From: Perkinsus chesapeaki ATCC PRA-425
Lineage: Eukaryota > Protista > Perkinsozoa
Length of the DNA stretch: 64,000 nt
Direction of reading: 5' to 3'
Assembly (NCBI GenBank): GCA_013115145.1
Contig: JAAPAO010000130.1
Location: 2,914 to 66,913, forward strand
Part shown: in pieces, positions 1-64,000 of the stretch
How positions within the stretch are numbered: position 1 is the first letter of the stretch
Layout: each line of letters starts with the position of its first letter
Position numbers and translations under genes: made by a program
Notes under the pieces: generated by a model
What the model saw: the letters and a program-made list of their open reading frames with translations, nothing else
Told to the model about the DNA's origin: nothing
The model's database searches: none

Positions 1-251
1 GCGAGGGCGATTTCCGCTAGGAATGCATTAATCATTATACCACCCAACTCTATTAGGCCAGACTTCCTCCTGCCTTCGAGCTGCATATTGACGTTCGTAT
101 CTCCCAAAATAAGGAGGCAGATAGGTAGATGATTGCTTGGCGCAAGCTTAAACCTAGTAGGATCCAATTTCTCGAGGTTCTTTCTCATATTTTCCTGGAA
201 CTCAACTAGCTTTTTCTCATCCGTAGGAGCCCTAAGATTGAAGACATACAC
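1..251 (-). CDS. Exon of an endonuclease/exonuclease/phosphatase (EEP)-fold protein, running off the window edge
   Basis: After an AG acceptor at 252-253 the frame is open to base 1: VYVFNLRAPTDEKKLVEFQENMRKNLEKLDPTRF...CLLILGDTNVNMQ. The VxxxxAP strand, a helix, then the hydrophobic-GDxN motif are typical of EEP/APE domains. Confidence 0.5.
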   Translation of the reverse strand, partial: MYVFNLRAPTDEKKLVEFQENMRKNLEKLDPTRFKLAPSNHLPICLLILGDTNVNMQLEGRRKSGLIELGGIMINAFLAEIAL

Positions 252-277
252 CTGCCATCGTCAGAAGTCAACCTGCT

Positions 278-352
278 CTGAAAATGCGAAGCGATTGCGT
301 GCTTTAATTTCTCAACCAGTTGTTATCATCTACAATTATACTGCATATTAGT
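278..352. repeat. Copy 1 of a diverged ~75 bp direct repeat
   Basis: ctgaaaatgcgaagcgattgcgtgctttaatttctcaaccagttgttatcatctacaattata aligns with 1771-1846, including the identical core tttctcaaccagttgttat. Confidence 0.8.
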
Positions 353-405
353 CGCGGTGGAAAAGAAGGCATTGGGCTAGGCTAATGCCCGTAGACCGTA
401 TTTCA

Positions 406-1388
406 TCACCTTTCTCCATCCTTGCTAAACTCCACATTAATTTTAAGGTCATATTTGTCGCCGACAATCGTCAACTCAGTCGCCCTCTGTAGTCTAATTG
501 TTCCTTTCGCTTTTCTTTCTTTTTGAGGCGTAAAGGTACAGTGAAGTCTGCGGTTAACCTCGTCCGACTTTTGGATTAACCGCCAGACCTGATACAGTAT
601 ACCAATAATATCATTACCACTGTCAGATTCAGATGCCCTACACCGGTACTGTATAGCGATGTTTCCGGCTCTGGTTTTTTGCCGTCGTAGAATTTGTAGA
701 TATAGTGACATAAATCTCGATTTAGGTTCCTAAACCGGCCCGTAGTATCCGGCAGCGTCATGCTCCAGTGTCTTCTGCCCCCTTCGTTTGTCGGATGAAC
801 CCTGTTGAAAGCGTCCAAATTTGGAAGCAAGTCAGATATGTGATTAAAAGCAGAATTGCAGACACCATCTCCGTCGTCGATGAGGTTAACATTCTGTATG
901 ATATGTTGACGAACATGGAATAAACCATCCTCATGTGAATCCGAGCTGAAAATGAATACTGTCTCATTCCTCACGGTTAGCCAAACTCAAAGTAAGAAAT
1001 TAACGATCATTACTGGAATTATCATCACCCTATAGGGAGAACATTCCTTACCTCAATATCTCTGGTACATACTCCGCTGCCAAATGTTGGCCACCCTTCA
1101 CTTTTGGGCAGACTAACTTATCGATTATTATTTTATTATCGTTGTTGACATGCATGAAGATCGCCATGCTATCATCTACCCTCAGTTCACATTGTCTCAT
1201 CTTATCGAATCTCGAGCTTTCAATTATTTGGGCATCCTACAAATTCGTTATTCTCCGGGAATTGCATCTTATGTTGTGCTTACGTCACGTGGTTGGGGTT
1301 TCATGGATTGGCGGTTAGCAGCTCCAAAAGCCCTTCCCTCGGCTGAGGGGAGACTCAATGGCAGCAGCACGAGAGTGAGGTAGCGCAT
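406..1388 (-). CDS. Multi-exon secreted protein of unknown function; may be the 5' part of the EEP gene at 1-251
   Basis: ATG at 1388 gives MRYLTLVLLPLSLPSAEG (signal-peptide-like) followed by a GTAAGC donor. Further exons read DAQIIESSRFDKMRQ..., LVCPKVKGGQ..., SDSHEDGLFHVRQ... (ORF 576-974) and DIIGILYQ... (ORF 406-711). The 3' end is not resolved. Confidence 0.45.
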
Positions 1389-1770
1389 TTGGTGGCAAAA
1401 ATCTCCAAAAACTACATTTTACCGAGTTTGGCCTACTGTTGGATCGATCTTCAATGAGGGTGTCACCCACGACACCTAAAGGTAACTTACCTTATCAGGC
1501 ATCATTAATGCTGATTGGCGCGTTACAGAGAATAATAGTACATCATAATAACTTATCTTTCCAAACTCGAGCGGATATTTGCGCACGCCACTAATTTCAA
1601 TTGGGTGGGTAAAGCGTCTCTCCGGTGGATAGCTGCCAAGTCGCTAGTGTCCATATACTTGTGTGATTACCCAACGCCAAGTCAACAGTTTCAAGGAAAC
1701 CACTCGGTAGGAACCTTCCGAGTGAGCGAATGCTCCTTTCAGGCCCTTCCTGATGATATCGTTCTCGGCG

Positions 1771-1846
1771 CTGAAAGTGTGTACCAATTGCGTGCTTAGT
1801 TTCTCAACCAGTTGTTATTCTTTACAATTATATATCAGTATTTAGT
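1771..1846. repeat. Copy 2 of the diverged ~75 bp direct repeat
   Basis: ctgaaagtgtgtaccaattgcgtgcttagtttctcaaccagttgttattctttacaattata aligns with 278-352. Confidence 0.8.
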
Positions 1847-1876
1847 TCAGTATTCAGTGAGTGGTTGGTGGGCCAG

Positions 1877-4833
1877 ATGGCGATATTAGTCCTTATTACT
1901 TCCTTCAGCAACAGGCAGGCAAGACAATCTGCTCACCTCAATCCAACGAGGTCCGCTGGAATTCAAAAGTGTATCATTCGACCACAGCAATTAAAGTTTA
2001 CCGAACTCTCCACAATTTACTGATATCTGCCTTTGTCACTATTAGTGACTCACTAATCCGTTTAGTTCTAAATGATGCGAAGATATGTCCATGCCCTCGG
2101 TCGCTCGTATTTCCATACAGTGGCTCAAGCAACTGTCCCGACATTATCCACTCGGTCTCTTGCAGTATCAATGAAGATAGTTGAAGATGCTGTAAAGGAT
2201 GGGTCGGTTGCCTTAACTATGCTGGTTAAAGGAAATGAGGAATTGGTAATCTGGGGGAGCGCGGATGGTCTAATCTTGACAGCATTACGATACGGGATTA
2301 AGAAATATTGTTATTCAATCCGATACCTTCAATGGATGGGAAAAATGTAAATGACTGGGTATAGGAAGTACAGCAACACGCGGAATTTTAGGCAGATAGA
2401 GAATTGTGGTTTACTATTTAGATCGGAGAGCTGGAGAAGCCGGTGGTGGTTAGGATAGTCGATGAGGTTAGAAGTATGTGTGAAGCCGGCACAATACCAG
2501 CGCAGCAGTTGTCGGATATTTTTGGTGTATTGGCAAGAGAAAGGTAGTATTCGATTGGCTTGTACGCACAGAGGCATAGAGAGACGTCGAAGGTTCCCGA
2601 TGATGAAAATGCTATTGATGTTCTTCGTGCTATAGGAGCAGGTGCTGTGTCAATTCTGCAAGTATTCTCTCACTGCGGGTGAATTCCGACCTCATGAAAG
2701 AAGTGCTTTCATAAGCAAGAATGTTTTCCTGTTTGGGAGCCAAGGGGAAATTCTGATAAAATTATGCCACCTATCTTCTTTCTATTATTCCTTAGCCCAA
2801 TGAAGTTCACTGTGAAGAGTTCAATAATGATATCTCGGAGGATTAGTCTGGCAACTAAGTCATAATATGACAGGAATGACAATTACGCATGCGCAAATTG
2901 TTAATGCGGCATTAATAGTGCCTGGCTACCGCAACAAGTTCTCTTTTGGAAATAGTTAGCATTCTGCTTTATACTTGGAACTGGAACATCTGCTTTCTGG
3001 CTACTTAGGCGAGAGTGCCTTCGGGTCTCTGAAGAGATGCTGGAAGACATATCATCTAGATTGATGGACTTAACCGACGAAGGACTGCGAGACATCTTTG
3101 CGGCTATGGTCTACGCCGGGGTAGTGCCTAGGGCGATTAGGAGACTAAACTGTAGTGTCCGGAATGGTATATAGTAGGCCACATGCCACTATTAGTGGTC
3201 ACTAGTATAGTAGTGGTATAGTTAGTATTACTAGCTCACACATACAACCAGTTACCGCACTCTAGGGCATCAGCGAGGAGTTCTTGAAACTTTATAATGT
3301 ACCAAGACATGCACCGCATGGCAAACTTGAGATCTCTGAGCAGTTCGGTGCAGTTAGAGTAGAACTGATACACTTGAATGGCTTGCAGTGGCATTATTCC
3401 AACCTGCTCTGTCGCTTTCAGCAGGATAACTCATAAACCCTCCGGAGGCATGGGCCATGCCGCATGGCAATATGCAGTGACTTGACAATCGGGAAGTGGT
3501 TCCGACTTAGGCACTTAGTGGTCACAGTAGACGGTATTATCGTGATGTGTTTCTACAAGAGGCTACAAAACGATTAAGCCAGATGGACTTGCATTGCCAA
3601 ATTCAAATTGCTCGACTCGCTGGTAAGCTACTATGAGGCCGCTAGACGCTAGATGTAATATGTCTTTTAGCATCCTTGGTTGGCCGAATGAAGAAGGAAC
3701 CGTCAGAAGGTAACGCAGCATGTGCGCTAGCGGGAAGAGTTAGCGCTACCTTTTTTGAAGAAGCAGGGCAAGGTCGGAGGTTCGCGGGGCTCAGTCCCAC
3801 CATCTTGGTAATAGGCCTCGTTAAAGTTTAACCGTTGAACGTAGGTGCGAAGAAAGTTGTTTTTTAACCTCTAAGTTGTATTTCATCTAACTACCTTCAT
3901 TTGAAGTAAAATCTACTTATTAACGGCGATTAGCCGTCGGCGAACGTAGTTTTTGTGCTACAGAATTCTCTGATGATACAGACTTCGGTGTCACCGCTTC
4001 CTGCTCCGCACTAGAACAGCTAACTTTGTCTGTTGAACACACTCGGCAGAAACAGACTCTGGACAGATTCTGGACGAAAATTTTGTCACGAAACTACGCA
4101 CCACTGGTACGGCATCAGTGGCACGCTGAGGCGGCGTTTCACTGGACTGGACTGCGCCTTCTAGGCTCCTGTGTATAGCAGTGGATTCCTTACTGCGAGC
4201 TGGGGCCCCTCTGACGTCTCTACGGCTGTGATCTCTCGCTCTACCGATAGACTCGGAGGATGCTCCGTACTAAGTGACGGAGCGTCATGTCACAGTGGAA
4301 GTGTTCTGACTCAGAACTGAGTACTACTAAGTTCTGAGTTGATACTCAGAACTTCTGATTATCTACTCAGTAGATTCTACTGCCGGCATATCGTTAATGA
4401 TGATGGTATGAGCTACACTCAAAAAGGTTACTGCACATTGAAACTATAAAGAAGCTCTCTAAGAGAACACTAAGGCTTTGACAATCTGCAATGCTATCGA
4501 CTTTACCTCGAGGAGCAGGGGCTTGTTTTCCGACAACATCCACTCTTGGACACAGAGTTTGGGTCCCTTGATGGTACAACTTGTATTGCTTTCGTGTCAA
4601 TGGCCATGTTTTGTACAACTGCCAGTTGCCAACTGGGGAGGGGGGACATCAAGTTCATCCACTGTTGGGCGCACCGTGCACAGCTTATTACCCGATCAGT
4701 GGCAAATAGGCATGTTATATCCATTAGAACATGGGATGGCTTATCGTTTGTCCTTCATGTACTGACGGATTCGCAAGAGGGATGGTACCTTCGGATACCC
4801 TCTTCGAGCTCCGTAAGGGTACTCGTCGCATGA
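1877..4833 (+). CDS. Probable multi-exon gene(s), helical protein, possibly with a degenerate C-terminal RAP-like domain
   Basis: Coding-like segments bounded by GT/AG: IGELEKPVVVRIVDEVRSMCEAG..., RVSEEMLEDISSRLMDLTDEGLRDIFAAMVYAG, RYYRDVFLQEATKRLSQMD, RLYLEEQGLVFRQHPLLDTEFGSLD...RHVISIRTWD. Exon joins were not fully resolved. Confidence 0.3.
4261..4375. repeat. Cluster of four short palindromes/inverted repeats
   Basis: gctccgt..acggagc (7 bp), gttctga-c-tcagaac (7 bp), aagttctgagt-tgat-actcagaactt (11 bp, 4329-4354), atctact-c-agtagat (7 bp, 4361-4375). Confidence 0.8.
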
Positions 4834-5202
4834 CCATCGTGTTCATGCAAGCCTGCAAGCCCTTGCTAGCTTTGAGTATGCTCATCGGCGTTGAACAGAC
4901 TTGCTTCTGAACATGTTCTCGACCCTCTGCGTCGTTGAAAACGACTTAGGTTACTGTGGGTTGCATGAGACGACCTCGGGAAAGAGGACAGTGTATGTTG
5001 GGATCTCGCTCGCCAGTGTGTAATACCGTTTCAATGTGTAACGGTATTTATGTATCATAAGTGAATCTTGGAACAGTTTAGGAACTATATCGGTTCGATA
5101 TCTGTCTATCTGAGTGTATCTGACTATCTGAGTACGTTTTAGATCTGAGTATTATCTGCGAGTAATTGAATCTAAACGTTCCATTTGTAGCGCTGAAGCG
5201 TA

Positions 5203-8200
5203 GTGATGGTCAATTTGAGTCAATTTGAGTTGCAAATTGTGGGAAATTTGCGGTTCTGTAGTCTATTCAGTAAAATTTTCGAACTCTCTTTGGAATTAGA
5301 GGATGACACTGCCCAATGGGATTGGAAAAAGGAGAATTTGGTGTTTCTCGATACTCTCCAAAGCGAGAAATCATTGCCCCTCTCGACAACCATAGAGCTT
5401 GTAATTCAATGCCGCGGAAAGTTTCCTTTTGCCACTTTTATGCACGGCATATTGTTGTGTGAATGACCTTCCCAGATCACTCAGAGTTGCACGATGCAAC
5501 TTGCATCAGGTAGGAATGTCTTCGTTCAGGTCCACGGTTGTCTGCTAGCTTCCTCATCCGCGGCTTCATGTGTCACACCGTTGACTATCGAGACCAGGGG
5601 GAGAATGTTCCGAATGTTGAGAAGAGCGGTGAACCAAACTGAAGAGACGGACGATCTGGGTAAGATTACGACCCTCTGTGCTTTGGGGTTCATTCTAGTG
5701 TCCCGGAGGAATTCTGGATATTCCGATATACTTTACACCTCTTACGAATGTTGTCCGTTACGTGCAACACGTAATCATTTGCAGAGCTTCGTTGATACAG
5801 TAAACTCATTACTTGACAGGATCAAGTCGTAGAAGTTTAACTACAGGTCTGCCTGCGCCGATTCTTTTCTCGTTCATTGAAAAATTTCGGATCGAAATTA
5901 AAGTCGGTCTCTTCGTGGCAAAAGAACATAGCAGACCATTTTTCAGACAGAGAGATGGAGACCGGCGAAGCTAACGCTGTTGTGAGGGCGAGGCGTGATG
6001 AGGCGGCTTCCATCAGTGAGCTCAAGTTAGTTCCCGAGATACTCAAGCGTATCGGTAATTTTACGAATAGTAATCAAATCTGAAGAGTGTCAAATTTTAG
6101 ATCACAAAGGCATCGAGAACCCTGCCAGCGAGCCTTGCAGTAAGACTTATTATCAATCATTGCACTTGCTCCTAGAGCGAGATTTGAAGCACGGCAGGGC
6201 CTCAGCTAGTGACCTACTCTTGTGGTGCCAAAAATCGCATGAGCTCTGGTTTGAGGAAACGTATGATAAGAAACTGGGTAGGTCGCTATTTGCATTGAAG
6301 CCTTGTATCGGGCAAGGTGTCCGGAGATTGCTCTTCTACGGTCTCAAGCTTTTACTCTGTCGCTCCCAAAGATCGGCTTACTGAAGGTTCATAAACTTTT
6401 GATAGAGATGATATCATAATCTAGCATATTTAAAGATATGTTTTAGGATCCTATAGGCATTAACTTGTCGGGATTGACAACATCTATGCATTGTATCGAG
6501 AGAAATACGGATTATACAACTTTTTCTCGCTTCCTGCCGAATACACTTCATCATTCGTGAAAACTACGTAGCATCGGTGCCAAATGGCAACCTCGTTCCT
6601 CAATACGTTCTCGTTGATTTCAGCTACTGGAATGTATGCATGTTATCGCCTCAGGCGACTCGCCTGCATACGGAAGTGCAACGTGAATTAATAAACAGAT
6701 GTTATAATTATTTCAGGGTCCATGGCGTTATTGTCCGGTCTACAAATAACGCTCGAAGCGGTGAAGTCGCTAATAGGCCAAATGCATCCCAGGTAGCCCC
6801 TCGAGGCTCGTTTCGCATATGCGATCTTCTCAGGTCGTTCATAAACCTAGCCAGTGCGTTGGTGTCCCTCGAATCTAAGTTGAATACAGCTGGGAGGTCT
6901 GATCGACGTGCGAAAGATGACACGGTTGAAACTAACGATGGGGAGTAAGCCCTAGATCTACCCCTGATACGTTATCTGAAGGATCGAACAATCCGATTCG
7001 AACGTCTGACCCTTCCTCGAGAAATTGTCACAACTGGGTCGATCTCATTGAAATGAACTTACGGCAATTAAGAAATCCTAGAATTCAGCAGTGATTTGAA
7101 AGAGATTCCCGTTCTGATTCTTTTCAAATGCTTTGCGAGCGGCTATACTTATCAAATACAAAACTCTTTGGGGAAACACTCCGTAGATAACGCGCTCATC
7201 GTTCGTCGAGTCGCCTCGGTATTTTTCATCCATGAACTCATCTTTCTCTGCCAGTTACATATATGTGCCTTTGAAGATTTGCGACACCCTTCAGCTCATG
7301 CTCGACTTTGTCGAGGATACTATCCTTGAGGGAGACCCATCGGTAGGCTCACTGCCGGAGACTCCAGGCTGGAGTGTGTTAAGACTTGACGTTGTGTTAC
7401 AGAATTGATGTTTATCAACTTAACTGTTAAGCCGACTATAGCTGTTGTGTGTCTGCTCCATGGAGCCGACTATTCAAATCCAATACCCGAGTACGGCACG
7501 CAAGTGTTTCAGAAACTTAGATCTATCCTGATATGGTCTCCATGACGCAATAGTGCCAGTACAAGTAGGCAAGTAGACAGTTATGTTGATACAGCTCAGT
7601 ATCACGCCCTTTGTAGGCTATGGGAGAGCTTTACATTCTTATAGCAACTATTGAATGAATATTGTATAATTCAATTATAACTCTTGTAAAAGTGATAAAC
7701 TTTATAGATGGTGCTTCCGTACGTTATTGCGTATTCTTTCTCTTTATTAGCCGAACAGAATCGGTATGTACTCAGGTCGGTTGCCTTTCTACTGCCACGG
7801 AGTTCATGTACACTATCATCCCAGTTCTTCATAAGATATCTTTGAAAGACTCAAGGTATCCTAGCTTGAAGCGCGCGTTTCAATTATACTTTTTTTAAGA
7901 TACACTTCATGCGTGGAAAGATACCTCCGACCTCAGCTTACCACAATTCATCGAGATCTCAACAGCAACGCTTGGGGGACGGAGACTACTATCTTGGACG
8001 GGCGGGAATCTCGTCACCTGGTGAGTCGGCTTGGCCCACTGGGCTGGGGTAAAAATCTTACCGTAACACCGACTGATCGCATTATATGTCCCGAGCTTGG
8101 ATTCGGAAATCGTACTGGGCTTTATTTATTTTCCATAGCTTACTGCTCAGTTGAATAGGATTCTGGAACTCGGCCACGGCGGCTTAGCCGCCTAAAGAAA

Positions 8201-8812
8201 TAATTCTGAGCTCGAATATCGGTTAATTGCTCCACACGCCTATCGATGTTCTCCCTAATCTTGTCGAACTCTTACATACGGGTGAGAGCACTTTACTTCA
8301 GTCTGTGCTTCGCTCACTGCGGTGTGCCGGTATAGTATCATCATATGCTACAGCACTAAAGAAAAAGAAACAGCGTTGGCAGAACGAAAAAGGCAATGAG
8401 CACTTGGCTGAGGAGGAGAAGGACACCTTGGAGATGCTGAAGCGTCACGACGCTCTGGTACGCTTCGGATTGACGCGCCTCTGATACGCTTTTGGTCTAG
8501 TTGCTGTCGTTGAATCGGCGAATACGGTCCACGGCGAGAGTTGAAGACTTTGACGATTTTACCCTCAGGGAAGCGGCGAATAACATCAGGCTGATGCACG
8601 CAAGTAAGGTATTCGACACACAGTTACCTATTATCCTCGGTATACTTGGATGGAAAACAATGAACTGGTACACTTTAATAGAGCTTCCGCCTCCAATTAG
8701 CTTCTCACGAACAATCAGCGTACAACGCGAAAAGGGATTCAAAGCCGCTCTAGCACACAAAGAGAAATCTCCTCTGTATGCATGCTCTTCGGAAAAGCCT
8801 TTTCCGGTCTGA
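5203..8812 (+). CDS. Large multi-exon gene containing an XPG/FEN1/EXO1-type H3TH motif (putative 5' nuclease family)
   Basis: The exon at ~7403-7530 reads IAVVCLLHGADYSNPIPEYGTQVFQKL, matching the LLGxDYxxxIPxxG signature. Many other short coding-like exons with GT donors are present; boundaries are approximate. Confidence 0.4.
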
Positions 8813-8989
8813 TCACCAGACTCTGTTGCTTTAGGAAACTTTGAGGCTCTGGAGTCAAGAAGGATTGTGCTCAGATACCTCGTCCGCCGTCAGCTCTTAC
8901 TGCGAGCTCATCCTAGCTCGGCTGCAGCAACCGGGCCTGCCACGACCACATGTGAATACTTTAGTGTAAGGAATGCGACACTGGCAATG

Positions 8990-10264
8990 TATAGCTATTA
9001 GGACAGGCACATCATAAAGGAGACCCATTCTGTGATAGTGTCAAAAGGAGTTAGCGCCGAGATGGCTAAAATGCTGGTGAGTTGTGCATGCCTCGTTTGT
9101 TAGTACCCCTTTCATTCCGGAGCTTCACGCACTAATAATACTGCGATATGAACCTCAGCCGTTTGAATGATTCACCTGAATCTTGCACTATCTCGGTTTA
9201 CGGGCTGCGAAGTCGTAACACAATGATTGTGGATTGAACAATAGTAACTTTGTCATAGTTAACGAGATAGGACAGTTAAGAGAGTGAATAATGTGTAGAA
9301 TATCACAAGCAATCGAATCTAGTAATACGATGGTACGACAATTGTGTGATAGACAGGAATTTTGTAGGTCGTATAATTTAGTGCAATCGTTAATCCAGTA
9401 AAATTCACTGAAGCATGTTCCTCAATATTTGAGCTGAGCTGTATAAACTGCCCTTGTACTCTTCCAAAGAGTCTCTTGAGAATATGGACATACTGTATGG
9501 TTCTCTCCAGGTCCAGTGCGTTCTGCTCTGTCTCTCGTCGAACGCTCCCAACTCGCTGAGTCGAGACTGCCGTGCGAGGCTTGTGGAAGTGTGTTCGACT
9601 TTACTTGACGAGTTGCCTTATGGCTCTCCACTGCGATCTCAGGTGATCTTCCAGTCTGAAAGTTTGTATTCCGGAACTAACGATGATTTGTCAGGTTGTT
9701 GCCTCCCTAACGCAGTTGGCCAAGGTCATGACCTACAAGGAGGGGACCTTTGTGGGAGCTAAGTAAGTTTGTGGGCAACCAAATCATGATACGCGAAGTT
9801 AAGGCGCTCTCCGTGACTGCAGCGGTGAAGCTTTCCTGGTATAAAAGTTATTCCCCGCCTTGGCTGAGCAATAGTACTGGGACGAAGCTAACTGGTTTCT
9901 TCGGCATGCTTCTGTACGTTCTGTTCACCGCTTAGATATATAACGCACAGCCTCATGAGCGCCCTCCCAAGCGACGAGTCTGTGGAAGCTGCCCGGCGAG
10001 GAATGATGCGAGAAGACCCCCCGAAACATCGCTGACAGCACCAAACCTTCACCCACGTTTCTGATGGAAAATTCATGTTTCTGCATAACCCAATCACCGT
10101 GTTGTCAATTCACAGGACCTCCCATTGCATGGAAGGCTCATGGTTCAGGCTCGGACACCAATAGGCGACCAAGGGCTTCACTTTCAAAACATTTACCTTC
10201 TACACGAGTGTGCCTCGCAATGACATTCGGACTGTTTCTCCGCCAAATCAGCTTAGTTAACTAA
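8990..10264 (+). CDS. Multi-exon coding region of unknown function (continuation of the 5203-8812 gene or a separate gene)
   Basis: Exon-like segments RHIIKETHSVIVSKGVSAEMAKML|gtgag, AELYKLPLYSSKESLENMDILYGSL, SLSRDCRARLVEVCSTLLDELPYGSPLRSQ|gtgatc, VVASLTQLAKVMTYKEGTFVGA|gtaag. Confidence 0.35.
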
Positions 10265-10501
10265 GTGAGCAGGCGTTGTAGCGAAAGTGCTTTGAAAGCA
10301 CTTAAGACTAACGAGTGAGAAAGCACTGCCTTCTTAGTCTGTTAGGATTGCCGTCGCGCATCCCAATCATATGCTGATCGGCTAGGCCTTAGCCCACTGA
10401 AACCTTAGGTGTGAATCATCGCCTCTCTTCAACACCACTATCCTAGGTGTACGACGGTACGTCCAGCCGGTCCTGGGTAGCTGCTATGCCTGCAGGCCCA
10501 G

Positions 10502-10548
10502 AGACAAGCGGCAGACACCCCAGAGTCTGGGGTGTCTGTCGCTTGTCT
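10502..10548. repeat. 23-bp near-perfect palindrome (hairpin)
   Basis: agacaagcggcagacaccccaga-g-tctggggtgtctgtcgcttgtct; 22 of 23 pairs are Watson-Crick and one is G-T. Confidence 0.95.
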
Positions 10549-10555
10549 GACTTAC

Positions 10556-11462
10556 TCAGATTGGAGCTTGATCTCGGTTTGGGTCGTTCCTATTTTGGAG
10601 AGCAACTTCGAGGAAAAACTTTCTGAATCAGGAATCCTGATACTACTTTTGTGTTTGACTCGATCAATTTGACTTGCCAACATCATCTTGCTCGAAACTA
10701 ACGTCACCGATACTCTGGCTATCATCATTCACATCATAGCAAAGTCCTCATAGTCAACCTCTTGACAGCGATATCACCCCCCGCTTCTCCCGTGGCCCCA
10801 TCAAGTCTTGCTTGTACCGTCATAAAGCCGCTACCTAGGTTAACAGATGTGGTATTACCACTCCGTTCTCATCAGACTGGACCACTGCCAGTGGTGGTTC
10901 ACCACAAAAGTCGAATAGAGTCTACTCAGTAGACTCCTTTCATAATGTATTGAAAGTTACCCAGCTTCTTACATGGTCGTACCTTGCGAAGCACAGCCTC
11001 ATACGTTTTGGCACCGGGTACCCCTCTCCTGCCCTCAGATTGTAGCCACACAGCTCTCCTGATATGTCGCACGTGCATGGAATGCCCATGGAATCACGTC
11101 TACTGACAGAACAGTTCTGTAAACCCTAGCCACAACTCATCCCTTGTTAAGCATCAGTCATGGCACAATAACCTATCCTAGATAGTCATTGCTCCATCTC
11201 ATTCACTTGCTAACATCCTGGCCCAGGAATCCTGGGTAATATTCACAAGACCATATCATATTATCACAGTTTGGATTGTCAACATATAATGCAGAACTGG
11301 TGGTCGCTTTGATTGATAACGATTCAGCGGTTGAATTTCAACCCTATCGGGCGCTGTTGCTGAAATGCATGGATGATCATCGACGAATGTACATGCACAC
11401 TGAGAGAATCTCTCCACATTAGCGTCGCTGGCCAATGTCTTTACCAAAACCATAGCTGGCAA
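10556..11462 (-). CDS. Possible multi-exon hypothetical gene
   Basis: Terminal segment DSESFSSKLLSKIGTTQTEIKLQSE*, internal exon-like segments with GT donors, and ORF 11256-11462. No domain recognised. Confidence 0.25.
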
Positions 11463-12442
11463 CTACTTTCATCATTATCAGTCATCATGACTGAGGATTT
11501 TCCCGTGCGGATTTCCGTAAGTTTTGTGCGAGAAAATCAATGTCTATAGTTTTCCTGCGTGTCCTGTTTTGGCGGTTGCTGGCGATAATCCTTTTAAATT
11601 AGTCGCGACTCGCGAGTCATGGTCCGTCGAACCACGGACTGAGACACTGTTGAGTTCGCCCCGGTGCTTGAAAACCATTGGCAATATGCCGATGTACCGT
11701 CAAGAGTCAAGAAGAGAAGGTCAAGAAGGCTCCTGGAGCCCTGCTCCATGGACAATATAAAACGTACGGGGCCACCGGACCTTCCACGCAAACCAGTGAG
11801 AACCGCGTTGAGCAGTGCTGAGTGCAGCAGCATTTACGTATGCTACTGCTTGCCTCAATCGTTTGTGCAACAGTGTCCATGAGTTACATGATTCATGCGT
11901 TACCAACAACCAGTAAGTTATTGTCAATAACAACACTTCCGCCGCGAAAGCTCAGCGATTGTTGCACGGCGCAATTTATTCTCAATGTTGACGCTTGGAA
12001 TCAGATGCTATTCTGTTACTAATTTTTTTGCGATGAGACACACTGCTTGAGAACACCCCTCGGCAAGACCGTTGTTTTGGCAGACTGAGCACAATGTGGC
12101 AGCCAATGGTTGTCGTGATGATTCGCAACCTTTCAATCGGTGACCTAATGCGGTGCTTGATACGAGTTCCGGAGTCACGCAACATAGCCCAACAGATACG
12201 TAGGTGCTCTCAGAGGAAGCCCGAAAACCGTTAATGAAGACTATCGTTACTGAACATCCATTGTATATGTATAACCGGTAGTTCGGTAAAGTGAAATACA
12301 CCAAACAGGGCTCTCTCTAAATCGCACGCATACACAACTGTGACAAGTATTCCGTCGCAGGTTCCACCGCGTCACATGAAGCCGTGATCACATGCTTGCG
12401 AACCTTCAGCGAATTAGTTTGACCAGGGAACGACTTGAGGAC

Positions 12443-14786
12443 ATGCCCGTCGGCTCGACAAAATCAAGCCAGAGTTCAGAACCCCGTTTGGACCTTGACA
12501 CAGGAGTGGTCAACGAGGAGATCGGTAAAGGAATATCCCTCTGGTGGGCTCACATTGGCTCGACTTCCCCTACTTATGCCCTCAGGACATTCTTCTTCAT
12601 ATGTTCTAATATAGTGATATCTCAAGCTCTATCTATCCCGTTCATGTTCACTACTGCTGGTTGGGTGGCTTTTGTAACTCAAGCCTTGGCAGCTGTATTC
12701 ACATTCATTTGTGTCCAACTTGCCAGGATCGCTTTGAGGGATCGACAGGTATTTTCCGAGTGACACTACTATTTTACACTGTCGCTTACACAACTTCTGA
12801 TTCACCCTCACTCAGGTGGTTGGATATGCGGAGAGAAAAGATATCCCACCCTTCGAAAGAGAGTACACATTTCTGGGCGAATTTTGTGCCGGCAGTTTGG
12901 GAAGAGCTGGAATAACCTTGGTGAGAGAATCCTTCCGATTCCGGAGTTCTGAGGGATGGCGGGCTCAGTTAGTCATGAACATCCAGTGCTACTTCTTCGC
13001 CGAATAAGCATCATATATATGCACTAAGTCTAAGGATCTTACCGAGAATCTTAGTATAAGAGTAATTATAGAAGAGACATTCATCGCCAGTCGCACGATT
13101 ATATCGACATTTCTTATTAAGACTCTCCTACTGGTGAAATATGAAAACCAGCCGGAACTTAACTTGGTTAGTTCCATTTCCTACGCAGCAGCAACCGTTC
13201 ACCGAGGGTTAAGTTACAGTGTACAGAGGCTTCCTTTCATCAGTTCATCTTTCTGGAATATTACACTGGCTTATCGACGATTCTCGCGGCCATTGGGCTG
13301 TGCGTCGAACTGATAATACCGCAAGTGAAAGGTAACACCTCGGCACAGTCGATGTGTGATGTCTGTATCGTCAGCGGAGTACTGGATTCTTGTGTTTGGC
13401 ATCTTGACACTTATATTGGTGTTGGTGCCGTGGTTAAGGGAGGTATCAGCAATGATTGGCGTTCTTGCTATGATTGGGACTATTGGCAGTATGCTTGCAT
13501 GGGTAAGTGACAACCGGTAAATCTGACGAAACTGACGCTACTGAACAGGGAACACCTGGAATGTTTCTACGCTGGAGAGAGACTCTATCAAAAAGCTTGT
13601 ACTCGTTGAATCAACATTCGCTGTTTATCAGGTAGGATCGGCTTTTTCCATTTTGCCGGATTCCAACTTGGCTGATAACCTAATCCCACGTGATCCATTG
13701 TTCATCAACATTGCCAACGCAGGAAGCCTATCAATCTGGACATTTGCTGGCGTGCCCTCAATCGTGCCTTATACAGGAGTTGTGCAGGGTGAGCCAAACT
13801 TGCTGAGAGCACTCTCACCGTCGAGGAAAAGTTGCATTTAGGATCGAGCAATCGTCGAACAAGCTTTGTTATCTTTGTTTGTTTTGTTATTGGTATGGTT
13901 TATGTTGCCGTAATCGGTATCGGAGGGATGCAAATATGTACCGGCGTCTGTGATCCGTTTTACCCTAAGAGCCTCGAGGGTGAGGGAATCCAGCGACACA
14001 ATAGTCATACGCGCTCATTTTGAGCTCTGCACTCAGGTGTGATTTCAAAAGAGGTGCCTACATGGCTTATGTACTGCTTGTACATCTCCATGCTTATAAG
14101 AATGGTGGCTATGGCTCCAATTGCATTGATTCTATTAATGATATCAACCGAGACATTCCTGGGCAACATCCTGGTGAGTTGTGGGAGCATCCATTTCACA
14201 CCATGCGAAGCATGCTGATAGTTCAGCATGTTCTCCCCTCATTTGGCTTGATTTACTCGTTTGGTCTCATTAATTCCCGCGAAATCGTCCCTCTAGCCAG
14301 CCAGGCACTGTCTGGCTGGCGGAACAGAAGTATTAACTAGTCATGGTACTGTGCCTTCATGAAGTGGTCACCTACTTTCTGGAAGATAGCTGACACGACG
14401 GAAACTTCTTATGCTCCTTTAGGTGAAATCGAAGTGTACGGCGAATCTCGTGAGGCGAAAGTGGTGGAGGTTCGCGGCAAGGTGCACTCTAGTTGGTTTG
14501 GCAGCAGCTGGGGCAATTCTGGCCAAACGGCAACTTGCTCATTTTCAAGCGATTGCTTCCGACTTGCTTACTTCGTGTAATAACCTTTTTCTCAGCTACA
14601 AGCGTTGTGATCATCCTGTATGTCGTATCAGGCACCCTATATTTGTTTCCTATGTGGTTCTATGTATCAGCTGTGAAACCAAGTGGATTAACTTTGTATG
14701 CAATCTACTTTTCAGGAATGGTGGTTATAGCATTTATAGCCGCTGGCACGACTGCCTCGATCATGGATAAATACATACCACAATGA
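12443..14786 (+). CDS. Amino acid transporter, AAAP/Aa_trans family, multi-exon
   Basis: TM1-2 FFICSNIVISQALSIPFMFTTAGWV, then EYTFLGEFCAG (cf. YxDIGExAFG), WILVFGILTLILVLVPWLR, SIWTFAGVPSIVP, and a final hydrophobic exon ending DKYIPQ* at 14786. A 42-nt in-frame intron follows TG at ~12544. Confidence 0.85.
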
Positions 14787-14899
14787 TGGCCATTGAAGCC
14801 ATCCACTTACTTCTTCAGGCCTTTCTGACCTGACCCTTTGTCTCCCCAGATGCTGCGTGATATGCACCTCTACTGCAATATGTCTCCTAAGTTGTCGAG

Positions 14900-16097
14900 A
14901 GGCTTATAGTACAGAGTGCCTTAGTGACTTTAGCCGAGTCGGCATTCCGGCTTGGCTGTTTGTATAAATGCCATGACATTTGCACTTCAAGTCACCAAAT
15001 GCGAATGCCTATTTCCTAAAATGGATGTGTTGTTCACTTATATCTGCTTGCTGTTTTACAGCGTATTTCTCCTAACTTATCACACCAGTGGTCCACCAGT
15101 CTGTAGTTTTGCGGTCGAGTTGTTGTTAATAGGGGGCATCCGCTGCCATTGGTCGGCGTCTTTCTATCTGACCTCCTATCCATATATGACTAGAAGTACC
15201 CCCGATTGCTATTGCACAAAGCACGGTCCATCGTTGATAATCTACCAGAAACTCAAATGTCCGTAAGCCCGGACAGCACAACAAGTCATCAGCAATGAAC
15301 GGTCACTGTGAGGAAGAAGAGGCGTCATGGTTGCCTGCGGGCCGCTTGACATCAACTCAGTATATGAGTATCTCGAATTTCGAGAGGCGCGCCATCAAGA
15401 TTATTTCTCTTCTCCCGTCCATGATTAGTAACTAAATCACCATACCGCATACCATGCGGGCTGGCCATGTCTCTATAACCACTCAGGCTAGCTTTTGTGA
15501 TCATGGGACCTATTGCGCACAGTGCGCAGCGAATTCCGGGGCCTCATTGCTAGAGTGGTAATAGTACCACATTCCTGGTGACGGCGGTGTACTTATCGAT
15601 GTGAGTCCATTGTCCGCTATACTATTTGGGGGGCTTGACCAAGGGGCGCCCCCTCTTGCGGTGTAAAATTTAACACTACCTCGACTGGTACTGCTCATAT
15701 GTGACGTCGTTGGCGTGTATAGTAAAGCTGTTATTGATGGAGAAAGAGTATCTCCCTGCGAGAAGGGTCCACTGGTGCGCCCCGCTGAGGCGCAGCTTCG
15801 TGATGCCACTCTTTGAATGCGCCCTATAGCTTATCAGTGTGGCCTTCACCATTGCTCGTGGTAATGGATAATCATGTTGAAGATTCTCCCCGGAAGTATT
15901 CCAGAAAATGTGGCCCTATACCAGTAGGATAGCGAAACTGCGTCGCGCCGGTGACTCGCGGCAGGTGGTAAGAGTTGTCTCAGTTTCGTAACTCGGCAGG
16001 GTCTGTCTCCCGGTTGAAGATCGTGAACCCTATGGGAGCCGCCGCTGCAGCTTGAACTTGCGTTCATTACGATGACGACAGATTCTAGTTTTCTCAC
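14900..16097 (-). CDS. Multi-exon hypothetical gene, head-to-head with the FkbM gene
   Basis: ORF 15846-16097 ends at a GTGAAG donor. Further exon-like segments: GITKLRLSGAHQWTLLAGRYSFSINNSFTIHANDVTYEQYQS|gtagt and KTPTNGSGCPLLTTTRPQNYRLVDHWCD|gttagg. Confidence 0.35.
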
Positions 16098-16506
16098 AAG
16101 GTTTGTGTGATGCGTTAATCATAAGTCATCAGTACATACTCAGGCCTCGACTAGGCCCCAGACACGATGACCGGTCCTCGTGTAATCTTGTGGATAGCCA
16201 TTTCGATTGTCCGAACATTCGAAGAGGGCCAAGGGCGGGTTGACGACTTTATGAATAGAGCCAGTAAGGACACTTCTGTACAGTAGTACAGTAGTAGTAG
16301 TACTTCTGTTCACCACAGTAGTTCAACTTCTACTACTACTACCAGTACTGTGAGAGTCAAACTACTAATATTTTGCCGCTCCGTCACTATTCAAATTGAA
16401 GTATATTGATGCATAGTAACATTATACCAACAGTTGGTGAAATGCGCGAGTACTGAAAACGAGCCCACCTCGATAACCAATTGTTTTCTAATATCTATAC
16501 GAGCGT

Positions 16507-18064
16507 ATGCTGGTACTTATGGCTCATTGGTTTTTAAATGGTATTGTCCTCAAACTTGTCAAAGTCGTGTATTGCTATTTCTGCTGGGTTAGGTATCGAC
16601 GTTCCTCCAGAAGTTGAGACCGTCATTGTCGACGTGGGTACATTCAATAAGACTGAGTTTTGGGAAAGACTGTTGATCGGAGATATACTAGTCTTGGGAT
16701 TCGAACCAATGCCTAGTAAATTTGCCGAGCACCCCCGACACCCCAATCTCATTCTGCTGCCTGCAGCTGTTGGCACCGTGAGTAATCCGTATCGCAGAAG
16801 GGCTGCTAATCAGCGGCAGGTTCCCGGGGCGAGGCGAATGTATATCCCCGAGTACGAAGAGTGTGCCACTCTGCTCTCCGATGTGCCCAATTCTACCGTG
16901 TTTGGTGAACAGCATCAGGAGTTTATAAGACAATGCTCGAGTACGCTGAAGTGTGAAGGGTGGCTCTGTAACACAGTCCCTCTGTAGGCTTCTGCCGGAT
17001 GAGCTAGTTGCCTGCTATTTGCCTAAAGTTGTGGTAGAGTCCTATCAGGTGGTGCTCGGATTGAAATTAAAGTTCCAGTCGTTCGCCTAGATGAAGTGCT
17101 GGATAAGATACCACCTGAATTGTTGCCAGTGGAGCTGCTAAAGGTTGACGCTCAGGGTAGCAGTTTGCGATACGGTTGCTACGACTGCATCTTACTGTAG
17201 GTATGGATCTTGAAGTTGTTCTGTCGGCTGGACGCTTCTTGAATACCTCTACTATCAAACGACTCAAATTAGAAGTACAGTTCGCTTAGGAGAGGCCCTA
17301 TTGCCAGAGTGTGGCGAATAATAAAAATGTCAGAAATGTGGCAATGGGGAATTAATTTCGAGAATCACGCTAAGGAGCAAAGGGCTGGGTATGATTGCAT
17401 GCAGCAGTCAACCTACCTGTTGTGGGATAAACGAGGATCTAGACAAGCTTGCCACCCATTTTCGTCAGAGACAAGGTTAATCGTCAGGTTTGGAATGTTT
17501 CTCCGCAAGATCGTGACCTTCTACCATATCCTCAGTCGCCGGTAAAAGCCGAGATCTCATCCACTCTGGAGTCCTTCGGGTAGCGTGGACACTCTTCAAC
17601 GAGTACTATATCACTGCCTTGTAAAGGTTCTCTGTTGAGCGTTGCGAAATGCAGGGGATGCTGGAGGCCAATGACGGTCGCGCTGCCCCGGAGGAGGATT
17701 GCTTTTTCGTCAACAACAGGCTCATCACTGTAGGCTTCATGCACTCCGTCGGTAGCTCGAAACTTTCATTCAGAGTCCGCCATGGCGGAATTGCTTCGAG
17801 GACCGTGAGAAGGTTTTCGAGCTTCATCATATCATGGCAACACTTCAGTACGGCGAGCATCCTCCAGAGGACTTCAGCCAGATGACTGAATACGACAAGC
17901 TCTACACGCTGGACGTCGTGGCGAAGCACTGCTGCGGAAACCCGGAAATTACGGCAATGCAGCACCTCTGTTGGAGGTCAGGAGTGCTCGGTGATACTGT
18001 CAGCTACGACACTTGCTGCATGAAACCCTTTTTAACAAGGATTGGTCTGCCTTCGCTCACATAG
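16507..18064 (+). CDS. FkbM-family (Methyltransf_21) SAM-dependent methyltransferase, multi-exon
   Basis: Motif I VIVDVGTF, then VLGFEPMP, LLPAAVG, VPVVRLDEVL, ELLKVDAQG|MDLEVV, RLKLE and a late DCFFVN, in the canonical FkbM order. Start and end are approximate. Confidence 0.8.
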
Positions 18065-18315
18065 TGATTTATGATCATGTCCATTGTTCTTATTGTGTTG
18101 AACCGAGGTTGGTGAATTAACAATAAAGGCGGCAGATTCACCTGAACTATTTCCTCTATTTTACTGGGACTTATAGCCCGCGAACCCAACTTGTGTCTGC
18201 CGATTCACCAGTACCCAATCCTCCACAATAGCACGTAGTGCCATTGCTAGTATAGTGCTAGTTTAACTAAACAAGCTATCGAACGCAAACCCCTCTAGCC
18301 ATCGGCTGCTCGATT

Positions 18316-19201
18316 ATGTCGGATTTATGCGGAGCACCACTTGTTGTGCGTAGAGTAAATAAGCGGAGTGCAGGGAGAGTCTGCTTGTGCCTAGTTGTGC
18401 ATTACGTATTTGGTGTCAACGAGTCTCAAGCCGAGCCACACTGGGGCTTTCACATCAGAGTTCATCTCAGTTTGGAGAGTCAGCCTGGTTTGTAACTCGG
18501 CCTACTTGGTTCTCTACGAGGATAGTAGTGGGCCACTAACTGGGCTCGGCCTCGGTGTTGTTACGCGCAGCCTTAGGGAGATACCCGCAAATCTCTGTCT
18601 CGCCCATCAATCTCTCCGGGAGAGTCTCCCCACTCCCCCGGAGGGGTAGCGACTCAAGTTGAGTCACTCAACATCTTAGTTAATAATAGTGTCATTCGGT
18701 GGGAGTCGAACTATTCCGCACCTTTTACATTAAGCGATAACACACAGCTCATCGTCGAGCTTGTTCACGGTGCGTCAGACGTAGCCTTCCTCACATAGGC
18801 CTTGTCGCAGGTCCGGCATGACCACTTACGAACCAAACACTTGCGAAAGATACTAAGAAACGTGTTGATAAGGAAACGAGATTTATCATGCCGGTGGCAC
18901 CGTTGGTGCAATTGACACCATATCAGACGTCCTTCCTCGATTTTCGTCCAGTCCATTTTAAGAATGCATACCTTCCACCTGATAAGAATGATTACCCTGT
19001 AGCAATACTAATGACAGTGCCCCGAAGTCCACCTTTATGTTTGAAACTGAAAACTCGTGTCCACTCTAGGCCGCTGAGGTCTTCGAACTTTCCCTCTTCT
19101 GGTGCAACTACAAGAACTGCCCGCCATTTGCCGGCATTGCAAATAACCATCCTGCCGAACTCCTGATAGACCTACGAACAAAACTAGTGTCCAGCGAGTA
19201 A
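18316..19201 (+). CDS. Multi-exon hypothetical gene
   Basis: MSDLCGAPLVVRR|gtaaat ... KRVDKETRFIMPVAPLVQLTPYQTSFLDFRPVHFKNAYLPPDKNDYP|gtagc ... AAEVFELSLFWCNYKNCPPFAGIANNHPAELLIDLRTKLVSSE*. Confidence 0.4.
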
Positions 19202-19276
19202 CGGTAAAGGCTACGAATTCTCCAGAGCATCGGTTAACTACAGATCCACTGATAGTAAGTATTATAAGTACAGCAC

Positions 19277-19353
19277 CCGCCATCTAAAGACTGTGTTTAC
19301 TTTGGCGGGCGTCACGCATACCATTACAAATAAATACAGTCTTTAGATGGTGG
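19277..19353. repeat. Inverted repeat, 23-bp arms with a 31-nt loop
   Basis: ccgccatctaaagactgtgttta (19277-19299) pairs with taaatacagtctttagatggtgg (19331-19353), with two G-T pairs. Confidence 0.95.
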
Positions 19354-19512
19354 ACACTGTATCTTCTGAGCTGTGAAGTATCAACAGCAGTAATGGAAGT
19401 GTTTCGAAACTTACCCAACATCGATTACAGGATTAGATCCAAACAGTAGCTGTCAGTAAGTTGCAACGTATCATGTGAAGAAACCAACATTTGCTGCACC
19501 AGCAGAGAACGG

Positions 19513-20761
19513 TTACAGCAGATGCAGTTTCCCAGGCGGAGAGATCTGCCTTTGCAAATAACTCACCCGATTCGTCTCTTCCTTCGTAGCCGATTTCGGC
19601 ATGTGAGTGAGGACGATGCAGTTCTCAGGAGGGCTCCTGGATGCCTCTAAGAGGCTGCCACTGCGCCCTCGGAATACAAGGCTGGGCATTGTCACAGAGT
19701 CATCATGTGGGCTTGTGCCGTGACGCGGTCCCGTCGGCGTATCAGTCAAGAAGTCGGCCACGGTCCCTGGGAACTCACTACCAATTGAAAACACCCCCCA
19801 GTCGAAACCTACCAAACTTGCTACTCTGCATGACTGGCTCGACTTCAACCTCGGCCCGTCGCGGTAGAGCTCCTTTAAATGCAACAGCTTCCCCTTCGGC
19901 TCTCGCGACAACCTCTGGCTCCGGACTCGTGCCGAGGATCGTCAGCTTGTCCATGAATTCATGTGGAACCACATCGATGTCATCCACCAGTCGAGAGTAC
20001 TCCATATGGTCGTGCGTAGGGTATCTGTGCAAATGTTCCAGCTCAAACGAGAGAACTATTCTCACTGTGTAAAGGGATAGTTGATGGCCGGACTGCCAGG
20101 CGGCAATCCCATCACCATTGCTGCTGCCTCGAGACACAGGCTTGTTGAATGCAGAAATGGATCCCAGAGAGTACCTGGCAGGGAAGAGCATGCAAGCGCT
20201 GGCTGGGGTTTAACAAGAACCGAATAGAATTGCCGACATATCGCATGCACTTCGTGAACAATATAAAGTTGTTCTTCAAATAAGCACACACTTGTGTTGT
20301 GAGTTCAAACTCTCGGGGCAAGTGCGGAGAAATACTATAGTGTGAACTATACTGTCGTAACAAAACCCTTTACTTTCTCGTTCAGGCGTTACAAAGTTTC
20401 GAGATCAAATGGAGTCCTATGTAGGTCAACTTGAGAAAGATCCCTACATCGGGTTTCGAACCTACAACTTGGCATAAGCAAAAGCTCTGACATTGAATCA
20501 ATATAAAAGTGATATACTTCACGGTGTACAAACTTAGCGTAATATTCCCACTGCGTGAGCTAAAGCCAAATAGGGACTGATCCAGCATATATGTAGCTCA
20601 CATTTCTGTCCTTCGTCCAGGAGTTTTATGAGCGGGCTCTCGCGAATACATGCCGCTGCTGCGTAGGAAGGAATGATACCGACACCCTCATGTGGATGGT
20701 AGACACGACTTAGGTCGCCAGAGGCATCCGCGGATATCTTGAAGGTGGGTAAGATGATCAT
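19513..20761 (-). CDS. Multi-exon hypothetical gene
   Basis: ORF 20534-20761, exon FVHREVYHFYIDSMSELL...|gtaacg, ORF 19778-20191 (IVLSFELEHLHRYPTHDHMEY...GRFRLGGVFN) and an exon ending EETNR|gtgag. Confidence 0.45.
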
Positions 20762-20884
20762 TACGGAGCTACTACTAGTATTGCAATTGAAGATAGATCG
20801 ACTGTATAAGTTAGATATATAGAATGCACTTGTAAATATAGTATCAGTGACATTGGCTCACCTCGAATGAATTGTCAAGGAGGT

Positions 20885-21367
20885 TCACGAGTATCCTCGG
20901 GGCATATACATTTGGATCATCTGTTGTCGTGATTTCTGCATTGCTATTGTCATCGTCGAAATTCTTGGCGTTTCGAGAAGTTCTGATGAAGTCGCGCTTA
21001 TTAAGGAGTTCCTCCTCAACCTGATATCACAGCAAAGAAAACATCTACGAGCTTCGGAAGAAAGTTTTTCAAAGGGAAATCTGAAGCGCTCGAGCATTCA
21101 GCCTGGCGCCCGCCCGGAGCGACGTCGCCGATTCGAGCGAACCATGCCGCAAATTCTTCGCAAGGCACGGTTTGCAACAGTTTTGTCACAGTCCCAGAGC
21201 TGCAGATTGTGGATTGCACAACTACAGTGACTCCAGTGTTGCTTGCGCACAGCGTAGAGGGAGAGGATCACATTAATCCTCCCACGGTGCTGAAAAGCTC
21301 CTTTGCCACATAAATCACCTCGCCGGTCCTGGTCCGGATAGCACTTCTTTGAATCGTCGTGCCACAC
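20885..21367 (-). CDS. Possible small spliced hypothetical gene
   Basis: Overlapping minus-strand ORFs 21098-21367, 21016-21219 and 20885-21097 could be joined by short introns. No domain recognised. Confidence 0.2.
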
Positions 21368-21631
21368 AGTGTTTAGAAAGTGCTTTAGGTCTTCCCTAAG
21401 TCTTAGCTAAGCCACACAACCTGTGTGGCTCGCGCTCCGTCGTATATTGTACGGCTAATTCTCATTGAACCAACAAAGAGCAATACGATCTCTGTCGAGG
21501 AATACGATCAATTGATAGCAGCAAAGTCCCCTCATCGGATCTGCAATTCAACGCTCAGCGGACAATGCGCCTTGAGCGCATCGCTCTCTTCTCAAGGCCC
21601 AAATAGAAGCAATTCCTCGCGAGTGAGTGAT

Positions 21632-22605
21632 ATGCACCAATCGATCGAGTCGGCTATTATTCCAGGTTTAAGGGTAATGGCTGTTCACTCCTTCGCTCAA
21701 TTTTCTCTCTTCTGTGTACTATCGTCTGCCCAAACAGTAATATATCGAGACTTCAACGTAAGAGACAGGTTCGTCAGTGTCGCCGATGATGAGTACTTCC
21801 ACGATGTATGCGAAGACCCGGAAAACGTTCCCTGTCACGTGGCGGTACGCCAAGGCACGCGGGAGAAGCCTGAGGTGACTTGTACAGCGCTGATTTCAGA
21901 AGGGTTGTATTTACACTAGCGTCTCTGATTTCAGACAGTGCTGGGATACATTTGGATGTCAATTCCTCATTCTTTAGAAGGTTACGAAGAGGCTGCTGTC
22001 AGACAGCAGATGCATGACGAAAGCCAACCGAGGAAGCGGCGACGCCACAGGCATGCTATCGCCTTGTTGCTTTCGTGCCATCAGGTTTCATCTTTGGTCA
22101 GGTCAAAAGACTCGGAAAAGGGGGCTTTTGGATTCATCTACTACGTACGGCGGGCGGTACGTGTTGTTGGTATTTTACCTCGAGACCTACCGATCTAATA
22201 TGAGAAAAGCTTTTAAGCGAACTCCAATCTCCGTTTGTTATAGAGTGGAACTCACACGCGATTTGACGTTTTTACTGTTGCCATGTACCGGGCCGCAACT
22301 TGCGATCATGTCAGTGTTCAGGTTAAGGTCGCGGGCGCCTTCCAAAACAGAGGTATCGGAACCACTCTATTGGAGCACGCCATAACACTTGTAAGAGCGT
22401 TGTCACTTTCACGAAGTCAGACGACCATTTGTCAAAAAATAATGACTGCCTTTATAGCCTCGGTTCTTATCTTTAGGGTGGCGAACTAGGCGTCCTTGCT
22501 ATGACCCTGATTGCTAACAAGAAGAACACTGCAGTTGGACTGTATCAGAGGTTGGGGTTCAAAGATATCATCAGTAATGTTGGACCACTTACAGGAGGGA
22601 AATGA
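21632..22605 (+). CDS. GNAT-family acetyltransferase, multi-exon
   Basis: Motif A VKVAGAFQNRGIGTTLLEHA, motif B LIANKKNTAVGLYQRLGFKD, upstream TVLGYIW. Stop at 22603-22605. The frame is open upstream to 21425, so the start is uncertain. Confidence 0.85.
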
Positions 22606-22706
22606 TGCCCTCTTCATCAGCACGGGACAACACGACACTCTTCGCATTCTTTTACACTTGAAGTTAGCTCAGCGAGCTTATCGGGCAGATTCACTTGATA
22701 GTGTGA

Positions 22707-25331
22707 CTACCAGTTGAAATAACCACGCCGAGTTGTGTTAGTAGTGAGCACCCATTCAAGAAGCTATAACCTTAAAGCTTACGCGTGGATTCAGCTTAAG
22801 TGGGCACTCTAGCCATGAGGATAGGGAAGACTGGAGGGGCAACTAGCCGGGACGTCGCGTAATACGACTCGCGTTGCGACTACATCAGGACGACCAACTC
22901 AGGGGAGACACTATGTCTCCCCTTGATGATCCTAAGATAGCGATGAGCTGTTACCAGCACCGATTACAAAATGGAATGCAATGCGACTGGCGTTAACGGG
23001 GCCATTACTAATGAGTTGGTATACATTCAGTGTTGACATGCTCGTGGGCAGCAAGGTAAGGCCGACTGCTCAATCTAGAGCCCCGGAGCTGAATCACTTA
23101 CGAATCTTGCAACATGCTTGGGATGATAAAGCCGCGAATTTACAGACTTCACAGCGATCTCTGGCACGGGAACGTCGAGGGAGATAAACTCACCCCACTT
23201 CTGAAGAGACGATCAAATAACAACAACCCAGCAGCAGCAGCAGCTGATAATTAAAATTCAAAGTTCCCTTTTAGCGCTCATAGCTTGCAGTGAACACAAT
23301 CGGGACAGGCAAACCACACAAAAGCGTAGAGCTACCCCTCCTGACTTGCATAACAAAACGTCTTATTAGGAGGTCGATGCCGAAAGCATTTGATAATGCT
23401 GAAATAACTACTTCTCTCAGGTCTAACTTGCTAGTACACATATTATCGAAAAATACGGACCACCGCATACAAAAATGTACCTCAATTCTATTCGAGAATG
23501 TTTATTACCACTTTACTCCCCAGTCCACAATGTGAAGGGCTAAGTGAATATATTCCACGCCGAGCTTACCACATCTCTTAGTAGAAAGCTAAGATGCTTT
23601 TCCCAGGAGCATTGCTGTGGTGGCCTCATCCGCACCCTAACACCACTGGCCACTCTGGAGTTCAGCACCGAACTCCATATATACCGATCCGCACGTGATA
23701 GCGACCCTGGAACCTGATTAATTGGATTAAGAATCGTGCACTGATGTGGCGCTAGCGAACGTGTGCACAACGCCGGTAATATGAAACGGAATCGCAAAAA
23801 CGCAGTTGAGAGGTCCCCTATATCCTTTCACTCCACCCCCAAAGTTGCTGACCTGACTCGTCACAGTACATTCCACGCCTCCTCGTATAATAGATAAGGA
23901 AGGAGGAGGTGGAGGCTCGGCAAATGCTGGGTTCTTAGGAGGTATTGATATCGTTGCGAATAGTACCTGCCAACGGTCTCTTAGGAATACATTACAACGA
24001 GCACATGAACCACTCTACCTGCGGGAGAGCTAAGTATGATAGACGCCGCCAAAAATTATTAGCAAATTAGAAAAACGCACTCGCTACAAAGTGTACTTGC
24101 CCGACGAGTAGGCTCTTGCTATCTTATCAACTCTTGCCTATCCCTCAATATGTGAGCCGTACATAGCTCCATTAACAACTCAATACTACTATCACTATCA
24201 TTTATTCTTAATCCATCAATCACAAGAGTGTTGTATTATGCACAAGAGCTATTCTATTTATTAGTAGTAAACTTCGACATGTCCTTGACGTCCGCTGCAC
24301 TTAAGCATACAATGTAGCTACATCTGTAAGCTTTGTACAAAAGGAAGCTTTCAAATACCAGCTGCACTAACACTCGTTTGCGTCGTCGGCCCAGGAAAAT
24401 CCCACAATGGATACGCATTGGGGTCAATCAATAAACCGATTCTGAAATTCCACAACTGCTTTTCACACGTAATAGGCGATACTAGAATTCCAGAATTGAT
24501 GAAATGAACATGGCGAATTTCACATTTCAAACTTCATAAAATGCTATAACCGCAAGCTTACACCAACTGCGGCTTTCCCCCCGCTTGACAGTACACCTCT
24601 CACCTCCAACTCCCTCAACAGTGTTCTCTCCAGGCCAGGTGCAGTACTAACAACAAAGTTACGTACTGGCAGATACGGGTTGATACCAGTTAGTGGCGGG
24701 GATAATACCATATCAAAGTGAATCTAATAAACTGCAGAGAATAACCTTTCGAGGCCGCCAAATTTTGGATGCTCCATATGCCACCCATCCATTTCGAGCT
24801 TCAAAAGTAGGCAAACTTAAGAGCACGCTATGTGCATGAGAATCTTATGATAATACTACTAATGACCTGTCGATTCGCACAAGTAGTCTGATGACAAGAC
24901 TACTTCTGCGAATCGACACCAATGCCATATATCCTCTACAACGAATTAGAATTAAATCCCATCTTCCCCCCATCGGATGGGGCCCATCCTACCAGGCTGG
25001 TAGTACCAGCCCTCTAGGTAACCCTCAATACTGAGCTATTTATTGCTCGCCTTCCAGAACAGCAGCATGTCACGTCCCAATCGAGATTTGACCTTCAACT
25101 GCTATCTCAACTCTTCAGTGCTATCCAGTGTGGCGGAGTATACTTGTAGGTTCTAGCCAACATCCGTCGAAGAGGGAAGATTACGGAACTCGGCAAAACA
25201 AGACCAACCGATAATCCATCATTGAGTGAAAAGCCAACCCATGTTTTATGATAGCAATTCGTCACGAAGTCATCAAGTCTGAAATTCCAACACCGTCCTA
25301 TTACTTCAACAATAATAATAAACCTCATCAC
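22707..25331 (-). CDS. RlmL/YpsC(THUMPD3)-like NFLD+THUMP protein, apparently without the methyltransferase domain
   Basis: Exons FVVSTAPGLERTLLRELE (24604-24665), ...IIRGGVEC, YIWSSVLNSRVASGV, KWGEFISLDVPVPEIAVKSVNSRLYHPKHVARF (from 23200) and TTRRGYFNW* follow the RlmL/YpsC N-terminal motif order. The start and the last joins are uncertain. Confidence 0.65.
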
Positions 25332-25599
25332 AAAACTATATGACCTACCGTTTTTTTCCGATTATTCTTTCAACATAACGAGTTCAATGCCGATTTGAAA
25401 ATTGATTATGCTGACTGAAAATGAGTATAGTTTTGTGAGGGTGCTTATGTGCACTATAACACAACCCTTGAAATGATGATAAAATGTTAGGATTACTTTT
25501 TCTCACTGTGGTTGGCGCAGCCCGTATACAGTCATAGGTCAGAATTACATTGAAATAATAAGTTAATAATAACTACTTTACATAGCTAACGTCCACAAT

Positions 25600-28500
25600 A
25601 GGCTCTTCAAGGCGATACGTTTTGGCTTGGCGGCCAGTCGTAGATTTCCTTCTTCCACCGTGGACTCAACTCCGACCACCTGAACGGAAAATTGTCCCAC
25701 CTCGTATTGCGAAGATAGTTAACGACTCTATACCATGATACTCAAATCATCACCAATCTCTTTATAATGAACAAACTTAACAAATATGTGCCAAGCTTGA
25801 AAAAAGGAGTACCCGAAGTGCCCACGAATTCCTCCTCTTCTACGACTTCATCATCGCAAACCTGTCTTCCACTGAACATTCAGAGAATTTCTTCTGTGAA
25901 ATTATTTTTTTCTTTTTCCAGCTTGAACAAAACTTCGCTATATTCCCCATGTAAGCGAATGGATTTAACAGATATATGCTCAGTTCGGAAAAAAGAAGCA
26001 TCTGATATGGCCGAAAAAATTTTCCCTCTCTCACGACCCCGTCACCGATCCCTTCCACGATGCACCAAATTTCCAGGATGCGTGATACGTAAGTTTCCTG
26101 CAACTTCCAACTTGAAGTCCCGGAACAAGATTTCGTGATTGTCCCCCATGGAATAGGTGGCATATGACTCGTCGGCACGGCTGCACGTGCGGCAACGACC
26201 CGCCGAATGAGTTAGGTTACGTCACGCTCTATTCACAAGTGAACCTGAGCTGATGGCCATCTCATCCGATGGCTGGCTACCGCACTGCAGAATTTTGAAA
26301 GACTTCCCCGTCCAGTATGACTACCAGTTAGCTATCGCTGCAGCATACTCTGGAGCAGCTGTTGCCAAAGCTATTGCATACTCCATAGTGTCCAACTCCT
26401 CCTCAGTATGGCGACGGCGGCCCTCTCCCTTCTGCGAATAAAAAGACTCAATCAATCCCCCTCTATCAACTACTTCACCTGAGCGTCGTTAGTGGAACTC
26501 ATCGCGGCCGTGTCTTCAGCGTTATCCAAGCCTGAAAGTGACCACTTCCCTTTAAAAAATCGTCGTTTGGGAAGCTGACTGCTGTGATTTTCCAGAGCCT
26601 ACTTCAATGATCACCAATGCCCCTAATCACCCCATTGGTGCCATTGGCATTATACCGCTTTACGTGAAAGTTCACCGATAAACGTCTCGACTAGCCTTCA
26701 GTACTTCCACCGAATATCCAAACCAGTGATTCCTCAACTTCCCTCCCTTCCTCTAATATTACCAGCTGCGGCAGCAGCAGCCAGCCGGTGCTGGTTCATA
26801 GCGTCGACCATCCACAGGAGATGCCATTGCTTTTGTAGCATTTCCCGCATTCTTTTGGCATCCTCACACTCTTCCGTTTCCAGATTACTGAGAGTACATA
26901 ACAAGCTTTCTAAATTCTCGAGAGTGTGATAAAATATCTTAGGTCTTCTACAAGGCGATCGTCTTCCTCCGAGACCAGTCTTATATCTCACAGATGCCCG
27001 ACAATAAATACGTTAATGCCTTCAAATGTTTGAAGAGGGAGGGAAATGCGGCTGTTCTATAAGGGTCAGTCCAGGGAGAGCTGGACGAATACACCAAGCT
27101 CATAAGATCATATAAGACATGTACAGCCCTCTCGAATGAAATAGAATATTTAGTTTTCTAGCGATTTCTCGCATTGTATTATAGTCGGCCTTCGGGCGAA
27201 CCACGAAAAGTACAAATTCGGCCTCCAGGGGAAATCTTAGACTTCGACAAAGACGCGACTATGTTACATATGCATACACGGTTAATTATTAAAAGATTGG
27301 GTAAGTTCCTTATAAATGAACGAGGCCTTAAAAACCAGGTTAAATAATCAACTTAACCTGGAGATGCTGTATATTCAAAAATAACTCCTTAACTACCTTC
27401 TTCGCCTAGGTGTCAACACTAGACTGGAGCCCATCGAAGAGCTAGAGCCATTCCCGTGCGTCGCATCAACCCCTGACCAATCAATGACCATCAAACTATC
27501 ACCAGCTCCATCTGCACTACTTACCATTATTTTGCTTCTCCCGCGCGCGAGACGACTGCTCTCTGACAGAAAGATTCTTTTTAGGTTGGATTGGCACCCC
27601 CTACCCGGAGTCTCTGCGATCCGCCTTTTCTTTCTTCAAAGTGGCCCAAGCCTCCTACAGGAAAACCATTCGACACGCCGTGCACGGTCATACTAATCTC
27701 CAAAAAGTCGACCAAGTACTTCAATTCCGTCGGGAGTTTTACTAACCTTCCACTATTCGCAATTTCACAGAGAGGTGTTCGGAAACCCGAAAAGTTATTC
27801 TTGAAAATTCTTGCGCGCCGCTCGTCGAATAAAAAGTGTTATACTTGGAAAAAATGCAGGTGTTCCCAACTCGTACCGCCCCAGGAGGGGCCACCTTGAC
27901 GCATTGACAACTCTTTCCAGGATTTTACTATTCCTCAATGTTGCGTTGAACTAGCTGCAGCACATGACAACGCAGAGTGCTAACCACCCTGTAGATCATC
28001 ACAATGATCCGCTTCTTACTGATCCAAGTTACAGAGATGATAAGGATATTGCCCCTTCATTTTCCGTATCGCTGTTAGTATATTATATACATTTCTCTAT
28101 GTGACGATTTTTTTGTTCAACCATTACTCAGAGCCTAATTCTAATATCACAATGGTTGATAAGGCAATAGAAGAAGCTCACCAAGAGCTTCAAGTTGGTA
28201 CCCTACTTCACTCGTAATTCTCACGCGCCAAGAAATATGAGGTATGGATCCTTTTCTTCGCATCACCCTGTAGATGTATATATGTTGTATTGCTAATACC
28301 TTCTCCATCCTTTCACTCTCCCTCCTCCCTTTTAATGCTGCCAATGCCTTAGCACAGTTGGCTGCCACTTCCTCAGCTGTGAGATCAGCATCCTCTGGTC
28401 GCACAGAACTGAAAGATACCTTTCTTAATCCATTGAAAGCCTTCAATCTTCACTGCCCGAATCTGCCACTATTTCCCTCTATATAGTCGCACACGCACCA

Positions 28501-29741
28501 GCTTTATCGCTCATAACGCTTAAACCAAATCAATTCTGACTTTGATAATCGCCGAAGGCAGGATATTCAGAAGATCAATTGATCGTCTAATTATTTCTGG
28601 GCTCAACATTTCAGACTTTGCCCATTCTGACATACTTTATATCTTCCATTGATCTCCTTTCTTCAACCTTATCCTCTCTGACCTGATTAACTCGCCGATT
28701 TTCTTGCGCGCCATCAAATTCCTACCTCCTCAGTATCTACGCTTCTCCTACCAACTAGGGACATTATATAACCGTCCACTGCAAACAGAAAATTTTCTGG
28801 AAAAAAACAGAAAAAATTTTTTTTCCACGCATATCTCCTAGCCTTGGAAGAAACCGCCCCAGACTTGAGCGAGAACCAGGACTGTTCGAGCGTCGGAACT
28901 TTGGAAACCAGTAGGAGAATACGGTATGCACCGTGCACCGCATACTGTTGACCAGATTTATCGAACCAAACACAGATCCAAAACCTCATGAAAAGACACC
29001 TTTGCTGAAATGGTAAGCGCTCGTGGGTGTCCGCTTAAATTGGTACACTGCCGGCCTACTCAGAAGTAAATCTAATCTGCTCCAAAGCATTGGAATGTAT
29101 ATAGATACCGACCATGAAAGTGCACCCAGTTGTGATACAGTACCTACTAGGACCCACCACTACATAGACTGATGCGAATGAAGGTCCAAAGTCCCATCAA
29201 AAAACAGATGCGTGAAAGTGGCTCACTCTACACAGCTTGCTCTGAACGTCAGTTACTTCGCCAAACCGTTGGAACATGCTTTGGTCCCCCCCAGTACTTT
29301 CACCACCAAATGCAATTCCGCTGCGTTTGCACACTTCCACTCTAACAGTAGATTTTATACGGCTAATCGATGAGGAAATTATAAACCTATTAGTGACAAG
29401 CTTATTTTCAGCGAACTCGTGATCGATAATAATTTCTGATCTCGCCGAATCTCCTGTAAGAGCTCCAAGCTCAAGCTCACCAGTCTTAAGAACTCCCTTG
29501 AAGAAGTGCTTTTGAGGTTCTTATAAACTAATTAGCAGTTGTCGGATACTCTTAAGCAACTGCTGCTCACTTTCATAACACTACCAGTTGGAGCTAATCA
29601 ATAATTAGACTCACAATATAACAGTGAGTCCCTAAAATACTCTCAGACATCAGAGAGCTATGAGAACTGTCAAAAGCAACACTTAATCAGCTTTAACAGG
29701 CAAACCTTGCCGCCACGTGGGCTGATAACAGATAGCTCCAT
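25600..29741 (-). CDS. Multi-exon hypothetical gene(s), largely helical/coiled-coil
   Basis: ATG at 29741 (MELSVISPRGGK|gtttg), then many GT-AG bounded exons, e.g. SEMLSPEIIRRSIDLLNILPSAIIK, EDADLTAEEVAANCAKALAALKGRRESERMEK|gtatt, KGEGRRRHTEEELDTMEYAIALATAAPEY, ATYSMGDNHEILFRDFKLEVAGNL. May be more than one gene. Confidence 0.5.
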
Positions 29742-29805
29742 TGATGTTGAGAATGACACTTAATAAAAATAATTGAATTATAAACAAACGAGTCTGTCTT
29801 CTTCA

Positions 29806-32800
29806 CTAAGGTTTATCTCCATTCAGCATTCGACTGTTGATGTCCTCAATCACCACTGGCAGGTCCTTTATAGTATCAATAACGTAATGAGCACCTGGCA
29901 CAGACTTCACTGTGTGAAACATTTCAATAGGCGAATAACAGAGAACATTCCATATACAAAAACAACAACCGACGAACCCATTGACTCTGTTAATGTAAAC
30001 ATTGAACCGGTAAGTAATAACTTCGCGAAATTCAGCACGAACTTTCCAAGACTTCTCAAAAACACATAAAAATTATCTTCCAGAAATACCTGTGTACTAA
30101 ACAAAAGATGCCGACTAAACGCATTGGTTAAGAAAATTGCACGCTCTTCAGTTTCCCCAAATTGATGAGGTTTTGGAAGAGAATGAGAACATATAACCAC
30201 TAAATGAACTAAAACTAATACATAGAGATATGAGCAAGAGAGAGTGACGAAGTAGGTATCAATTAATAACAGTAAAAGTGATCTTTATAACAGTACAGAG
30301 GTACTTCAACAGTGTCGAATGAACACAATGGGCTATGGTCTCACCAGAGGTATTGAGTTTCTCTCTCGAGATCTGAATACGTCTTTCCCTTTCAGACTGG
30401 GGCATTGTCTCCCATTGCTCTAGAGTGTCAATGTCTGTGTAATTACTGAGGCCAGCTACACCTGACAAAGACGAACCGCATGCCATCAGCCGTGCATGTA
30501 CACTTTTCGACGTAAAAATCAGGAAAAAAATCCTGAAATTCTCTCACAAAAGTTCCTTGCCGACACAGGAAAGCACAGGAACATTTGAAAAGTGCACTGT
30601 GTAGTCGCCTTACGAGAGGTTCCTCTACAGGCACACAACTTCTATCAAACTTCTTTCATTAGACTTACCAACACTCCAACAGCCAGCTGATAGACCCTCT
30701 CCCACACCACTAACTGTGTCATCCACTTTAACAACCTGAATGGCAGAATATCGTCGTGAGCATCACCAAATCGATTGGATGAGGAGACTGTAAACTGAGG
30801 GCAGTCAACGGAGACCCCAATATTGTCATATACGTTACTTATAGCCACGCGGAATGTGAGCCTCCATATCGCCGTTGACCCACCGATTCTATAGGGAAAA
30901 CGCCGAGGTTGCAGAGGTTCTGATAGATCATGAATGGCGCCGGCCTGAAGCCCATATTATTCGGCACCTACACACACGGGAATGTTCGACAACAATGCTC
31001 GTCGAATTTCATGGTGCTTCTCACCTCATCACCAGCAACACTGGAGTCGGGGATATAACCCTGTTCTTTGGCCTTCTCTAAAAGTATATCGACCATGACC
31101 TTTGTGAAACCGGTAGTGGAGCCTATCTGTAGATTATACCTGAAATATAGGAATATAATAAAGGAAGGTAATGAAGAAATATAATGAAGATTCTTCATTA
31201 AAGAAATGAATAATAGTAAATATAGGAAATAATAAAGAATCATTAAATGTATAATTAAGAAGAGATATAATAGAGTAACACAGAAGAGAAAGCTAGTAAC
31301 AGAGGTATATAAAGTAGACTAATTTAGTAGTCGTTAATGTTGGATATCGAGCAGAGTACAATAAAATGAAAGCACACAGGTATTGCTGAGCTGCCGCTTA
31401 CTTAGACTTTAATAATTTAACAGTATCAGCTGCACCATCAATTAGAGTTGAATACTTGGGCAAGACCTGATAACATAACACCTATTCAAATAACCATGGC
31501 TCAACGCGGGAAGTTGATGCGAGACTAGGTCGACGACCAAAGATGATGAAAGATAACACGTGGTCGGTGATGTGGGAATGAATTCCCATCACTCAAAAGC
31601 TTGGTTTCGAAATTTTCGAACAACAAGTTTTTTTCTCCGGAAATTTTTTAATTTTTTTTTAATTTTTCTTAGTTTTACCCAAATTTGATCGAAATTTCCC
31701 CGTTTTTCAGTCCGGCATGCTGCGATATCTACTTGCGTATAACTGATATCTTTCCTATCATCATCATCAGGTCTCCAAGAGCACACAAAAACTGTCCCCC
31801 TTACCGCGCACTGCATCGGAACAAAGTCCCTAAACATAGCCTCAACGTCACCGGCTGTCGAGGGACGTCCTTTAATTTTACGCCATCTTTCCTGGACTTC
31901 TGGAATCTCCAAAATCTTGGCGATGTGAAGGTCCTTGCGCAGACCTACATGGAGGGGATATGCCAACTACGCTCGTATATGTCATCCTATATTCGCCCAG
32001 AACTGTTAATTCGACAGGCAAGCTTTGAGTTCTGTGAACTCTCGCATTTTCACCGACTATCTCATTTCTCAATAAAGTGAGTTCGATCCGGCACGGAAAG
32101 GAGAATGGAAGATTCCCCGTCATTTAGCATCTCTGTCCCACTCGTTAACGTAATACAAGTTTCCATCAGTAAGTCAATGAAATTTTCTTCAATAACCAAT
32201 TTTATGTAGCAATATGAGCTTCCATATAGTAACTAATAGCATCTATCCCACTCAGCACGTTCTTATATTGATGAAATTATGAACGGAGTTATTATAAAAG
32301 TGTCACTCAATTATCTATCACATTAGAGTGCGACTCACAGATTGCCAAGATGCCAATGTGATAGACTAATTTCTGCTCGCACAGGTCGAGCAGAAATTAG
32401 TTTATCATATTCTCGCGCCAGCATACGACTGACGTGAAGGCCTTAGATGATGTATAATATTATGCCAGTCTAAGACGGTCCCTCACCCATCGGTAGGCGG
32501 GCCTCCTTCATCGATATCTCAACTCCAAACTTGCGGAAAACTTCAACAAAAACTACCGCGGGTGCCAGCACGTGGGCATCAGCAGTGGTACCAGACCAAT
32601 CCAGAATACATGCCTTTAGAGGACCTGAAAGGGGACAATCAATGCTGGGGACATACTTCGACTAAGTGCGGAGGAGCATCCTGGAATTGCCGAGCGGAGA
32701 GGTATGGAAATGTATGAATAACGAATAAGAAGATGCGAACTTAAACCTTTTGCTGAACCACAATCCGCCACTCCTTCGGCTATATTATGCTAGTGTAATG

Positions 32801-33369
32801 TAGGATAGAATTATACTAATGGTAATACAGTAATACTATAATAAAATGTTGAGTATTACTTTATACAGTATTACTTTATAACAGTATAATACAGTATTAC
32901 TTTATAACAGTATAATACAGTATTACTTTATAACANNNNNNNNNNNNNNNNNNNNNNNNNNNNNNNNNNNNNNNNNNNNNNNNNNNNNNNNNNNNNNNNN
33001 NNNNNNNNNNNNNNNNNNNNNNNNNNNNNNNNNTTACTTTATAACAGTATAATACAGTATTACTTTATAACAGTATAATACAGTATTACTTTATAACAGT
33101 ATAATACATTATTACTCTATTATATATCAATATGACTGCATCAAAACTAATTAGTATCATCTGTTATAGCTTAGTCTATTATATAAAGTATTAAAATTAA
33201 GATATGAACATGAAGAGATGTAAATCTTACCTTTATAGGGTTCACGATTAGGCACATGCTTCACTACACCAGGCGCGAGGTTCACAGTCGCCATAGCTCT
33301 CGTGGAGCATTTCAGCCACAGACCACCAGCGAGCTTAGATTTACCGAAGGAAAGATTCCTGGCAAGCAT
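29806..33369 (-). CDS. phnX: Phosphonoacetaldehyde hydrolase (phosphonatase), HAD superfamily, 9 exons, 317 aa
   Basis: Exons 33369-33231, 32624-32487, 31944-31805, 31466-31402, 31139-31025, 30967-30884, 30735-30669, 30461-30345 and 29894-29806 join in frame at GT-AG sites (954 nt). Motifs: KGPLKACILDWSGTT (nucleophile Asp), EARLPMGLRKDLH (Schiff-base Lys), IGSTTGF, GDEV...RPAPFM, VVKVDDT..G..EG..AGCW, GAHYVIDTIKDLP. Confidence 0.95.
32355..32411. repeat. ~25-bp stem, 7-nt loop hairpin inside phnX intron 2
   Basis: tgatagactaatttctgctcg-cacaggt-cgagcagaaattagtttatca; the inner 15 bp are perfect, with G-T pairs further out. Confidence 0.95.
32853..33108. repeat. 26-bp AT-rich minisatellite in phnX intron 1, interrupted by an assembly gap
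   Basis: Unit cagtattactttataacagtataata is repeated on both sides of the N run. Confidence 0.95.
32936..33033. other. Assembly gap (98 N)
   Basis: Run of N characters flanked by the same tandem repeat. Confidence 1.
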
Positions 33370-33444
33370 TGGAGGACGAATCAACCTCTGAAGAATCTTA
33401 AGGAGACACATGTCAACGCAATGCCCGCAATGCTTCGACACCCA

Positions 33445-34724
33445 TCATGATTTCACAAGGTAATCACAAAGTCTGTCAACCCTCAAACTGCCACCGTCAG
33501 AGTCCTGAGCCACATCAAGGAGCTCGGCTATCTCATCCTGAGATGAAACAAATGAGCGGTATGAACGAGTAGAGCTGACAAGCGCACCTCGGAAAAGGCG
33601 GGTAGGCCGGCAGTGCCCTTAGCACGATTCAGCAAGTAATCGAGGCACTCCCTGGAGATAGTGTCATCGCCGCTCATGAGGGGGTTCAGCAATTCTGAGA
33701 GCGTGGAGGAGAGAGCGGTATGATGACGCAAATAGTGTAGGGTAAACGCTATTCATCATATTGATAGTCAAAGCTGGCTGACCATCGGAATCAGACACGA
33801 GTACATATACCAAGGATTTCGTTCAATCTTCGCCTCCTCGATGTTGAAGGTCATGCCAAGAAACTAAAGATATTCCCGAAGGCAAGATGTCCGAACTTCA
33901 AGTTTAACTAGTCACCATCGGCCCCCCTTCATTCGACACAATTCTGCACGCATGCGCAGATATCCCGCCGCAGGCATGGCGCGACTTACTCTTAAAAGCC
34001 TCTCGATCGACATTCCTCTCCCTACACACCGCCACTGCCGAGGAGAACACTATAATATTAGGCTGCGAGCCAAACTCAATCAGGATCTCATTTGTGAACT
34101 CCTCGTCACTGACAAGATTCACTTCAATTTTACAAATGCTTTATACGCCGGCACACGGGGAAAACCGCGCGCCACAAATTTCCACGACGGAATGACATCG
34201 GACGGACACTAGTGGTAATAATAAACTGTATAGCTACACTAAGGCATAGTAGTGTATAGCCACAGTAGGCTATGTGAGAGCGCTCATGAAAAGTCTCCAT
34301 AAGATTTGCCAAGTTAACCTTTCGACAGCTTCCCAGCACAATTCTGGCGTACCCTGATATCTCTGTGCTGGAATAACAACGATGAAATTTGGGGCTTACC
34401 ACTGAGGCGCACCAAATGGTCTACAATGCCTTCTCGACCCTACAGCTCCGCCTGCTCGAAAACTCGAAATGAGTACGAGGTGAAGTGATACAGAATTTCA
34501 GAAGCCGACAAGACTCACGTAATCTGCGCTCCACACACCCTCAACGCCTCCCGGAACTCCTCCGGTGTCAGACGGCCATCAGCATCTGAATTTGAGGAAA
34601 GAGCGGTATGAGCAGTCACGTACGAATTACCAGAATCAAATATATAAAAGACTTCTCTTTCGTCAACACCGCTGTTGATGGCGAGCGAGGAGCGCGAAGG
34701 ACTCTCGTGGAGCGGCTCCTCCAT
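33445..34724 (-). CDS. Calmodulin/myosin-light-chain-like EF-hand protein, 5 exons, 159 aa
   Basis: Exons 34724-34631, 34585-34519, 34108-33990, 33694-33588 and 33537-33445 join in frame (480 nt). Canonical EF loop DSDADGRLTPEE followed by ALRVCGAQITDEEF; the later EF positions are degenerate. Confidence 0.85.
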
Positions 34725-35236
34725 AACTTAGCAAACTCCCAATTAGCTGAGCCCACTATGGCCGAATCCAGTAGGAGAACACTCGTTTGAGCGTCTGGAG
34801 GTTTCAGTACGGCAGTACCAACGAGCGATCATTTCCCCCACGGAAATCAGTAAAATTTCAGTTTCTCCGCCTCCTCCTGCTTCGGCGATTTTCCTCTTCA
34901 TAGGGCATTACGACTTTGCCTACTACGTAAACTTCATTTAACCTTTCTACTATAAATGGTTTTCCTATCAAAAATGTCTATCATACCTTCGCACTATAAA
35001 TAATTCTCAATATTCTCTATAATTACTCTATTATAAGAAGTCTCTATAATGATTGTCAACCCCTGAGAAACGCACCAGAATCATTCCTTCAAAAGTGTGA
35101 ACTGTAATCAGCAACGACCAAAAGGAAGTTCTGGGCAACTGTGCGAGCTTATTTCCGTCGACACACCGAACACAATAACAAAACTTCGTGGATTCTCTGC
35201 GGTCGGATGACGATAACGCAACATAGGTTAGCAAGA

Positions 35237-36107
35237 TCAAGCTTGTTCATGCAGATATCTGAAAATGGATTCAATTCTTTGGCTCAAGGACTCTGCTCGC
35301 TTGACCAGCTCCTTACGGAAATGCTTGGCGGTCTCCTTACCTGACAAAACAGCGTTTTTCCAAAGCATGGTGAAATCTCACCCGAATGTAGATTTCCCGT
35401 TTCGATCTCATCAATGCCGTTAAACTGCAGCTTATCGAGCCTGCAAAATCCCAGTCATCGTTGAGCTATCAAATGCCTACCCGGCCTCAATTTGAGCCAA
35501 AACATGCTGGGCGCGCTCGGGCGTCAACTCACCCGAGCGCAGATCGGTCTCCACTTTGTGAACCTGAGGAGAACTCGACAGATAACTAATAACCACCGCA
35601 ATAGGTAGAGCTGGGTTGCTATCTTCATGCATAATGTGAAGCATGTACAAAATACGGAACGTTAAAATGTACAGAAATTCGGAGAGTGGTGAAAGGTGAA
35701 TCCAGGGGTATCGGCAATACCCCATCCTTGGGGAATGGTCTCTCGACCTCGACTTCGTGAACTTAGTGTACAGAAGTATCATTCACTATTAGAACTGCCG
35801 TCCGATTACATCGAACAGAATAGCTCGCATTTTTCAGATTTCAACGATGAGCTTGAAAGCTGAAGAATATACTGCAAACACGCTACGAAGCCGAACTGTG
35901 GTGAAGATGCCTACCATAACGAAGGTCCAGCCCCCTCAATCGACCTGTAATTTCTCCTAATCACAAAACTAATTGACCGCTCACCTCCTTTTCGATCCCG
36001 ATAAGCTGCTCACTAAGGAGCTCGAGTGCCCCGCATGTCTGCTGACTCAACACTGACATCGCTCGCTCCGGTCGGTTAATCGTGGCGGCCTGAGCAGTCG
36101 AGCACAT
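35237..36107 (-). CDS. Small BAG-like domain protein, 4 exons
   Basis: Exons 36107(or 36059)-35985, 35563-35481, 35440-35382 and 35340-35237 join in frame: ...QHVLAQIEAGLDKLQFNGIDEIETGNLHSGKETAKHFRKELVKRAESLSQRIE..., matching the BAG LxxLD...RKxLV pattern. Confidence 0.7.
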
Positions 36108-36474
36108 CTCAGCTGAGCAATAGCAAACGTTGATTCTACCAAGCACGCAAAATCCGCACAACCAAGAAGGGCATCATACTTAATAATAGTATACGAAAAA
36201 TTAAGTTAGTCTCTCGTATATTATTTATTATATAACTTAGTAAATCTCAAACATTGGGTGCAGTTCTCGTAGCAAGCAGCACTATATGAAGGCTTTTAAT
36301 GGAGGACCAAGATCATCTAGGATTATAACGTTTTTCCGTTTTGGACTATCGAAAACGAGCGCACTGTAGACCTTCGATTGGGCATCGGAAAATACGGGGA
36401 TTCACGTTGAACGTGGAATCATGTAAAATGATTTTATTTGGTTTCACGACATTTTATTAAAATTTCGAGAAATT

Positions 36475-37007
36475 TCACCAAGTCCCGGGCAGCCACCAGC
36501 AGTAGAGATTGCATTTTCTATACTGAATATTGGTATACTTTTGCCGATGGCTACTCCACAAGGACATAAAGATACTCACCTCCTTGGTTGCCGCATGGTT
36601 GCTGGGAAGGCCTGCGGGGTGCATGCAATGAATAACTAAGCTTAACCAAACTGGTCTACAGTTAAAGTCGAATGATCTGCGATGATCAAGCAATCCAGCG
36701 CTGGAAATAGTGCCAAGGTGTAATTTTTTTTGGTAGTGAAGTTAAGTAATCGAATCCATCCGCACTATAAACCTTCCCCGTTCCTGCACGCCTCCTTGGT
36801 CTTCTGGAACCCCGACTGCAATCCCCAGCAAGCCAGCTCACCCCAGCACTGAATCCACACGGTAGTGCAGATTTCAGGCGTAGAGGCAATGCAGTGATAT
36901 TTTCCGCTGCGGAGGCCAAAACAAGTCCCCAACGAGATTTGACTTTTGTAATTGATGAAACCAAACACTTCGAAGATGATAAAAAGCATTAAGAAATGAC
37001 AAATCAT
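36475..37007 (-). CDS. Possible small cysteine-rich spliced protein
   Basis: Hydrophobic start MICHFLMLFIIFEVFG, several short GT-AG bounded exons and a terminal YRKCNLYCWWLPGTW*. The reading frame across the exons is ambiguous. Confidence 0.3.
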
Positions 37008-37043
37008 GTCAACCAAGAAAGTCGAAGCAAGGAAGTAGCATCA

Positions 37044-40000
37044 TCACAGCTTACTATATCGAACACGACCCGACGACTTAGACATTGTGTGAGCGATGGT
37101 ACTGAAAAAGAAGCTCTGACCAACACACTACAAGACGCCTTGTTCTATAATAAAAGTGCTTCACATGACAGAGGAAATTCACAGAGCCGCCCATGTCGAC
37201 TCTCAAGCCCCAGCGCGTGGAGCGTGCTTTCCGATAAAACCATCCTATCACTGAAATCGCTGTTAGACCCCCGAAGACAAGGAAATGGTATTCATTGATC
37301 AGCTCCCACTGACCTGACCATATCTTTCGAGCTCAGGATCATAGCTTGATTCCACACCGCATTGTGCTTCAATTGCAGCGCGGTTTGAGCCTCTCTGCTG
37401 AACTCTAGAATATGCTTTGTACCAACAACCGCCACAGGGGAGTTACCTACGGGGAGGAAATTATGAGCGAAAACACAAAATTTTTCCACAATTTTCCGGG
37501 AAAAATACAAATTTTCCCTAAACTGGATTCATGTATGAAGCGAGCGAAATTGAACAATAGAACATGTACTGGCAATAAAGAAGTTACCCTATCTGGAGCA
37601 CGAATTAGGTGCTTTGCTTCCTAAGAGCAATGCAACGCGCTGCAGTTAACCATACTGAGGCATTCTACCTTCGCTACGTGTCCCGCCCCACTAGTGCTGT
37701 ATCAAACTACTTTCACAGCACTAGTCCGGAATTACAACCAGGCATGGTCAGCAGCCTCCCCGTAAAATAATATTTCATTGTAGCTTTCCGGAAGCTTCAA
37801 ATAGCACCGCCAGACTGTATGTCGGCCGTGAGCGAGAAAGGTTGAACTTCCCGACCAGCTAAGGTCGGCTGGTCCTCAGAAACTAGGCCTTCGTGACGAA
37901 GCGGCGGAGCTCGATCGGCGATGTTCAAGATCGTGCACAAATAATTGGCCACAAGTTAAGTGGTTATAGGTTAGTAGTGCTCAGCACTTCGCCAGGTTTC
38001 GGTGGCGGAACAAAGCTCGCTGCGATAGCTTCCAAAAGCCCCCTCGGCTATGTACTCCCATAATGGTACTTACTCGCGATCGATTCACACATCTTCAACG
38101 CCGCACCCACAGGGTCCTCCTCCACCTAAGCGAACGAAATTATCGAAATACAATCAACCGGTCACAGAGGAGAAGCCAACGCGGAAATGTCCTCACTCAT
38201 AGAGCCGACCAAATACACATCTCACCAACGAAATTGAAGACGCGTTCTCAGCCAGAAGAGAATTTCATTTCTCGCTACTTTCCAACTCACCTTGGACACA
38301 AAACCGATAGCTTTCGCCTCATCCGCTCCAAACTCCCTTCCAGTATAGCAAAGCTCTCTCACCGCAGAATCATTACCACATATTAAAGGGAAGAACCTGA
38401 GGGCCGTTCAACACTAAGAGGGTATCCTTCGCCTACTGCAAAGTGCCCACATCAGCTGCCATACCCACCAAAACTTCACGGATGCTGAACCGAACGTTGG
38501 GGGATGCAATGCGGATATCGACTTGACTGAGCAGGTCAATAGCGGCGCCTGGAAGAAAAATGAGCCTCGTGTCGGCTTCATTCAGTCGAGCCCATTAAAT
38601 CGTCTTTGGCAGGTTTAAATTTCGACCGGTAAGTTATATTATAATAAGGCGATCGTTATTATTTTGACCACCTTATTCCGCTATGAGTTTCGGACTTATT
38701 TCTGTGGGCTAAATGGCAATGTAGAGCCGTCTGAGAGGGGATTAGAAATCTGCCGCCTGGGAGAGCATAAATTTCATCTGAAATTGAGGCTTCGCTTTTC
38801 TACGGGATTTAAGATTATAAGGTTAAATTTATACTTTAATTATATTTATATAATTACAAATTATGATAATAAATTCTCGCCCTACTATTATAAAGTTAAC
38901 GTGCATTTGGGGGAGAATTCAGAAAATCGGCCGGAATTCCTCGAACTCTCTCCGTTCCCTGCAGACAAACAAATACAAAGTCCGTCAGCGATTATTGAGG
39001 AGAGCTCACCATAGGCTATTCCATGGGCCGCGGCAACGACGGGAACACGGCACTTCCGAACCGAGGCGAGGCATCTGAGAAGGAACATTACGAACTGGGA
39101 GTGATGGACGCCTCAGCAAAAGTGCACCTGATGTTCGCTACAGTGACACCTACAGCGCTGATGTTTTATGATTCTATTGTTATATCTCAACATCAGTAAT
39201 AATTGTTGACCCTCGTAGGACATATTTCCGTGACGTGAGATAACCCTCTCGTTCAAGATACACTTTTTCAAGTTGGATGTTCACGACATATAAAAACACT
39301 ATCTTCATACATCACTTTAGAGAATCTAAAATATCTATCTGTGACTTAATTGCTGTATTTACAGTTAGATTGTAAATACAGCATTTATACGCTTTATTAT
39401 TTTGTAATAAGATAACTTCCTTTGAGAAGAACACACAGTAAACATATATTAATTAACATTCCTCCCTCGAACGCTATAAAAGCATGAGGTGTTATGAACA
39501 TTCCCAGTATGAGTGCTTAGCTCACTCTTGCAGCTCCATGATAGTCCTTCCTGCCTTCAATGCAAGCCTAGGGAAATCGGCATCACCGCTATCGGTCGAG
39601 GCGGAGAATATAGAAGCCAGTGACGGGTCGCCTAGATCCAAACCTGAAGCAACTTGTTATTCTTCCAGCGAGGCCTATTTGGGCCCTATCCTCAAGCGTG
39701 ACGTAGTCCTTCTGTACTGTGGCTGCTCTCGGAAATTTGACAAGGAAATATTTAACTAGTTTTTCTTAGAATTTTTGCACTTGTAAAATCCCTTCGTTCC
39801 ACAGATGGAGTCTCCCAACCGACCTGCTGTGAATCCTTTCGGACCATTTCCGCTGAGAAGAACGCAACGAACTCGATCGTCGTTGTTTACCTGAGGACGG
39901 CCAGTTACCATTTGGTGAGGGGAAGAGAGGTTACCTTTGTGAAACAGTCTCTAATGTCAAACCACATCTGATAGTTGAACGCATTGATACGTTTGGGCCT

Positions 40001-40120
40001 ATTCAGGGCTACATGGAGAACCTGAACAAGGAAAGATTCCCGAGAGGTTGATTCAGTAAGATATACATTGATGTCGCTTTTTAACTCAACTTGTAGTGTC
40101 TCGTAGTTGTATTCTGCCAT
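37044..40120 (-). CDS. ECH1: Delta(3,5)-Delta(2,4)-dienoyl-CoA isomerase (crotonase family), peroxisomal
   Basis: Spliced motifs: VLHVALNRPKRINAF, VRCVLLSGNGPKGFTAGLDL, CRVPVVAAAHGIAYGAAIDL..DIR..FSIREVLVGMAADVGTLQ, VRELCYTGREFGADEA, SPVAVVGTK, WNQAMILSSKDM. The last exon ends GRVRYSKL* (stop at 37044-37046). Confidence 0.93.
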
Positions 40121-40829
40121 TATGTAAAACCCTGGAAAGTTCCCATACATTGCTGCTCTCCACAGGATAGCAAAAATGCCAAGTGCGGAAGCTTGGTAAA
40201 TTCCATAATCAATTTTAATACATAATAATCCCCAGTTTTGGGCGATACCAGCAGCCTCTGTCACTGAGGTCTTGCCATACATTTATTGCGTCAGGGATTC
40301 TGCGACGGCAGATTTCACTAGTTGAGTGGGAGTGGTGTACTCCTTCGGCGATAGTTGGAATTGTAATAGGGAGCGTGTGGTGCTGCAAAAATATTAAAAG
40401 CGCGTCGATTAAAAAAGAAAACTCACAACCGCGGATCGAACCTGGATCGTTAACGGGAAAAACAGACACCTTTTCGTTTACACTAAATGTCAACCAATAG
40501 ACTCGGCGCTTGTATTTTTCACAGGGCGTACAGACATAGGTTGTTGTTAAAACGCATGAAATCGAGTAACTACAGGCAACGATTGCGTTGCTATGAGGTT
40601 GGAGTTTAGTTAGCAACGCTCCTTATTTTATTTTAACCTCTATTTCCCCTATTAAGCAATCCCTAGTCGCCGTAGCTCACTTGACCCTCAACAAACTTAC
40701 ACTCAGTGCTGCCGGTGATACGGCCAGATTATCACTTCTCAAAAAAATCGTCTTGGCAACGCTTTTATAGAATTCACAGCAAGCGGCTGCATTGCCTCTA
40801 GTCCGTCCCTTAATATCAGCTCGGGTTTC

Positions 40830-43512
40830 CCTCCCTCAGTTAGTTGGCTGTACTGTGTTGTCCTTTCTCATCATGGGTAACGTAAAGAGAGAAGTGGGCG
40901 ACCCTACCAAGACATCGTAAGCCTAAGCCGCCTTTCACCTCGCACTTGTTATTCCAGGCCTGTAGCTTCACTCATCAGCATTGCTGTGTCCGGCGCTTTA
41001 ACCGCGTGGTTTGTCTGGTCCTGTGGATGGGCTGTTAACAGGTGCTCCCCGTCATAGTGGTATCTGCTGCTCCTTCAATCAGCTTTCAGGTCATTCGCTG
41101 TTAGTGTTGATACCTTGGTCCAGCCAGCATTCCCAGCTCTCCCCAGGGAATTCTGTGTCGGTATCCATTGGGTAAGCCAAGCTGAAGCCTTCCCCATATA
41201 TCCTTCTATCAGGTCTTCACCTTTGTTGCTGTTTGTGGCTGCATTGCCATCCTGATAAGCTCCGTGCCCATACTGGGGAATAGGACCATCTTCGTCGTTG
41301 GCTCCAAAATGATGACCGTGGTCACCGTCTACCAGTGCCTTCTAAGGCTCTTGGCGATGGGTAATGCCACTCACAGGACCAACGAGATTCACGGCTTAGG
41401 TCTCAACCTGTCCGAGCTTGCCCCTCGGATAGCGCTCATTCTGGCACTTAAAGCAGCCCCAAGGTTCTCCAAAATTCCCCAAGGACCGTCCCTCTTCTTA
41501 ACATGGGTAGGAGTAGCTTTCCATGTCTTCCCATCGGCCTCGCTCCTAGTTCGTATCCGTTCGACCATGGACCTTCCCCGCGGCCCTGGCCCCACTGCTG
41601 GTCACGGCCGCCACTGTAGAGTGGCTGGGCCTCAAGCTAGCAGACTCCGCCCATGTCACTGAGCTGGTACCTCTGCCCTTCGGAAGGGTTGATCGATTCT
41701 GTCCTTGTAGATTTTTTCCCTCATTGCCGTCCAGGCGTCGGCGAATCAGATTAACTCTATAGCGGATTTGTGGAACGGTGTGGATAATGTTCATAATGCA
41801 ACAGACAGGTCGATAGTGGATGGCCATCTGAGCATGCGGACGATGGTAGTGATAGGGCGGTTCAACGAGGCGCTCCGTGCCCCTAGATAATACTGAGGGT
41901 TAATGTAGTTGACCAAGTTTACTCGGTATGACTCCCGGCACGACGTTGCAGATTCTTTATATATATAATAATATATTATATATATACACCAATTATATAT
42001 TAATAACACTTTGCCTCATGAAGTTTATCATCATCCTTCAAGTATATCACTTGGTAGACAGGCATACCATAACTTCCCATCCAAATAGGGGGGCTCCAAA
42101 ACGGCAACAAAATTCCGGAAACGCTCCCGAAGGCTTGGTGGACTTTATGACACACCTTCGAAGGACGGTGATGAACAGTCTTTGGTTTGAATAACTAATC
42201 TACTCCTCCCTCTTAATCCTCTAATATATTATACCCAATAGGCTCACATTTATCTTGCCGTATCTACTGTAGGTAATCTCAGCAGGAGTGCTCTTTGGGA
42301 CCTTCGCCACCCTCCTTATCCGCTCGGGAATGTCTGTCCCTCCAGAATACAGGACATCATTGACCGTACTGGCCACCGTGGGTGGCTTGGCTGCAGTAGG
42401 CTCCATCACTCATAACTCTTTCGCACCTCCCTTTTAGTTCATCTACACCGCTGGTCCCTGTCCCTTCAAGTACATTGGCCTCGGAGATATACTAATGTAA
42501 CGGAAGCCTTCCACGGTAGACTTCAGCAATCCTCATTTAGTTTCCTCACCTTTGGGCCGATGACAACCTATTACTTCCTACTGTGCTTGACGGACCCTGC
42601 TGAATCGACTCCTCTTTTCCGTGAAGTCTTCTCCTTCACTTTGCCGATTTTACTTCTGGTGGTTGCGGTAGGTCGTCCAGCTAACTTGGTGAATGCTGAT
42701 GTTGGCGTGTAGATTTTGAACTCGAATAATATTCGTGACATGAAGGAAGATAAGGAAGCCGGAGTTAACACTTTGGCGGCTATGATGGGCCCAAAGCTCA
42801 GCCGGGTGTAGGTCCACTGGTTTGGGTTTGGATGCCTGTCGGCCCTACTCATCTCGACTCTGCCGGCCATGGACCTTGACATATGGCGCACTGGCAAGAT
42901 AACTCGCTCACTCCTCCATTAGTCCTTCAGAAGGACTACTGGGGTGGACAATTTATCAGGACGAAGGGCTCCTCCGATGAGACTCTATGATGGAGAACAC
43001 GCGTTCTTCAATCATAGAAATTTTCGTCAGGATTGTCTTGCCGCTCCAGTAAGGTTGTTGCGACTTCATCTGTATCAGTTACTTCGCCGCATTGCAGTTG
43101 GCGCCGCACTTCGTCACGGCTTGGCTGATCCAGACCTATGACTGTCCCGGCCTAGTCCTCACTTTCTTGGTTATACCGAGAAGCATGTGGCAAATGTAGT
43201 GGGGAGGTTAGGCATGCCGTCTGTCATTCGAAAGGTCCCTGGTTCGATTCCCTCTTTCAGCTATCGAGTATGTATTCGGGACCTCAGCGTCTTGAAGGGA
43301 CCAGAGAGGAAGTTTGTCGTGAAGGAGACATCTGACACAGTTCTCATGTATGGTCTGACCACAGCCATGGGACTTGCCTGCTCTCCGAGAGGCCAGCCGG
43401 TAATAACTCCGACCGATCCTCATGGATTAAGCCTTTCATACTTCAGATTAATGTAGTAGGGTCAGCGGTCTCTATGGCTGTTCTGGCGTTGCTCTATGCC
43501 GTGCTACAGTAG
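40830..43512 (+). CDS. menA: MenA/UBIAD1-type prenyltransferase (UbiA superfamily) with extra hydrophobic segments
   Basis: VRPWTFPAALAPLL, AVQASANQINSIADLWNGVD..TDRSIVDG, FIYTAGPCPFKYIGLGDILI.FLTFGP, ILNSNNIRDMKEDKEAGVNTLAAMMGP. The start is uncertain (possibly as far up as 40176) and the end is approximate. Confidence 0.88.
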
Positions 43513-43742
43513 ATGAGTTTTCGGGAAAGGCTCATCGGCCTCCTGCTGCTGCTGGTGTTGTTGTTGGTGCCCTATGCTATGGGTATGCCTGAGTTGTTCC
43601 ACACAGTGTCTTTATGCCGCTCCTCCAAGTCGTTCGAGCCGCGATTATCCGCTTTCGCTCTGGATTATTGAGTAGCTACCGAGTTGAGTCAATCTCCGCC
43701 TCCATTTCAGCGCCGTTGATTCCGTGGCGCAGTTTTATATAA

Positions 43743-45344
43743 ATGGCTACTTCCAATCTTCGGCAAGAAGGCCAAAATCGTCCACTTGCCTCAGATGTGC
43801 TGCTCGAGCTCATCGAACCTAGTGAGGAGGGTGCGGATGGGTCTCCGAATGCCTGTGATGACGAACTCCAATGGCAAGAGTTGCTGAAGTATCTTCCTAC
43901 TACCGAGGTGCCACTGTTCTTGGCGCAGCATTTCCAGACGCTGACGACCGAAGCGCCGGTGCCGGCAGCAGCAGCTCCCAAGGTAACGGAGGAGACAAAG
44001 CCTGTGTTGGCTCGGAAGGCCTCGGATAAGTCTGCGGGGTCGGCGGAGAGCAGCAACGCGGAAGACGGTATAATCAAGCCGCATAAGCAAGCTCCGCTGG
44101 TGACGCCTCCTCTGGCGGAAGCTGCTGCTCCGACGGTGGCAGCTAGCGGACAGGTAGTGGGGAAAGGAAAGAAGAAACGCGGCCAGCAGCAGCGGGAGAA
44201 CACAAAGGAAGGGATGAAGAGCGAGCTACAAGGGTTGTGGCAGCACGCGAAAACTATCTATGATGTAAAAGGACATATATTGCAGTTGGCAACGGACCAG
44301 TGGGGGTGCCGGTTTGTGCAGTTGAGATTGGACTCGACAGATGCAGGAGAGGCCAATTCGGTTGTGTCGGAGCTTCTGGAACATATCACTGATCTGTCCA
44401 CGGATAGCTATGGCAACTATGTCGTACAGAAAATGATAGAAACCAGCGTCGATGACGAATCGAGATTAAGCCTGGTGGTGGAGCAGCTCGTAGGGGAGGT
44501 ATTCCGGCTGTCGGTGCATGTCTACGGCTGCCGAGTGATACAGAGAGCGATCGCGGCGACCTGCAAGGCTCTGCCCCAGCAGCACGCGTTGCTTGTCAGC
44601 GAGTTGAAGGGGAGAATACAGGAATGTGTGGAAGATGCTCATGGCAATCATGTGATACAAAAAATAATAGAAGTCGAGCGACCGGTGCAGAAGTTGCAGT
44701 TTATAGTGGATGCATTGACGCCCTCAGCGAGTTGGCTGGCGGCTCACTCCTGCGGGTGTCGGGTCATCCAAAGGTTACTGGAGACGTGCCCGGCAGATAT
44801 GGTCACTACTATGCGGACTTCGATTGTTCGATCTTGCGAGGAGCTCAGTACTAACTCCTTTGGCAACTATGTTATTCAGCATGTCATCGTATACGGCACG
44901 CCGAGAGATCGGAAGGCAATCTACGAGTATGTTATGGAGGACTTCGCCGCGGCGTCATGCCACAAGTTCTCGACAAATGTGGTTGATAAATGTCTGCAAC
45001 ATTTGACCATGTCGGAGCTGGCTCATGTGATTTCGGTTGTGCTCGGTGATGCAGGGGATGAAGCTGCGTCGATCGCGGCGTGGGGCGGCAGCGCTGGAGA
45101 GGCGGCGACTTTGCTGGTTATGCTCCGGGACCGGTATGGTTGTGCAATTGTCTCCCGGCTGTTGGAGCTGGCGCCTAGTGAGATGATCGAGAGGAGCAGA
45201 CTGGTGTGGAAGTTGAAGGAGCAGCTACCGGTGTTGAGGAAATCGTCCTTCGCCAAGCATCTCGTAGCAGCGATTGAGTCCACACATGCTGGGTCGGTGC
45301 CACCGGCAATCGGTCAATTTTCAAGACAGTTGCCAGCTCACTAG
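43743..45344 (+). CDS. Pumilio/PUF RNA-binding protein, intronless, 533 aa
   Basis: Eight PUF repeats with cores WGCRFVQ, YGNYVVQ, YGCRVIQ, HGNHVIQ, CGCRVIQ, FGNYVIQ, FSTNVVD and YGCAIVS after a low-complexity N-terminus. Confidence 0.96.
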   Translation: MATSNLRQEGQNRPLASDVLLELIEPSEEGADGSPNACDDELQWQELLKYLPTTEVPLFLAQHFQTLTTEAPVPAAAAPKVTEETKPVLARKASDKSAGSAESSNAEDGIIKPHKQAPLVTPPLAEAAAPTVAASGQVVGKGKKKRGQQQRENTKEGMKSELQGLWQHAKTIYDVKGHILQLATDQWGCRFVQLRLDSTDAGEANSVVSELLEHITDLSTDSYGNYVVQKMIETSVDDESRLSLVVEQLVGEVFRLSVHVYGCRVIQRAIAATCKALPQQHALLVSELKGRIQECVEDAHGNHVIQKIIEVERPVQKLQFIVDALTPSASWLAAHSCGCRVIQRLLETCPADMVTTMRTSIVRSCEELSTNSFGNYVIQHVIVYGTPRDRKAIYEYVMEDFAAASCHKFSTNVVDKCLQHLTMSELAHVISVVLGDAGDEAASIAAWGGSAGEAATLLVMLRDRYGCAIVSRLLELAPSEMIERSRLVWKLKEQLPVLRKSSFAKHLVAAIESTHAGSVPPAIGQFSRQLPAH

Positions 45345-45779
45345 TGCTGTATACTTTATACGTTTTCCTTTATTACTTGTTCATTTGTGTTGCATCCAGT
45401 GGCGGTCGTAAATATCATAATACTAATATTACAAATAGATAATTATCGTACAGCCTGTCGTCTTACATAAGAATTCCTATGCATCAAAAACCACGGACGG
45501 TTGCCCTCACACTTGGACTTTTCGGTGATGTGCCGAGCTCGGGCTGGGGATGCCGAGGGTAACAGTTGTATGTCAGCATCCGAGTCACTGATCGGATACT
45601 ACTTTCACGGATTCTTCAAGTAGAGAGGTTTCATGAGAGGCAGCCCATATAGGGCTGACATAGTTCAGGTTTCAATTCCGGGTCTCTACATCCAACCGCT
45701 CAGGAGGAAGGGCTCGGGCAATTGATACATGTTATTATGTTAATAAATGCTATTGTGGTAGAAACAGACTGCTTGTTAA

Positions 45780-47453
45780 ATGCCACGGCGGAAGTTCGGA
45801 CAGAAAGTGACGGTATATTCAAGCGGTACCGGAGGCACGTCGCAGCGTTCGTGTATCGACGCTGATGAGCGAAAGCAACGAGCTGCTCGAGCGGCCAGAT
45901 TTCGGGACACTGGAGCCTCAGCTGGTGAAGAGGAGTATCTTTTGTGGTGTAAGCTAGCGTTTAGATACGCCCCGCACGAAGGCAGACAGCGATGAAATAC
46001 CAACTCCTGAGAGATACGTCCAGGGCACTTGCACAGTCCTCGAGAAGGACTACTTCCGCCTGACAGGCCCAGCGAGGCCGGCAGCTGTTCGTGAGTCTGC
46101 TGTGGTTGTCTGGACACCGTAATGGCCATAATAGGTCCACCGTCCGTGTTAGCAGCGGCCTTCGATCGCTTACGTGAGCTGTACCCTCTGCGAGGATGGG
46201 AGTATATCAGTGGACAACTTAGAGCGATTCGACAAGACATGAAGGTGAGGGGGGAGCCCGGCATCCCCTGCTAGACGCTTCTCTACCGGCAGGGGTATGT
46301 CGAGTACAGAGGGGAGCCTGGTGTCTCTGGTGATGGCCCTCATCTAGAAACATAAAAACCGAGAAAGGGCTGTATCACTTTCAGCTACTCGCGACCGTTG
46401 TGGAAAAGAAATCGAATATCCAGTAAAATTACTCTCCTAAAACATCCCGAGGGATTTCGTCGAGGTGAAATTCCAGATGCGTGAGGTCCTGCCAGGGTAC
46501 TGCCGTGGGATCGGGGATTGTCAGACTCTTAGAAATTTTCACACAAATCCAACTTTCAGAGATCGAAGACGCACGAACGTTCCAAATCCCATATCGGCAG
46601 TAACTCCCAATTTTCGTTTGAAAATACGAGACTACCTGTTTTCGGGCCTCTCCGGCATCATGATTTGCTGCCATCAAATCTCTTTCGAACAATATCCTAA
46701 CTGGACTGCATTCTCCCTTCTATTGACCAAGAGACGCTTCTTTGGTAGAACATACTTCGGTGACCTTCAGTGAGCCCCTGGTTACAACAGTAAGGGTTCC
46801 ATCATCAGGTACAAGGTCTCGATGGCTCTGAGCTCTCTCTAAACGTCTACACTGTCAACGCTAGATGGTCGCTGGAATCGCAAGACTTGGTCCAGTTCAT
46901 TCAGTGCATGACCGCCGTTACGCGGCAGATCCATTCGGGGTCGGGTGCGCTGCCCCGAGATGTACAGGCCGAGTTCCTGGCCTATGAGGTCGTCTACATC
47001 GCCCTACAAGACTTCTACGCCGACCAGTTGCGGTTCCTTCGTCGACTTCGAGATCTACCTGTTGGCATTAAAAGCCATCCGTACCTCCGCTGCGGTCTTC
47101 GTATAAGGTCCTGGATGGCGTCCGGAAACTACTATCGAGTTCTCAGAGCATACACAGCTTTGCGGAGTAGACCTAAACGCCTCGCAAACAGTGTTCCGTC
47201 GCACCTGCTGCCCTTGATAGAGCTCTTCCTGGAAGACCTGCGTCTCAGGCTACTTCGGAGCCTCACCAAAGCGTACGTGCAGTTGGGGATATCCTTAATA
47301 GTGAAGTGGCTGGGCTTTGCCACAGTCGATGAGTGCAAGACCTTCTTGCTGGACCATGAAGTCCCCATTGAGGAAGATTCCCTAGTCTGCAAGTCGTGTT
47401 TGCCTGTGCTGGAGAGGCGAGTGCAGATGATTGAGCGTCGTAGATTGGGTTGA
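45780..47453 (+). CDS. SAC3/GANP-family protein, LENG8/THP3-like, 4 exons
   Basis: RAARF, VQGTCTVLEKDYFRLTGPARPAAVRPPSVL, YISGQLRAIRQDMK|VQGL..VYTVNARWSLESQDLVQFIQC, GNYYRVLRAY, LRLLRSLTKAY, WLGF. The last exon is 46809-47453. Confidence 0.9.
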
Positions 47454-47566
47454 CAGAACTGATGTCGCGTTGACGTTAATAAAAGGGGCGTATGCCTTCA
47501 CATACCGCTTCTATGTGGCCCTCCTTGGTAGAACGATTAACAGTATTAATCGATGTACCTGATGTC

Positions 47567-48103
47567 CTAGAAATATAGACTTTTGAATAACCTCTTCACT
47601 GGAGGGCGGATGTTTTGGTGAAGCCTGAGGCATTTGGAAGCTCTTGAGAGCGACGACTTTGTGGTGAACAGCACATTAATACAATCATTCGATGAGATAC
47701 AAACTTTAGATTCCAAAGAATGCCTTGAAGTGCTGAGATAACAAAGAGATCTTCTCAAGGGCTACTTGACCCTATGGGGGAGGAAGGCAAGCCTAGGTCC
47801 TTCAGACCTAGGATAACGGGTTAAGGTTATTATTACAGATCTGCGTACTGTGCGCAAGAACGAGAAGGATATCGAGCACTGCTGCGCCGCTCGGAATCTC
47901 ACCTTAACTGAGCCGAATAGCAACCTTCGAGCTCTTCGAGCACAGCGATTTCCGGTCGCAGGGCTTGCGAAAACGTTATGGGCGACTGCGCGTCCAGACG
48001 CTCCAAGCAAAGATTCCTTTATCTGATGCCGCGTAGAATGATGTCCAATAATTTCGAGTTCATCGGCTCGCGCTGTATAGGCGCGTTGTGTGGTAGATGC
48101 CAT
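47567..48103 (-). CDS. Possible small spliced hypothetical gene
   Basis: ORFs 47762-48103 and 47567-47758, plus an exon-like LERLDAQSPITFSQALRPEIAVLEELEGCYSAQL|gtgag. Confidence 0.25.
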
Positions 48104-48373
48104 CTGCGGAGCTACAGTGGTTCACTGCATCATGGTTAGAGTAATTTCATTTGACATTGGCAATAGTTGGATGATTTAGTGGGCACATCGGGAGAATGTA
48201 CCTACGTGCGTGGACGCTTTGGGAATCTAAGCATCGGCTTTTTCTTTGGCAAATCTCTCCCATCAATACATATTGATATAGCTAGGGCCACCAAGCATGG
48301 CCTAAATTATCATGTGGTAGAAGTAGCGTTCATGTGGTACGTTCGCCCTCCCCCACTGCAGTTGTCCTTGGTA

Positions 48374-49348
48374 ATGCCAAACACGGTCAGCGGACTACTT
48401 GCCTTACTGCTTGCCTTCGTATCCGGACAGAAGCACCGTGAATCGCAGATTCTCTACGGCAAGGGTAGAGACTCGCACTACATACTCATTCCAGATCCGC
48501 GCAGTTGGCCGCAGGGCGTCATTAAGCACTTGAATGATCTCGATCTTATTCACTCTCGAACTGTCGTCAACGGTGTGAAGGTCTTCCACATGAATCCTTA
48601 TATAATCGACGCTAAGAACAACACAGAGCCCGCTACCAAAGCCTCGGTGATCAGAGTCAACTCAGACGGCCTGACTGAAATGCTGAGTTCTGATGTCGAT
48701 AAAAAAGGCCGGGAGTGCTTTACCGACGTGATTGGCTCAACTCCGGCTGTAGCCGTTACAGCTTATGGTCACGGTGTGCTTCACATGCGCCCTTCGACAG
48801 ATATCAGCAGAGTCGAGCATGATCTATCCTCCTGTGATGATGGCTTTAAGGTACTCATCCCGCGTGGAGGAGATCAATTCCCTATAATTGGCACATACGT
48901 CGGCGTAAATAAGGACAATTTTGCTCTGAGGTTGAAGTTGACAAGAGACCATGCTCCCGAGTTTGCTCTTCGCCAATGTGTCGATGGTCAGCTAGGTGAA
49001 CTGCAGAGAATCATTTATCACCAGATGTGCAACTTTCTTCTGGCATCTGTGGTCTTCAAGAAGGGTGGTACGTCCCAGTTCTTCCATGCTGTGCTGACCC
49101 CTATCACTTCACCATTAGGCGCAGAGTTCACTAACCCTCCTAGCTGTTTTGGCTTCATAAAAAGGTCCAAGAATATAGAACCGTTCCCCGCATCTCCCAA
49201 CTGTCATGGTCACTATTACAGCGACTTTTACGGGTTCACTAAATCTAATATCAAAATGTGGGACGGCACCGTAGGTATCGGTTATACGGTTAGACAGCGC
49301 GGAGTTCCAAGAAGGTTTGGCCTGTTCGACAGACAGGACACAATTTGA
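48374..49348 (+). CDS. Intronless secreted protein of unknown function
   Basis: Long ORF (48167-49348). ATG at 48374 gives MPNTVSGLLALLLAFVSG (signal-peptide-like). No domain recognised. Confidence 0.75.
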   Translation: MPNTVSGLLALLLAFVSGQKHRESQILYGKGRDSHYILIPDPRSWPQGVIKHLNDLDLIHSRTVVNGVKVFHMNPYIIDAKNNTEPATKASVIRVNSDGLTEMLSSDVDKKGRECFTDVIGSTPAVAVTAYGHGVLHMRPSTDISRVEHDLSSCDDGFKVLIPRGGDQFPIIGTYVGVNKDNFALRLKLTRDHAPEFALRQCVDGQLGELQRIIYHQMCNFLLASVVFKKGGTSQFFHAVLTPITSPLGAEFTNPPSCFGFIKRSKNIEPFPASPNCHGHYYSDFYGFTKSNIKMWDGTVGIGYTVRQRGVPRRFGLFDRQDTI

Positions 49349-49946
49349 TAGGTGCTTCGTATTCCGATGTTTTTGCATGTTGTTTGCTGTTCATTGGGTG
49401 TCTGAATATATGCCATTGGAGCTGCGTTACCAATGGTAACTTACAAGTAGTGGTTTCACATCACCTCTCGAAACTTACCACTTTTTGAGAGGGTTTAACT
49501 CAGGGTTTGAACCACCCTTCGCGTACAAGAGTGGACTATGTGTGTTGTAAATCCAGGGATACTCGGAACCGTCATCAATTATTGATGGACTCAGACAACT
49601 TTCATGGCTTTCTGCTGGGCGAATATCGAGCATTGTTATAACGCTGTATCCTAGTAAGGTCGAATAGATCTGCGCTATCTGGGCCATAAGTTAAACTTCG
49701 TATTGCTATTTTTTCAAGCACTACAGGTGTTGCTAATTTTTATGAAATTCCGTGGCAAATTAACAGCGACCGGACAATCGGCTCTCTCTCAAGTGATAAC
49801 TCATTTGGCAAAGACACGCGGCGCCAGCAGTAAGGACCGAAGATTTGCTGTCGTCAACATTAAAATATCCCCCACTGAGTGAGATCGAAAGATTCTCTTT
49901 TTCGCACTCGCTAGATTAGCTCAGATTCACATTGGGATGCTCCGCC

Positions 49947-50540
49947 ATGGATGATGGCTCACCCGAGACCTGGGTCCACCTGGCCGCTGATTCTGTGTTC
50001 GACTTGATAGAATGTGAGAGCTTAAGAGAAGGCAACTATATTGATATGGTAGGCGGTGTGGTATGTTTCTGCCTGCCAATCTTTCTGGTTCAGATCGCCA
50101 GCGTGGAAAATCTATTGGCGGCGGCAAAAGGCCTTAATTCGAGCACAGCTACTGAGATACGTTTGAGAAATAAGTCGGGGTAGGCTTCGCCATGCAGCAT
50201 GGCCCATGCTCAATGCATATCTTCATGAGGTATAACAGCATTATCCTTTGTGTTGCCTTTACGCATACTCAACATTTAAATCGACGCAATTCTCAACGGT
50301 CTTCCGAGTCGGAAGTTTTGGCCGCATAACGTAAATATGAGCTTATCTATTCTCAGTCTGGCAGTCCTTGCCTTCACGTACTCCATCCCTCAAGCCTACG
50401 ACCCCACTGTTGGCGGTCAGGCTTTCGTTAAAGCGTTCTACGATGTGCCGATCTCCTTGGTAGGCCCAGTCAGACCGAACAGTTATTTTCGTTTGCCAGA
50501 CTCAGAGGAACCCTGTCGCCATACCGCAGCTTGCTGAGGC
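49947..50540 (+). CDS. Multi-exon hypothetical gene
   Basis: MDDGSPETWVHLAADSVFDLIECESLREGNYIDM|gtagg..cag|IASVENLLAAAKGL..., then LAVLAFTYSIPQAYDPTVGGQAFVKAFYDVPISL|gtagg. Confidence 0.4.
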
Positions 50541-50551
50541 AGACCTTCAGG

Positions 50552-51664
50552 TTAGATATTGATTGATAGAAGCATATTTGAGCTCTCTCGGATCCTTAGT
50601 TCAGCTTCGCTGATCTTGAGGGGTGTCGAAGAAGTATTGAAACATTGAAGCGTGCGATGGGCAATAAACTCGAAAAGTAGGTGGTGGAGCTTTGTCAGTG
50701 TCACCTTTAACACGTCCTTATCGAATGCATATTTATCATGCACCGCTCAACACGCACATTCTCACCAACTACGGTTTTTTGACATGTGCAATTTTCAATT
50801 CTCTCACCTTGAGATGTTTCATCGTAGGCGCGAATTTCACTTCTCAGCTCCTCGTCGTTCACGAGAATCCGAAAAAACTGTGCATGCCGTCACGTTACGC
50901 CAAACTTTTATGCCAGTTGGGCATAGCCTACAACACTTCATTCCGCTAGGGACCTCCGTTTCCAGATGCACGCTTAAAATGAGTCCCTCGGCTAACCCAG
51001 GAGAAGGCGGTCAAACTGTTAAAGTGTCGATATCATCATCAGTAAGTCTCATATGACTCACTTCGTTGGTATATATCCTCCTTTCAGTCTCCGATGACTA
51101 CAATGTCCATTGCTTACTCTGGCCTTTCCGTCTTGCAAGGGTGAGTAGGCCCTCCCGTTTATGCCTCGGTGAATCTGCATTTACAGGGAGCCTGGTTCGC
51201 AAGGAGAAGCAGCAGCTCTGACTGGCGTCATTACCAGGCCACTGTGAGGCTCGCTGGAGCTGTATAAGGCATCCGCCTCTCCCGCGCATCTTTTGAACCT
51301 CTAACTCAGAAGGGGAAGATTTAGGCTAAAATTTAGAGGCTCGGAACTGACTCCGAGTTCTAGCTGCTGTAGACCTAACTGGAGCATTAAATGTATCAGA
51401 AATTTGGTATAACAATATTTTTGCTTCTTGGCACTTTCCATAATCTCATCAGGTATTTCTCAGGTCAGTAACTGTGGCGACTAAGAGGCTGTTGAACATG
51501 GTCAATGTTTCTAATGTGAAGTTGGATGACTCCCCGGTTATTATGGTATCTCCGTTCTTACCTAGAACTAGACTACACTTCTCAGGTATGTGCTGAATAC
51601 TACCTATCTCTGGTCCTACTACTGCAAGGCAACATGGGGCGAATAACTTCCGTTTTACCAGCAC
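50552..51664 (-). CDS. Possible multi-exon hypothetical gene
   Basis: Terminal exon DVLKVTLTKLHHLLFEFIAHRTLQ...SINI* and internal exon FFRILVNDEELRSEIRAYDETSQ|gtgag. Confidence 0.35.
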
Positions 51665-52239
51665 TTTTACCTGAATAATTTCTTAATAGGCCATTGTTGC
51701 GTTGGGCCAATAGTGAACCTGTGGGCAATTTTTCTTCGATGCTCCTTAGTGCATTCCTACGCTGCTATATGGTCCTTGTGGTGTTCTGCTGTGATACATG
51801 TTCCTTCCTCTACGTACCCCTTCCTCACTTATTTCCCTACGAGGCCCCTTTCTCTACAGTATTCTGTTAGCCCCCTTCCTTTTCGTTTATCGTGTGCATT
51901 CCCTACAGCATGGGCGGTCAGATTGCTGCTTCAGCTTTGAGCTCTCTTCGCACCTCCGCTCATGTCGCACCGCCTCCTTCTACCACTTCAGCTACTAGTA
52001 TATCTCACCACTGCCCTCCGCACCTCATCTGGGAGTTCCGCCAGAGAGACTGCGCAGGTTTGATTTCTGTGTACCTATTGGGTTTCGTACCTGGTCACGT
52101 GTTAGAATATCGAAAGTGATGACACGTGTAGCTTGACCTGGCAGAATGCCGGCAACGACAAATCGAAAACATTACACCGCCTCCGCATTAAGCCGGTAAG
52201 TACTTAAGGTGACGATAGGCTGAGCTCAATTACAGGTAA

Positions 52240-53194
52240 AGACAACTGTGACTGCAAAGAAGAACAGAGGTGGCCATTTTGAACTGGACACCGTCACCAC
52301 GTGGACGACCAAGGACGAGTACGGCTTAACAGTGCCAGCTGCTTGTTTGTTCCACCTAGATATTGTCCTTCACTTAGAAGGAGCTTATCGGGTAGTATTA
52401 CTACCTTACTCTCAGGCTGAATCCGCAAGTCCATCACTACCTACGCCTCGACCCTTTAATTAGCCATCTTAAGAATTCTCCACGACAGGAGACATGCCAG
52501 AAGCAGATCTTTGCATGGGGAAAATACATCCACGACAAGAACACCATTTCTAAGCTCAGCGGAGAGAATTACACTGCTGGCGTCTCTGACTACAACGCTC
52601 CTCTTTTCATCGGATTAGTTCCTGATGTTTTGGTTGCCGAGGGCAAGTGGCGGATGGAAGGGCAGCAGCTGTTCTCTAACGCTCCGCCAGAGGCAGACCT
52701 ATTCGCAGGCCAAGTAAACCCGGTAGGCAGCACACCTGTTGACACCGCTGGTAGCTGGTTCATTCCAGGCTCTTCCGGAGGTCAGAGTTAGTATGTGGTG
52801 GAATCCCCCTCGCAAGAGATTCGAGATCGCCTCGGTCCTTGAAGAATACAAGTTTCAGTAGGAGCCAAGTGCTTGCAACCTCGAGTCGAGGCCCTCAACT
52901 ATCTTTCTCAGGGATCATTACCTTTGGCAATCAAGCCGTGATTCTGAGCTGAAGAAAAAGTTGAATGGCATCACCGTTCCAGAGGGCAACCCGGACAGAG
53001 CTAGCGCTTGCGAGAATCTTGCTAAATACGGAGAGTCCTGTTCAAATGCACCTGATTCGCGAGCTAAGGAGACGTATCTTAAGCTTGACTCCCGAGCTGA
53101 CATCGAGACTAAAGCTGTTGACTCAGTTCTGGTTGTTCTGGGCTACCTCACTGGCTGGCCTGATATTCTGGAAAAGTACACCTCGTTGGCATGA
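52240..53194 (+). CDS. 3' part of a multi-exon hypothetical gene
   Basis: AKKNRGGHFELDTVTTWTTKDE|gtacg, NTISKLSGENYTAGVSDYNAPLFIGLVPDV..., and last exon NGITVPEGNPDRASACENLAKYGESC...KYTSLA*. The 5' end was not found. Confidence 0.45.
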
Positions 53195-53320
53195 AAGGTT
53201 TTTATTGATTGTTGTTAAGGTGTACATGTGTATAAGAATAATGATGTTGGCACCTATTGAGTTGCGTGAAGGCAGTCTTCTATTCGATCAAATAGTATCC
53301 ATCTGGCTATGATCTAGCGG

Positions 53321-53929
53321 CTATGGAGAGAAGTCAGTTGGCTTAGTAATACCCCGTATTGGTAAACACCCTCGAATACACCTCGCCATCGGAAGCCCAG
53401 ACTTATTGGCAAGTGAGTCATCTCTGAAGTAGGAGAATCTTCGGCCTGTCCCCTGCCGCACTCGATGTATAACCGTGATGCAACTTCTTCTCGGCCTGCG
53501 AATGCCGAGTTTGATCAGGACCATCGAGGTTAGTAGCAAGATACCGCAACCGTCTGAGGTATGCCGGCATCTCCTCGTTCAATAAGCTATGACTGGGAAG
53601 TCACGCTTAGGATGGGGACCTTTATGCACATGAACCCACACAGCTACACGACTGGGATAGCTTTCGAACGTTCTATCGTCTCACTTGGGCGGCCCAGGCT
53701 GGGCCTACCTCGTTTCGATGTCATCGCAGCTACTATCGTGTAGGTGCTGCTGATGTGCTAACTCGGCAGCACTGTATCTTGCATCTACGTGTGATCCATC
53801 AAGGTTCTTCACTAGTTCTGATAAGTTGTCAGTGATTACGCTACTATTAGTAATGCTATCATAGCGCAAGTAGTTCACTGAGGTAGGATATTCAAACTCG
53901 TACAACTCAAGACATACTACTAGTATCAC
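53321..53929 (-). CDS. Possible spliced hypothetical (secreted?) protein
   Basis: ORFs 53705-53929 (hydrophobic start ILVVCLEL) and 53321-53539, with GT-AG sites between them. Confidence 0.3.
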
Positions 53930-54033
53930 AGCAGTTATGACTCAGATATCAAAGTGTTCAATAACCTACCGTGCAACAACCGTGTCATTTCCAGCTTCAC
54001 CTCTGCGTTCTTGTACTGTCACATTCCTCGCTA

Positions 54034-56153
54034 CTATCGTACTAGAACCCTTCGGCCCCTTATTCCGGATCTTCTCGATGGTTGTTCCCATTTTTCTGGA
54101 CCTCTTACCACTGCCGGAGCTCTCACACTGTGTACCTTTTTCACCGTGGTCTCCTCGACCCTCACTGCTGTTCCATTTCCCTTCACATAAAGGCTGTCAT
54201 CAGAAGGGCGTTTTTCCGTTGACCAAGAAGTGCTTCCTCGCACTGGCAGCAAGTGCTCTTCAATGAGCGAGGGTTCGTCAAGAGCCTCTAGGCTTCCGCG
54301 TGTAGAAGGGATGCTACTTTCGGCCATGTACTGAGATACCCTTTCGCTGTCGACCGATACCTGCCCACCGAGGCAATGGCTGCCAACGGAAGCTGCCGCA
54401 AGGCCCTTGGATAGTTGTGATGGCAAGTGCTGAGCTCTTAATGTGTGCGACCGCTCCTCCTCGAGTTTGTGGATGAAAGACTCACTAAGCTCGCCGTACA
54501 AGCTTAGCTGGTGTACCGGTACGGTGCTGAGACACCGCTTGGCTTCCGTTTGCCTCCAGGGACAGGTGGGTCTCAACCCAATTCCACCGAATGATTCTTT
54601 TCTACTATTAACAAGCCTTCTTGACCATTGCGGTTTACTGGGGAGCACCTTCCCCTTATTATTGTTCACACCAGATCGGCAGCTGGATGTCGATTCGCTC
54701 AGTCTCAGCACGGATGAAGCTAAGATACTCATCCCGGAACGCGAAGAGCTTCTCGATTCGTGTTCGAAGATAAGTTCTGTGACGTCAGACTTTGAAGTAG
54801 ATCTTGAGAGCGCCATGTTTTCTCCAGGAGCATCTTGGGCTTGAGCATGCTCTGTAGGCGGAATACAACAGTTTGTCGGTGAATGATGAGGCGCCTCGTC
54901 CATTTCAACTTCATCAAACCTGCGGCCTCCCATAACCATATTTTCATCTTCTAACGTATCGCTCTTCACAAGGGTCTCTTCACTGGCAAACGTATCGCTC
55001 TTCACAAGGGTCTCTTCATTGACAAACGTATCGCTCTTCACAAGGGTCTCTTCATTGACAAACGTATCGCTCTTCACAAGGGTCTCTTTATTGACAAACG
55101 TATCGCTCTTCACAAGGGTATCTTCACTGTCAAACGTATGGGTTTTCATGAACATATTTTCACTCTCTAACTCCTCGCTTTCCGCCAAAATGTCTCGCTT
55201 TTTAAATCCGGCATCCTCCAGGAGCGTCTCTTCATCCTTGGGTATTTTTTCACTAAGGTTCTGCGTCAAGTAGAGCGATTCACTGCTAGCATGTATCTTC
55301 GAGCCTAGCGTCCGCACAACGGGCTCTGTCTTTGACTTCTTTGTTTCACTCTCATCTTTCCTGGTAGGCGGAAATAGTATTTTTACCTGAGACGTGGCAA
55401 ACTTTCTATTCGCTTCGCCCATCTGCCCACCTTGGCGAAGCTCTCTGTGAGCTCCTTTGCTGCTGAGTTCCGAATTGCTGAGTGTTGGGCTAACGCGCGT
55501 TCAAAAGCTCCTTTGTTTAAGTATTGTTTCTCATCGTTAATGCCAATAGTGGATTCCACTTCCATCTCCTCCAGTCTCTCCAGTCCCCCTTTGCAGCCCT
55601 CCAATAGCCACCGGACGGCTTCCATCGCTCTCGCGCCTTTTGCTTGATAATCGCGTATTTCCGTCCACCGCATTTTAACCGCTTTCATGTACCCTAAATC
55701 GACTTCCGAATACACCCGGTAGAATTCCTCGGCCGTTTGGTTCACATTTTTCACGGTTTGCTTCGCAGTCTTCTCAATAGCGCTTTGTATCTCGCTTTGC
55801 TCCATTCGACAATCCTTGCACACAGCGCGTTCTCGCTGCCACTCGAGCTCCTGGCCAAGTCTGTCGCGCAGCTGCTGCGTGCTACACATGGCCAAAGCGT
55901 CCGCAGTTTCCTTGGAGCTTTCTAGAAGTGGTGACAGTATCTCGGCTGCAGCGCTCACTAAATAAGCGTTGGAGAGCGGGGCGCATTTTGTGGTGTTCAA
56001 GGCTCGAAGGATCTCCCTGGTCACTCTTGTGTTAAATTCATCTTTCGTTACGTTATTGTCATCCCAATCGTAAACCTTCTTCTTCGCGCTAACATGTTCC
56101 TCAATGAGATCTCCCTCTATAAGGCGAGCCATGACAGCAGCAGAGACATGCAA
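54034..56153 (-). CDS. Hypothetical protein with a coiled-coil N-terminal half and a repeat/low-complexity C-terminal half; 2 exons
   Basis: ORFs 55383-56153 and 54034-55422 are joined in frame by a 44-nt GT-AG intron (gtgggcag...tctcag): ...TESFAK|VKILFPP.... Confidence 0.75.
54953..55140. repeat. Coding 36-bp tandem repeat (five copies plus a partial), peptide VKSDTFVNEETL
   Basis: Units start at 54953, 54989, 55025, 55061 and 55097. Confidence 0.95.
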
Positions 56154-56434
56154 ATGTAACGGTTTCTTGCAATTCTTGCACTCACTTGCATTTTCTCAAC
56201 TTTATCATTGCGCATCCTGGAATTACGTTACGCCTCTTTCAAAGATTGTGTACTAGTATATTATATTTTATAGTATTATTAAATCTTATCTATAGAAGTT
56301 ATCATTATCAAATCGCATTTGCTGTATATGACACTAAATAAAGCTTCTAAACCGGTTAAACCATTGTTCCTCTCAGCCCCTCTTTATTACTATATACACC
56401 GACTATCATACCTTACCATTTATAAAAGCACACA

Positions 56435-59400
56435 ATGCAGTCGAAGCCTCCCGACCATTCAGACAGTCACGTATCATCGGCCTCACCAGCGTTGAGCAGT
56501 CTGAGCAGCACCAGGTCGATGTCTACCACGCTACTGCAGAAACTAAACGGCGCTAGAGCAAAGGCGACCTCTAAGATTCTCGGGGTGGGATTTGGACCTT
56601 TTTCGATGGGAAAAGATATGCGTGTTAGATTCGACGAGGCAAATCGCAAACTGAATCACCGAGGAACTCGACAGCGGTGAAGAGGGTCTCTCAAGTGAGT
56701 GCTTTTGTTCTGGAGGGGATGGATATTACACCGTTGACGTTATTTATATTCCTCATGAAAAATAATTGATTTTTGTTATTATTATTGGTATAGTGAACTT
56801 GATAGAATTATTATTTTATTATTATTATTTGTATAGTGTATCTCCTGTTGATTCACCCTTCTTTATCTTTGTCTTTTATAGTGAACAATATTTTTAACAT
56901 ATATGTTTTCCCTTCTATAAGCTTTATTGTACCGTATTCCTCTCAGGCCAGCAGTCAACGTAACCTGACCGGAGATGACCTTTACTCTCGACGCCCCGAT
57001 CTTGTGCTTGGAACATTGGATGTAGCACTGGTAAAGGGGAAAGATCTACAGGTAGCTCGCCAGCTTAATTAGCGATAAGGGTTGTTAGCAGGCAAAAGAT
57101 CCCTTTGTGGAGATCCATCTGGAGAGCCATAGGCGACGAAGTAGCCACGCGGCAGTTGACAAGTCGTCTGGAAGTAGTATTAGTAATTTGACTTCCCAAT
57201 ACGAATTCCTATTAAATGATTATTCATCTTACTCAATCTTTTCACTTCATTTTCTCGTGGGAGGCTTCTCATTCAACCTTTTGTGTATCTTTTACCTTAT
57301 AATATTAGTATGTCTCAGGCTAAGCAGAATAGCAGCAATGCTATACGTTATTATATACAATGGCATTGCTTACACACTTGGCGTTCATGGTAGCAATATA
57401 AGCATGATCGATAGCAGTAGATGATGTCGTCGCTTGTACACTCAATATACTTTTTCGGCCTTTCGAAGCACGCGAAGTTATATATATGTTAGCAGTAGCA
57501 TTGGTTTTTTTAGGATAGATAATAGCTATGTATAATATCGTTGCTGAGATATAGTTTATTTAATTCGGTCCGCATGAATTCATTTGCGTGACGAGAGGTA
57601 CTTTTGTTTTGTGTCATCCGAAATTTGTGTCCGAAGTATTTTCACCATTTTGGAGCGCATGAAATTCCAGAGGCGTGGTGAGGTAGTGGTTTGTATGTCA
57701 GCTGTGGAGTGGTCTGATGCACGTTGGACCTTGGATGTTACCGATCTTGCCAGCGATCTGCATGTTGTACTTTTTGCATCACATCAGTTTCGGACACCTC
57801 AACCATTAGGGAGAGTTATTGTAATAATAAAGGGATGGATGGGACAGTTATGTGGGAAAATTTCAGATTGGAGTGTAATTTTATAAATCTGCTATTGTAT
57901 CCTTGGAAGGTCAGAAATCACTTGGGCTTGTAATATTTCGGTCCCTTTTGGGAGGCGAATTAGTACTACGGTCGCTGAATGGCTATGAGTTTATATTAAG
58001 CTAGCAGTGTACCTAGGTCACCCTGAATCCGAGGGGAGTATCATATCTATCATACATATATTTATAAATAATATAAGTATCATATAAATACACACTTTTA
58101 TACAATACGCAATTTAGAGTGCTTTCGGTGGTGGTATATTCGAGTATATGGCGACATATCACCGTACGGTTGTTGAGCTTCGCTGTGAGGGTAGGGTATA
58201 TCTACATAATTCAGGCAATCCATTTAGGTAGTATTGCTTGGCCGTGGTATTAGTTAAATTCGATGAGCTGTACTTGCTGTCTAATATGTGGCGAATTACT
58301 ATTAGTAACTATTTTATAGACGTAGTTTATATTAGTTACTATGTATTAGTAATTGCTATTAGTATTGTAAATATAATTATGAAATATACAGTGCGTTCGC
58401 GTTTGTTGGGCAAGTATGATTTTTATTATAATCGAAAATGCAGACGTGGTTGCTTAATTATTCTATATAATGAACAGTTGTATTATGTGAATGGTAGTTT
58501 TATTGTGAAGTGTGTTGGCGGTGTATAGGTACCATTGCCGACCCTTATTGAGGATTCCTGGTCTGGGCATGCGAAGGCGGCGGAGCGAAGCTGGTTTGAA
58601 GTGTACCCTATAACAACGAAAATAGAACAGAAAGCGGGGTGCAAGGAAACACAGGAGTTTTACTCTTGCAAAAAGTACTAAGGTTTGGGAGGAGTTTCAC
58701 GCGCCACGAAAATAGATGATTGGGAGGAAAGATGGTATGAAATTGAGGAGTGGTTGTAGCGGGTAAAGATTGGACGTTTTCCAGCGATTATGGTAGTATT
58801 CATAGGAGGCTGTTTCTGGATAGCAGTTGGCTGGATGGATTCCAGGCGGATTGAAATTTATAGCATTGAAGTGTTGGAGATGTCACATCCACAACACTTG
58901 AATGCTGCAAATGTCAGATGTGGGAAGGACCGGAGCCGGGAAATGAATGGGCGAAAAGGACTTGGGGTATAGAATAATTAAAAGAGTATCGATTTGAAGG
59001 CATTAGTGTAGAGCTGTTGTCGGTGTATTACGTATATAGTGTTATTTAGTAACGTGAAGGCTACTAAAAGGTAGTTGATTGTATTGCATATCTTTATATA
59101 GTTTGTCATGCATTACGGGGGGGGAAGGCTCGCCTGTTTAGATCTGGTAGTGTGAGTATATTTAATATATATTTGGTGGTTCCTGTTATGAGGGAATGTA
59201 AAGCTTGCTATTAGTAAATGACCTACTCGCTTATCACACTTTTACTGTGTTATGCATTTAGTAGAGATGATAGGATTGTCTATTGGGAGATCATCTATAG
59301 ACTGTTTATAGGATTTTGAATTGGGTGTTATTCTTATTAATAATATGAATGTGGTAGTAATGGTATTGATTTAGTCAATACTGTTATTAACAATATATTG

Positions 59401-61463
59401 TATTATTCACTAGGGAATGTAATAATGCTTATAATCGATAATAAGACGAGTATGAACGAATAATTTTTTTCCCGAAATTATCTCTACTTTCTATTAAGAC
59501 TCCTCGAACGTGATCCAACCACAGCAAGCAGTGCTAGATCGCGGAGGCTCGGCCATCACACCCCACACAAAAAAAGGGACAATCGTGGCGGGATTTTTAC
59601 AAGCTGTTTCCGCCCGTCGGATCCCGTGGCCGACCTCCGTGAAATAAGTGAGAATGGCTCCGGCTATAATCCATTTTGCAAGTAATAGGTTTGCTAGAAA
59701 AGGGGAAAATTTGGGAGACGGGGGGAGTTGGGTAAAGTAAATGAGTTAGGTATCTTACAGCAGTACCGAAGTGGCCCGGATCTGGTATGGCTAGGCCGAC
59801 AAAGTCTATCGGCTTTATTTGTCTGGAGGTAATAGCGCTATGATTCGGGTTTTCGGGTTTTCGAGAGTAAATTATTTTCTGTGACTTGATAGGGAATATT
59901 TTGCTATTAAAATTTGTACTATATTTCTGTTCTGTCGTGTGTTAGTATTTATGTTATGCTTCAGCTTGGTCTCCATCTCAATGAGTCGGCGTGGGAGGCT
60001 ATGTTAAGGTCACGTCCATGGTGGCAGATAGGGCCTACTAGGGCCTTGTCAATGGGGAGTGAGGATGATAATGACGATGTAATAGGGGATCGAGGGAATC
60101 GTACATGATAATGCTCAGTATCATTCCTTAGCCAGGGCCACGGACGAAGCTTCGAAAAGCATTCTAAATTCAAATAGAATGTATTTTTTGAGGAATGAAG
60201 GAACCTCAAAAGTTTCTTTGTGGTGAATGTTTCGATAGCAGGCTTTGTTGTATATAACGGGGCGGGTTCCGATAAACATATAGTTAGACTTAAGTGATGT
60301 GGGAGTGTTACTTTTAATAAGTCCTGAGTAAGTCCTGTTACTTGGAAGAGTTCACTGGTTATATATATTCGACTCACTTCAAACGCCTAATGAGAATCAA
60401 GTTGCTGTGGGATAGTATAATCGTTAGGATGTTTTAGGACGAAGATAATATATCAATTGACGATGCATCGAATGGAGGCAAATCTTCTGCAAATAGTCAG
60501 GAGCAGATTCTCCGTGCCGAGTACGAGTTCGAGGCGAACCCCTCCACCATGTATGTCATCCCTCGCCTGAGTGAAGTTCAGGGGGATATGGCGCTCTGGG
60601 CACTTCTCAGAAATTTCCGATTCCTGCTGAAGCGGAATAAAATGCGGGTTCGACGGTTGAAAACAATGGCGCCGTTGTTGAGCTATTTTTTCTCTGCCCA
60701 CGGGCCTTTGGCGATCCTACTCATTATATGGGCATATACGAGCCTGCTGGCGCCAAGGCCGCTGTGGCCGTGGATCTTGCTGGGGTTGCTGTCGGTGAAC
60801 GGAATGATGTCCGCGAGGGACTGGGAGTTCCGGCAGAGAGACGCTTATGTGGTTTGGGAAAGCGATGTGGATCCCAAGGAGAATGCCGATGTGAGATTGA
60901 GAAGAATGTTGGTAATGCTGACAAAGATTAACATAAAGGTGCATCGGTGCTTGAATGTTATAGAGAGAATTCCGACTGCGTGGAACTGGAGCGACCCTTT
61001 AGTTTCGAGGCTGGCGTATATAATAGCGATACCGACGTGCTTGGTGGCATCGTTAATTTTGGCGTTCATTCCATTGCATGTCACTGTTTTCATTATCGGC
61101 ACTGCGGTGATATTGAAGGTGTTCAAGCGGCAGGAAAGGAAAAGGAGGAATGCGGTAGCTCGCTTGGCTTTGGAGCGGGAAAGGAGGCGCTCATCGGTTG
61201 ACTTGGATTCGGAAGATTCTGATCTGGAAGCGTTTGATGATTCTCCAATACATAGAGAAAGAACGGCGGACCTAGCTGGGCGTTCGGGGGGAATGGGAAG
61301 GCATATTCGAAGGGGAGCCAGCATGGTTCGGAATTTCTTCTGGATGATACCGGATGATTATGAGCTGGGGCACCGGTATGTTGCGATGACGCAGAGAGTG
61401 GGGGTGGGAGGAGCGGCTAAGAAAGTGTCCACAGAATTTAGCATTAACCAGCCACAATTGTAA
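56435..61463 (+). CDS. MCTP/FTIP-like protein: C2 domain plus C-terminal PRT_C transmembrane region, multi-exon
   Basis: C2 strands on successive exons: GTLDVALVKGKDLQ, DPFVEIHLESH, WTLDVTDLASDLHVVLFAS...PLGRVI. The last exon (ORF 60549-61463) has ERIPTAWNWSDP, a hydrophobic hairpin and RNFFWMIPD, typical of PRT_C. The middle exons are only partly resolved. Confidence 0.75.
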
Positions 61464-61612
61464 TAACAACGTTGACCTTGTTTGCGTACAATATAATACA
61501 TTCTAATTCCCTTTGCAGCTGTCCTGTCTATATGACAGTTTCAATGTCAAAGATTTGCTACTTGAGTTTCTGTTACGAGAAGAGTGGCTTAGGTGTTTTT
61601 CAATGAGGTGAT

Positions 61613-63445
61613 ATGGTCACTGAGAGCGACTATGGGCATGCTGGGGGGATGCATACGAGCTTTGGAGCTGGTAGTAGGGGAGGATCTAATAGCGGAAAGT
61701 TGGCTGTTAGCGAGCAACTCGAGGAACCTGGAATGGCCTTTGGGTGGATTCAGTACAGCGAAATCGACTTTAAGATATTTTTTCGGAAAGTCGGTTCCGG
61801 GTTAATTTTTTGTTGTTGAAATTATGGCCTGAGAATGAGCTCGAAATTAAATCAACCAAACGAAGTTTTGGTGGTGGAGCTTATAATGTGGGAGGCTTAT
61901 CTTCGAGGAAGCAGTGGAATATCTGTTTGCACCCCTCATACTTCCACCATAGCAAATGCACACTGCAACGCGGAGAGCTGTGCAAGCTGTTACTGGAATG
62001 TTTCGAAGTTCCCTTAAAAGTGTCATCTCAAGGCAATAGATTTTAAGAGTGGTCTTGTGTTGGCGGAACAATTGCGATGGTGAGATGGTTAAGTTTAGGT
62101 AAGCTGTGGCATGGTAGGGTTAAGTTGATAGGGTGGCCGTCGCCGTGGTCTAATGAAGAAGGGTCTACCTTTGAAGGGAAACATTTATGGTAGTAGTGCG
62201 GGAGGGAAATTGGTTTGAATATGCCGACCAAAACGTAATTTTCCGGTGGGCTAGTCAAGAACGGGGAAAGCTTTGGGCTAGTTATCAATGGTCTCTTCCA
62301 TTCGCTTTGCATAGGGCAATCTAGAGAAGGTAAATCGGAAGGATTGAGGATTTCTCGAGGACCTCGAAGACGTACTTTTGGTTGGGAACGTGTTTGCAAG
62401 TAGGACAAGGGCGATCATAAGTGAATCTTTAGCCAGGCGAGTCGGGTTTCATTAAGATCCGATGCGGAATGGAATTATACTGGCAACAATGGGGGCTTCC
62501 GATATCGTAAACAAGTGGAAGAAGCTTGGTTTGGGATAGTTGTGGTGGACAGGTATAAGATTCAAGACCATGACCAGGGAACGCAAGCGTGGCGAAAATA
62601 CACGCGGAAACATGAAGCTAGTAATATACCTACCGCCTATACCTCGCTAGGAGATCAGGCTTGCCGAACGCTCTGTATGATATCAGTACAGCAATGAAGA
62701 GCGGAGGAAAGTCTAGTCTGCTGCTACATGGTGCTGTGGATAGGAATGGTAGTAAGAGATGGGGGGGGGGATCTTGGGCGACTTGGGGAGTTGAGAGGAA
62801 GTATTTACACTGTAGGACTTTGTATGTTGGAAAACTGTTTGGCTTTGTAGGACAACTCAATTGAGATGTACTCTTAATATATAACTACTGACGAATGGGA
62901 AAGTGTGGGATTTGGACTCGGCGACAATTTTTCGCTAGTGTTGCACTGTATGCATGCGTACGCTTACATATGTTAGCGGGGGAGGGGAAATTTCGGGGAA
63001 CTTTGGTCGATTCTAACCAGCCTTGTAACCTATTTTCTGATTCTGTGGGGAAGTGTTGAACTCGCTGGTGGTTACTCCTATATTGTTTCCAAACCCTGTA
63101 GGGGCATACGGAGAATAGCCGTGCGGAGATATGTGGACTATTCCCGCATTTGCGCGTTTCCGTCGAGATTTGGGAGGAGAATCGCTTTCGTGGCTCGTTC
63201 TAGAGGTAGCCGTTACCGCGGTTCGGGACGTTATTTTGGTGGCTCTGGAAGTGTTGGGCGACTCGATGCAAGCGGCGCTGTTCCTGTTAGTGAAAGCGTA
63301 CATGTCGGACGTGCATAGGGATTACTGGAAAGGCCTGGGTGAGGCGATTCGAAGGTCGGAGATGGTGGGGGCAGCAGCGGCAGCTGGGATACCATGTCGG
63401 GGGCATGTGCGGGTGGCTGCTGATGCTGCACGGGGCTTCTTGTAG
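61613..63445 (+). CDS. Multi-exon hypothetical gene
   Basis: Exon-like segments MVTESDYGHAGG..., IFSQASRVSLRSDAEWNYTGNNGGFRYRKQVEEAWFGIVVVD|gtata, and a final exon 63119-63445. Confidence 0.35.
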
Positions 63446-63740
63446 CGCTTCATATGAGTTGAGTTATGGTGGGTAGGATAGAGAAATAAAAGGGTGTACT
63501 ACTGATTGCACTCTCCAGTGAAGTGATAGGGGTGTATGTAGAATAGGGAAATAGGAGGTAGAGAGGATACAGGAGGAGTAGCGCAAATCTTTGAACTCCG
63601 CTAAGGGAATTATACAATAGACAGTGAGGGCATTTGGGAATGAAAGCGAGTCAGCGCTGAACGGGTGGGAAGTGTCGGTGTTAGTTTTACCTGTTTTTGA
63701 AATGTACCTCCAAACGAAGAAGAAAGGGAAGAACTCGGCG

Positions 63741-63854
63741 ATGGCAGTGTGCCGGTATGGATCGGCATGTAATAGAAAGGATTGTATATATCGTCATCCA
63801 GAGCCTAAAGTCAATATGAGTAGTATACGAGGGAATGGGCTAATGCTTAGGTAG
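63741..63854 (+). CDS. 5' end of a CCCH zinc-finger gene (Nab2/ZC3H14-type spacing), partial
   Basis: MAVCRYGSACNRKDCIYRHP has C-x5-C-x4-C-x3-H spacing; it is followed by intron-like AT-rich sequence. Confidence 0.7.
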   Translation: MAVCRYGSACNRKDCIYRHPEPKVNMSSIRGNGLMLR

Positions 63855-63887
63855 TAGTGATATAGCAGCTTACTGCTTCTTAGGCGT

Positions 63888-64000
63888 ATTTTATTAGTAA
63901 TACCTTTATTTATTAGTAATACTTTTATTTATTAGTAATACCTTTATTTATTAGTAATACCTTTATTTATTATTAATACCTTTATTTATTAGTAATACCT
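63888..64000. repeat. 19-bp AT-rich minisatellite
   Basis: Unit tattagtaatacctttatt, about six copies, running to the window end. Confidence 0.95.

Follow-up and report, generated by a model that had tools for sequence, protein, structure and literature searches.

How a protist that infects bivalves came to carry phosphonoacetaldehyde hydrolase (PhnX), and what the enzyme might do for it, are the questions raised by a split gene on the minus strand of the stretch of Perkinsus chesapeaki DNA analysed here (the window, 64,000 nucleotides). PhnX is a HAD-superfamily enzyme that converts phosphonoacetaldehyde into acetaldehyde and phosphate, forming a Schiff base on a lysine of its cap domain and transferring the phosphoryl group to the aspartate of motif I. 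A preliminary description, made from the DNA letters, had proposed a horizontally acquired, domesticated gene in a probable mollusc parasite, and the source is indeed P. chesapeaki. The evidence assembled here makes it likely that this is a nuclear P. chesapeaki gene for a variant subtype of PhnX, belonging to a lineage of eukaryotes and giant viruses, and that it was not passed to Perkinsus alone by a bacterium or by the mollusc host.

Profiles, alignments and a structural model strongly support the prediction that the protein is PhnX. The whole protein scores 281 bits against the NCBIfam equivalog TIGR01422 (cut-off 220) over profile positions 2-251 of 251, exon 2 by itself matches the same profile with an E-value of 4.6e-13, and a phmmer comparison with the Bacillus cereus PhnX structures gave E 1e-57. 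The AF2 model (pLDDT 85) shows a HAD Rossmann core with a helical cap domain, the same fold as B. cereus PhnX (PDB 1FEZ, 1RQL, 2IOF; 39% identity), and its best Foldseek matches were 1rql (TMt 0.92, rmsd 2.0) and 3iru, with E 1e-23 for PhnX versus 1e-10 for the next non-PhnX HAD protein. The motifs DWSGT, MGLRKDLH and KVDDT quoted in the preliminary description are all present, and residues D55, T59, M92, G93, K96, H99, T170, R207 and D233 align with D12, T16, M49, G50, K53, H56, T126, R160 and D186 of the B. cereus enzyme; by this alignment Asp55 is the motif-I nucleophile and Asp233 the Mg-binding residue, and the catalytic aspartate and Schiff-base lysine named earlier both find their counterparts. 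On the other hand, the Perkinsus protein differs from B. cereus PhnX by A14S, C22V, Y128F and D190G, and G185D accompanies the last of these: Ser takes the place of Ala14, while Cys22, Tyr128 and Asp190 have given way to Val65, Phe172 and Gly237, with Asp232 at the neighbouring position, and motif IV reads DD...G instead of GD...D. Further differences from its B. cereus counterpart are a loop before Arg160 that is 3 residues longer, an N-terminus extended by some 30 residues, the presence of introns and trans-splicing of the mRNA. The first 35 residues include five R/K and no D/E, residues 1-30 have pLDDT below 50 in the AF2 model, and similar basic N-terminal extensions occur in protist relatives; composition and disorder together suggest that residues 1 to ~30 may form a mitochondrial presequence.

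The gene model, rebuilt from the sequence, comprises a 954-nt CDS for 317 aa that runs from 33369 to 29806 in nine exons and eight introns, all of them GT...AG (Table 1), in agreement with the complete, eight-intron PhnX of 317 aa proposed before. Introns 1 to 8 measure 606 (nominal), 542, 338, 262, 57, 148, 207 and 450 nt, and GC content is 48% in exons versus 37% in introns; none of the eight is a tRNA-derived intron. Introns 1-7 are matched exactly, with 0 mismatches, by spliced RNA contigs from three runs in two studies; in the contig of run X3, 33229 is spliced straight onto 32622 and the sequence runs on into exon 3. On either side of an assembly gap lie 26-nt tandem repeats (32863-32935 and 33034-33120), and since the gap is spliced out with intron 1, and exons 1 and 2 stand in frame on one transcript, its length is irrelevant to the CDS. 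Intron 8 and exon 9 rest on homology, namely a junction common to P. olseni and a family-typical C-terminus that is alike in P. olseni and in bacterial PhnX. At its other extreme the run X3 contig stops at 33389 and carries a 19-nt overhang whose reverse complement, CCGTAGCCATTTTGGCTCA, we take to be a spliced leader of the dinoflagellate/Perkinsus type; the body of the mRNA starts at 33387, and the 5' UTR occupies 33387-33370. The PhnX gene is transcribed, cis-splicing is seen in RNA for seven of its eight introns, and a spliced leader is added to its mRNA 18 nt upstream of the ATG.

Table 1. Positions in the window of the PhnX exons, the assembly gap and the trans-splice acceptor.
Feature	Position	Strand	Content and evidence
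Exon 1	33231..33369	-	ATG and N-terminal extension; joined to exon 2 in RNA
Exon 2	32487..32624	-	HAD motif I (DWSGT); codon of nucleophile Asp55 at 32601-32599
Exon 3	31805..31944	-	Cap-domain segment; Schiff-base Lys96 (codon 31936-31934), His99
Exon 4	31402..31466	-	Gene model and RNA contigs
Exon 5	31025..31139	-	HAD motif II (GSTTGF): Thr170; Phe172 replaces Tyr128
Exon 6	30884..30967	-	Clade-specific insertion VPNNMGF, then Arg207 (= Arg160)
Exon 7	30669..30735	-	HAD motif IV variant KVDDTVSG: Asp232, Asp233; Gly replaces Asp190
Exon 8	30345..30461	-	Gene model; RNA coverage reaches 30406 only
Exon 9	29806..29894	-	Stop TAG at 29808-29806; placed by homology, no RNA coverage
Assembly gap (N run)	32936..33033	.	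Wholly within intron 1 (33230-32625)
AG acceptor, spliced-leader trans-splicing	33388..33389	-	Contig end, with pyrimidine tract and AG just upstream in the genome

With residues 163-479 of P. chesapeaki FOL47_001318 the protein shows 100% identity; this GenBank model mis-fuses PhnX to an EF-hand gene and names the product hypothetical, a database error that the present model corrects. An orthologue in P. olseni, FOZ63_025702 (UniRef 'Phosphonoacetaldehyde hydrolase'), is 87% identical and has all eight introns at the same positions and in the same phases, and the upstream EF-hand neighbour is common to both species; the PhnX gene is older than the split between P. chesapeaki and P. olseni. 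Bacterial contamination, which had been discounted earlier because of the introns, is ruled out by the removal of these introns in RNA, by the spliced leader and by the intron positions and neighbouring gene kept in P. olseni.

As to ancestry, a phmmer search of a representative library with the 45-aa piece from exon 2 returned mostly fragments, which led on to full-length relatives and, by way of an alignment of these, to the annotated P. chesapeaki protein; when exon pieces aligned on an Azospirillum scaffold served as the query, Azospirillum-like bacterial PhnX was all that came back, and MAFFT misplaced several exon pieces in such alignments. The top match in the representative search, P0121 (2040 aa), was rejected as a low-complexity artefact. 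Tunicate and rhizarian proteins, giant-virus contigs and numerous metatranscriptome sequences share a clade with the Perkinsus protein; these eukaryote and virus relatives are 63-73% identical to it, versus 62% for the best bacterial match, and the gene is also present in cnidarian-rich Atlas clusters. In trees, Perkinsus PhnX falls among tunicates, Foraminifera, Radiolaria, Plasmodiophora and giant viruses, and neither inside nor sister to a bacterial donor clade that excludes other eukaryotes. The rows of this clade include 9 named eukaryotes and 6 sequences on viral or virus-like contigs, most rows having no organism label. That giant viruses carry the same PhnX lineage as Perkinsus may deserve a look of its own.

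A 2-residue insertion marks the clade, being found in 101 of its 102 rows but in none of 55 other rows and none of 77 bacterial genome matches, and the insertion signature pattern retrieved no PhnX match across 185,579 prokaryotic species genomes. It is shared by P. olseni FOZ63_025702, Reticulomyxa, Plasmodiophora, and foraminiferan and acantharian transcripts, as well as by the 'phosphonoacetaldehyde hydrolase-like' proteins of Ciona intestinalis and Styela clava, whose N-terminal extensions are shorter; all of these are 62-87% identical to the P. chesapeaki protein. None of the six Ciona introns coincides in position with any of the eight in Perkinsus, a comparison that is uninformative on common eukaryotic descent. 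An AU test rejected a clade of Perkinsus with the bacterial crown (p 0.0018, for a group defined after the tree had been seen), and under the C20 mixture model the eukaryote/virus sequences come out as an unresolved basal grade instead of a clade. The nesting, the insertion and the AU test together speak against the Perkinsus-specific acquisition from proteobacteria that had been proposed; nor does the characterization of PhnX as mainly bacterial hold for this subtype, or the gene turn out to be absent from related eukaryotes, as it occurs in Rhizaria and tunicates and is reported from dinoflagellates. Among protists, sea squirts and giant viruses this version of PhnX is widespread. A bacterium may in ancient times have passed the gene to a eukaryote at the root of the clade, a transfer that would be no adaptation of a parasite.

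Molluscs have PhnX as well, a 'PhnX-like' protein having been found in the hemocyte proteome of Biomphalaria (PMC6281880). The protein P0333 of the mussel Sinanodonta woodiana passes TIGR01422 and has a variant active-site signature like that of Perkinsus, but it lacks the insertion and belongs to another clade; thus the host was not the donor, and parasite and host carry different PhnX lineages.

With respect to function, a Schiff base would be expected to form on the cap-domain Lys96, with phosphoryl transfer to Asp55, and the N-terminal extension would most likely send PhnX to the mitochondrion, as the similar extensions may do in protist relatives. In the pathway the enzyme would probably follow an AEP:pyruvate aminotransferase whose gene lies elsewhere in the genome, and phosphate would be released from 2-aminoethylphosphonate (AEP), be it derived from phosphonolipids of the parasite itself or from host material that it engulfs. 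Bivalves are rich in phosphonolipid, and the enzyme is intact, expressed and kept in two Perkinsus species that infect clams and oysters; it is accordingly conceivable, though on balance somewhat unlikely, that salvage of host-derived AEP during infection, and not internal turnover, is its main role. Against such a role, no transporter, ceramide-AEP phosphodiesterase or PhnW was identified, and free-living relatives have the same gene. The window contains no PhnW, class-III aminotransferase, transporter or phosphonate-synthesis gene. Eukaryotic phosphonate catabolism has been described as poorly understood (review PMC10574752). A PhnW-PhnX pathway has been reported in dinoflagellates, the sister lineage of Perkinsozoa, and by the title of one paper this pathway is reported not to use external phosphonates (Cui et al. 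2016, Front Mar Sci 2:120); the dinoflagellate literature proposes intracellular phosphonate turnover and favours internal recycling. Judging from these reports, the enzyme would be the same as in Perkinsus. PhnW-PhnX has been published for corals as well, and their PhnX is ascribed to gene transfer out of Symbiodiniaceae (PMC4878875; bioRxiv 10.64898/2026.05.06.723128).

A bolder scenario would have an insertion-marked PhnX lineage, equipped with a presequence in protists, move among protists, tunicates and Nucleocytoviricota, with bacterial transfers in both directions, and would make a mitochondrial PhnX the last step by which Perkinsus feeds on clam ceramide-aminoethylphosphonate. The multi-phylum bacterial crown nests among animal-type sequences, so that transfers may run both ways; as a whole, however, we regard this scenario as unlikely.

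It might also be asked whether the protein is a PhnX-like HAD hydrolase acting on a different substrate, such as another phosphonate or a phosphate ester. The replacements relative to B. cereus PhnX could be taken in this sense, a look at the literature found no assayed member of the variant subtype, and neither PhnW nor a class-III aminotransferase adjoins PhnX at the loci of viruses, Ciona or P. olseni. On the other hand, the signature S14, V22, F128, D185-D186 and G190 (B. cereus numbering) occurs in every bacterial relative examined, and these variant bacterial enzymes, which are 57-62% identical to the Perkinsus protein and form a separate, tight, multi-phylum clade, are encoded in phnW-phnX operons of the type LysR / Aminotran_5 / PhnX / Aminotran_3 with an AEP-type ABC transporter, PhnW lying within 4 kb of PhnX in 54 of 80 bacterial loci. 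They agree with Perkinsus at 14 of 14 scored active-site positions, an example being P0302 from a Kiloniellales MAG (loci L011/L012); unlike the Perkinsus protein, the variant bacterial enzymes have neither the 2-residue insertion nor the N-terminal extension, and they adjoin PhnW, LysR and the transporter. Because operon-encoded bacterial PhnX has the same replacements, we read them as the probable signature of a subtype and not as a loss of function. Furthermore, Lys96, His99, Met92 and Gly93, equivalent to the Schiff-base lysine, His56, Met49 and Gly50, are specific to PhnX and not general to HAD proteins, and do not vary in any of the 111 clade rows, and the profile score exceeds the equivalog cut-off. 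A different substrate is thus improbable.

Finally, that the Perkinsus lineage took PhnX from a (proteo)bacterium, added introns and made it an adaptation for mining mollusc ceramide-AEP is very improbable: although the KVDDT-type active site is common to a large, mostly proteobacterial clade (53-62% identity), PhnX is patchily distributed among eukaryotes, the host is a phosphonolipid-rich bivalve and the gene is expressed, its closer relatives belong to tunicates, free-living Rhizaria, giant viruses and metatranscriptomes, bacteria lack the derived insertion that these share, a grouping with the bacterial crown is rejected, and dinoflagellates are reported to have PhnW-PhnX.

Under the reading preferred here, that of a nuclear gene from a eukaryote-and-giant-virus lineage, a bivalve pathogen has an expressed, predicted hydrolase of the C-P bond, and a tempting story of parasite-specific gene transfer loses support. 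Perkinsus can be cultured and transfected, and could serve as a practical test system in which internal recycling by a eukaryotic PhnW-PhnX pathway may be told apart from the harvesting of external phosphonolipids.

The preliminary description placed a complete, intron-split PhnX (phosphonoacetaldehyde hydrolase) with DWSGT, MGLRKDLH and KVDDT motifs at this locus, and a gene model rebuilt from three-frame minus-strand translations and exact donor and acceptor sites agrees with it, giving nine exons, a coding sequence of 954 nt for 317 aa and GT...AG boundaries in 8/8 introns, with a GC content of 48% in exons versus 37% in introns. The break in the assembly is explained by the position of the N run in the middle of an array of 26-nt repeats (unit TTACTTTATAACAGTATAATACAGTA) that flanks it on both sides and, because the gap lies inside intron 1, its length has no effect on the reading frame.

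Features of the PhnX locus and other long reading frames (window positions)
Feature	Position	Strand	Remark
Exon 1	33369-33231	-	
Exon 2	32624-32487	-	
Exon 3	31944-31805	-	
Exon 4	31466-31402	-	
Exon 5	31139-31025	-	
Exon 6	30967-30884	-	
Exon 7	30735-30669	-	
Exon 8	30461-30345	-	
Exon 9	29894-29806	-	stop at 29806-29808
Assembly gap (N run)	32936-33033		within intron 1 (33230-32625)
26-nt tandem repeat	32863-33120		mid-intron 1
T-rich low-complexity tract	~31620-31680		in intron 3
ORF, 533 aa, uninterrupted	43743-45344	+	Pumilio-family (PUF) RNA-binding protein, Pfam PF00806, E 1e-48
Long ORF	48167-49348		no Pfam match
Long ORF	54034-55422		no Pfam match
Long ORF	55383-56153		no Pfam match

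Logan contigs from three small RNA runs of two studies, aligned to the locus, confirm introns 1-7 base-exactly (skips of 606, 542, 338, 262, 57, 148 and 207 nt), with no mismatch over 1.6 kb of aligned contig; a contig of run X3, an RNA library, has exons 1 and 2 joined with the intron that holds the gap removed, and no contig of the three runs covers intron 8, exon 9 or the stop codon. The X3 contig reaches 20 nt 5' of the ATG and continues with 19 non-genomic letters, the reverse complement of which is CCGTAGCCATTTTGGCTCA, which is the 22-nt dinoflagellate/Perkinsus spliced leader without its first base and final AG. Since this non-genomic leader meets the genome at an AG (33389-33388) just preceded by a pyrimidine tract, the PhnX mRNA is trans-spliced, 18 nt 5' of the start codon. 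The PhnX start lies very near the end of an upstream EF-hand gene (33370-33420 in the window; 2080-2161 in L013, the P. olseni locus, where the distance is 80 nt), and this close spacing, with spliced-leader resolution of the PhnX mRNA, would fit polycistron-like transcription of the two genes.

In the databases the spliced product corresponds, with 100% identity, to residues 163-479 of P. chesapeaki FOL47_001318, a 504-aa 'hypothetical protein' in GenBank that UniRef labels 'EF-hand domain-containing protein'. That annotation (29686-34724, minus strand) is a chimera in which the EF-hand gene (about 34724-33400) is joined in frame to PhnX, reading through what the RNA shows to be PhnX 5' UTR and overrunning the family-typical stop by 25 residues. 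The P. olseni orthologue (312 aa, 87% identical) is annotated on its own and named phosphonoacetaldehyde hydrolase in UniRef, and its exons, mapped on L013 (2161-3591), give the same intron positions and phases in all eight cases. Introns at the same positions measure 57-606 nt in P. chesapeaki (2610 nt in total, gap included) versus 44-148 nt in P. olseni (492 nt), where the first is just 47 nt. Because intron positions, phases and the EF-hand neighbour are common to both species, the gene, its introns and this neighbour are older than their split. Bacterial contamination, already discounted in the preliminary description, is excluded by this conservation, together with splicing in RNA and the spliced leader.

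The identity of the enzyme has been confirmed and strengthened by several lines of evidence. Single exon pieces match the NCBIfam PhnX profile TIGR01422, for which the full protein scores 281 bits (cut-off 220), phmmer against the PDB returns Bacillus cereus PhnX (E 1e-57), and the AlphaFold model (pLDDT 85) superposes on 1rql (TMt 0.92, rmsd 2.0), the next non-PhnX HAD structure match being thirteen orders of magnitude weaker. Relative to B. cereus PhnX, D12, T16, M49, G50, K53, H56, T126, R160 and D186 are kept, while five residues are replaced (A14S, C22V, Y128F, G185D and D190G). These five positions define a 'variant' subtype common to all eukaryotic and viral and many bacterial relatives, whereas the 'classic' subtype (Azospirillum, B. 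cereus) carries the alternative residues. As bacterial variant genes occupy textbook operons for 2-aminoethylphosphonate (AEP), the variant signature is predicted to be compatible with PhnX activity; one such locus comprises an ABC transporter, LysR, a class-V aminotransferase (PhnW, AEP:pyruvate aminotransferase), PhnX and a class-III aminotransferase, and a PhnW-like gene lies inside the 4-kb flanks at 54/80 bacterial PhnX loci. The predicted phosphonoacetaldehyde hydrolase step is well supported, unlike any physiological role for it in the parasite; no partner gene is found within the 64-kb window. At its N-terminus the protein is about 30 residues longer than bacterial PhnX, with 5 R/K and 0 D/E in the first 35 residues, and this extension, predicted to be disordered, resembles a mitochondrial presequence and may be one; protist members of the eukaryote/virus clade have extensions of comparable length and composition (median of 37 residues before the DW motif versus 19 in bacteria).

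A search with the window protein (P0292:163-479) returned best non-Perkinsus matches with 63-73% identity and a length of 290-330 aa, mostly on metatranscriptome contigs of about 1 kb. The named matches are eukaryotes only, including Ciona intestinalis (68%), Styela clava (63%), Plasmodiophora brassicae (63%) and Reticulomyxa filosa (62%), and the EukProt relatives are the foraminifera Bolivina and Rosalina and the acantharean Astrolonche. Several relatives are encoded on contigs that are AT-rich (23% GC), densely packed with genes and equipped with markers of giant viruses (MutS7-type MutS, Pox_A22 resolvase, DUF5767), and an IMG/VR scan found PhnX on five viral contigs, three of them published giant-virus MAGs (GVMAGs). 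The giant-virus proteins from IMG/VR and metagenomes (L005, L006, L007, L015-L019) are 60-72% identical to that of Perkinsus, most with the eukaryote-type insertion; no PhnW occurs near these genes, and no paper describing PhnX in Nucleocytoviricota was found. Bacterial relatives, 53-62% identical, come from 385 of 185,579 GTDB species genomes in many phyla.

Three trees were built (FastTree, 175 rows; IQ-TREE LG+C20, 85 rows; LG+G4, 121 rows including named bacterial genomes), and in all of them the variant subtype is one group (support 100) and all bacteria form a single tight crown clade (99-100). A broader clade (93-97) encloses this crown along with the mussel Sinanodonta, sequences of animal type and some unlabelled proteins that have long extensions; Perkinsus is placed outside that clade, among tunicate, rhizarian, viral and metatranscriptome sequences. 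In two trees the eukaryote/virus set is monophyletic (85-92); under the mixture model it is an unresolved basal grade. A 2-residue insertion (xNN[ML]GF before RPxP) is present in 101/102 scorable eukaryote/virus rows versus 0/55 other rows and 0/77 bacterial genome matches, and a search for its pattern in the prokaryotic collection (185,579 species genomes) retrieved no PhnX. Since classic-subtype outgroups carry the short form, the insertion is derived, and as an independent sequence character it supports the eukaryote/virus set. The host mollusc lineage is ruled out as the source of the gene because mussel PhnX lacks this insertion. The proposal of a parasite-specific gene, acquired from bacteria and domesticated by introns, is not supported by the trees or by the bacteria-free insertion, and a topology in which both Perkinsus sequences join the bacterial crown is rejected by an AU test (delta lnL 105, p 0.0018), the group having been named post hoc with the tree already seen. 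In the LG+G4 tree (loci L020-L099; proteins P0333, from Sinanodonta woodiana, P0357 and P0177) the crown has short branches, spans Alpha- and Gammaproteobacteria, Acidobacteria, Planctomycetota, Verrucomicrobia, SAR324 and Flavobacteriales, and is nested among mussel and other animal-like sequences. This pattern points to rampant and recent exchange of the gene between bacteria, and transfer between bacteria and eukaryotes could have run in either direction.

Dinoflagellate PhnW-PhnX has been published and, according to citing papers, interpreted as not serving external phosphonate uptake (Cui et al. 2016); coral PhnX has been attributed to dinoflagellate-to-coral transfer (PMC4878875; bioRxiv 10.64898/2026.05.06.723128), and a PhnX-like protein of the snail Biomphalaria was found by proteomics (PMC6281880). 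No paper tying Perkinsus to phosphonate catabolism was found in the literature, nor was an assay of any variant-subtype enzyme. The window gene, mis-annotated until now, adds a new member to an already known eukaryotic PhnX group. Its presence in Perkinsus is not an adaptation to mollusc parasitism, because the same enzyme lineage occurs in free-living protists and tunicates, and use of host ceramide-AEP by Perkinsus, as put forward in the preliminary description, is possible.
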